64,000 bases of DNA, from the NCBI GenBank assembly GCA_951406725.2, contig OX597832.1, positions 16,492,001 to 16,556,000 of the forward strand, in the 5' to 3' direction. The first letter of the stretch is position 1. The number at the start of each line of letters is the position of its first letter. The notes beneath the pieces are model-generated. The model was not told where the DNA came from. It ran no database searches and saw nothing but the letters and a program-made list of their open reading frames with translations. Below are positions 1 to 64,000 of the stretch, piece after piece. The position numbers were made by a program, and so were the translations under genes. The DNA is from Octopus vulgaris. Lineage: Eukaryota.

Positions 1-1121
1 AAAACAGGGTTGTATGTCAGACACACATTTGATAATATTTGCAGAAACTGAAACAGTACGAATATGATAAATGCACTTTCATTTATAAGGTAAAAAAATT
101 TGCACATTGGAAAATGGGAGAATACTTTATTGGTGTAATTTAGAACGCTATAAATTACCAACTTGCAAATAAAGTTATCAATCTGCATATGTTATGATCA
201 TTTTTTTCTGGCGAACAACGAAAATGTATTTTATGCATCTAAATAATCCGAAATACTTTTTTTATACTATCAAAGTATGTAAATAATGATTTGTATGACG
301 TCTAAAGCTTCTCGAATGAGAATATCAATCATGATTCTGTTTGAAATTAAGCGAATCAAAACGGACAAGTGTAAGTCCGTAACTCAAAGTGGACAAATTA
401 CTTTCATTACGTTAATGTATTTTTAATTTACAAATAATTCCTACAATTGCCTTGTCATCTTTTTATGTAGTTATATACACCTGACAGAGATGAATAAACA
501 AAATATATATTTACTGACTGTATACAGTTAAAGTGAATCAAGCATGGAAGCTTGTGTGATGAAATACCATCGAATGAATATGACAACTGAGGATTCAGTA
601 CGTTGGCATCTATTAATGACCAATGAGTGATTTATCTTTCATGATTCCTTAACGAGAGCTGATGTGTTTGCATCAATATCAGCATAATTCCTTTAGATAT
701 CTTCTAAGCATTGAAAAGAAATTATTCGGATAAGTTGCAGGCAATGTATAGATGCGTTTGAAGTTGAAAACATTAGGTTAATTGAATGGGGAAAATGTAT
801 ATACTTGGATTGTACATAGACAACGAAGCCAACAAGTTGTGATTTTTATATAATACACGTCCATAAATTTGTATATGTTTCTGTGTGTTAAGTTATTTGG
901 GAAGGCAGTCCAGTCAGCGTGATAACCTATGCGTGTTTGCCTATGGGCTGTTGCGTTCAACGAAACATATAGAAACATATACAAATTCCCAATGTATATA
1001 TATATATATATATTTATGTGTATATATATAGTATATATATTTATATATAAATATATATAAATGAATATATATACATGCACACATATATATGTATATGCAT
1101 GTATATATATATGTGTGTGTA

Positions 1122-1166
<45 letters not shown>

Positions 1167-1182
1167 ATATGTGTGTATATAA

Positions 1183-1231
<49 letters not shown>

Positions 1232-1568
1232 TATGTGCTCTTGTCCGTTTGTGTAATAGGCCAGATAGATAGATAGACAGATAGATAGGTAGGAAGGTAA
1301 TAAGGATGTAGATACGTAGGTAGGAAGATTCGTAGATAGGTAGGTAGGTACATAGATGGATGGATGGATTGATAGATACATGAGGCAGTGTGCACGCTTT
1401 CAAAATCTACGTTTCATGACCGTACATTATAAAATAGGTTCCCAATAATAAACACTAAATGAAATCATCAGGCAAATATGTATCATTACGTATTCACACA
1501 CAAAATAACACACGCCTCCTCACCACTATCCATTTTTTCTATCTATCTATCAATCTATATATATATAA

Positions 1569-1631
<63 letters not shown>

Positions 1632-1689
1632 TTTCTGTACGTGTCTTCCTCACACAACTCATACTCTCGCACATGTAGAGATAGACAGG

Positions 1690-1727
<38 letters not shown>

Positions 1728-3013
1728 CAGAGACAGATATTGAAAGCAGGGAACAAAGAGATAAAAACCGAAAAACAGCTCACAATCTAAATAGATATGG
1801 AGTAATAGATGTAAATATAAATGTAGATTTATTCATCTGAATATAAAATTATATCGATCGATCTGAAGTAATGTCCAGAATTTTGTGTTTTGATATATTA
1901 GAATATATTTTGCTGCTATATATCATTATAAAATATATATCGAATCCTAAATTATGAGATTGACAAACTCGAAATTTTCAGTTTGTGTTGCTGTCACCTT
2001 TGTATACAGAAAGAGATTTAATAGCTTTAAAAATACGCTAATGTTTGAAATGTTTATTCTGTAGTTCGACAAGTATATAAGTACTGTATTTTCATTATAT
2101 TTTATATTCAACAAATGAAAGTAAAATTTCGATACAGTTTTTGTCCAAACAATCTCTGTAAATTTAAAGCGTTATAAAAAAGAAGTCAATAGCAACTTAT
2201 AGCTTGTTAAGAGTGTCAATAAATATTTCATAGGTTACGCAAACATAAAGGTATAGAATTGGCAGAGACGTTCCGGCATCGTTGACAGGTGGTCCGTTAT
2301 TTGTTTGGGAGTAATAAAAGCAATTCCCATTTCACAGTGTTAAACTTTGAATTTACCGTTTACTGTTTCGATAAATAAATTTCCATCAAAGTCATCGATT
2401 CATTTATGTGTGGCACTTATCCTCCCACGATTGGTTATAATTTACTTCTGTTACACAGCAATTATTTCTTAACTATTTATTCATACATTTTTATTACTCT
2501 TAACATATTAGTTATAGTCATTCATTCGTTTTCTCTTTCAATTACCTTCGACGTATGCCTTGTGAACCAACAAATTAAGTAGAAATCTTCAAGCTAAGTA
2601 ATTCTTCCCACGATTTTAAAATGTGCTTTTTTCAATTCCCTAATAGAGTATTCGAAATAAATCTTATAGCTGAGACAGAACAATTATTGGGACACATTAA
2701 ATAAAATTTAAACTCTTGGTGTTTCCCTATATCATTCAATGCTTGGCATTTTTATTTAGTTACCGCCTCATATGTGACTAGTTTCAGTTTTATTTTATAT
2801 ATAATATATAAGGAATCCACTTAAAGGGAGTTCAACACATTAGAATGAACAGCTAGGTTCTGTAAAGCACAAAAATAACGGATAAAATTCGACAGGATTA
2901 AAAAAATTACCATCTAATACCCTGGACCAATTGGTTTCTGATCATCTTTTAGCGAGTCAAGGGGGACTCACAAGGTCTGATTTCTATTGAATTTTTTGCT
3001 ACCCTAAATTGAT

Positions 3014-3061
<48 letters not shown>

Positions 3062-3217
3062 TATGTATGTATGCATATGTATGTGTGTAAATATGTCTTC
3101 CTATACGATACTGAGTGGTTTCTTTTCTTGATCACACTTGAAGGAAGTATGAGATCAGAGTTACTACAGCATCGGACTCTACTGATTTTCTATTTTATAT
3201 ATATATAATAGAAAATC

Positions 3218-3720
3218 CATAAATATTAGAGAGTGACTACTATGTGGTTCACTCTAGTGCTAAAAGTATTATCGCTCTTTTGGCGGGGAAATTTGAATCA
3301 TAACTACGAATTGAATCGATTAAACGCACGTGTATTTGACGCTCGCTGCGACTTAATAAAATGTATTTAAGACAAACCTCTGCTGAAGATTTATGGATGT
3401 TGTGTAAGTAAAACTGCTTATTACATTAATAATGAAACAATTGTTCGGGGTTAATCTACTTTTTCGTTGTGTTTCACTTAGCTTACGTTAAATGTAGTGG
3501 TATTTCTTCTTGGAAACAACTTTTAGTGGCTATACCATTAGTGGAGCTATTTTTATCACTAGAGTGAAACACATTGTGGTCACTCTCTAATATTTATGTA
3601 TAAATCTGTATTTTTCCCTTGGTTTTTATGTGCTAAGACACTTGGTGTTAAATTGATGGTATTATTAAATTAATATCAAATTTTTCACACTCATTTATAA
3701 ATTTATATCAATATATCAAT
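3218..3720 (+). mobile_element. Old Penelope-type pLTR-like element with 5' inverted segment and degenerate hammerhead core
   Basis: 3218-3268 is the reverse complement of 3548-3598 (about 5 mismatches in 51 bp). Between them lies AACCT-CTGCTGA...GAAAC-AATT-GTT-CGGGGTT (3375-3452), a decayed CUGANGA/GAAAC core. A short (TA)n lies on the left. Confidence 0.45.
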
Positions 3721-4083
3721 ACATGTATGTATCTATGTATTGTACTGAAATTGCGTGCTTGTGCGTGCATGTGTGTGTGAGAATGTATGTATATGTGTAA
3801 GTATACGTATATATGTCCAAGTATTACGTTATCCATACACACATCCACACACACACAGGCATATTTATTTATATTTAATAAACTTATATACATATTCACA
3901 ATTACACACAAAATTCCGTGTGCAAAAACATACCATTCAATTTTATGCGGATGGATAAATGAATAACATAATCCAACACTTATCCGAGGTTAGATGGACC
4001 TCGGATTTAATAATTTGTTGTCGTAGATAAGTAGTCCCCATGATTAAATGGATAGATCAGAAAAGTTTTACGAAATGTTAATA

Positions 4084-4246
4084 AGGCGCAGTAGTGGCTA
4101 TGTGGTAAGTAGCTTGCTAACCAACCACATGGTTGCGGGTTCAGTCCCACTGCGTAGCATCTTGGGCAAGTGTCTTCTGCTATAGCTCCGGGCCGACCAA
4201 TGCCTTGTGAGTGGATTTGGTAGACAGAAACTGAAAGAAGCCTGTC

Positions 4247-4310
<64 letters not shown>

Positions 4311-4530
4311 TTGTGTGTCTGTGTTTGTCCCCCTAGCATTGCTTGACAACCGATGCTGGCGTGTTTACGTCCCCGTCACTTAGCGGATCGGCAAAAGAGA
4401 CCGATATTATAAGTACTGGGCTTACAAAGAATAAATCCCCGGGTCAATTTGCTCGACTAAAAGCGGTGCTCCAGCATGGGCATAGTCAAATGACTGAAAC
4501 AAGTAAAAGAGAAAAGAAAGAGAAAGAGAA
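4084..4530 (+). mobile_element. SINE family A, full length (tRNA-derived head, internal (TA)n(TG)n, CR1-like tail)
   Basis: Head has A/B-box-like motifs (TGGCTATGTGGT...GGGTTCAGTCCC) and a CORE-like CTTGGGCAAGTG. Near-identical copies occur at 25794, 34181 and 37262. Confidence 0.9.
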
Positions 4531-5115
4531 TTTACTTATAATTCCATGACGAAAAATAATTGGTATGATATTTCATAAAGTGCAGCAGAAATATTGATTT
4601 AATATAGTGTAGAATAAAAGGAATCGATTATTCAAATCTACAGAAATTATATACCAAGGTGCATGCCAACATGTACGTATCAAAATGGCAGAGATGTAGT
4701 TATTAATTGTGCTGCATTATCAAAGCATTTGTATCAGTGATTTAATGTGTGTCACGATACGTACTTTAGGAAATTTTGCGTTCGAAATTAAGGCAAAATT
4801 CGATTCATCTATAAATCAATTCCTTGATTTTACTTTTGAAATTGGTATTAGCTCATTCCTTTGTTCTTCATGTCTTCAGCCACTCCTGATTTATTTCACT
4901 GTGGCATGCAAAACAAATTAGCATATTATATAACTGTATTTCCGCATTCGTTAGTACAGAATGTTTGAATTTATTAACAAATTAAAGAGATTTTAATTTA
5001 CATAAGTTTATCTTAGTCATTCATTAAATAGGAGTGCAGAAATATGTTTATATATGTATATACAATAATTACATGTGTTTATGTGTGTATATGTATATAT
5101 CTATCTATCTATCTA

Positions 5116-5163
<48 letters not shown>

Positions 5164-5217
5164 TATAAATACATATATATTCATACATATATAAATATAT
5201 ACTTATAAATATATATT

Positions 5218-5295
<78 letters not shown>

Positions 5296-5306
5296 AGTAT
5301 ATATAT

Positions 5307-5360
5307 ATTCACACACGCATATTTATATATATATATATATATAAATATGCGTGTGTGAAT
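5307..5360. repeat. Perfect 54-bp palindrome centred on (AT)9
   Basis: ATTCACACACGCATATTT-(AT)9-AAATATGCGTGTGTGAAT. Confidence 0.9.
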
Positions 5361-5769
5361 GTGTTTGTGTGTGTATTTGGCTCATTCGCCTTAACTTATT
5401 GAATCTCTTCTTTTAGATTATTTCTTCCTATATTTCGAAAGTGTTGGCAAGATTAGCAGTCCCGCATACATGAAAGACAGCTATAGCCGGACGAAATATG
5501 ATGTGAAGGATTAAACGTAATGGTGGCACGTGACTTTTGCCGTGAATACAAATTGCCGAAAAGGAAACTTCAAAGCATCTATCCAACTTTCTCAGCGCCT
5601 TACCTAATCTTTGTATTGAACTGGAATGCAAGATATATGTTATCCTCGCCAGCATTTCAACTTAGAGCTCAAGGAGACAGAACCAGTTTTAAAAGACAAT
5701 ATCTTCTATCATCTTACTACATTTCTCTTCCACCCTTCTCTGTTACTCTCTTCCTCACTATATATCGAT

Positions 5770-5774
5770 ATATC

Positions 5775-5853
<79 letters not shown>

Positions 5854-5862
5854 ATCTATCTG

Positions 5863-5929
<67 letters not shown>

Positions 5930-5930
5930 T
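5770..5930. repeat. (TATC)n/(TA)n microsatellite
   Basis: Direct reading. Confidence 0.95.
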
Positions 5931-6825
5931 TCCCTATGTGACTTTCTCTCTCTCTCTCTCTCCACCTTCCTCTTTATATATCGATTTATCTATCTACAGT
6001 GATTGTTCAATCGCAGAGATCACATTCGGAATTTTCAAGTGCTAGAGAAGCGTAGTGCACTGCAGAGTAATGCCTGGTGCAGACACTCCGATGGATCTAA
6101 TACTAATATTTGAGAATTTGGGGGTGGGTGAGATTACAATGTAACGTGTAGATTCGTAATAATATTGTGGCAGATAGTGCAGCAAAATATTCAACGAATG
6201 AGATCCATGAGGGGATGCTTCAATGTCTTCGAAAACTTGTACACAACTGGCGAGGGCTGTTTGATTAAGAAGGCAGAGACACCAATTTTAGAACATTTGA
6301 AATCACCTTGTATCACAGCAAATACACTGATCTATCTATCTGTCTATCACTTTATATACATACATCCACCTACCTACCTATATATCTGTCAGTCTGTCCA
6401 TCCATCCATCCATCCACCAACCCACCTCTCTCCCTCTTCATATATATATATATATATATTTAACGTAGGATAATATTTTTTCGAAAAAAAAATGTTATCA
6501 TTGGCCAGCATATTAAAAAATACCTTTAAAGGTTAAAATTATAAAGATTAAGAGTTGTATATATATATATATATATAACTACATAAACAAATATTTTTTT
6601 AATAAATAAACGCGAAAGGCTTTGTGAGTTAGATGACAGCTACGATTAGTGGGATCGATTTTTTATCATTTGTTTATATTTAAAAAATATCAATTTAGAA
6701 TCAAAGATTAAATATCATTATCACATATATTATATGCAGTTAGTGCCCAGTATGTATATGCGTGTGCGTGCGTGCGTGTGTGTGTGCGTTGGTCTCCCAA
6801 CCTCTAATTGTCACAGAAATATATT

Positions 6826-6858
<33 letters not shown>

Positions 6859-6865
6859 GCATACA

Positions 6866-6942
6866 TATTTCTTTATTGCCCAAAGGGTGCAATACATAGA
6901 GGGGACAAACAGGGATAGACAAAGAGTTTACGTCGATCACAT
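6866..6942 (-). mobile_element. SINE family B 3' fragment
   Basis: TTTCTTTATTGCCC-AAAGGG...AGAGGGGACAAACAGGGA matches the SINE B tail at 11869. Confidence 0.7.
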
Positions 6943-6944
6943 CT

Positions 6945-9100
6945 CATGCATTCGAATACTTTTCACCAACATTCCAATCTACACCATATTTTGGAAGAGA
7001 AGTGCAAGGCAACTCTAGGATTTCAAAGAATCTTTTTTGTGTTGGCAGTAACGACACCCTACAGTTGTGTCTGCCCACCTGATTTAGGATTTATTCATGC
7101 TCATTTGCTCGGTTTTGAGTCAAATGGATCCTGCAGAGCAAGCTTCGTTTTTTTGTTTCTCAAAATGCAAGCGCCACAAGCTCCTCAGATAGGCCCCACA
7201 AATGTGTCATAATTTTATTGAGTGCAGCACTTGCAATTTTGTCATCCTTTTGCTTGTAGACCTGCAGACTTTGCCCAAAATTCAAATCTGAAAGGGGAGG
7301 GTGGTGCGCATGAGGGTACGGATACCAGTTACTACTATCTGATGTATATCTAAACATTTTTCTCTCTCTCTCAGATTAAACTGAGATTTAAACATCCAAA
7401 TTTTAATGCAGTAAATTAACTTGGTCATTCATCATGCTATGTAATAAGCTCCGGGTGCTTTAAATTTGATTTGTGATTTGAGGGTACAACCGAAGAGAAT
7501 GAGCGTTACCTCAAGCAATGACTTCTAGTCATCAAACTGAGCTTTAGCAAATTGAATGATTGCTTCAGCATTTGAGATTTTCTCTGCAATGTTAGGGTCA
7601 TATGTTGCTGTTTGGTAATTGTTTTTTGACAATTTCCATCCATTTTAATTTGAATCTTTTAAACAGTTGTATTTTAGGGCTAGTAGAAAATGGCTAGGAG
7701 AGAGAGACTGCAGATGCTAACACCATTTCGAAAATGAGATATCGGCAAATCAGCCACAGCATGTCTTTATTCAATCTTTGATCTAGTAACATACAAGCAT
7801 CACTCCTAGAATCTGTGTTCGAGAGAGTGGTGTTAAAACAAATACCCTTCACTTTGTCAGATATATTCCACTCTAGTATGGAACTGATGGAGAGTATCTG
7901 CAACGCTTTGACCTACTCCTCTGAAGCTGATCAACTCTTTGTTCAGAAATTAGAACTGGCAGTCGTTCAACAATTTTCTGACCAGTAATATTTTCTCTTT
8001 CTCTGCCGTCCCAATGTATTTCGACAGGGTCAGCAACAAATTCTTCTTCAGATGTTGATTCTAACTTGAAGGATTTGAGCTTGAGTGTACCGTTGCTTGG
8101 AAAATTGCCGTTACCCTCTTCCTTTTCTTTTCGAACAATGCTTCCCTTTCTCTAGCAATCTCTTCTATTTGTGATAAAACTTTATCCCCTCCAGCCATTT
8201 TACCTTTTCGTCCCTTTTGTCGTTGCAGCATAAAAAAACTCACGATTTTCGTCTATATTTATCATGTCAAGAGCAATTGTATGTGCAATATCAAACATAT
8301 CTTCCAAGTAATTTTGTCAGCTCTCTTGTTTTTGAAGTATCGTAGGTGATTACTTATTATTTCTGTTCTTCTTCAGTTTCGCCCACTCGTTGATAATTTT
8401 CTTTTCTCTCTCCACAACATTACACTTCAATACTTTTGGGATGCGTGCATTTTCCCATGCCTCCATAACATCTCCCGCAGTCGAAAAAGTCGTTGTCGTC
8501 AGCTGTTGCTTTTCGTTGTTCTTGTAGTTTATAAACAATGCTACTATTTCCCTCTTAGATGGAAGCTGGCTTTCTTTGAAGGACTTACAGGATTCCTGTG
8601 AGTCAAACAACTGTTTTGTAACGCATATGCCGCCCCATAACTGCAACAGCTATAGTCATATACAACCACTCTCACCGAAGGAAGCAAAGATAATGAGACA
8701 GTGATACCGAACTTACACTGACGCGGCCGCCACAGTGACGTTACAGCAAAGTAATGATGGTAGAATGTTCGGCCACGGTGTCTGTAGCAATGAATGGGAT
8801 GAGAAGGTTTATGGGAAGTGGTTCAGATTCTGTTATGTCTGCTATATGTTGCAGACTTCCATTTTTGATGAAATCTGCAAATGTACAATAAATACAAACT
8901 GAAAAATAACAATATACAATGGCGAGTCTATGGAGAAGGTAACCTCTACAAATGTCTTATATTTTTTACATGAAAAATAATCCTGTTCCTCCGAAATAGA
9001 TTCCATTAAAAGCATTATTTGAACGCAGAAAAATACGTGAAAACAAACATTATTTTCTGACATTTTTCAATCATTGTTACAGTAGAAAGCTCTTTTTCTA
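6945..9100 (-). mobile_element. Decayed hAT-group DDE transposase (hATm / cc8K15.2-like)
   Basis: Collinear minus-strand fragments with many stops and frameshifts: QLPSKREIV..WENARIP, LQRQKGRKG, HWDG, EWNISDKVKGICFNTTLSNT..GAC-like..LWLICRY (DTTxSNTG / CRHH-like), FKAPGA..KLIYCIKIWMF, HLWGLSEELVALAF. The upstream boundary is approximate. Confidence 0.75.
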
Positions 9101-10615
9101 GATTTCAAAGCCGTGGGATCGAATTGAACAATAAGTATTTAAATATCCAAATACAGTTCCTACCTCAAATATATTTATACAATTTTCGACAAGTTTCATT
9201 ATGAGGCAATTGAACATCATATATGCATATGTACAATAAACTGATTTGTTCAATTAATCATTCAAATCCCGCATTACCCGAACAATCATTATACAATTTA
9301 TCATAAATTTTGAAGGTTGAATGTCTATATCTTCCCAGAAAAAACGGAAAACTTCCCTGCAAATTTTCTTGAATGAACACAATTTTTTTGCGTGATTTCG
9401 TTTTAGAAATACGCAGATAAAAATTATTGAAATTATATTTATTTCCCTATATATAGTTGTTAGTTTTCCAAAAGTTTTCAGTATATGATATTTACGACAA
9501 AAAAATCTGTAATATTACATAGGAAGTCTGGTTATGCAAAAAGAAAATTTAGTTGTTTTTTTTCTACCGTATACGAAGATATTGAGAATCACCGACTGAA
9601 ATAAACATGATAAAAATTGATCATCACAATTCTATGTAGCAAAATGTAGAATTAAAATATCCACTCTCTTTATTTGAAGATATTTTGACATCCAAATATT
9701 AAGCAGGGAAACTCAACTGACAGATTTATCAGTTCATAAATGTCAAGACTGTACGGAAGATATTCCAGAAGACAGCTGGGTTAAAATAATAAATTATCAA
9801 AATATTCTTTGATTTCAAATATAAAAATACACAAGAAATAAATATTACTGCTTTATATCAGTGAGGAAATTTTAATAATGATGTTTTAGAAAACAGATAT
9901 GATATAATTTTTTACATTTAATATGCATAACACTGAGGATGTAAAGTAATTCAACGCACACCTGTATTAAAGGAAAAGTATTAAAGAAACCTCAAGATAT
10001 TGCTTGAATATTTAGGAATAATTTATCAGTTTTCACATATAGCAGGTAAGTTGTAAAGAATACATGATATAGTATAGAAAATCGAAACAAATATCCGCAA
10101 CATATATATAAGTGCATATATGTGTGTGGGGTATCATTGTGTGTGAGAATCTTTGTGTGTTTGTGCATTCACAGGCGATTTCTTAGCACACATTCACACA
10201 CTCACATATACACACCGAAGGATGCACACACACAAACAAACATACACAAAGCTACACACACATAGAAATTAACTAGATATATGTGGAACAGGGGAAAAAG
10301 AAATTGTTATGAACTTCATAAACTTACAAATGTTTCTTTTATATGTTTCACTGCATTAATACCTGAGTGCTTGTGTATCACCCTGTAGCTTTATCGGACC
10401 AACACCAATGGAGTGCAATTTTATTGGGGTAAGATTTTACATACATATGTATACACCGGAAGCATATCCACCGAAAAAAGAACTAAATATCTTCATGATC
10501 TTCACCATCACCAGCTTCCTGCTCACCATTTAACGGGCGTTTTCCATCTTGTCATGGGTTTTACTGAACATACTAATCAAGTAAGAAATTTGAGGGTAGA
10601 AATTTGAAAAAATTT

Positions 10616-10680
<65 letters not shown>

Positions 10681-10682
<2 letters not shown>

Positions 10683-11100
10683 CGTAAAAGACGCTGTGTG
10701 GTAAGTAGCTTGCTTAATTACTACATGGTCCCGAGTTGGGTGAGTAGTACACTCTTCATAATATAATTGTCAGATATCATTCATATTATCATATTTTAAT
10801 TTGTTCTTCATGTGCATTTTCATGTTCATTCATTATATTATATTTTATTTTTTTAATTGTTATATGTCCCCACATCTGTTGTAGTGTCCCCTAAAATAAA
10901 ATAAAGTAGCTTTCGTAACACTACATGGTTTCGGGTTCTGTCCCACTGCGTGGCACCTTGGGCAAATGTCTTCTACCCTAGCCTCGGGCCCACCAAGTCC
11001 TTGTGAGTGAATTTCGTAGACGGAAACTGAAAGAAGACAGTCAAATATATGCATATATATGTGTGTGTATATGTTTGGGAGTCTGTGTTTTTTTTCATGA
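10681..11100 (+). mobile_element. Two truncated SINE A pieces (10681-10740 and about 10903-11100) separated by AT-rich DNA
   Basis: Both match the head of the 4084 copy (GTGGTAAGTAGCTT; CCCACTGCGTGGCACCTTGGGCAA). Confidence 0.75.
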
Positions 11101-11450
11101 CACAATTAAAATTAATCAAGTATCCACTATATTCCTTCCCTAGTTTCTTTTATTGACCTTACAAATTATTAGACAGATTATCTATACATATTGCCGAACT
11201 TTCTGACAGTATATGACATAACAGCTGTCGATATCCGGATTTAAAGATTTATATATATATATATATACACACAAACAGACACACACAATAATATAACTGT
11301 ACTTTTATATGTAGAAAGAGCCTTAGAAAGCGAAGGTAGAGTATATTCTACGATTCATGGTTTTCGATACATCCTCAATATATGTATATAAGCGTGTGTG
11401 TGCGTTCGCGCGATCGTGTCTGTGCGTATTTTTGTATATACGCACACACA

Positions 11451-11502
<52 letters not shown>

Positions 11503-11868
11503 AAAACACACACAGGCGCGGGCGTGATTCGTGTATGTGCCTGTGTGTTTTACTCGTTATCATGCACGATCGATGCATATGCTTGTTTATATAGAATTCA
11601 TTCGCTTTTAGAAGTTCAATCTTTCATCTGAAATGCATCACTGAAACTGTCAGATCGAAGTTTGAAATATGCTGTTTAGAGATCTACAAGAGAAACAGAA
11701 CGATTCAGCATTCGTTCGCATATTGAGTATTACAATTTAAAAAACGAAGTTACTTAACATTGATGCAAATTTGAACAGCGTATCGCATAAGTGAAGTAAG
11801 TCACCCTTTGCAACGCAGAGAATACCTATGCAAATTGTACATTTGCGGTGTAGTACACTTGAAATACC

Positions 11869-12100
11869 TATTTCTTTATTACCCACAAGGGGCTAAACAC
11901 AGAGGGGACAAACAAGGACAGACATAGGTGTTAAGTCGGTTACATCGACCCCAGTGCGTAACTGGTACTTAATTTATCGACCCCGAAAGGATGAAAGGCA
12001 AAGTCGACCTCGGCGGAATTTGAACTCACAACGTAACGGCAGACGAAATACCGCTAAGCATTTCGCCCGGCGTGCTAACGTTTCTGCCAGCTCGCCGCTT
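11869..12100 (-). mobile_element. SINE family B, full length (tandem copy 1)
   Basis: tRNA-like head (GGCAGAAACGTTAGCACGCC...GAGTTCAAATTCC). Flanked by a 15-bp TSD TA(C/T)ACTTGAAATACC. Confidence 0.92.
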
Positions 12101-12115
12101 TATACTTGAAATACC

Positions 12116-12346
12116 TATTTCTTTATTACCCACAAGGGGCTAAACACAGAGGGGACAAACAAGGACAGACATAGGTATTAAGTCAATTACATCGACCCCA
12201 GTGCGTAACTGGTACTTAATTTATCGACCCCGAAAGGATGAAAGGCGAAGTCGACCTCGGCGGAATTTGAACTCACAACGTAACGCAGACGAAATACCGC
12301 TAAGCATTTCGCCCGGCGTGCTAACGTTTCTGCCAGCTCGCCGCTT
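12116..12346 (-). mobile_element. SINE family B, full length (tandem copy 2)
   Basis: About 5 differences from copy 1. A third TSD copy lies at 12347-12361. Confidence 0.92.
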
Positions 12347-12851
12347 TATACTTGAAATACCATAGAAAGAAAAGTATGAATCGAAACAATATACTCTCTC
12401 GCTCTCTAAAACTCTTTCTACATATGTTAATACAGATACATTTCAACGTGTGTTGGTGCGTGTGTGTGTGCGTGTGTTTGTATCTCTGTGTATTTACATA
12501 CTCATATGTTTTTCTACTATAGGCACATGGCACGATATTTTTGGTAAGGGGACCAGTCGATTAGATCGACCCCGCTACAAAACTTAATTTATCGACCCCC
12601 AAAAGGATGATAGACAAAGTCGACCTTATATATACATATTTATGACATATATGCACGCATATATATATACATACATACATACATACATATATATATATAT
12701 ACCAATTAAGGACTGAACGGGAAAAAGTGGACAGTCAGCATGCTAGATATAGACGTCAAATCGCCATTCTCCACAAAATTATGTTCTCTGATCAAACTCA
12801 ACACCAACCCAAGCAATAAACAAGTGAAAATATACGAAAAATAATACTCAT

Positions 12852-12916
12852 CCATGTACTGAATCAGTTTTGACTATTATTAACCGTAAGGATACCCGTA
12901 GTCTTCGTCAGCATGG
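12852..12916 (-). ncRNA. Hammerhead ribozyme, inverted copy, probably inactive (G12 to A)
   Basis: Minus strand reads CCATG-CTGACGA-A-GACTA...TAGTC-AAAAC-TGATTCA-GTA-CATGG, so GAAAC has become AAAAC. Confidence 0.75.
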
Positions 12917-13299
12917 CCGATATGAATGAAATCTGCTAAACTAGATGCAAAAAAACGATACCGGAGTATCATCATGTGCGTAGAGTTCAACCGATTTTCG
13001 TGTTCAGTCCTTAATTGGTATATATAAAAATATTTAATCTTCAGATTTTTTTAATATGTTATTGATAAATATTGATATCTACCCTTAAGTAATTTTATAA
13101 AAAAATAAATATGTTTCTCTAACCGATAAATTGACTGCTGCTAATTATTAGCTGCAGGCTATTTTCTTCGGGTCTCAACGCGCCAAAGTGAAAGGCATTT
13201 GAAATTTACATTCAGATGTAATCGGTTGAACTCTACGCACATGATGATACTCCGGTATCGTTTTTTTGCATCTAGTTCAGCAGATTTCATTCATATCGG

Positions 13300-13364
13300 C
13301 CATGCTGACGAAGACTACGGGTATCCTTAGGGATAATAATAGTCGAAACTGATTCAGTACATGG
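13300..13364 (+). ncRNA. Type I hammerhead ribozyme with intact core
   Basis: Stem I CCATG/CATGG; core CTGACGA plus an extra A; stem II GACTA/TAGTC enclosing a TATCC-TTAG-GGATA hairpin; GAA; stem III ACTG-ATT-CAGT; GTA cleavage triplet at 13357-13359. Confidence 0.85.
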
Positions 13365-13713
13365 ATGAGTATTATTTTTCGTATATTTTCACTTGTTTAT
13401 TGCTTGGGTTGGTGTTGAGTTTGATCAGAGAACATAATCTTTTGTGGAGAATGGCGATTTGACGTCTATATCTAGCATGTTGACTGTCCACTTTTTCGTG
13501 TTCAGTCCTTAATTGTTATATATAAAAATATTTAATCTTCGGATTTTTTTAATATGTTAAACCACTGGTTTTAATTGATAAATATTGATTTCTAACCTTA
13601 ATTAATTATATATATATATATATAGCTGAAGCAAATGAACACAAAATATAGAGTGCCTGTGTTTTTAATGGCTAAACTGGCAACATGACCATCCCCAAAT
13701 ACAACAATATATA

Positions 13714-13823
<110 letters not shown>

Positions 13824-14138
13824 TATATGTGTGTGTATGTATGTATGTATATGTATGCATACACATATAGGAATACGTATTACTGCATTGTTTTATTTAT
13901 TTATGCATATATTTGAAAGCAGATACACTCGAGCACATTACTGGCCGTCTTGCCGGAATGAATTGAACCTAGTATGTATATAAATATTATATTTATATCC
14001 TGTAAGCTATATTAAGGTCACATACCCCGATGAAAAACTAAGGTTTTCAATAAAATTTACGTAACAAATTCAACTTGTTATAAAATGATTTCAATGTGTT
14101 GTTTAAATGTTGCATCCCTTATCTTTGATGTTTGTATG

Positions 14139-14213
<75 letters not shown>

Positions 14214-14509
14214 ATATATATACATGTACCTATACATGTGGGTGTGTATAATCATTGCATACATACTGAATAGCATGGATATAATCCGATGTTTTCAATT
14301 TCTGTCTACCAAACCCACACGCAGGGCACTGTTCGGCTCGGGAGATATCGTAGTCGACACTTGCTGTGAGCTAACACGTAGTGCGAATGGACCAGGAAAC
14401 AAGTATTTCGGAAAACATACTCACACACATGGACACACGCACGCACGCACATACACACACACAGAGAAATATATTAAAAGAGAGATTTAGAAAGATTAGA
14501 TAGACGGAC

Positions 14510-14619
<110 letters not shown>

Positions 14620-14969
14620 TTATATATAGATAGATATAGATATGTATATATAGATAGAGAAATAGAGAGAGAGGGAGAGAGAGAGAGAGACAAACGATAG
14701 ATAAATAAACAGGTGTATATATGCACCTGTTTCTTTTCAAACAGAATATTAAAGATTGGGCTACTGAATCATATACGCAGTTTGATAGTGTAATCTCCCG
14801 TGGTTCTTTTATGATTTATTCACAAGTTATAATTCCACAGCAGCGCTAATTATATTTTAAAGAAAACCTGGATATGTTTTCAATTTATGAATGTATATAA
14901 ACAGTGTTTACTGTGTTAGGTCATATATACATGTGTGTGTATATAACTTCTGACATAAAATACCATACA

Positions 14970-15013
<44 letters not shown>

Positions 15014-15077
15014 TACATATGCGCATATACTCATACATATGATACATATATATGTACACATATATACATTCATATAC

Positions 15078-15113
<36 letters not shown>

Positions 15114-15589
15114 ATAATATATCGATATACATTGTGTCTGTGATGGTTTTTAGTAAGTAGCGTCAACATTTACAAGTCTGGAGTTAATAATTTTGGTTTT
15201 TGTATGTATGTACACACCCTAAAAAGCACACTCATATACATACACATAGAAAATTAGAAAGACAATACTCATAGAACTAAGTGCAACATTCACCTCAAAC
15301 ATCGAATATGCAGATTGGATAAATATCTTCTCAGGATATATTTTACATCAGATTATTTCTGTGATTATAGTTCAAAATGAGAGTAGATAAAACTCTGTCA
15401 TCGTATCCGACACCGCTTTCCTCAGTTCTTTACCCTCAATCTACTCAATGAATATAAGTTCACTTCTGAAAATATTACTATCTGAGAGAGGATTCGATCT
15501 ATGATAAATTATAATTCATGATGTTCTGTATTACTACATCGATTAGTATTTCACATGGGGACCATAATTTTGCATGATGACAGAATAAG

Positions 15590-16420
15590 TGTTTCACAAT
15601 GTGTGTGCCTTCACATTTCCTACATATTCATAGGCAATCGAACGTTAGCATTCAAGATGAATTAATATGAAGGATGGAATATTAATGCGGCTCGCTGTCT
15701 TTTTCCCTAAGATTCTGTTTATGATTTCTCAAAGCACACAAGCAAAGGGATTCAGCACAATTTTCAAAACCAAATTTGTTTGTGGCATGTGAAGAATTCA
15801 ATTCTGTCAACAAACCTAAGAATTGTAACAGAACACAATAACATTTTCAAACTGTTCGTCGAATAAAAGAGGAAAATGACGAGAAGATTATTCAGATATC
15901 AATTATTTTCCCTATTTTAAAAGAGTGAGTGAATTATCTGAATAATGCATTTAATAAATAGACATGGATTTAAGTGTTTTGATCTTCATCAAAATGTTCC
16001 CTTTAATCATAAGCTTTTAAAATCTGGAATATCTTAATCGGTGATTTTCTGTTTTACTGAACCCTCCATATCATCAATACTTGAAGTCAGGAGACCCGTT
16101 ATTTTTATAGAAATTTTATATGTCTCTCAACTATGCAATGGTACTCATCTGATTGTGAAGAAGTTGCATTTTCTTTTCAAACTAGAAAGGTAGCATTTGT
16201 GACACAAAACAACAAATTCGTCTTATAAATTCAAGTATCTCTTTAATCCCTGAAGAGATTCCATTTGATCTTAAACGACTTTTGCTTCAATTACGAATTG
16301 AAATTTTAATGAGCATCGACGAATTACTGAGGTAGAGCCTCAAATTACACAAATCACTTTAGAAACATATTGCCATTCCATGTTCAAGTATATGATGCGT
16401 TTCCAAAAATTTAATACAGC
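15590..16420 (+). mobile_element. Highly decayed Helitron Pif1-type helicase C-terminus
   Basis: Hand translation gives PPYHQYLKSGDP, QLCNGTHLIVKKL and LIPEEIPFDLKRL...MSIDE...SL, collinear with the Helitron motifs PPHxLxLKVG, LCNGTRL and IPFxFKRLQFP..AMSINKSQGQSL. The left boundary is uncertain. Confidence 0.6.
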
Positions 16421-17004
16421 AGCCATTTGTTTGATTTGGATATTCGCAGAAAAAAGAAGCACATGTTAGAATCCTCCATTAAATAATGGAAAAATACTGA
16501 GTAAAAATAATTCGTTTACGATAATTATGGAAATGATTCAATTATTCAAAATAAAACATTTTCGCAGAATGTAACAAAAACATTAGATTAAAATTTTAAT
16601 ATTAGTTTCTATATTTATTTTTATATGTTATCAAGCTCGACAACGACTATCATCTCCATTGTTTTGTCTGTAACAATTTAGAGGAAATCAACAATCCTGA
16701 AACAAACAAAGTTAGCCAGCATATTTTTATGCGAGTTATTCAAAATATTTTGCATCCATATTATTGTACTTAATTTAGATGTTAATAAGTTTAGACAATA
16801 TAATTTTTAAATATACAAATTTTTAGCTATTATTTGTTGGAACAGTAACAGTAAAGCAAATGAGTTTAACATATGGTAATTATGCACAAATACATTTTTG
16901 CATATGTCATTATGTTTTGTAATTCTGTCCGCATCATAGGCTGTTCGAATTTCCTCTTTATTAATGTTATGAATATTGCTTTCAAATGTTAACAAATTCA
17001 GCAA

Positions 17005-17175
17005 GTTCGGTGAGGGGAGAACTCTATTGTATCGACTATTACTTATTTCATCAACCGCAGAAGCATGTAAATAAAAGTGGATCTCAGCGGAATTTGAATT
17101 CAGAAGGTAATGAAGAACGAAATGTCACTAAACATTTTGCCCGGCATGCACACGTTTCTGCCAGTTCACCGACTT
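17005..17175 (-). mobile_element. Degenerate SINE B-related copy
   Basis: CTCAGCGGAATTTGAATTC...TTTGCCCGGCATGCACACGTTTCTGCCAGTTCACCG. Confidence 0.65.
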
Positions 17176-17204
17176 ATGACAGTGGTAATAACTTTTTTTT
17201 TTAA

Positions 17205-18500
17205 ATATCGGAGTTGCTGATTGACTTTTCTGTATTAAATTTTGATGCTGATTACGAATCTGACGTCCGATTTCCTCTATCAGGTCACATATTCATGTTA
17301 ATGATACCTGCTGTTTTAACTTATAGGATACGTAAAGCATGTCTATATAAAGTATATTGAATACAAGATACGATAATTTCATGGACTTTTTATTGTACAT
17401 AATTAAAGTTATTGTGTACAAATAAGTTAGAATACACTTGAATGCGTAACAACTGAAAATCTTTGGGATTTAGACATTCTATGGTGTTTTGTTTCTGGTT
17501 CATCCCTGTATAACATCCAACAGTAGTCAGCTAACATTCCTGTATTCCAACATCCTTGATATCGTTGTTCATCGATGCAATATCTTGATAGAAGCGTTTC
17601 CCTTTCTCATCAGACACTGCTCCAAGGTTCTTCTGCAAAAGAGTTCAGATGTGAATCAAGGAAATGGACTTTTAGTGACATCCAACAACCCATTGCAGCT
17701 AGAAGACATTTTACTCTGTTTCTAAACTCTAGAGATCTCTTGTTGCCTAGGAAATTTTCACAGAGCCATTTGAAGGATTCCAAGGTTTTAAGCTCAATCT
17801 CATCCAGTGTTGTAAGGAAGTGGGCCTAGGAATACGCCTTCCTTCAATTTTGCCTCGGTGATTTTTGGAAATTTGGCCTTCACATATTCAAAACTTTTTG
17901 ATCTTTTCCTGGCAAGTGTCTTCACGATTTGTTTCATGAGGCCAAGTTTTATGTGAAGAGGGGAAAGAAGACCATTTTCTCGGTTTAAAACTGGCTTACT
18001 CTGGACGTTAGAAACTCCTGGCTCATGATTTTCGCAAAGGCCACTCTAATTGCACATAGTGATTGTTAGTTGCACGACTGTCCCATAGGCATAAAAAGCA
18101 ACAATATTTGGTGAACCCAGATTGCATTCCCATCATCATTTCAATCACCTTCAAGTCTCCGCATATTTTCCAGCTGTAGTTTGTATGCTTTATGGCATTG
18201 AGGAGTACTTGAATGTGTTCATAACACTCCTTCATGTGCACTGTATGTCCTATGGGACTGGCTGGTTTCTTATTGCCGTTGTGTAGTAGTACTGCCTTCA
18301 GGCTTCTCTTAGAGGAATCAATGAATAAGCGCCATTTAACTGGAACATGCTCTTGGAACAAACAGCGAAATAACTCATCAGTCTTATTACTGAAACACAA
18401 TGGTCCATCAACAGAAAAGCATGAAGTCAGACCCCTATTTCTCTTCTTGAAATGAGTAATACAAACATCTTTCTTAAGCAGACACTTTTCTTGTAGGCGA
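17205..18500 (-). mobile_element. Decayed CMC/Chapaev3-like DDE transposase (C-terminal part plus subterminal region)
   Basis: WRLFIDSSKRSLKAVLLHNGN...ICGDLKV...GFTKYCCFLCLWDSR, then PLHIKLGLMKQ, KLKEGVF, NFLGN, MSLKVHFLDSHL, NLGAVSDE, RYQG, MLADYCW. Frameshifted. Confidence 0.8.
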
Positions 18501-18699
18501 GATCAGTTTCTAAAGCACAAAGATTCATAGGATGATGTCTTGGGACGGAACGATCATTCAAATTGGAATTACCCGCATATTACATCACCATTCGATTCCT
18601 AATATTAATTGGCTGTGTTTTGTCTCTCCTGCGCATCTATGCTTGTCTCTTTCTAATTCATATAAGTATATAGACTGTGAGGGAGAGAGATAAAACAAT

Positions 18700-19010
<311 letters not shown>

Positions 19011-19504
19011 TTGGTAGATAAATTGTTATATAGCTAGATTGACTGATTTAAGCATAAGTATACAAATATATAATGAACATGTTAAACTGTTCGGGTTTTA
19101 TGTTTTAAAGTATCTGAAATATGTAATGCAAATCAAGTAACCATTCAATTCGTTATTCCAGTGACATTATTACATTACTATTTCTCTATATATTATTAAA
19201 CCATGAACAAACACATATAACGCTTACATGACTACGAACCATTTCAGCTCTAAGTATAGTGTGTGAAGCTAAATACTTCAGAGTATTTTGTTTCTGTAGT
19301 CTACAAATTCTACTATTTGAAGAAACATTATTTGATCCTACCTGTAAATTTACATAGCACTAATTCTCGAGTTCCAGTGTCCATGAGCATGTCTCATGAC
19401 AACTGCAGTTAGTTCGACGATTTTCACTTTGCCTGTAACGCAATGCTATTAACCTATATAATTGGCAACCGGATATGACGTCGTAATACCTCTCTTTAAC
19501 CGCA

Positions 19505-19531
19505 TCTATATATATATATATACACATATAT

Positions 19532-19581
<50 letters not shown>

Positions 19582-19598
19582 TTACTTATATATATATG

Positions 19599-19631
<33 letters not shown>

Positions 19632-19758
19632 GCATGTATATATATATATATATATATTTATTTATATATATATATGTATGTGTATATATATATATATTTA
19701 TTTATATATATATATGTATGTATATATATACATATATATATATGTATATATATGTATG

Positions 19759-19791
<33 letters not shown>

Positions 19792-19799
19792 TGTATATA

Positions 19800-19876
<77 letters not shown>

Positions 19877-19890
19877 ATGTATGTATGCTT
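19505..19890. repeat. Imperfect (TA)n tract
   Basis: Direct reading. Similar (TA)n/(TG)n tracts lie near 990-1230, 13710-13860, 14510-14640, 27210-27350, 30520-30830, 31140-31510, 36590-36735, 44105-44345 and 60070-60260. Confidence 0.95.
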
Positions 19891-20395
19891 AATGAGCTGC
19901 TTAAATTAGAAATCTTCTTCCTGTAGGAGCTGAGGAAGAGATTTGAACCTTAGGCGGAACGTTTGTAACATTATCGACCGCAGTTCAAATATATAACCAT
20001 AATAACGCTACTGTTTGTTCCAGTCCTAATCAATCAGACAGTCTCATAATGACACAGTGAAAACTTATATACTACTGATGATATATAATAAACCAATATC
20101 AAAATTTGTATTTCTTCCTATCTTACAGTATCTGCTTCTTTCTTTCTGTTCTTCTTTCTTTATTTATTTAGCTTAAAATATCTTATATGCGGGACTGTGT
20201 TAAAGACACTCTGAAGAATATTTATGCTGAAGAATTCCATGGGAAGAAATATGGGAATATTTTTGTTGTTTATTTCATTGTTAAGGCGTGTTTCTTCAGA
20301 TATCGATTTTTAATTTTATCTTTCTTTTTGTTACTCTTATCGTATATATCAACTGAGAGATGTGCACTTAGTGAATTGAAACAAATAACGAACGT

Positions 20396-20444
<49 letters not shown>

Positions 20445-20965
20445 AAAAAATGATTTCAAAATAATACAGATGAGGAAAAAAAATACGCAAAAAAATAAAT
20501 GAAACAGAGAAGCTTAAAAATGATAAATAAGAAATCACCTGGAATAATGGAGAACTATTGCTGAAAGCAAATGGCAAATAATTGTGCAGAAAAGAAGACC
20601 AACAAAAAAAAGAAAAAAAAGAAAATCGGAAAGATGAAGTTATCCTGTGGGTATCTGATAGATTAGAACAAATCACAATGGCAATAGTTGGGCTTTCAAT
20701 ACAATGGCAAGAATATAACCCGCTTTTGTAAAGCTGTTCGGTGATTACAGAAAGAAGAAAAAAAAAATAATAAAAAAGAATCCTGGAATAGCCAAAGGTT
20801 ACACATGGGAGGAGTACGAAGCATCGATTAACGATTGTTAAATGGAATTGCTCACCTGATCTGCATTTTTCAGGAATAGTCGTAGTATGAGCAAAGACGG
20901 AAGAATGATTAGAGAATACGTAAAATAGCAAGAGAAGAGAAATGAAGAAGAATCGGAAGATGTAG

Positions 20966-20966
<1 letters not shown>

Positions 20967-21037
<71 letters not shown>

Positions 21038-21153
21038 TAATAAAAATAATAATAATAATAACAATAATGATAATGATAATAATAATAATAATATTAATAA
21101 TAATAATAATTAATAATATAAATAATAATAATAATAATGATAATGATAATAAT
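20967..21153. repeat. (TAA)n microsatellite
   Basis: Direct reading. Confidence 0.95.
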
Positions 21154-21619
21154 ATAGAACACAGTTGGTTTAGTGATGCAATAGTATGTCTAGTTAGCGA
21201 AGTAGTAAGCATAGAACTACTAAGCAGCAGTGTAAACAATGATGACAATCTGATGTATCTTTCTTTCTCGCCCTCACTTTAATTGCGTCGCTCACGATCA
21301 GTGTGCTTATACGAAGTGACAGACACATTTACACACTCAGTCAGTCACACACACACACACACTCAAAATCGCACACACATACACACAGACACGCACAGGC
21401 GTTTATATATTGTTTCATTCCATGTATAATACCCACTCTCTCTCTCTTTCTCTTTCTCTCTCTCTCTCTTCTTTATCTCTGTGTGCATGTGATTGCATGA
21501 TTCGACGAGTGTATACTCACATAGGCAAGTAAATGTAACCAATATATATACACAAGATGGTACGTCTGTGTGTATGCACACACATACAGACGCACACACA
21601 ATGTGTCTATATGCATGCC

Positions 21620-21671
<52 letters not shown>

Positions 21672-21718
21672 TGGATGGATGGATGCATGTATGGATGGAT
21701 TGATAGAAAGATAGATAT

Positions 21719-21767
<49 letters not shown>

Positions 21768-21777
21768 CAGATAGATT

Positions 21778-21824
<47 letters not shown>

Positions 21825-21825
<1 letters not shown>

Positions 21826-22020
21826 TGTTTCTTTATTAGCCACACAGGGCTGCACACAGATAGAACAAATTACAAGGTAGAGCTTTTCTTTTGAATGTTT
21901 AAAAAAAAAAAAAAAAAAAAAAAGTAAGGGGAGTTTCGATCAAAAGGGATCGTAAAAGGAGAGAAGGAGGACAAAAAAAGGGGGTTAAAAAAGGGAGAGG
22001 AAGAAAAAAAAAAAAATAGA
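21825..22020 (-). mobile_element. Probable LINE 3' UTR fragment inside (GATA)n, with a tail similar to SINE B
   Basis: The minus strand is pyrimidine-rich and ends CCTTGTAATTTGTTCTATCTGTGTGCAGCCCTGTGTGGCTAATAAAGAAAC. (GATA)n lies on both sides. Confidence 0.5.
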
Positions 22021-22021
22021 T

Positions 22022-22077
<56 letters not shown>

Positions 22078-22078
22078 C

Positions 22079-22123
<45 letters not shown>

Positions 22124-22124
22124 T

Positions 22125-22161
<37 letters not shown>

Positions 22162-22404
22162 CAGATAGATAGATAGACAGATATATAGATAAATACATGG
22201 ATACATAACTGTATCTTTTCGAATTAATTTTAAAATAATGTAAGATATGGAACGTGTGTGTTTTGCGTAAGTGTATTAGGTAGACTGACGGGGAGTCTAT
22301 AATCGGTCATTAGCGAAATTTCCAGAATTTCGTTTAATCATAATGTTATGCACTACACACAATCATGCGCACTTATATTCTTCATGAACAATATATGTTT
22401 CATG

Positions 22405-22450
<46 letters not shown>

Positions 22451-22961
22451 TTTATATATAGGTATAAGTGTGTATGTGTAAAGTGCATGCACATGCATAC
22501 TGCGGTTTACGTAATTTTATACATTTCACACATACGCGCGATTGCATAGATTGATTGTCACACCGTTCAATATTTCTTTATTGATCAAAGATTCTTATTT
22601 ATTCTGCCTTTCTCTGATAATCCAAATGTTATTATTAATTTTGCGTGGATATCTTTCTGTTCTTTCTCTTATTTTATGTTTTTCCTTCTTATGTATGGTA
22701 AAGTAGCATCTTCTAAAATATTGTTAACTCCTCGGATGAAGGTAAACCACTAGATCCGTAGCAGAAAATTCTGTTAATTCTCCATTTTATTTCCTAATTT
22801 TTTCTTATTTTCTTCAAGAATAGTTTACGTATGAGAAGCAGTAAATACATAAATCCTTCACAACAATCTCCAATCTATCCATCTTTCTAATTTTCTAATT
22901 TTTCTTATTTCTGTTTTTTTTGTTATATTTTCTTTTAAACCTGTATATTTTGACAGAATAG

Positions 22962-23022
<61 letters not shown>

Positions 23023-23030
23023 CACCACAT

Positions 23031-23066
<36 letters not shown>

Positions 23067-23068
23067 AG

Positions 23069-23114
<46 letters not shown>

Positions 23115-23115
23115 T

Positions 23116-23171
<56 letters not shown>

Positions 23172-23172
23172 T
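22962..23172. repeat. (TAC)n microsatellite
   Basis: Direct reading. Confidence 0.95.
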
Positions 23173-23669
23173 TTATCCTTGATATAGCTATTCTTATACA
23201 TCGCTGGAGTTTAAACGGCAGTGAATTGGCATATCCTTGATAGCAAGCAAAACGCATTTGGGAATTTATGGATATTTATGATATCAGCTCAATTTCGACG
23301 AGGTCCTGTTGGCATTTCCTTCTTTCTACGTTGTTAAAGTAGCTATCTACCATAGTATTTCATATTCTAGAGACGATGTTTGGTTTAACTAATAACTGTG
23401 GGTATTACGAAGTGGTCACAATGTGAGCGACAAAAGGAGGGAATATGGCAAGCATAACAGGGCCATGAAGCCCTATAAACCAGAAGCAACTGCAGCAATG
23501 ACATGATCTGTTACCGGAGAATTATGGTTAGAACAGTTGGGTTTGCCTGAGAATAACATAATGACAACGAAATGAACGGTCTTCCATTGACTGTGCTCAG
23601 GATGTCCCCGACGCAAGTATTGTAGCCTCGTAGGGTGGCAGCCAGATCTCAATCGTCAGTCTGAATTAA

Positions 23670-24300
23670 GATTGATAAAATGGAGGTGGTTTTGCAGGAT
23701 TTATGTATTTACAGTTTCTGATACAAAAGCTATTCACGAAGAAAATTTGCAAAGCAAACTTTATATAATTGATTTGGTAAAGCCATATGAAATTATAGGT
23801 AACTACTTGCGTAGTGTCTATACATTTTCTGCATCAGATGCAATAATGGTTTCTTGGTATTGTTTCCTTGGGTCAATGATATAAAAATAATTGTGCGGTC
23901 TTACTGTGATTATTACAAACAAATATCAGAGGCACTTGTTTTAATTTAACCCTACACAATACTTGATCAAAGGCATATAAATCAAGTGTAGTTATTATAT
24001 ACGACGTAGTTTACGGATTCCCATGTAATATTCTTCTGAAAAATTAATCTGTGAATTCCTTGCTAATTATCTTTGATATCTATTGATATGAGCGTCTTAG
24101 AAACTAACTCCTTATTTGAGGAAGATGCATGTTATTCAGAATGTGTGACTCACTTTATTTAGATACGCACTTTTATTGATTTACCTATTAAGTGTTGTTT
24201 ACTTTACAGTTTCTCTCTCCTAGACGGATGAAAAACAAGTAGGAATGATTTTGTGCTTGCAATGGTTGATATGATGTCAGTATAGCATGTCATTAATCTC
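23670..24300 (+). mobile_element. Possible ancient RTE-like reverse transcriptase remnant
   Basis: QSKLYIIDLVKPYE resembles the LYxxFIDLxKAFD motif. Little else is recognisable. Confidence 0.3.
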
Positions 24301-25279
24301 GTTTGGCCCCATATGTATTTTAACTATACAGTCATGACGGACTGAGGTTATTTTATCGGCGCAAAATAAGAGTCAACAGACTTAGCACAAAATCGAATTA
24401 GACATATGAAATTTATCATCATAGACAATCTTTTCGATACCACCACTTCACATTTTTCTATACCCAGATTTATTCTTTTAAAATTGTTTCTCTAAGACAT
24501 TGAGCGACATTTGACAGTCATTATTGTAGGATGAGCAACTTCTAGAAAGATGGATCCATTATGTGTTAAATATTCAATTATAAGTGCATATGACCTGTCG
24601 CAATATGTTTCTCGTCTTATAGAAAGTTTATTTATCCATTTCCGGAAGTTGGAAAACTAGAGATGTGAAATCGATAGTGATACAAAATCTATAGAAAGGT
24701 AGACGATGGCGTGGAATGCCTATAACATAGCTTCGATAAATGATGCAAGTATATAATAAAAAAAGGGTGAAAAAACATTGAATTTTCTGCCATACAATCT
24801 CGATTTATTCAGATCAGTCCTGTTCGTGTATTATGAAATGAGAATTTATTTTTTCAAAATAATGATACTCTCCGTAACTCCTGAAGCAGTTGGCCTCTAA
24901 TGAAAAAAATATATAGTTCATCGACATGTATAATATTTGAAGGAAAGAATCACCGGAAGTAAAAGTGAGATCAGCCGTATATTCGATAAGTGAAAGTTCC
25001 ATTGCATTCATATAAATTTAATAATGATAAAAGCTCATTTTCGAGTTATGCAATGATAACAATAATTTTTGGATATATCTGATGGGGAACGTTTCATAAA
25101 TTGGCTTTATCTTCGCTCAGTTCCTAACGCATTAGTGGCGAAAAATATCTTTCAATTTAAGAGATACGAATAATGTGAAAATGAAACGCTTTGATACGAA
25201 GAGATTGGATGAAACGAAATTTCCATGAATGAGGAATCCAAATTTTGTTGTAATATTGGTTTTAAATAATCCAGAAATT

Positions 25280-25690
25280 TTGTGGGAAGTGGTAAGTCGA
25301 TTGCCCCCTCGATTCCAGTCCTTAGTTGTAACTCATTTCATCAATCCCGAGAGCATAACATAGCATGTCGACCACGACAAAAGGTCAATTCAGAACATAA
25401 AGACGGACGAGATACCGCTTGGGATTTAGCCAGACGGGCTAAGGAATCCGTCAGCTTGCCGCCTTAAGGCCTTTGTTGTAAACTTTGCTTAAATTTTTGG
25501 CACAACACCTGTAAGATCGGGGGAGTGGGCAAATCGATTATTTCGACCACCAGCGTTCAGTTGATATTTATTTTATCGATACCGAAAAGATAAATGGCAA
25601 ACTCAACTTTGGTGGAGTTTCAAGAGAGAACGTACAGCCGGACGAAATGCATCTAGGCATGCGAAGGATTCTGTCATCTCGGCATCGACA
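25280..25690 (-). mobile_element. Two degenerate SINE B-related copies
   Basis: GACGAGATACCGC...CAGCTTGCCGCCTT and TTTATCGATACCGAAAAGATAAATGGCAAA match the SINE B body. Confidence 0.55.
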
Positions 25691-25793
25691 CCTAGAGAAC
25701 TGACTTGTAATATTGACACTTTTGCCTATATGTTACAAGAACACTGCAACTGTTTAAAGTATCAGTCATTAATGCATTAGTTTTCAATGCTCT

Positions 25794-26166
25794 CTTTTAC
25801 TAGTTTCAGTCATTTGACTGTGGCCACGGTGGAGCACCGCCTTGAGTCGTGCAAATCGACCCCAGGACTTATTCTTTGGAAGCCTAGTAGTTATTTTCTC
25901 TGTCACTTTTGTTGAACTTCTACGTTATGGGAACGTAAACACACCAGCATTGGTTGTCAAGCGATGTTGGGGGACAAACACAGACACATAAGCATACACA
26001 CACACACACACACACAGAGTTTCCGTATACGAAATCCACTCACAAGGCTATGCTTGGCCCGAGGCTATAGTAGAAGACACTTGCCCAAGGTGCCACGCAG
26101 TGGGAATGAACCCGTAACCATGTGGTCTGTAAGCAAGCTACCTACAGCACAGCCACTCCTGCGCCT
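25794..26166 (-). mobile_element. SINE family A, near full length
   Basis: Reverse complement of the 4084 copy, with a small internal deletion. Confidence 0.9.
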
Positions 26167-26813
26167 ACATATAAATATTTCATTTATATAAATATCATTT
26201 AATGAGATGTATGACCAAGATATGAGATAATAGCATACAGCATACGAGATAAATGAGAGACTACCATAACAATTCTAGCACGAACATCATTTATACCCAC
26301 ATTGACTACAGCTACATAGCTAGTGGAAAGTTAATGAAAGTGTATCTAGAATGTAAAATATGTAATAGCTCTTACTTACCATATGGGTTCAAAAATGGGA
26401 TGTTTAAATGTTGTACCTAAATTTGCAGTTAAACTGTGACCGAATGTGATGTACGTTTAACTGTCACAACATTGCACGTTCGATACGTATTTTAGTGGTC
26501 AGTTTAACTCACAATTTGATAACAAGATGATCATAAACATCTTGTGTTAGAAAAACGTTTCGCTATAAAGTTAACATCTCTTGCAACTTCGACCACATTT
26601 TGAGGGTTTTCTGTGTTATACACAATGTGTATCACATAACTAAACACATGTTTTATATGCAAGTGTATATCAGTGCATGGGATGGTATTTTGTTGTTGCG
26701 TATGTGTATATTAAATTTATGTGGTTGCCCTTAAACTAACATATGAGCTTGTATAAGATATTTTGAAATATATGGGTATGTATATGTATATATATAAATT
26801 TGAATATATGTGC

Positions 26814-26845
<32 letters not shown>

Positions 26846-27207
26846 CAGTTTATGTATTTATCTATTGATCTAATGCCAATATTTTTATTTCAGTGTATTT
26901 GTGTATGTGTGTGTATACGTGCAAATATAAATGTATATGTACTATAATCGTGTATCGATCAGTCCCTTTCTTCTTATCTCACTATAGATCTATCTATGTA
27001 TGTAAATACGAACAGATTCACAACTCGCCCCGTACACACATATATATTTATATTTGTATATGTTTGTACGAATTTGTAGATTTACGCACAAAAATGGCCC
27101 TTGGATACGGGAATTGATTCCCAACCCCATGGTAACTTGTTCAATATCACTACGTGACATTTTCAGCAAATGTTTTTTTTTTTTTTACTGTAGATCAGGG
27201 ATGTATG

Positions 27208-27336
<129 letters not shown>

Positions 27337-27633
27337 TGTGTGTGTCTGTGTGTGTGTCTGAATGTACGAGAATGAATTTTAGATAATGAAGAAATGAACT
27401 AACGTACGGCATGTTCATTAATAGAAACAGCTGATGTAACTTGATAGGCAGTGAACGTCAGAGATCAGGTTTTCTCTCTTTGGCCAGCTGTTGATATCAA
27501 AGGTGCAGGATCTATTCCATAACAAATATGTGATTAGGGAATTGCATGACGGATTTCTAAAGCCGAGTAAACCAGCAGGAGATCCTGGAGTCCAATAACG
27601 ACATGTTTGTATATATATGTATATATATATCTG

Positions 27634-27685
<52 letters not shown>

Positions 27686-27731
27686 CATATATATATACAT
27701 GTGTGGATATATATATATATATATATATGTA

Positions 27732-27780
<49 letters not shown>

Positions 27781-27784
<4 letters not shown>

Positions 27785-28243
27785 TATACATGTGTTTGCA
27801 TATATGTGTGTATATCGGTATGTGTCAATCTTATATTAAGGCGGTGAGCTAGCAGAATCGTTAGCACGCCGGCCGAAATGCTCAGCGGTATTTCGTCTGC
27901 AGCTATGTTCTGAGTTCAAATTCCGCCGAGGTCGACTTTGCATTTCATCTTTTCGGGGTGGATTAAATAAGTACCAGTTACGCACTGGGGTCGATATAAT
28001 CGACTTAATTCGTTTGTCTGTCCTTGTTCGTCTCTTCTGTGTTTAGCCCCTTGTGGGTAGTAAAGAAATAGGTATGTGTCAATCTTATATGCTCTCAAAG
28101 AAACATCTTTATTAAAACACACCTTATCTGTGGTAACTGTCAGTAAATATATTTACCTGATCCTCTCAATTACACCCTGCGAACCTACCTCTTCTTAAAT
28201 GCTACAGAATTCTGTCTCAGACGTAGAGAAATTAGAGAAACAT
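27781..28243. repeat. Left arm of a long inverted repeat (partner 30320-30530), interrupted by SINE B
   Basis: 28071-28243 and 27781-27836 match the reverse complement of 30320-30530 at roughly 90% by eye. Confidence 0.85.
27838..28070 (+). mobile_element. SINE family B, full length, 20-bp TSD
   Basis: TSD GGTATGTGTCAATCTTATAT at 27817-27836 and 28071-28090. Confidence 0.92.
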
Positions 28244-29373
28244 ACCCCGAGTGAGTCATATTACGAAACTATCCAGAACATTTCATAGACGGTTTCATGT
28301 AATACGACCCTATTGAGGGCTTATCTGAGTACTCTACCCTCACCCCCCCCCCAGAAAGAATGGGTATAATATAGATAGATATCTTCGTAATTTGCTACTC
28401 CAGGATGGCTACGGATTAATTGATTATGAGAAGTAATAAATGATCAATTATGTCACCAGTGTATAGGAAAGAATCATTTAAGCGAACAACTACCAAATTA
28501 GAAAAAGTATACATTCTAACATATTCAGTCCAATTTCATAACTACCACGACAGTTCTAAATCCAAACTTATTTTGCTCGATATAATTAAATACTTTCCCT
28601 ATGTCTCAACTTATATTTTCTTAAATATTTTAAAAAGGAATTTTTGTTTCTTTTGTAGAGGTGTCGATAATTCTGTCATCGTAGGGAAATAAATGAATCT
28701 TTAATATTTCTTGGAACTGAGATTGCGATAAAATGTCACGTCACAAAGTACATTTCTTTTCCTATAATGTTGCAGGTGTGTTTCGAGACTGGATTTATAA
28801 CTCTTAGATTCCCTGACGAAAAGAATTACCCATCGGAGATCGGACGTCACTGATAGCGTATTAAATTTTCATTACATCAAATGTCAATTACACAGGTTTC
28901 GAAAATATATTTGTACATTGCAATATATTTACGAAATGAAGGCAACCTAAGATATTGGTAAACATTTATAGATTTCTATTACGAAACGTTTATATATATA
29001 TATCTTTCTTCAAAAATGCTGACACCGTATATACGATTTTTCTAATGGTATTAAATAGCACTTGAATTATTTGATATTATACGAATATTTTTATAATATT
29101 TAATTTGAACAACAATGATTTCTAGTAAAATATATATTCATCTACGTAATTTCATTTATCAATGTCTTCGGAAACTACTGCGGTAATCGTCCTTCCTTGT
29201 CCTGTTTTTGAGATAAAGCATCGCATATTTTACCAATAATTATCTTAAATATTTCCTTTCTCTTTCATCGTACTGGAAAGATCATATTCCATTTCTTATT
29301 TTTATTATTTGGAATTTCTGTTCTCCAAATATAATATATTAATTTCCATTTAAATATTTTATTTCATTATTCT

Positions 29374-29430
29374 AAAGCATGTATTAAAATAACTTCCCTG
29401 TATCAAAGCATGTATTAAAATAACTTCCCT
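29374..29430. repeat. 26-bp direct tandem duplication
   Basis: AAAGCATGTATTAAAATAACTTCCCT occurs twice, 5 bp apart. Confidence 0.85.
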
Positions 29431-30319
29431 TCCAATCTGTAATTCATACGAAGCACAAACTGTTGTGGATACTCAATACATTGGAGCATTCTTTATTTTA
29501 TTTTTCCTGCCATTCTCTTTTTAATAATATAATCTATTCAAACAACAGTTAACAATAGTCACTTTCAAACGCCACTTACAAATATAGAGTAGGATATTTC
29601 TTTTCATTTACTCTCTCTCCCTCACACCATGCTAGACACCCTTTAGATTACCTCCCACTTCCTTGTCACTGTTTTCCTGACTGCATTCTAAAATAGTTAT
29701 ATTGTTTTACTTCTCACCGTTTCCACTGATACACTTTGTTATATCACAATAGAATTAGTTGAAAATATCTTAGTAACTATTGCATATTTCTCATCTTTTT
29801 TCGTAACCATCTGGGTTTTCTCATTTCTTGTTTTGCATTATTCTTTTTAATTAAATTTATTTTCCGTTTCTATTTCTTCGCGATTCCCAGATTCTTCCTA
29901 TCCATATTCCACTAATATATATTCTATATCCGAGCTCTTCTTTTACTGTATCGTTTCCTTTCATACAGCGATTCGTTCAAACGTCAGGTTTCTTTATGCG
30001 TAATGAATCATTAGAAAAGACATTTTTTATAGCCTATTTTCTCACTAAGGTATTTTCAAAACTATATTTTCATAAAGGCGGAATGCTTTCAAAAACAGAA
30101 TTTGACCCGACAATCAGACAAAACAAGCTGAGAGCCTCGGTCATTCAACTGCGTCTATTATTATAAAGATCATTTTTCAAAAAGAGTTTCCTGCAAATAT
30201 CGTATAAATACCAGGCGCTTACTTGTCAGCGTGTGATTGTGTGAGGGTGTGAGTTTGTGTGTGTGACTGTGCGCTTGTCTGTCCGTATATGTGAATGTTT
30301 GTAATTTCTCTGTGTCCAA

Positions 30320-30530
30320 ATGTTTCTCTGATTTCTCTACGTCTGGGACAGAATTCTGTACCATTTAAGAAGAGGTAGGTTCCCAGGGTGTAATTGAGAG
30401 GATCAGGTAAATATATTTACTGACAGTTACCACAGATAAGATACGTTTTAATAAACATGTATCTGTGAGAGCATATAAGATTGACACATACCGATATACA
30501 CACATATATACAAACACATGTATATATATA
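30320..30530. repeat. Right arm of the inverted repeat, carrying the empty SINE target site
   Basis: Single copy of ATATAAGATTGACACATACC at 30473-30492. Confidence 0.85.
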
Positions 30531-30601
30531 CAATGTATATATATATATACACATGTATATATATATATATTTATATATATATATATATACACATGTGTGT
30601 G

Positions 30602-30665
<64 letters not shown>

Positions 30666-30682
30666 GTGTGTGTGTGTATATT

Positions 30683-30735
<53 letters not shown>

Positions 30736-30754
30736 GTATATATATGTATGTATG

Positions 30755-30833
<79 letters not shown>

Positions 30834-33516
30834 TATATAAATGTTTCAGTGTCTGTGTGTGTGTCTTTGTGTCTGCGTGTATGCGCGCGTATAGTGTGAT
30901 TATATCTTATCACACACCGAATAGGAGACAGCTGATCAATGTATATAAAAGTTTAAAAAAAAGAAACCGTTAACAAAACATAAAATTATAATTGAATAAA
31001 AATGTTGAAAATGTAATTTACTGGAAATAATATTTGTGCTCACAATATAAGCCGACATCTTGCAACACAATAGGATAAAATACAATAGTATATTGTGAAT
31101 ATACAAACATATATGTGTGTATGTGTGTATCCGTATATATACACATATACTCGTACACATACGCACATATATAATATTTAATATATGTGTGTGTAATTAT
31201 ATATATGTATATATAAACATTTAGACACGTATATGCAAATATATATATATATATACATATGCACATATATATATACACACACACATATATATATATACAT
31301 ATATATATGTATATACGCACATATATGTATACACATATATATATATATACACACATATATGTATACACATATATACACATAAATACATATACACACATAT
31401 ATATAAATATATACACATAAATGCATATATATACACACACACATATATATACACACATATATACACACACACATATATATACACACATATATATATATAT
31501 ATATAGATGGATATACATATGTTTATGTTCACATATACATGGCTGGTAATATGAAATCGATAATATATAACTTTATACTGTATATACGTATGGCCAAATA
31601 TGCATGCATACGAGTATCTTTATGAGTATATATCTATGAATATATATATGTATATAGTCTCGTCTGTATATATATACACATACACAGACAGCAAGGTATA
31701 CACATACATCGTCACAGAAACCTATTCATACAAGCACATACGCAAACAAGAAATCACTCTCACATATTCTCATACATACACTCGCATGCGCACATGCAGA
31801 CACACTGACACACACACACGCTCGAACGCTTCCATACACACACACACACATGCCTACACACACACACACACACACACACACAGGTATATATTAATATCGG
31901 AACGGTCATATCCGATAAGACTTAATTAAATTTTCTTCGCTATACAAGATTTATAAAATTAGTCTCAAACATTGATAAAATCTTTCTGAAAGATATTTCA
32001 TTATGTCTGTGTTTGCTGTTGAGTGCAAATGAGTATGTGTTGCTTAGCATAACTGAAAATAACATTATTTTCAAGCGTATTAGTGAGACTCCGCTCTGTT
32101 TTGTTTTTTTACTGATCTGCCAGAAATAGTTTAGAAAAGGCCCTCACATTCACAAACAACATAACCTCTTTAAACGGGAAGGTCGTGTGGGATTACGCAC
32201 TTTTATTTACACTGTGTCATGTAAATTGTAAATAGAATTTCGGTTTTGTTAACAGGCTTGTAAAACTAAAACTGACCTACGACCAGGAACGAAAGGAAAC
32301 TTCTAAGCAAGACGATGTAAATCAAATGAAAAAAAAACACTCGTAAAAAATTTACTCGTTATACTACTAAGCAAGAACCGTCGCATTCTACAATATAGTC
32401 ATATGTATGAACACAATATGTTATTATCGCGGCTGATGTGTCATAAGATATAATTCTTATTCGCGCTAGTAATACATAACAACTATATGGAAACAACAGC
32501 TACGATATCAACATTGTTTTAATACTCCCAGAGAAATTGGAAGTAGTGTGTTTTTATGGAAGTTACAGAATGCTTGTGCGTTTGAGACGTTTCCAGTGTG
32601 CAATATCTTTGCTAATAATTATAATGAGAAGAACGGTGATGACAATAGTTCTATAAGATTGTGCCCGTTCAACAAGTTATATTCCAGAAAGACATATCTC
32701 CTTTTCTAATGTACATTGTACATTTCATTTAACAGTACATTTAATTTTAAAAAATGATTTGTTCAGAAACATGAGAAACAACGAAGCCACGCTTCTTTGG
32801 AAGCCATCATATAAGATATAGCATTGTGATACATTATCGCTTTAAGCAATAGTAACTCTTAAAAACTGGAGATTTGTAAAGTAACACAGTGGAGGTTAAA
32901 ACGAAGGTGTTGGAAATCAATAGCCCCAGCCACGGTCGGGAGGCAAAATCTTTACTTGACCACAATATGGTTTCGGATTCAGTTTCTTTTGTGCTTATTA
33001 CTGTTGCCACGGTCTGGCCAAAACTATTTTGGGGATTCGGTACACTGGATTTCAAAACTCACGTCGAATATAAGAGTTTATATGTATTTCTGTGTATTAA
33101 TATGTATGTATGTATATGTGTGTGTTTGTGTCTTCTTTCCTCTCTACATAACTTAGCATTTCCGCAAAAGTGACCGATAAAATAAGAATCTGGTTTTCAA
33201 ATTATGTGCTCTGGTTGATTTACTTAGCTTAAACTCATCGAGAATGTCTCCCATTCTAGCCCACTCTAAAGGCTGAAAACAGCAAAAGATTAGATGTATA
33301 TATAAACCGTTGTTGGTTGATCTATATCGTAAAAAAAAATATCAAACCAAATTTGTGATCAAAAGCCTTATCCGGACCAAACATATACAGAAAACTCAAA
33401 GACAAATTTATCAGACAAATTTATCTGTACCGCTAACAATACCTGGTGTTTGAAACTTGTGAATGTCTTATTATATTACATTTCTGATTACATATTAATT
33501 TTTATAGCGACTTGAC

Positions 33517-33850
33517 ATGCCATAGGAGTTAGAAGTAAATTTGTAGAGCATAATAGTCAGTGAGGTTGCATTGTGGGCTATTTTGAGGCGGCGTATCCAG
33601 TCTAAGATTGCACGAATCTTTAGAACAACACTTTCCACGGCAAGCAAAGTGATTGTGCAATTCATCAGCAAAGTAAAGGCAATGACAATGTTCCAATCAG
33701 ATTGACTTAACTCCTCTGATGCGTGTAGAAGATGTGTGAAGCAGATAACTAAAAATAATCCCCAAATGATTCGGAGTACTTCCATGACATCAACTTTGCT
33801 ACTGTAACAGAGCAGGCAGTTAGAACACAAACTCTTCTTCAACCAGCGAA
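33517..33850 (+). mobile_element. Possible decayed Tc1-like transposase N-terminus
   Basis: Hand translation MP*ELEVNL*SIIV...QSKIARIFRTTLSTASKVIVQF...QSD*L..DACRRCVKQITKNNPQM resembles the Tc1 HTH and GRP region. Confidence 0.35.
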
Positions 33851-34180
33851 CAAATACTAAACGAACAAATAAAACTTTCAACAATGATGTGGTGTCTATT
33901 CATTTTTGAGATATGTATATTTATTTTTGTATGATATATCAGTTGTGTCTTTAAAGAGCAAGGTTGGTCTCAAAAGGAAAAAAATTGCAGCTACTTTTGT
34001 CATCAAACAAATGAATTGAGCCTACTTCATTATGTGAAAACGATTTGGACAGCGCAAGACGCTAAAGAAAGTTACATGGATTTCCGAAGGAGTTCAAATT
34101 CAATTGTAGTAATAGCTTTACAATTCAGATCTAAATTTTAAGATAGTGATCATGCATAGGAGCAGTGTGGTAAGTAGCAT

Positions 34181-34582
34181 AGGCGCAGGAGTGGCTGTGT
34201 GGTAAGTAGCTTATTGAATAACCACATGGTTCTGGGTTCTGTTCCACTGCGTGGCATCTTGTGCACGTGTCTTATACTATAGCATCTGGCAACCTAAAGC
34301 CTACTAAGCTGATTTGGTAGACGGAAACTGAAAGAAGTCCGTCGTATATACGTATATGTATATATGTGTGTGTGTTTGTGTGTCTTAGTTCGTCCTCCTC
34401 CCCCAGTATCACTTGACAACAGATGATGGTGTGTTTACGTCCCTGTAACTTAGCGGTTCGGCAATCGAGACAGATAGAATAAGCACTAGGCTTACGAAGA
34501 ATAAGTCCTGGGTTCGATTTGCTTTACTAAAAGGCGGTGCTCCAGCAAGGCCGCAGTCAAATGACTGAAACAAGTAAAAGAG
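34181..34582 (+). mobile_element. SINE family A, full length
   Basis: Matches the 4084 copy. A short duplicate of the head lies at 34155-34178. Confidence 0.9.
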
Positions 34583-34631
34583 CAGGCATGATGGTGTGTA
34601 ATGGCTTGATGGTTTCCTTTGGTGGTACTGA

Positions 34632-34864
34632 AAGGCGGCGAGCTGGCAGAAACGTTAACACGCCGGGCGAAATGCTCAGTGGTATTTAGTCTGCCATTAC
34701 GTTGTGAGTTCAAATTCCGCCGAGGTCGACTTTGCACTTCATCATTTCGGGGTCGATAAATTAAGTACCAGATACACACAGGGGTTCATATAATTGACTT
34801 AATCTGGTTCTCTGTCCTTGTTTGTTCCTTCCGTGTTTAGCCCCTTGTGGGTAGTACAGAAATA
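34632..34864 (+). mobile_element. SINE family B, full length, 8-bp TSD
   Basis: TSD GGTACTGA at 34624-34631 and 34865-34872. Confidence 0.9.
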
Positions 34865-36107
34865 GGTACTGATTAGCTACGGTTCAGCTCCGTTGTGAGC
34901 AAGTTTAAAATTCTATATAACATGCGTTTCTAAATTCAAAACTACTCCCTCTAATATCCATTCCCCTGTAATATGGGTGGTATGATTTGTTTCATAGAGA
35001 TGTGACTTTTATTATAACACGTCGATCTATGATATACATAATGGTCCATTAGCTTATACCATGCAAGACGTCAAATAGAGTATGTCGTATTTGGGATATC
35101 TTGGATCATTTACACAACGAAATCCTATTAAATATGTTAGAATTGAAGCTAAATTTCCTCTCCAAGGACTGTTACGTGTAACGCTTTTAGTATAAGGTTA
35201 AACAGAACAGAAACGTGAATATGAAGGGAAAATTTTTCCCGAAGAATTGTGTCACATTATTTTCTAATAACTCGAAATGTGTGTTTTTATGGCTAACAAT
35301 AGATAACGTTAGAAAATTAAGGCAGTGCAATAAGAAAATCTAGGAACGCCATAGACAAAGAAAACGAACTAGCGTTATGTTGCCTTTGAGCTATAGTATC
35401 TCTTCTTGTTACAGTCTATATTGCAGTTCACTAAATACTGTGTGCATTTCTTTGGAGATGCATCAATGTTAAACTAATAATGTTCCTGTCATCAGATAAT
35501 GTTCTTCGTTAATAAATCATGATTACTCGAAATAAAACGTTTTCGAACAAAATAAAAAACATCACACAAAAAAAAACTCATCTTTGAAAACACATTTAGC
35601 TTCATTTATCTTGATTTTGTAGGGCGTGTGATTATATCCCACGGGTGGTAAGGGTCAGAGTTAAAGAGCGCGAAACGGAAACAGAGACAGTGAGAAAGTG
35701 GGTGAAAGAGGGAAAGAGAAAAAGAGAGAGTGAGGGGGGTGAGAAAGACAGTGAGAGAGGAAGAGAGAAAGTGTGTTGTGGAAGTACATGATATGTATAT
35801 AAAAAAATCACCTTCGTGAAATTCATCTGTCTTCAGTTTATCCTACTGACAAAAATATCATTCGAAAGTATTCTAATGCGACATGAGGTAAATTATGAAA
35901 GACACCCCTTAAGTAGGGCTCATCTGGATTCGAATTATAACTACGTTAGTACGGCAAACGATGATTTCAAGGCCTTCAGTTCGGAGCATGCCTTATTTCA
36001 TACAGTACCTACCTAAGCAAAGATATATATTCAAAATGTGACCACATGTGTATCGTTGGCGATCTTTTTCATCTGTCTTCCCTTCCTTGAATCTTTCCTT
36101 TTCCTAC

Positions 36108-36142
36108 GTTTCTGACGAAGAGCTCCGCTCGAAAGGTTAAAT
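36108..36142 (+). ncRNA. Minimal hammerhead motif with one stem III lesion, in a pLTR-like element (about 36050-36240)
   Basis: GTTT-CTGACGA-A-GAGC-TCC-GCTC-GAAA-GGTT-AAAT, where GAAACGTT is expected. The element ends TTAACT(TA)n. Confidence 0.65.
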
Positions 36143-36236
36143 CATCCTTCTTTCTCTCCTTTCCTGAACGTCCAATAACACTATACTTGTTCCACGTCGT
36201 TACGTTGTTGTGTTTTCATGTTTGGATTAACTTTAA

Positions 36237-36303
<67 letters not shown>

Positions 36304-36344
36304 GTGGCCATAGTATATATGTCAGTAAGAATAAGTGTATGGAA

Positions 36345-36552
36345 ATGTGTGTCTGTGTGTTTGTTCCCACACCATAATTTGACAACCGTTCTTGGTATAT
36401 TTATGTACCCGCCACCAAGTAGTTCAGCTAAAGATACAGGTAGAAAAAGTACTTCGTTTAGAGAGAATAAGTCTTGGGGTCGAGCTTTTCGACTAAAGGG
36501 GGGGGGGGCTCCAGCATGACCGCAGTGAAATGCCTGAATCAAGTAACAGAAT
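36345..36552 (+). mobile_element. SINE A 3' half, diverged
   Basis: TTGACAACCG...GCTCCAGCATGACCGCAGTGAAATGCCTGAATCAAGTAA. Confidence 0.7.
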
Positions 36553-36607
36553 AATAATATACATACATATACATAAATACATACATATATATGAACATAT
36601 ATATATG

Positions 36608-36738
<131 letters not shown>

Positions 36739-36944
36739 CCAGAAAGTTATAGATTGTGAATCCAACCAGCTAAGGGATAATATCTATCCAATATACTGCT
36801 GGTAGAATACACAATTGCGTTTTAATTATATTACAATTACATTACCGAGCGTACTAAATGGGTGAAGGTAAGGAGATAATTTTATCATGATTTTATAGTG
36901 CAATAAGTAAATGGAGGGGATCAAGAGGTGGTTCATCAAATTTT

Positions 36945-37235
36945 AGATATTATATTATGTCAACTTATTTATTTAGTTACTAAAATGACGATTACAAGAA
37001 TAGACATACAGGTATAACGTATGCTTTACAGATAGAATATGTTAATATATAAAGATACGAGTAATTATTAAAATATTTATATGATTGTATGTTATATCTT
37101 AATAATTACTGGTATCCTTATATATTACTATATTTTATATCTTATATGTAAAGCATAATATGTTATACATGTATATATATTTTTGTAATTGCAATTTCAG
37201 TAAATACATAACTGAGTTGACAATTTAATGTCTAA
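36945..37235. repeat. Old imperfect palindrome of about 290 bp
   Basis: 36945-37075 aligns with the reverse complement of 37093-37235, with indels. Confidence 0.7.
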
Positions 37236-37261
37236 GCGACACACACGTAAGTATATATATA

Positions 37262-37814
<553 letters not shown>

Positions 37815-38394
37815 ACACACATATATGCAAAAACCTTCTTTCACTTTCCGTCTGCCAAATCAATTCACAAGGCGATAATGGAGGGCATTGCCCTAGACGG
37901 CACGCAGTTGAATGACATTGGAAACATGTGAATGGAAAGCATAGTACTTACCATAAACTCAATCCTTCGTCTACATTTTTATTCTATTAATTTTCGAACA
38001 CATTGTATGTAACCACGGTCCTTACATCAATTTCATAGAATGGGTTTTCTAATACATATACATTAAAACTCATATAAGTTACATTTACACCTATTGTTTG
38101 ACATTTATCTAGCCTCATTCGTATATATTAATGGTATATGAAGGTGGCAAGAAGACGCTTAATAGCTTACCTTGTTTGCTTTCTACAATTCGGAGAGACT
38201 GGTTATCTGTTAGTATTGTGAAATAAATGTTATAACGTCTTCTCACCTACTCCAGTCTAAATTGAAATTTGGTTCTTACATTAATGCGTAATGCCACTGG
38301 CATTGCCAATAATCACTCATTTCGGACGAGAATTACAATAAGTATTAGACATACAAACGTTTATCATAAATTGAGACTTAATATAACAAAGTGT

Positions 38395-38439
<45 letters not shown>

Positions 38440-38441
<2 letters not shown>

Positions 38442-38858
38442 TCACAATCAAGGAACGGCCATAATAGGCCAGTCACCCACTAGAAATAACAGCCAAAGCT
38501 TTAACCGCAAAATAACATTAATTCCGTAAACCAGGAGAAAATTAAAAAAAACATTTACCCTGTAATTTCTTATACGATGCACCGTTTCATCTACTGTTTA
38601 ATGGTAAACTAACCTGATTAAATTAAATCAAGAAATTACAGGGTAAATGTTTTTTTTAATTTTCTCCTGGTTTACGGAATTAATGTTATCTTGCGGTTAA
38701 AGCTTTGGCTGTTATTTCTAGTGGGTGAATGGCCTATTATGGCCGTTCCTTGATTGTGATGTTGAACTTATAAAGGGTCTATGACTATCTGATTTTTTCC
38801 CACTAGGCCGCTGGTGGCAAAAAAATTCTACAAAATTTTTTTTGCCACCCTATATTGA

Positions 38859-38862
<4 letters not shown>
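38440..38862 (+). mobile_element. Young Penelope-type pLTR-like element with a 132-bp 5' inverted duplication, between (TA)n tracts
   Basis: 38440-38571 is the reverse complement of 38630-38761 (about 2 mismatches). There is a subterminal hairpin GGTGGCAAAAAAA...TTTTTTTGCCACC, and the element ends TGATTAATTA(TA)n. A hammerhead 3' half lies on the minus strand at 38573-38588. Confidence 0.75.
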
Positions 38863-38948
<86 letters not shown>

Positions 38949-39324
38949 GGGGCTGCGTGTGTGCATGTGTGTTTGTGTATAGAAATTTTAATTTATATCC
39001 CATCAATTGCCATACACTGAATCAACGTCTAGAACGTTAGGAATTGTACATCTTTTATATATATATATATATATATATAAAAATATATCAATTTGTAAAG
39101 TTGTCGGTAATATCTTTGACTAGAAAAATAACTTAGCTTTTTAGAAAGCATAATGTCCTTTAAAACATTTGTAGATGAAAAATGTAGGTAAACAATATCT
39201 TTTTTACTTAACAACACATCGATGTTTCCTGAAATATTCTTTACAAGATGATCACAGTGGAGTGATGTGATAAGCCATTCAAAAACAAATCGGTAGTCCG
39301 CTCAATTCCGGTCGTAAGCTATCG

Positions 39325-39481
39325 AGAGATTAGTTATATTATTTACATTTCATGGATATTTGTCCCCATCTTGTTAGCACAACGTTAGGGCTGATGTACG
39401 CTGCAGGCTTCATCAGGTATCTTGGAGAAATTTCGAATCTTGGTTTTCATTCCGAAGGTATTTTTCTATGTTGTTGTGGTT

Positions 39482-39522
<41 letters not shown>

Positions 39523-39539
39523 TATTATTATTATTATTA

Positions 39540-39579
<40 letters not shown>

Positions 39580-39660
39580 CATTATTATTATTATTGTTAT
39601 CATTATTATTATTATTACTATTATTATCATTATTATCATTGTTGTTTTTGTTGTTGTTAT

Positions 39661-39750
<90 letters not shown>

Positions 39751-39965
39751 ATAAATTCATGTCACTGCCTGGAATTAAACTCGGAATCCTGAGGTTACTA
39801 TCTCGCACTCTTAACCCATTTCGAAATTTCCCCAAGACACGTGATGAAGGGTGGAGAATTATATGAGCCGAAACGATGTGTTAGAAACAAACAAGATGAG
39901 TACAAATATCAGTCAATTGTAAATAACGTACATAATTCCTCATCTCTTAAATATAGGACTGTAAT
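39325..39965 (-). mobile_element. tRNA-headed SINE-like element with internal (TAA)n and hammerhead-bearing tail, plus an inverted copy of the tail
   Basis: Minus strand reads tRNA-like head 39818-39759, microsatellite 39750-39481, tail 39470-39325. Plus strand 39819-39962 is an inverted copy of the tail. Hammerhead cores lie at 39377-39420 (-) and 39837-39881 (+). Confidence 0.65.
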
Positions 39966-40519
39966 ATTGGGAGATGTTTAACAGAACGCAATTCCGGGAA
40001 TATAACATCGCTTTGTCATTGATTCGAGACACGAGCTGTAATGGTAACTGAGGAATTATTTTTTAGATGCTTCCGGCAACTTACTCTGAAAAAGATTTTC
40101 CCAAATAATAATCTTGAAAATGTACATATATGCTTAATTAAATTATCATAACTCACCATATACATGTAATATTTTTCATATTTGCAAAAGTCTTACGCCA
40201 GTAACCTACCAGCAATATATATAAATACACACACACACATATGTTATCAAAATAAGCAACATAGATATCGAGAGGATATCCTTGACACTGGGGTAAAACA
40301 TCCCTGGATGTCCTTGTTGCTTCTTTTGATTTTAATCACCATTTTTGAAATGGATTTTAGCGACGAAAATATTTTGACAAATTAAACTTAAATGTTGAGG
40401 TGAATCGAACGGCTTTTGTGTGTTTCTTAAATGGCTTATAAACACCTTCCACGCTGCAATTGTTTTCGTTTCAGCACACGATCTCAGATCAAATTACTTG
40501 CTATGCGAATACATCTCCG

Positions 40520-40574
<55 letters not shown>

Positions 40575-40904
40575 TATTATTAGCTGCTTTACAGTAGTCC
40601 CTACTTTTAAGTTGAGGCAACGAGAAGATATAACGGATGGAGTGAGAGTGTTTATGAATTCAACTCGATAGATCTCAAACTCCTCCTCATTTGGGCATGA
40701 AACTGAATCCGTGCTTAAGTACGTATCAATTGCTCCTGATAAAATATTTGAACTTCCTTATTTATTGGCAGACAGTCAGAATTTGCAGGAGATAGAATTA
40801 CTCGTGTTTCTCCTTTTTTGTGACGTGCAGCTGTTGAGAATTTCTGGAACAGGTTGTTTCATAGCAGGAAGAAATAAGTACTTCTATAGCATGTAGTGGA
40901 ACAT

Positions 40905-41035
40905 CTTCGAGAACAGTGTTTAACTGGTATTTAATTTATCGACCCCGAAATGATGAAACGCAAATTCGAAATCTGCCGAAAATGAACTCAAAACGTAGCG
41001 ACGGACGACATACCGCTAAGGTAACTACCCGGAGC
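40905..41035 (-). mobile_element. Partial SINE B
   Basis: TAACTGGTATTTAATTTATCGACCCCGAAATGATGAAA...TACCGCTAAG. Confidence 0.75.
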
Positions 41036-41149
41036 AATACATTTATAATGCAACATGTCTCATTTTAACTAGAGAGAAAATAAACAGATATGCTCTGTAA
41101 TAAAACTTCGGAAACAAATAAAAGCAATTTTTTTATCTATGAGCTTGAG

Positions 41150-42750
41150 GCACTCGAGATACGAAAACAAACATATCATACACTCAGAGACGGTGTACTG
41201 CCAAAATGTTGACTCTGAACAGGCAGACCCATCTCCTAATGTCAGTAGCCATTATATCGAAGAGTTCTAGGCATTCTACACTATAAAGCTATTCCTGGGA
41301 GGCACAAGATTTACAAAAGAGTCATACCAAATATGGAGAAGAAGAATTATTGATAGAAGTGGAAATGTTTCGGAGAATACTCATACGAATGTCCGGCGAT
41401 ATATTCTGCGAGACGGAAAAATCCCCCAAACCGAAATGGACAATCAAATAGGTAAAATACATACGGAAAATAAGACAAAACACCTCATAAATTCAAACAA
41501 AGGGCCGCAATCAGGCAAAACCAGCACATCAGACGTTATATCTCCAGAAACGCATATGACACTACAGAAGAATGATGGGATAAATAACACCAATAACACA
41601 GCAAACAATAGATAAATAGCTAAACCAATGTAAAATCTCTACACAGTTACCCAACCCTGAAATACAAAGAACAGCATAGCAATTCAACGAACCACATAGA
41701 CAGGTGAATACTGAAGCAAAAACAACAACAAATATAATAACACACAAAATAACAGATCAGCTATAACCGAGGACGGAAGGAACCAACTGAAGAAATAACA
41801 AAAGTAGAACTGAACATTACACAGTCGATAATTATGGACAAGCGTAAACGTCTCCCCAGGCTACAGATAAATATACAGCTCTATAAGATGATAAATAAAT
41901 ACAACAGAGCGTTACAAGTAATAATGACCATATCAAAACACACAATAGATATTGACAAACAAAGTGGTTTGATTTACTCAACAGCCGTAGTGATATACAA
42001 GAAAAAAAAATCCAAAGCCAAATTTCAAACCCCAAATAGAAACAGATCGTAATAAATAAAATCCAGACACAACAGAAATATTTATCACTTCTTTGTGAAT
42101 TAGAGAAAACGGATAAAATATGAAAAAGCCCATAAAGCCAAACAATATAACATGACAAATAAAGATACCTTGGATGTAAAAGAATAAAATAAACAGGGCA
42201 TAGCAGAAAAACACCTCGTGCATAAGACGGTATGCGAAACAGAAATACTGCTTCCATCAAAATAGAGAATTCAAAATAGACACAAACTGTTTTTTTTTTA
42301 TAGAAAGTTAAACAAAACAATATCTATAACAATACATGCCATAATAACAACATCAGTGATTCAGTCATACTGGGAAGTAACATGGAACAAACCAACTAAA
42401 CACAATAAAAATGCTCAGTGGATGAGTAGGGAAAAGAAAAGGAAGACTGAATTAGAAGAGATATGGCCAACAATCACACGCCAAGGGGTCATGGACACAC
42501 TGAAGAGTAACAGCAACTGGTAAAGTCCAGAGATAGACACGGTTCCCATCTTCTGGTCGAAATACTTCACCAGTACCACAAGCACTTTTCGACCATGTTC
42601 AGTTTATTGATAACTGAGCCAAAATCAACACCAAACTGAATGCTGAAAGGACATACCAGCCTATTTTCCCCAAAGAGACACCTTACACCGACAAAATTAC
42701 TAACTAATAACCCGTCTGTCAGTATCCTATAAAACCCAAAGGTCACTCAT
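41150..42750 (+). mobile_element. Decayed R4/Dong-clade LINE, N-terminal region to start of RT
   Basis: Hand translation near 42410-42740 gives NAQWMSRE..IWPTITRQGVMDTLKSNSNW*SPEIDTVPIFWSK..PN*MLKGHTSL..NY*LITRLSVSYK, matching NWKSPGxDxxxNFWxK and YRPITCL. A-rich coding-strand bias. Confidence 0.6.
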
Positions 42751-42850
42751 TAACAAACACACACATACACACATACACACCCATATATAGATATATATAT
42801 ATAAATATATGTATTTATATATATATATACATACACATATATAAATATAC

Positions 42851-43232
42851 AGGCATGGCTGTAGGTAAGAAGTTTGCTTTCCGACGACATGGTTCCGGTT
42901 TCGGTACGACCAAAGTGAATTTAGTTAACGAAAATCGAAAGATGCCTGTCATATATATGCATACATACATGTGTGTGTGCGTGAGTGTATATACGTATGT
43001 ATCCCTCCCTCTCCCCCTCTCTCTCTTTCTTTGTGTTTCTCATCTCATCACCACCGCACGTCACGTCTTCGTGTGTTTACGTGCCCGTAACCTAGCGGTT
43101 CGGGAAAAAGCCTTCGATGGTATAACAAATAGGCTTAAGTCCCGGATATGATTTGTTCCACTACAACCCCCCAAAGCGCTGCCCCAGCATGACAGCTGTC
43201 AACTGACTAAAACAGGTAGAAGAATAAAAGAA
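42851..43232 (+). mobile_element. Diverged SINE A
   Basis: GGCTGTAGGTAAGAAGTTTGCTT...GTGTGTTTACGTGCCCGTAACCTAGCGGTTCGG...CCCCAGCATGAC. Confidence 0.7.
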
Positions 43233-44102
43233 TACCTATATTATACATCATAACTATATCTTAATACGTAGAGATAGAAAAATACATTCATACATACATA
43301 CATACATACATACATACATACATACATACATTGACGGAGATGCATGGAGATTAACAGATAGACTGATAGATAGGCAGACAGATTAGTAAACAGATAAATA
43401 AATAGATAGATAAATTGATAGACAGATAGATATTTATAATGATAAACAGACTAAGCAAAACAGAAATATCAGTATGTAGAATCGTAAAACCTGCGAGTGC
43501 GTAGTTTACCTTTCGAATTACGTGAAGAGATTGTCCTTTGGCTGTTCGAAATACAAATATCAACGATTACCTTTCACGAATATCATTACCGTAGCTACGT
43601 AATGGCATTCTATATCCTAAAAAGGTGAAGAGTCATTTACAGTAGAAAGTAAATATCTGATTATGTATTTGTACAGAATTTGACTGGCGGCAGATCGGTG
43701 CTGCTTGCATACATTTAAATATACTGTAAATACAAACTTGCGCTTACACAAGCAGAAACACGCACTCAGGCAAAAGCGAAAATACCCACGCTCAAAAATC
43801 AATCACGCATACAGAGAAAAACGCATTCACACACTCACATATACCCACAAAAACACGCATAAACACTCACACTCACACACGAAGAATTACTCTCTCTCTC
43901 ACACACACACATACAAACATACAGGTATTTGTATGTTTTTTATATTTTTATGGACGAATACAGTAGACTACTTGTTTCCGCGCAGCCGTGTTTAGGAATA
44001 CACATATACTTATACAAATCTGTATACATGTGTATACTTGAATTCCCGCAGAAAAGACTAACATATACACGTGTACTAGCATACAGATACACACACACAA
44101 AG

Positions 44103-44172
<70 letters not shown>

Positions 44173-44232
44173 TTGGCTAGATAGAAACGTACATGCAAAT
44201 GTATATGTGTGCACATATATAGATATATATAA

Positions 44233-44350
<118 letters not shown>

Positions 44351-45207
44351 TATACATGTATGCATCAAAATGTGTAATACCTACATACTTATGTATGTGC
44401 AGTGTGTACCTATATCTGCGTGGGTTTAGTTTAACTTGCTACATATACACAGCTCTATCGCTCTTCCTGTACTTTTTATTTGTTAATTTCCTTGACGCTT
44501 TAAGTATGATTTATCACTAGTGTCATGTAACCTTTTGAATTCATAAGAAATTGAATTCTATAGTCAAGTTAAATTCCGATGGTGTTGACCCAACATAAAG
44601 ACACACAAAATAACGAACAAAATGAGAGAAAAATATACAGAATTTTATTCATCTGACAACTTGTACGCTTTCCTTTTTTTTTTTTTTTTTCAGGATTATT
44701 TTTTTTACTCTGAGTCGCAAATTCTATCAAACTAAGGACGGGAAGATGTGAATACCGTCAGACATAGAAACAAACAATCGACAACATGATCATCGCTGGT
44801 CCCACTAATCCAAATAGAGAGAAGTTTAGACTGAGTGGAAGACATAACTTTTCAAGGAACGAAGGTGAATAAAAAAAGTTAATGAATAAATAGAAAATGT
44901 TTGTCCACGAAATTGCACCCACATTTTCACACAAGCAAACCCTCGCTCACCGGAAAGATTGCCTATGTTGTATAAGTATTTAAGTAAATATGTATGTGTG
45001 CGTATGTGTATATTATATATACATATATATACACGGTTGTGTCTGAAGAGAGTCATTTTCTTTTTGTGCCTTATAATCTAACACACTCACCGGTAAAATG
45101 TCCACTTATTTCATACATTTTTATTTTCCTAAAAATTTCGTTGCGTCTTTCAACCTTTTCAATAGTTTTGATTCTGTCCGTTAGTTACACAGCACGAAAT
45201 ACACATA

Positions 45208-45243
<36 letters not shown>

Positions 45244-45264
45244 TTTGTGTGTGTATATGTATGT

Positions 45265-45301
<37 letters not shown>

Positions 45302-45935
45302 CATGTATATATATATATAATTAGATAAATACCTACATTCATACATACATACATACATACACATATATATAAACAAGGTAGTAGAGGGGAATATTTTAAA
45401 GAAAGTAATAAAAATAAATAAAATAATTTCAAAGGAACATATCGTATCCAGTTGAGAACAAAAATCGTAAATGAATGATAGTAACTCACGAAAGATAAGA
45501 AAAAAATTTATAAATATTGATCGAAAGATCTATAAAAATGCCTTAAGATGCAAATATGTAAGATTGACGTAAGGAAAAATACTAAATAAGAAAGGAGACA
45601 GAAATACGAATTTACAGAAGGACTGAATAATCCACTTGAATGTTACAACACTTATTCTAGTTTTCGTTAGTTTACATAGGAACTATAAGAGCGAGATGAT
45701 TTGCATCTTCGGACGTCTCAACAAGAAAATGAGTTGAGCATAACGGGATTTGAATGCCCTTTCGTTGGCACCGATATTCACACAAACACAGAATCACAGA
45801 ATACACACACAAAAAACATACACATAAACACACAAAGAGCAGGCATACACACACACACAAATGCACACACAATGTATGTGTATATATATATATATGCAAA
45901 AGCAAGGTTGTATTGTGAAATTATTCTCCTCTCTC

Positions 45936-45942
45936 TCTCTCT

Positions 45943-45991
<49 letters not shown>

Positions 45992-46351
45992 AGCAGTTTG
46001 TCTGTGCGTGTTTCTGTGTGTCTGTTTGCTTGTACCTTCACCCTGACCACGGCTTTCAACCGATTCTGATGAAACTTGACACACACATAGCCCAATGTCA
46101 TAATTCAAAACTAACGCAGCGAAAATTTTGAAAAAGTTCCCCCAGTTCTGAAAAAAATCGATAAATTCGACATGTGGTCCAGAATCAGAAACACAAACTG
46201 TCTAGGGGACGCAACTCCACCTTTTTTAACTAAAAAAATAAATTACCATCATTTCTTCCCATTTTTTTGCTATTTTTTGGCTATAACTCTCTAAAAATGC
46301 TTTATAGTTATTTCCCTTACAAATCTGAGCAACGCCGGGCGATACTGCTAG
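45936..46351 (+). mobile_element. Non-autonomous Helitron
   Basis: Starts TC..(TA)n and ends with a GC-rich subterminal hairpin (TCTGAGCAACGCCGGG) followed by CTAG at 46348-46351 and then T. Confidence 0.75.
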
Positions 46352-46559
46352 TATATATATATATATATATGAAGAAAATGGATATAATAAGGGGAAACAC
46401 GTGGTTTTCGCTGGTATACCTTTAATTTAATTAGATAACAAAGGAGGAAGCAGAGATGAAGTTTTGTTAATATTGTTAATCTTATTTAAATACTAATAAC
46501 ACAGATTACACAAATAAGTCACAAAACAACAGCAGGTACAAAACATATACATCGGTATC

Positions 46560-47520
46560 TATAACGCTAAAGTCACCCAACGAACTAATATGAACCCTAT
46601 TAATAGTAAAATAAAACTAGGCTCTTGAACGCACATGAACCCTACTATGATAACACCGACAGAACAGACAAAAGCAACATGAAAGTAAAACGTAACTCTG
46701 GATATAACCAAGATACATACAGCCATAACTTCACACAATCGCGAACAAAGAGGGAAGATTCTATACTAGGAAAAACAGAAAAAATTAACAAAATAGCGGT
46801 AATATCTTGGTCGTAATCCCCTACACCATGCACGTCATATCAAATATAGTTTGCTCATTAATGAAAACGATAGACAAACACCTAAATGTTCATAATAAAT
46901 ACGCAGAATTATTTAGGAATAAAATCAGAATAGGCCACTGTCTGACAAACAACTTAGCCACAATAATAGACTCAATGAATAATTTTTTTAAAATTGGCAA
47001 ATTTTATGGAACTAGAAAGATTGCAAGCAATATACATAATAACCAACCAACAAATAGGACTAAGCCCCCCACTAACGTGACACCTCCTGCTAGCTTAGGT
47101 ACAGACCTACATAACAATTGCCTCCAAAATACAACACGGACATAGATACACGTAGCAATTTATGCGACTGTAGGGATAGAAAAATGTACCATTTCTCAAA
47201 TAGATGCAAGACAAATAAAGTAGTTTACCAATGACGACGTTCGCACAAATAACCAGACGGAATCATATATTAATCATACACTAAGAACCAAATGAATCTC
47301 AGATATAGTGCACACCAATCGAGCTTCAGAAACAGAAATAAGGCTAACTCAACAGGGCTAAGTACATACATTTGGGAACGTAAGGATTTTAGCTTAAACT
47401 GGCGTATACTAATACAAAACAAACCTCCTACACCACCGCAAAGAGACGCAAAAGTTATTCTAAAAGAACGCTAATAATGAAGAGACTCGAAAGAAAATTA
47501 TTAGCTAAATGTTTCCCTTT
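46560..47520 (+). mobile_element. Decayed Penelope-like element: RT thumb, Cys linker and GIY-YIG endonuclease
   Basis: PYTMHVISNIVCSLMKTIDKHLNVHNKYAELFRNKIRIGHCLTNNL (WFNPPY..IDKHF..YSC-like). At 47154 hand translation gives LCDCRDRKMYHFSNRCKTNKVVYQ, then ESYIN and LRYSAHQSSFRNRNKANSTGLSTYIWERK..LNWRIL. Confidence 0.8.
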
Positions 47521-47958
47521 TAATGAGCAAATAAACTAATTTTTATTCGTAATTCGTAAAAGAATGCATAATTATATATCTTTAATACGTACAGAAAACA
47601 CGAGCGAGCGCCATCTTTATACATTACGGATCCACATCAAGCAGGTGAACTGCCCTTTTTATCATGTAAGAAGTCCTGTCATCTGTTTGCTCTCTGTGTA
47701 TAAATCTTTATACATACATATATTTTAAAAATATGTTGTAATATGACTTTTAGGCATGCAAACCAATGGAAACATTCTTTTGGACATCTCTACTATTCGT
47801 GAGTATAAATTGCATCTCCTCAACACCAATAAATAACTTTAGCGGAATTTCATTTGAATTTATTCGGTATTTGTGGAATGTATGTCGTCTCCCTTTACTT
47901 TTGATACGGCAATATCATTGTCTTGCTGAATTTTTGATACGGTGAATTATAGATTTGT

Positions 47959-47959
<1 letters not shown>

Positions 47960-48033
<74 letters not shown>

Positions 48034-48096
48034 TATTGTTATTATTATTATTATTTTTGTTATTATTATTATTATTGTTATTATTATTAATATTAA

Positions 48097-48139
<43 letters not shown>

Positions 48140-48149
48140 ATTATTATTA

Positions 48150-48223
<74 letters not shown>

Positions 48224-48265
48224 GTTATTATTATTATTATTATCATTATTATCATCATCATCATT
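47960..48265. repeat. (TTA)n microsatellite
   Basis: Direct reading. Confidence 0.95.
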
Positions 48266-48889
48266 TTTATTAGTTTTGCCGTTTTTCCAATATCTGCAAC
48301 TTCTAGAAAGAATTGTAGAATTATAAAATAAATGTTATCATGGAGATCGGATCCTATAAGATGATGTGCCTACTTCTGCAACAGTAGATACGATATATGT
48401 ACACTTCAATACATTGCATGTATAATGAAATACTAGTATCATACACATTTTTATGCATATATTCATTTTATGCATATATTCATTACGTACATATCCTTAT
48501 CATTCTTCTTATATATATTTATTCTTAATTTTAATTTACTTCTCCATTTGCTTACTCAAGGTTTCTATTTTAATTACAATATTTAATTTTGTCTGTCTTG
48601 ACTCATACAGTCGAATTAACAAATATAATATCCATATGCGGATATAATTCCTGTATGAGTGTGTGCCAGTGTGTGTTTGCATTTGCATGAAACAGGCCTC
48701 TTTGTATGTATGTATGTATGTATGTGTGTGTGTGTGTGTAGCTGCTTGTAAAATAATGTATTGTGGATGTATGTTTATCGAACTAAAACTCACTTCTCCA
48801 AGATATATGCTGCTTTTATCAAAAGAATAATTGCAGAGTAAAAGCATGAAACTGCATTAAACAATAATTTGACAACAATAACAGTAGCA

Positions 48890-48956
48890 AAAATAACTAC
48901 TACTGCAGCGACTACTAATACTACTGCTACTGCTACTACTACTACTGCTACTGCTG

Positions 48957-49004
<48 letters not shown>

Positions 49005-49097
49005 GTATTAATACTACTACTACCATTGCCAGTGATAGTATTGCTGCTACAACTACAACTACTCATACTACCACTAATACTGTTGTTGCTACTATAA

Positions 49098-49146
<49 letters not shown>

Positions 49147-49168
49147 ATTATTATTATTATTATTATCA

Positions 49169-49200
<32 letters not shown>
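48890..49200. repeat. (CTA)n then (TTA)n microsatellites
   Basis: Direct reading. Confidence 0.95.
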
Positions 49201-49410
49201 TTATGTATGCCTTTTTGCTTTGATTTTGTACAATTTGGTTCCAAGTTTCACCCAGAGACCTCAAGAGACAACAAGTTAGAAGCTCATGTTGGTGTTATGC
49301 CTAGGGTGCCATATATTTGGTTTTGTACATAGTATTGTTCTAGACAATGTTTAAGAAACCATATGAAAACTATGAATTTGTTTTAAAATTTGGGATTACA
49401 TAGTCAGTAA
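49200..49410 (-). mobile_element. Probable LINE 3' UTR ending in (TAA)n (R4/Dong-like)
   Basis: Minus strand GAGGTCTCTGGGTGAAACTTGGAACC...AAAGCAAAAAGGCATACA runs directly into (TAA)n. The clade assignment is inference. Confidence 0.4.
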
Positions 49411-49419
49411 AATGTATAT

Positions 49420-49707
49420 AGTTTTTTTTCGTGCCGATTTTCATGTCTTACCCAAGATAAAAATGTACATCAAACATCGTCGTTTTAACACCGTTATAGA
49501 GAACCGGAGCGAATCGCAGAAAGCCCTCGACGCGCTTATGGAAAATAACTTCCTTGTCAGCTTCCATAATGGGAAAGTACTTTTGACCCGGTATATTGTT
49601 GCGCGTGGTGTCCATTTCGGTGGAGGTGATGCAAAAACTTAGGTAAATAGGTACATTTTTTTTTACTAAAGATAACTAATTGCATAACATTTTGATACCA
49701 CTTCGTA
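49420..49707 (+). mobile_element. Mariner transposase C-terminal remnant with right TIR
   Basis: ADFHVLPKIKMYIKHRRFNTV..ESQKALDALMENNF..YIVARGVHFGGGD matches DFxLFPKLK..GxRF..CIxxxGxYFEG. Ends TTTTGATACCACTTCG-TA. Confidence 0.7.
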
Positions 49708-51235
49708 GTTCGAAAGTCCGTGTAAACGTATTAAAAAAGAACGGCAGAGACGCTGCACTGATGGAAGTGCAATAATTCCTACATAAAATAGTTAAGAGAA
49801 TATTGTTCAAAAAATGGTATAGCATGGAGCGAATCTTCCTACATATCAAGAGAATAAAGCTTCAAACACATTTGAATAAATACGAGCTCTGACACTCTTG
49901 TAAATCACTATCACTATTTGAAATTAAAGCATTACTCTAGGGACGCAGAAAATGAATAAAGAAATACTTTTATTCACGATCAAAGACATAAATGGTAAAT
50001 GAAAAGAAATAAAAGTGAACCACATATAAAACCGCAGGTATCACACCAAAGAATACTTCATAAGCTCGTTCACACTGTGATTCGTGATGAGATGGCAAAC
50101 TCTATGTGGGGATAAAAAGCCTGGTGTCAATATTTAGTTCAATGAATATTATGCTTATATGCCTGATTTGTTCCACGACTTCTAACTAGATGAATTCTTC
50201 GATTGGTTGCAAATGAGAAAGCGCCTGGACAAGAAGCAACGCGTTTCTAACGATTGACCATCGTTCATGCAAAATACAAATTTCGACATGTTTGCCAAAA
50301 TGTTTCCAAATTGTTTGGAGTATGCCACTGGTACCCTGCCTTACCTACAACAATGTCTGATTCATGATACGATAGAGAGAATGTGAAAATCCTTCTTGTT
50401 ATGTATGTGGCTATTTATAGGATATAAACCTATATCAATATAAAAGCTTTTGATTAGTTCAGCCAGTGATACTTCCGTTTTGCCTTCACTGGATGGGTTG
50501 CAGCATAAAAGGGAAACATTTGGTCGGTGATCAGAATTAATGGTTACCAATCTAAGTCATTTGAACGCTAAGTTTCTCTTCGTTTACTTCTATCGTTTAA
50601 TCAGAAATATATTACTCTATAGCCATGTGGAGCTTCACACAGGATTTGGATGTAGATGTGTCAGAGTTTACGGATAGGGCTACGTAATAATGCCGGGCAC
50701 CACATCCAGATTTTCGGCAGTGGGCTATGTGTACAAGAGGACGTAGCGGAAAACAAAATCAACAAGGAGTCATGTATCATTACGCATCTACGAATGAGAT
50801 CGACGTATTATAAGAGCGCCATTTGAGTATGAACTTAAGAACTGGTTGAATTTTTCTAGAACTGCGTGGGCGAGAACTGACATAGGGCAGAAATTATTTG
50901 AGAGAAATCTATAACTAAAACGTCTCGCTGAAGGTGTGGATGCCAGTATTCTGTTAATCATATCTCGTTGACTGTTCAAGAACAGCAATGGTGCCAGAGA
51001 ATATAGGAACAACATAATAACGACATCGACGACTACCACGACAACAACATAATTAGAAGAGATTCATAATTTTAGTTGATTTGGGCACGAAACCAGGAAT
51101 TTGAAACGAAGAGGATAGTCGATGCCATTGTGCTCTATAACATGAATGATACTTCTTTTGATAACCTGTGGACCCACGAAAGTTCACGTGCATTATGTCC
51201 AGATACGAATTCAGAACGCGCAGTGCAATAAAAAC

Positions 51236-51236
51236 T

Positions 51237-51267
<31 letters not shown>

Positions 51268-51455
51268 CAGCAGCAGCAGCAGCAGTAGTAGTGGTAGCAG
51301 CAGTGGTAGTGGCAGTAGTGGTAGTGGTAGCAGCAGTGGTAGTGGCAGCAGCAGTGGTAGTGGCAGCAGCAGTGGTAGTGGCAGCAGCAGTAGTAGTGGC
51401 AGCAGCAGTAGTAGTGGTAGTGACAGCAGCAGTAGTGGTAGTAGTAGTAGTAGTG
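51236..51455. repeat. (GTA)n/(GCA)n compound repeat
   Basis: Direct reading. Confidence 0.95.
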
Positions 51456-51639
51456 GGGGGGGGTAGGGATTTCAGACTTTGGCACAAGGTCATCAAGTCT
51501 AAGAGTAAAGGTAAGTCGTTTGCATCGACTCCAGTGCCCAATTACCACTTATTTTATGACCTCGAAAATGTGAAGGGCAATGTCGATCTCGGCGGAAATA
51601 GAACAATTTGATGATCATGATGACGATAACGGGAATACC

Positions 51640-51872
51640 TATTTCTTTATTACCCACAAGGGGCTAAACACAGGGGGGGACAAACAAGGACAGACATAGG
51701 TATTAAGTCGATTACATCGACCCCAGTGCGTAACTGGTACTTAATTTATCGACCCCGAAAGGATAAAAGGCAAAGTCGACCTCGGCGGAATTTGAACTCA
51801 CAACGTAACGCAGACGAAATACCGCTAAGCATTTCGCCTGGCGTGCTAACGTTTCTGCCAGCTCGCCGCCTT
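51640..51872 (-). mobile_element. SINE family B, full length, 14-bp TSD
   Basis: TSD ATAACGGGAATACC at 51626-51639 and 51873-51886. Confidence 0.93.
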
Positions 51873-52199
51873 ATAACGGGAATACCAATAGGGACGACAA
51901 AATGAAAGGCTGTTCTGATTGATAGAGAAGGACGTCATAGCGTGGTAGGCAGTAATGATAGAATTATTATAGACGTCACATTTGTATGGAAATTAATTAC
52001 TTTGAAAGGAAGTGTATTGACTTCTGTAGATGGAGAATATGTTGGCAGCCGAGCAAAAGGGATGCAGAATGTAGTCGTGGGGAACTAATGGACTGTTGTA
52101 TATTGATAATAGGATACTAAAGGAAGTACGAATAAGAGAAGAAAAAAAAAGGGTTTTGGCTGGATAGACTCCAAAAAGGCTTGCAAAAATGTTCCACAT

Positions 52200-53290
52200 T
52201 AGTAACTTATGAATTGCCAGAGGACGTTGGAAATGAATGGGAACATGCGCAGCATTTTGAGAAAAAGAAGAAACGGGAACGTGAAAAGCAGAAAAAATAT
52301 ATTTGGATATGAGTCATTAGGTAACGTAAAAATACACAGTGTGATTGCTAAATACAGGAGATACTGTTAGTAAAGTGATGCTGTGTTTAAAAATAATGCC
52401 CGTGTATTGTGAAGAGAGAATACAATTAGAGGTGAAAAATGGATACTGATACATAGGAGAATACAAGAAGCGAGAGTAGCACGAAACAACTAGGTTGAAA
52501 GAGAAAAAATTGCATGGGCATTTCAGTAAAAAAACTGTGAATGCTGGAACGCGTTTTCTGTTTGACGGACTAAAACGTGAAATAAGAAAGCGAGGCGCTA
52601 CTTAAAAATAACCAGAACAAGTCAGTATGAGAGATAGGGTGAGATAAACATTGAAAACATCTTAGCCAGAGAGCAAACGCAATATATGCGGGAAAAGTTG
52701 TGAATGTATTAGTTATCTTGTACATATATTCAGCAAGCTAACACGAAAAAGAATATGTATACATACATATACGCAGGCATGATTGTACAAGTGAAATGTG
52801 CACTGGGTCTTTAGCTGTGTGTGGAGATTCGATGTCGCAGTGGTTTGATATCACAGTGAATAAGGATTGCATGGTACTATGGGACTTCGCAGTAAATGCT
52901 GGTCAAACTATTGGAGTAAGAAGACTGGATTTGATTATAGTAGACAAACGAAGCAGTATGAGATGTTAGAATCTGTAATATCATATGTTAACCAATTAAA
53001 AAAAATAATAAATGAATGGACAATGTGAGAAATATTAGGAACTAAACGAGAAAGCGATTGTGGAAGATTAAGGGTATAGTAATTCCTGCAGTAATTTGCG
53101 CACTTGGCAGAAAAACACATCTCGTACGTAATATCCTGAAGTATATTGGAAGTGAAATTCAGATAGCTGACCTGCAGAAAAGCGCAATCCGGCATTTTGC
53201 AAGAATCCTATGAAAGATTCTTGACATTTGAAATAACTTGTTGTAAAGAAATCGTAATATTGTCAATGCCGCATTTAGTAATAAGAAAAA
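52200..53290 (+). mobile_element. Decayed R4/Dong-clade LINE C-terminus (zinc knuckle and restriction-like endonuclease), followed by (TAA)n
   Basis: Hand translation gives EKKLHGHF, GLKRE, ICGKSCECISYLV..SKL, RRHD, VHW and VLWDFAV..TIGVRRLDLIIVDK (RPD motif region). Confidence 0.65.
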
Positions 53291-53343
53291 TAATGACAAT
53301 GATGATGATAATAATAATGATAATGATAACAATAATAATGATG

Positions 53344-53428
<85 letters not shown>

Positions 53429-53478
53429 CAATAATAATAATAATAATGACAATAATGGCAATAATAATAATAATAATC
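53290..53478. repeat. (TAA)n microsatellite
   Basis: Direct reading. Confidence 0.95.
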
Positions 53479-54289
53479 GGCCTTTTAATTCCTTTTACTG
53501 AAACCATCTAAAATAATAGCATCAACGACAACAGTAACTACAATAGCAACAATAACAACAATCATTGTTGTTGTTGTTATTATTATTGATATTTCGACAT
53601 CATCGTCGTCATCATCATCATCACCATCATCACCATCATTATTATTAGCTAAGTGGATGTTTCTTTGATTCCATTGACCCCAGTATTCAACTTGTACGCT
53701 TATTTAGTCCCCCCCCCCCCAAAAAAAAAACGAAAGGCAAGGTCGATCTTCTCAACCAAGATGATTCCGACCTACTTATTCGTAGTATGGAAAGATTTGG
53801 GTGTCCATACAAAATCTTTCTACACCCCAAAACACAAACACGGAAGCTGTTGTGAGGATGACGATCTCGTCATCATATATATAATAAATATATTTATCAT
53901 AATTTCGCTAATGTTTATTTCACTTCTTGAAACAAAGGACAGCTTGAGATTGTAGATTATTTTAGAGCAAGGAAAAACGTTTTGTTACATACGTGTTTGT
54001 TGGCTAATGTTTTATGTAATTATTTAACCCCAAATAAATCCACGAGTGAACAGCTCTCATCAATCGTTTACTATCCTCCGATGCGTTAATTTGATGGCAA
54101 CGTTGCGCTATTTCCTTTTATTAATTTACATTACCTTTTAGATTCTCTCTCTTTCTCTTACATATATATATATATACATACATATATATAATATTAATTA
54201 GAGACAAAACCACTATTATGCAAATCAAACAAAGAAAGACTTAATCCAATACATAAAAAAATTTATATAAATAAATATAATTAAGATAT

Positions 54290-54335
54290 CCACTACGATC
54301 GTTTCTTGTCACTTCTATGGACATTCATCAGGTGG
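54290..54335 (-). ncRNA. Type I hammerhead ribozyme, near intact, in a pLTR-like element (54188-54342)
   Basis: Minus strand reads CCAC-CTGATGA-A-TGTC-CATAGAAGT-GACA-A-GAA-ACGATCGT-A-GTGG, with palindromic stem III and a GTA site. The element ends TAATTAATAT(TA)n. Confidence 0.78.
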
Positions 54336-54342
54336 TTTATAT

Positions 54343-54571
54343 CCATTTAGTGAAGATGTTGAAGAACTGTGGTCCTGTGAAACCCAAGCTGTTGCAGTAT
54401 CTGGACCTGTATTTTGACGGTGATGCTGGAGTCCTTGGCAACATGCAATGGCTCTCGTTCTGCGGTTGCGGTAACTTTGAATGCCAAAGTTTGGGACAGG
54501 ACCCTCCAGGATTTTCCAGATGTATATCACCGAATATCTCTCCCGCCTCCGCTCTAGGGAAAAGAGGTTTA

Positions 54572-54573
<2 letters not shown>
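54343..54573 (-). mobile_element. CR1-clade LINE fragment, second copy
   Basis: VLNLFSLERRRERYSVIYIWKILEGPVPNFGIQSY; homologous to about 55250-55480. Confidence 0.85.
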
Positions 54574-54649
<76 letters not shown>

Positions 54650-55000
54650 CTGTCCTTACCTTCGGAACACGCATGGAGTCGAACTAGGGACAGCTGATGA
54701 AGGGGAATTTTCCTTGTGTTATTTGTCTTGTACTCTGTTTTTTCGTTGTTAAAAAAGGTCCGTTTCCATGTATGTATTTACGTTTTCGTTTATCGTTGAG
54801 TTCTACGTCTATTGTGGTGTCCTGTACTCACGTATATATATTTATATATGCATGTATATATACATGTAGATGTAGGTACGTACATATATGTATGAATGTA
54901 TGCATATATTTTATTTTGCAAATTATTGCATGACTGAGCGCCCTCGCGTCGTTTCGTTTCCTTTCTGTTCTCCAAGTAAGTTTATATATATATATATATA

Positions 55001-56665
55001 TAAATCCTTAAATCATTAAAAATGTTTTAGCCCGAAGGCCGCGCCCATGCTGGGGCACCACCCTGAATGAGCTACATTAATTTGTGAATCCACCTCTGAG
55101 ACGTGGCACTTGATCAACAAGGGAGTTCGATGCTGCTGCCCGCATCCGCGTCTCCTGTCGTGAGGTGGGTTCATTCGGGACTCCTGACAAGAAGAGATCC
55201 TGTTTAGTTTTAAAGAAACATACATCCACACCATGTAAGTCTCTCAGGCATTTAGGGAGGATGTTAAAGAGCTGTGGTCCTCTGAAACCCAAGCTGTTGC
55301 AGTATCTAGACATGTATTTTGACGGTGATGCTGGAGCCCTTGGCACCATGCATTGGCGCCCCGTTCTGCGGTTGGGGTAACTTTGAATGCCAAAGTTTGG
55401 GACAAAACCATCCAGGATTTTCCAGATGTATATCACCGCACATCTCTCCCGCCTCCGCTCTAGGGAGAAGAGATTTAATACCTTCAGTCTTTCCCAGTAG
55501 CTGATATTTTGCATTGAGACGATTTTCTTTGTGTAGCTTCTCTGAATTACTTCGAGTTCTGCTGTTAGTTTTATATTGTGTGGTGACCACAGTTGGGAGC
55601 TGTAGTCCAAGCGGCTGAGGACGAATGTTTTCCATAGGACCATCAGTGTCTCCTTCCATCTTGTTCTGAAAGTTCGGAGAATCCATCCAGCTATCCGTCT
55701 GCATTTTATCACCAGATTAGCAATATGCACTTGGAAAGATGCATCATTGCTCATGTCAATGCCCAGGTCAGGCACTGATTTTGACTCAGGGATTGCAATT
55801 CTTCCTGGGCCAGTGTATCCATTCTACCAAGTCGTTTTCCTTTGTGTGCCAGTAGCGTAGGGCCAGGAACTTACCTGCATTAAACTGCATGTTGTTGTCC
55901 TCAGCCCACCTGTATATTGTGTCCAACTCCTGTTGCAGATGCGCAATATTTTCAGGGTTTTGTATTGCGTGGGATACATTTGTGTCATCTGCATAGCTAG
56001 CAAGGGTGGTCATCGTAGCAACTGAAGGCATGTCTTAAAGGGCCACTGATGTTCATAGTGGCCCCAAGACAGTGCACTGTGGGACACCGCTTGCTATTTG
56101 TGTTTCCTTGGAGGTGGCTCCATTGCTCACAACTGCCTGTTTTCTGTCTTTTAGGAAGTTGTACAGCCACTCTCCAAGTTTTCCGCCTATGCCGAGACCA
56201 CGCAGTTTGTGACAGATCATACCATGGTCGACCTTATCAAAGGCTTTTGCCAAGTCGAGATATATTACATCCACATTTGAGCCATTTAGTAGCTGTTTCA
56301 ACACCCAGTCATAGTGTTGCAGGAGGTGTGTTAGGCAGCTTCTACCTGGTCGAAATCCATGCTGGGTGTCAGACAGCAAGTCATATTCTTCAAGGAACAT
56401 GATGAGCTTCTTACGGACTATTCGTACATGATTTTGCTGATGTGTGAGGTCAGAGAGATAGGCCTATAATTTTTAGCATCTGCTCTGCTACCTCCCTTAT
56501 GGATAGGGCATATTACCCCCACTTTCAATTTGACTGGGAGCTTACCACTTGCAAGAAAGCTCTGAAAAAGAAGCTGTAGCGGTTTTGCAAGGTCTCGTTT
56601 GTACGATTGGAGAAGGATCGCTGGGAATCCATCAGGTCCAGCAGCTGAGTTTGTGTCAATCAACT
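55001..56665 (-). mobile_element. 5'-truncated CR1-clade LINE: frameshifted ORF2 RT plus 3' UTR
   Basis: GPDG, NYRPISLTS, QHGFR, DLAKAFDKV, SGVPQCTVLGPL, YADD, DLG, LWSP and WERLKVLNLFSLERRRER. The stop is at 55077, followed by a stem-loop and 8-bp tail repeats (TTTAATGA/TTTAAGGA). Confidence 0.92.
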
Positions 56666-56771
56666 ATTTGTATATCTAGTATACTATTTCTATGGCATGA
56701 TCAATGTAAGAACTCATATTGGGCATAAGATAACTAGAAGACGGCATCACCAGTACGTATTACAGTGTCAG

Positions 56772-56847
<76 letters not shown>

Positions 56848-57107
56848 GGTGTGTGATTAACAATAGAGGTACAGCTGTTGGACTATTATGACCGTTTCTA
56901 ACGACTCCTAATTGCCTTATTGTAAACCAAAACACGTTTTCGTGAGATAAATTCATTAACTTCAAAATAAAGAGCATTCGAAATTATTTAACATGGTTTC
57001 AAATCCATCGTGCAAAAGCATTTACGGTTATTCTGCTAATATTTCAGTTGACATTATCTGTCAATCAGATTCTGTATGTGCGTGTAAGTGCTCGTGTATG
57101 TGAGTGC

Positions 57108-57171
<64 letters not shown>

Positions 57172-57176
57172 CTGTA

Positions 57177-57312
57177 TTCTTTTACTTGTTTCAGTCATAT
57201 GACAGACCATGTTGGAACACCACTCTAAAGATTATTTTCGCCGAAGAAATCTAGCCAAGGACTTTGTAACCCTGGTAATTTTTCTATCGGTCTCTTTATG
57301 CCGAAAAGCCAA
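57177..57312 (-). mobile_element. SINE A 3' fragment
   Basis: TCTTTTACTTGTTTCAGTCAT...CTATCGGTCTCTTTATGCCGAA. Confidence 0.7.
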
Positions 57313-57599
57313 TCAGCTTCGTATACCCGTGACCATGTCAACATATGTTACAAATACAATGACACGAGCATCGGATCCGTGCCAGCTGAAGAAGAGCGAC
57401 GATTATTCCACTCATACCCACATACATAAAAATATTGCATACCTCCAAACATAGACATGTACATGCATACATACATATATTTTAATACATACATAATCGT
57501 TGCATGCATACATACATAATACTTTCGTGCATATATGCATTAATGCATAAAGGCAAACGTTGCAAGGAATGCAATCGACCTTTGAAACAGATAACATTA

Positions 57600-58000
57600 T
57601 ATTTCATATTTCTTATCGATTTTAAGTTCTTGCCATTGATATATTTAGCTGTATTTGTGCTGGCAAATAGATTATTTAGGACTCTCCCTGAATAAGCCAG
57701 AGTATGGAGAATTGAAGCATGTTCTTTTGCCATGTTTCCTCGCATACGGCAGCAATTACTTCAGTACATACTATTCCCGAGTATGTATTAAATGGCTGCC
57801 ATATAAAAATGAACGATTCTTACATGATAATATTTGAACCTGCAATTAAGGGACTGGTGATCATAGATATTTCTGATGTCTGTAGCACTTAATTTCCTGT
57901 CTGCTCTTCTGTTGACACTGCAGTTTTCAATAAAGCAGTTGAACCATTTTTTTCTAGCATCACTTGTGTTCCGTAGGATATATCGCTGTATCATATAATC
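57600..58000 (-). mobile_element. Possible ancient RTE-like LINE C-terminus
   Basis: QRYILRN..KW..IENCSVNRRA followed by FLYG resembles LRxIxxIxWxxxIxNxxVLxRA...LYG. Confidence 0.35.
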
Positions 58001-58585
58001 TCAATTGCTCTTAGTTTAAAAATATTATTATTATGATATAGAATAAAATATCCAAGTAGCTATCAAATAACATTCACTTAATGGGGTAGCGGTTTACATT
58101 TAATCAAGCTGGCCACTCTAAAATGCTATAAACGTATATGTTTATAAAAAGTCCTTCCAAAGTCCTTCCAAAGTTTTGGGAAAAGGAAAAAAATAGAATC
58201 TGAGTGAAAGAGGATCCACAAGCCTTGTAAATTGTTTTTCTTTTTTTTTCATAATAGTCGCAATTATTAGTCATCAAAATATATTATTTATGTGAAAAGG
58301 AAATCTGCAATACGAAGTACAATTTGACGTAGCTCTTGGGAAAGTTCGACAGCTTCTATAAAACATTAGGTGAATTAACACATTCTCCCAATTTTTCAGT
58401 ATTATTCAGCCTGTACCCTATATGAATATATACCCATACAAATATATATCTGTGTGCGTGTGGATGTGTGTGTGTGGATGTGTGTGTGGATGCGTGTGTG
58501 TTTGCGTGCATGTGTGTGTATGTATATCTCTATCAAACACTTTAACTATATGTGAGTGAGAGTGTTTTTCCCTATATGCAGGAGC

Positions 58586-58639
<54 letters not shown>

Positions 58640-59334
58640 ATGTATGTTTTTATGTGTGAATATATATGCGTATATACACGTAAATGTGCGTATGAATATA
58701 TGCATATATGTATATTTATATAAAGATAGAGAGAGACACAGAGAAAGAGAGAGGGACACATACGTACATATACACACAAATACATACAGAGACACACACA
58801 TGCATACACACTTGCATCGATAAATACATGAGCATTCAAAAGGAATACCAACAATAGCCGTCACAATTTAGCGGGCACTCAACGAGAAATATAGTTCAAG
58901 TTATATTGATTTCACAGAAAAGTTTTACAGCAGTCAATTTGTATTTTATTTTTAAATGGGTACGTACTTACGCTTCATATCCTAAATTTGGTTGCTTCTA
59001 ATTTAGTATAAACGAAATTAATCTTTGCATGATCTCAGGAAAATGTCACTCAGATGGTACAGAGAAAATTACATTTCGAGTGTCATTTAAAAATATCGGT
59101 CACTCTAAACTTAAATTCGAAGCAAATGCATTTCTTATATACGCCGTATATGAAGCAGTCTTGAAGACGATGGAAGGTCAAAGAACAAACATAAACCTCT
59201 TCAGCGAGAACCAGCTGATTAACTTAATGTTATTGAACCACTAGATTTTATAATTGCCTACTTTTACCGGTCGACAAGCTACTAAGAACATCGCCAGCGA
59301 ATTACTAAAGTAAGAGAGAGAACTCAACGACCCT

Positions 59335-59469
59335 GACGATGACGACAATTATTGAGAATCGTGATGGCGACAACGGGGAAGGTAATGCTGAGAATGATAG
59401 TGATGATGACGATGATGATGATGATGATGATGATGATGACATTGATGATGATGAGGAGGAGGAAGATGG

Positions 59470-59500
<31 letters not shown>

Positions 59501-59810
59501 TACTACGACAGCAACAACGACGATGTAATGGTGGCTATCACGACGATGATGATGCAGATAATGATGATGATGATGATGAGGAGGAGGAGGATGACGACGG
59601 CGAAGATGACCACATCGACAATGACGATAATGATGATAATACTGATGAAGATGATAAGAATGCTGAAGATGCCGATGATGACAACGATGTCGAGGACGAC
59701 AACAACGGCGATGACGATAACGATGATGAGGAGGAGGACGAGGAGTAGGATGATGGGGATGATGAAGATGATGGTGATGATTATGGTGGTGGTGATGGTG
59801 ATGATGCTGT
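59335..59810. repeat. (GAT/GAC/GAG)n low-complexity tract
   Basis: Direct reading. Similar tracts lie at 60355-60490 and 60580-60680. Confidence 0.9.
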
Positions 59811-60139
59811 AAACTTTGATGAGGGAAAGGTGGAGGAGTTATAGGAAGTGGGAGTGGTGAGCTTCGAGGAGGAGGACGGCTGTTGTGGTCGTGGCGGTGA
59901 CGAAGACAGAAAGAGAGAGAGAGAAATGCAAATATGAGCGAGAACTACGAGAATAATTATGACCACTCATGAAGATTAATGAGAAATCCATTATTGCAAT
60001 GACCATTTCTACACATACACACATTTTATGTATGAATGCATGTGTGTGTGTGTGAGTGTGTGTGTATATATGGAAATGTATATATATATATATATATATA
60101 TATAAATACACATATATACACACATACATATACACATAC

Positions 60140-60191
<52 letters not shown>

Positions 60192-60429
60192 TTAGACATA
60201 TATATATATATATACATAAATATATATATTTATTTATACATATATATATATTTAAACATATATACGTATCTATGTTAATGCGTGTGTGTGTTCCTCTGTA
60301 TAATATGCTTGTGCATATATGTACATAAACACATTTAAGTATGAATGTGATGTGAGTAGTAGTAGTAGTAGCAGTAGTAGTAGTAGCAGTAGTAGTAGCA
60401 GCAGCAGCAGCAGTAGTAGTAGCAGTAGT

Positions 60430-60479
<50 letters not shown>

Positions 60480-61011
60480 CAGCAGCAGCTTGACAATACG
60501 CAAATACTGATGAGATTTTGAAGTGGAATTCAAATGTCGGCTAATTTCAAGATTGGTAAATGCGCGCATAGAATGCAACGAGATGCTGATGACGATGCTG
60601 ACGAAGACGTTGAAGACGACGACGATAAAAATAGGGATGATGTTGATGATGATGAGGAGGAGGAGGAGGACGAGGAGGTTGCGGAGAATGCACATGATAG
60701 CAATGTTTGTCATCATAATTCCTCAGCAAACAAAATCATTAATACCCATCGCCTTCAATATAGCGACGAGGATCTCAAACAGTAACAACAATAAACAGCC
60801 GCAGAAGGAGAAGCAGTGACATGCGCAATTAGCCATTAACTACATCATTAGTCCCCATCAGCATCTTCATCATGTTCTTCAATATTACCTTTCATTATTT
60901 CAACGTCACCGTGATCAACCATCATCGATGTCATGATTATTACCAGCGCTACTCCCAACACCGTCTGCAACACAATCTTCATCGTCGTCGTCATCGTCGT
61001 CATCATCATCA

Positions 61012-61239
61012 TTATCGTCAGGGCTATCTGTCGTCATCATCATCATCATCATCATCCTTATCGTCAGGGTTATATGTCATCATCATCATCATTATCGTCA
61101 AGGTTATCTGTCGTCATCATCATCATCATCTTCATCCTTATCGTCAGGGTTATATGTCATCATCATCATCATCATCATTATCGTCAGGGTTATCTGTCAT
61201 CATCATCATCATCATTATCGTCAGGGTTATCTGTCGTCG

Positions 61240-61270
<31 letters not shown>

Positions 61271-61545
61271 TATCGTCAGGATTATCTGTCGTCGTCATCA
61301 TCATCATCATCATCATTATCATCGGAGTTATCTGTCATCATCGTCATCATCATTAGGCTTATCTGTCATCATCAGGGCTATCTGTCATAATTATCATCAA
61401 AATCATCATTATAATCATCATCATCATCATCATTATCATCAGGGTTACATGTCATCATCATCATCATTATCATCAGGTTTATCTTTCATCATCATCATTA
61501 TTATCATCAGGGTTATCTGCCATCATCATCATCATCATTATCATC
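61012..61545. repeat. Minisatellite: about 13 units of TTATCGTCAGGGTTATCTGT separated by variable (CAT)n
   Basis: Direct reading. Part of a larger (CAT)n-rich block at about 60840-61800. Confidence 0.85.
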
Positions 61546-62342
61546 AACGTCAGCGTTATAAACTAAACACAATCGTCGACGGCGTCCTCCTCCTCCTTCT
61601 CATCATCACCATCCACTTCATTATAATCAGCAGCAGCTGCAGCGTTATCAGTTATATTCATCATCCACCTCCTCATCCTCATCATCATGAAAAGCAGCAC
61701 CAGCAGCAGCACCTGCAGCAGTGGAATCATCATCATCTCCACCATCACCACCACCACCATGAGCAACATCACCACCACTAAGATCAGCATCACTACCACC
61801 ATGACTAACAACATAATTATTTGTATCACGATGAGTTTAAACAAGGCATGATGCTGACAGCGATAAGAATGTGTTTCATCATAAAAAGGAAAAAAAAACA
61901 ACAATATTATTGAGAATGACAAAGGAAAAAGCAAACAGAGGCAGAAGCCTAAGTTTTGCTGGAATAAATGGAGTCATAATATCGACCATTGTTCAAAAGA
62001 AACATTGAAACCAATGGGAATTAAACTTATAGAGATATATTACGTTATTCTTGGTCAATGCAATAATAACTAATTTTCCGATGATTATGTTTGTTTGTCA
62101 CGGTTATTGGACCAACATTTGTTCTTGTATTTACCTTATATAAAACTAAATTAATGTGTACTCGTCTGTTGTAAAGATTTTTTCAATATGAATATGTGCT
62201 CTGTAGGTTTTGCTTCGATTTCTTGAATTCTAAGTAAATATAGAGAAGATTTCTCATGTCCTTCTCGTGGTCAATACTCAATAACAGCAATGCTGTTTCG
62301 TGATAAATTTACGTGAAAAGGGCTGAGTATGTATACTTATAT

Positions 62343-62568
62343 ATTTACTACCCACAAGGGGCTAAACACAGAGAGGACAAACAAGGACAGGTAAACGGAT
62401 TAAGTCGATGATATCGACCCTAGTGCGTAACTGGTACTTAATATATCGTCCCCGAAAGGATGAAAGGCAAAGTCGACTTTGGCAGAATTTGAACTCTGAA
62501 CGTAACTGCAGACGAAATACATGTTTAGCGGTATTTATAAGGCCGAGTTTCTGCCAGCTCGCAGCCTT
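62343..62568 (-). mobile_element. SINE family B with an internal micro-inversion
   Basis: Matches the 51640 copy, except that 62521-62536 (ATGTTTAGCGGTATTT) is in the opposite orientation. Confidence 0.85.
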
Positions 62569-62674
62569 ATAAATTTTCGACATGGTACGTCAGCGACACC
62601 CGAAATCACAAACTTCTAAACCACAAACTAGCATTCTAATATTAACACTCACATCCACGCTCTGAATATGTGTA

Positions 62675-62853
62675 CCTTTCGGCGTCGATTAAATAAGTAC
62701 CAGTTACGCACTGGGGTCGATATAATCGTCTTAATCCGTTTGTCTGTCCTTGTTTGTCCTCTCTGTGTTTAGTCCCTTGTGGGTAGTAAAAAATAGGTAT
62801 TTTGCCTATCTTTACCTTCTGAGTTAAAATTCCGCCGAGGTCAACTTTGCCTT
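62675..62853 (+). mobile_element. Circularly permuted SINE B fragment
   Basis: The 3' half (62675-62801) is joined through GGTATT to the internal segment that normally precedes it (to 62853). Confidence 0.8.
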
Positions 62854-64000
62854 GCACACTATCATCAATCAATACTGATCGTATATGAGACGGAAGACCA
62901 CTAACGAAATATTATTTTAGAGCATAACGTGTGCATTGCATAATATTCCTAATTCCTATTACTCCTTGGCGCATATAAATAAGAGGAACAGACAAGAATT
63001 ATGCAGGTACATCATGCATTTAGAAGACGATACAAATCTTGATATATAATACCAGAAATTTGATTGATCACCGCCGAATAGAAAATCTCTGGTGCATATA
63101 AAAGGGAAAGAATAATCATTCTGGAAAATTCTCCAAAATAGAAATCCAGAAAATACCAGGTAACTAAAATATACCACAACACCTTGATTTATACTTTGTA
63201 AAGCATGGGGGCTTTCACGTTGGATTAAATGCATAGCATATAACAATTACATAGTTTTGGGGGAGTACAAAGCTATTTTATTCGACGCTACGGTTTTGGT
63301 ATATCGTAGCTAAGTGTTTCGATATTGCAAAAGGAAGTCGGCGTCTGCTAATTAAAGAGTATAAAAGTCCGAAACGGAAATATGTTACCTAAAGGATATA
63401 TTCAATATGCAAATTGTCATGATTAAAATTTAGGAATACAAGGCATATCACGAGGAAAAACAATGATGATATTTCTAATGAATATATCAACGATTCTCTT
63501 AGGAAACGCACAAAAATAGACGGAAAGGAAAATTTGGATGATTGACAGAGTTGACAGGCCAAAATTAAAATGAAAGAAAATGCTACGGCTTAGATGCCTG
63601 GATTTCTTGCCATTTACAGGAAGTGTTTCTACTGTACTAATGCTTTTGAGAGGCTTAATGTCGCATATACGTTAACACCTGAGGAGTTTTTCTCAATCAT
63701 TTTTTTTAAAGGAGTGCGTCCTATGATATGAAAAACAGTAATTCAGCGACAAAAAGCTTTAAGATATTACCACTCGGGTAATGCATGATGCCGGAATGTC
63801 TTCGCTTCCTATTCAAGCAGATATAACGATTTTAGGAACCGCATCAACCATTATATTTCATCAAAAGGGCGCAGCTCTTTTTCTGTTTTATTTTGTTCAT
63901 CGTACCATTTACGCCATTGATAATATCATGCCATACATATATACGATGTTGTTCTTTTTTTTGTATTTTAAGTTCATCTTATTTCCAGTGAAGCCCTCGT

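What the first reader, a model, noticed from the sequence alone, without database searches (positions are those of the whole stretch)
12701..13610. Intact hammerhead paired with an inverted, core-mutated antisense twin
Seen: 13300-13364 has all core nucleotides and three stems. Stem I extends (TCAT/ATGA) past an ATCGG bulge and stem II carries an extra hairpin. The inverted copy (12852-12916) has G12 to A. The layout is inverted 296 bp, duplicated 3' end, unique 125 bp, then the pLTR, with no ORF. Established: G12 is the general base, and partial tandem plus inversion is typical of Penelope. Inference: a read-through transcript could either self-cleave after 13359 or fold into about 300 bp of dsRNA that hides the ribozyme and would be an ADAR or Dicer substrate.
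Basis: partly seen in the sequence, partly recalled or inferred. Interest (0 to 1): 0.72.

Follow-up and report, generated by a model that had tools for sequence, protein, structure and literature searches.

The report
Two-armed retrozyme insertion, one arm decayed
This is one copy of a common 510-base jumping repeat that carries a hammerhead self-cutting RNA motif and lands in TA microsatellites as two back-to-back arms; the mutated twin is likely chance decay rather than a switch, but the two arms almost always stop at two different fixed points, which likely records how a Penelope-type enzyme copies the RNA from both cut DNA strands.

Summary
In detail: intact type I hammerhead core at 13300-13364, inverted copy at 12852-12916 with G12>A, no ORF. 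The reading as a ribozyme paired with a purpose-built dead antisense twin does not. The locus is one insertion of a 505-513-bp non-coding repeat family. The genome has 540 exact intact-core matches against 3 with G12>A, and tandem arrays of up to 7 units. Head-to-head arms are usual (61 of 92 sampled places), and 20 of 23 places with a hammerhead on both arms keep both cores intact. G12>A is a CpG transition among about seven private changes in this arm. Of 61 head-to-head pairs, 49 are A+B by rule (51 on reading) and none A+A or B+B. An autonomous Neptune family in the genome shows the same in 4 of 4 pairs. A one-sided tail is already described for Penelope elements, and this scan noted the same two-end rule earlier in other families. 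Verdict: new member of the non-LTR retrozymes. Cleavage, transcription and the mobilising enzyme are untested.

The parts
12684..12701 (.). left (TA)n target microsatellite
   Evidence: sequence; arm-end contexts
12702..12996 (-). inverted arm, 5'-truncated at unit position 13220, ending at fixed site A (no tail)
12852..12916 (-). hammerhead copy with G12>A (position 12871, CpG) and an A>T change weakening the inner stem II hairpin
12995..12996 (.). head-to-head junction, 2-nt overlap (TT) shared by both arms
12995..13093 (+). 3' end of the preceding tandem unit (site A region and tail, with a 15-nt deletion)
   Evidence: alignment to 13493-13624
13300..13364 (+). type I hammerhead, intact core, extra A at 13312, inner hairpin in loop II, palindromic stem III; predicted cut after 13359
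13500..13524 (+). fixed end site A (element ends at 13516, then TATATATA shared with the target)
13517..13606 (+). 90-nt tail between sites A and B, present on one arm only; predicted short hairpins, one with a UUCG loop
13594..13610 (+). fixed end site B
13607..13624 (.). right (TA)n target microsatellite
   Evidence: sequence

Best explanation
This is one insertion of an abundant non-coding hammerhead repeat (a non-LTR retrozyme) in a TA microsatellite, likely pasted by a borrowed Penelope-type enzyme that primed copying from both cut strands, and the G12>A change in the inverted arm is likely later chance decay. Shown: family, unit length, tandem arrays, two fixed ends, A+B pairing, private status of G12>A. 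Inferred steps: (1) a GIY-YIG endonuclease nicks both strands of (TA)n; (2) each nick primes reverse transcription inside the same RNA, one at site A and one at site B, helped by the TATATA at each site; (3) both cDNAs run 5'-ward for a variable length, often past one unit and across the hammerhead site, so the template is a circle or an uncut multimer; (4) the two cDNA ends join by microhomology (TT at 12995-96), giving head-to-head arms; (5) the copy then decays. The hammerhead likely serves the family's RNA cycle (cutting multimers to monomers as a dimer), not this locus.
For: Family: 1931 first-look candidates, 40 scored; 540 intact cores, control 0; arrays with a 505-507 period, up to 7 units. 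Selection on the fold: 90.8% of cells paired, 64 two-sided changes against 20.4 shuffled, slid controls 30-45% (48 distinct core-intact variants, related, so not independent events). Pairing rule: set 1, found by similarity, 26 of 32 pairs A+B, 6 with one other end; set 2, found by core pattern on three contigs, 23 of 29 by rule, 25 on reading the contexts; no A+A or B+B; p 4e-15 for 49 of 49 at 0.5; unpaired arms in set 1 use A 11 times and B 7 times. Autonomous Neptune family (781-aa frame with RT and GIY-YIG) also ends in (TA)n and shows tail plus no-tail in 4 of 4 complete pairs among 29 places. One source for both arms: on average only 10% of other copies are as close as the partner arm over 36 pairs; the window's arms share a letter found in 0 of 137 other segments; L127 arms share 18 rare variants. 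61 of 158 arms exceed one unit plus 45 nt, and 5' ends are not enriched at the cut site (6 seen, 5.3 expected). Decay: G12>A 3 copies, G8>A 2 copies; CpG transitions 12/484 against 16/1789 elsewhere, p 0.009; the inverted arm differs from the local majority at 8 sites, the forward arm at 3. In vitro, an anole Penelope protein cuts and extends both strands, starts at two internal sites that bound the tail, and does not need hammerhead cleavage (PMC11167929, parts 1-2 of 4).
Against: No autonomous partner found: no homology beyond about 40 AT-rich bases to 30 GIY-YIG loci; the three Penelope protein hits near copies were separate from the arms. The tail is 90 nt, not the 30-40 nt of the literature or the roughly 36 nt of the Neptune family here. 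PMC11167929 saw no difference in start site between strands, which does not by itself predict strict A+B. The partner arm is closest or tied for both arms in only 12 of 36 pairs, and some pairs differ by 9-11 sites; conversion between arms could also explain their likeness. 10-12 of 61 pairs have one end at neither site. The inverted arm here carries more private changes than the forward arm (about 7 against 1), not significant but unexplained.
Confidence: 0.78

Rival explanations
1. Same family and same decay, but the two ends are made by endonuclease cuts that resolve a DNA intermediate (for instance a self-primed hairpin cDNA) at staggered sites A and B, not by two priming events on the RNA.
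For: Both sites are CCTTAATT followed by a TA run and resemble the AT-rich target. PMC8557442 (passages) ascribes the tail to EN-mediated resolution; PMC3846280 (passages) proposes self-priming on an antisense template for head-to-head junctions. Several pairs have both arms starting at the same unit position (L110, L133, L136, L145, L158), as a fold-back would give.
Against: Most pairs start at unrelated positions with 0-17 nt overlaps or short gaps. PMC11167929 maps the tail ends onto RT start sites in vitro.
Confidence: 0.15
2. One reading: the locus is used by the host, a read-through RNA either self-cleaving or folding into 300 bp of dsRNA that hides the ribozyme and feeds ADAR or Dicer, with the dead twin preventing cleavage of the opposite strand.
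For: A read-through RNA is predicted to form 290 inter-arm pairs and lose all hammerhead stems. Penelope copies in a rotifer give small RNAs (PMC3846280, passages).
Against: The dsRNA would form at any of the 61 head-to-head places sampled, so it is a family by-product. The dead core is not kept across copies (3 against 540; 20 of 23 pairs intact on both arms). G12>A sits among scattered changes outside the ribozyme.
Confidence: 0.05
3. The repeat is the solo terminal repeat (pLTR) of an autonomous Penelope element, and these are just short 5'-truncated stubs of it.
For: All Penelope footprints are present; retrozymes are reported to be related to pLTRs (bioRxiv 10.64898/2026.07.22.740005, parts 1-3 of 5).
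Against: Arms longer than one unit wrap into another unit instead of an ORF (61 of 158 arms; arrays 99.5-99.7% identical within L067); no ORF is attached in 92 places.
Confidence: 0.05

Closest known systems
Metazoan non-LTR retrozymes (PMC7229834, passages; bioRxiv 10.64898/2026.07.22.740005, parts 1-3 of 5)
   Same: Non-coding, low-GC tandem units with one type I hammerhead each; monomers to multimers; hundreds of copies; co-occurs with Penelope elements.
   Different: Unit 505-513 bp, longer than the 170-400 nt of the first paper but inside the 51-972 bp of the second. Neither text that I saw describes head-to-head arms with two fixed ends ('inverted' occurs 0 times in PMC7229834). Circular RNA is not shown here.
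Insertion units of endonuclease-bearing Penelope-like elements (PMC8557442, PMC3846280, PMC8969392; passages)
   Same: 5' truncation, partial tandem, inverted 5' arm, tail on one end only, (TA)n target, microhomology junction.
   Different: No RT or GIY-YIG ORF; tail of 90 nt instead of 30-40; both arms can be multimers of a whole unit.
Penelope-associated hammerheads (PMC4209133, passages)
   Same: [quoted passage not shown]
   Different: Loop II carries a covarying inner hairpin; helix III is 4 bp plus 2-3 nt rather than absent.
Anole Poseidon element PAc in vitro (PMC11167929, parts 1-2 of 4)
   Same: Two internal start sites bounding a tail, both strands used, AT-rich target, template uncut by the hammerhead.
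   Different: There the start site has no homology to the target and shows no strand bias; here each site carries a TATATA match to the target and the two sites exclude each other within an insertion.

Membership tests
type I hammerhead ribozyme | core CUGANGA, GAAA, UH | tested here: met
   149 of 159 full-length copies unbroken in core and stem III (91 of them from places picked by an intact core; 62 of 68 in the similarity set)
type I hammerhead ribozyme | three helices around the core, helix I open | tested here: met
   helices I, II, inner hairpin and III at 99.6, 83.5, 97.1 and 100% paired, with two-sided changes; helix II is understated by a one-column misalignment of one subfamily; helix I extension only 78%
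type I hammerhead ribozyme | self-cleavage after H17 | not testable with these tools
   needs an in vitro assay; monomer fold predicted unstable, stem III self-duplex -11.3 kcal/mol against hairpin -0.5
non-LTR retrozyme | tandem units each with a type I hammerhead | tested here: met
   family arrays of 2-7 units; this locus itself holds 1.2 units forward and one hammerhead per strand
non-LTR retrozyme | no protein coding, low GC | tested here: met
   no ORF of 100 aa; GC 0.34 over 12001-14000
non-LTR retrozyme | expressed as linear and circular monomer RNA | not testable with these tools
   only assembled contigs of related organisms were on offer
non-LTR retrozyme | kinship with the pLTR of an autonomous Penelope element | tested here: inconclusive
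   no match in 30 of 150 scored GIY-YIG places (6136 candidates); sample small and dominated by one family
autonomous Penelope-like element | RT plus GIY-YIG ORF | tested here: not met
Penelope insertion footprint | partial tandem, inverted 5' arm, one-sided tail, microsatellite target | tested here: met
Penelope insertion footprint | tail of 30-40 bp | tested here: not met
   90 nt, 13517-13606

The most novel reading that the evidence does not exclude
Each two-armed insertion is the fossil of one circular retrozyme RNA held by a Penelope RT dimer whose two subunits start at two different fixed sites from opposite strands of a TA target and roll round the circle. That would be direct genomic evidence for circular-RNA-templated, two-strand priming, with a 90-nt structured tail that defines the minimal hijack signal.
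Probability: 0.3. Interest if true: 0.62.

Novelty: new member of a known kind. Interest (0 to 1): 0.33.

Why it matters
The locus itself is an ordinary, slightly decayed copy. The family is useful because it is young, short, numerous and non-coding, so it gives counts for two open points: how Penelope enzymes make their inverted, one-tailed insertions, and whether animal retrozymes are copied by those enzymes from circles. The strict A+B rule in both the retrozyme and an autonomous Neptune family turns the textbook remark that the tail is often on one end into a testable prediction for the existing in vitro system. The family also supplies many perfect inverted repeats that would be dsRNA if transcribed.

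Tried and rejected
Rfam: no hammerhead or other real hit (the weak microRNA hits lie on TA repeats). Expression: no RNA holder listed. Contigs of four runs guessed to be RNA, none sharing half of the words, cover the family unit mostly at 85-95% identity, with no cover of this locus's own flanks; they cannot show strand, start or editing. Three contigs end and one begins at 13360, the predicted cut, but a common variant lies 30 bases earlier (13330), which would break an assembly graph at that point (my inference), so I give it no weight. A>G differences cannot be told from copy differences. Whether the locus lies inside a transcribed gene was not determined. Partner search: PF01541 scan found Neptune-type families with their own ends, no homology to the unit; one Pfam accession that I recalled is not in the library. 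5' ends do not cluster at the cut site, so cleaved linear monomers as sole templates are rejected. Rows left out of the pair counts: loci that repeat the same place (19 in set 1, 22 among L102-L131), L013 (arms 280 nt apart), L029 and L144 (tail-to-tail; L144 is A/A across a TA run), L173 (same place as L172). The first core census (142 of 159) counted stem changes as broken and was replaced (149 of 159). A sequence look-up in earlier findings gave nothing.

Full report
Observation. The forward hammerhead is as described: stem I 13300-04 with 13360-64, CUGACGA at 13305-11, stem II with an inner hairpin, GAAA at 13345-48, a 4-bp stem III and GUA ending at 13359. The inverted arm 12702-12996 matches 13220-13516 with eight substitutions and a 2-nt gap; one turns G12 into A (12871). 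That G12 is the general base is recalled knowledge, not a call result. Both ends run into (TA)n. Rfam does not detect the motif.

Family. The element has 1931 first-look candidates, 40 scored. An exact core pattern matches 540 times, the reversed control 0. The unit is 505-513 bp and forms tandem arrays of up to seven, nearly identical within an array. The 'unique 125 bp' is unit sequence and the 'duplicated 3' end' is the previous unit, so the forward arm is a 1.2-mer. No Penelope ORF is attached in 92 distinct places; three protein hits lie apart from the arms. Across 48 distinct core-intact variants the core is invariant except N7, and stems II, III and the inner hairpin show two-sided changes (64 cells against 20.4 in shuffles). 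These rows are related and were chosen for an intact core, so this shows a kept fold, not a p-value.

The dead twin is not special. Genome-wide the same pattern with G12>A matches 3 times and with G8>A twice; the three G12>A copies belong to three sequence variants. Of 159 full-length copies 10 are broken in core or stem III (6 of 68 in the similarity set). Of 23 head-to-head places with a full hammerhead on both arms, 20 keep an intact core on each; in the similarity set alone 7 of 8. Here G12 is in a CpG, and CpG transitions run at 12/484 against 16/1789 for other C and G sites (p 0.009). The inverted arm has about seven private changes scattered over 295 nt. Both arms share a letter near 13427 seen in none of 137 other segments, so they share a source and G12>A arose in one arm during or after insertion.

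A read-through RNA is predicted to pair 290 bases between the arms and to lose every hammerhead stem. That is true of any such insertion, and 61 of 92 sampled places are head-to-head. Without the arm, stems I and III still have under 2% predicted probability. Stem III in all six variants tested is self-complementary and more stable as an intermolecular duplex, matching the dimer model in PMC4209133 and PMC7229834 (passages). An antisense copy cannot be the dimer partner. Transcription of this locus is untested.

Arms end at two fixed sites, A (13516) and B (13606), each CCTTAATT followed by a TA run that merges with the target. In set 1 (52 places found by similarity) 32 pairs were 26 A+B and 6 with one other end. 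In set 2 (40 further places found by the core pattern on three contigs) 29 pairs were 23 A+B by rule, 25 on reading two contexts where the alignment ran into the TA tract, the rest with one other end. There was no A+A or B+B, although unpaired arms in set 1 use both ends (11 A, 7 B). An autonomous Neptune-type family in the same genome (781-aa frame with RT and GIY-YIG; clade name from the recalled zinc-finger motif, described in PMC8557442) also ends in (TA)n, has a tail of about 36 nt, and shows tail plus no tail in 4 of 4 complete pairs among 29 places. Partner arms are closer than chance (10% of other copies as close on average, 36 pairs), but strictly closest or tied for both arms in only 12. 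61 of 158 arms exceed one unit plus 45 nt, both arms can be multimers (L127, L132), and 5' ends ignore the cut site.

Mechanism. Most likely a borrowed Penelope RT-endonuclease nicks both strands of (TA)n, primes once at A and once at B on one circular or uncut multimeric RNA, and the two cDNAs join by microhomology. This rests on the counts above and on PMC11167929 (parts 1-2 of 4): both strands cut and extended, two start sites bounding the tail, a predicted dimer, hammerhead cleavage not needed. That paper saw no strand bias in start site, so the exclusion rule is not explained by it. The main rival is endonuclease resolution of a DNA intermediate (PMC8557442, PMC3846280, passages). The mobilising family was not found.

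Known or new. Non-LTR retrozymes and their link to Penelope elements are in print (PMC7229834; bioRxiv 10.64898/2026.07.22.740005, parts 1-3 of 5). The inverted arm and a tail often on one end only are in print (PMC8557442, PMC3846280). I found no paper counting the exclusion or describing a cephalopod retrozyme in searches (listings only, open library only). Earlier notes of this scan report the same two-end rule for other families, one in this genome; I reached it before reading them and they are not independent support. Verdict: real, a new member of a known kind; the headline pairing is decay; interest 0.33.

Noticed in passing
window 11854-12361 and 12555-12626: Two tandem copies (period 247) and a fragment of another very abundant repeat, likely a SINE; contig depth in the thousands.
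   Followed up: no
L080:90-574: A second, unrelated hammerhead family as a 485-bp head-to-head palindrome beside a Neptune 3' end; stem III is a perfect palindrome and stem II is very long.
   Followed up: no
L164:1245-4667; L167:2-3471: Young Neptune-type family with many 781-aa open frames, an upstream open frame of about 400 codons in L167, tandem repeats in the 3' UTR and a 36-nt one-sided tail.
   Followed up: partly
L013, L017, L066 (unit positions 13131-13136): Three arms stop within 6 nt of each other about 40 nt past site B and not in a TA run: a possible minor third end.
   Followed up: no
L136, L158, L110, L133, L145: Pairs whose two arms start at the same unit position; two use an internal inverted repeat upstream of the hammerhead, as a fold-back would.
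   Followed up: no
window 55077-56463, minus strand: Fragments of a LINE-type reverse transcriptase ORF.
   Followed up: no
window 18023-18502, minus strand: 159-aa open frame that reads like a DNA-transposon-derived protein fragment (impression only).
   Followed up: no
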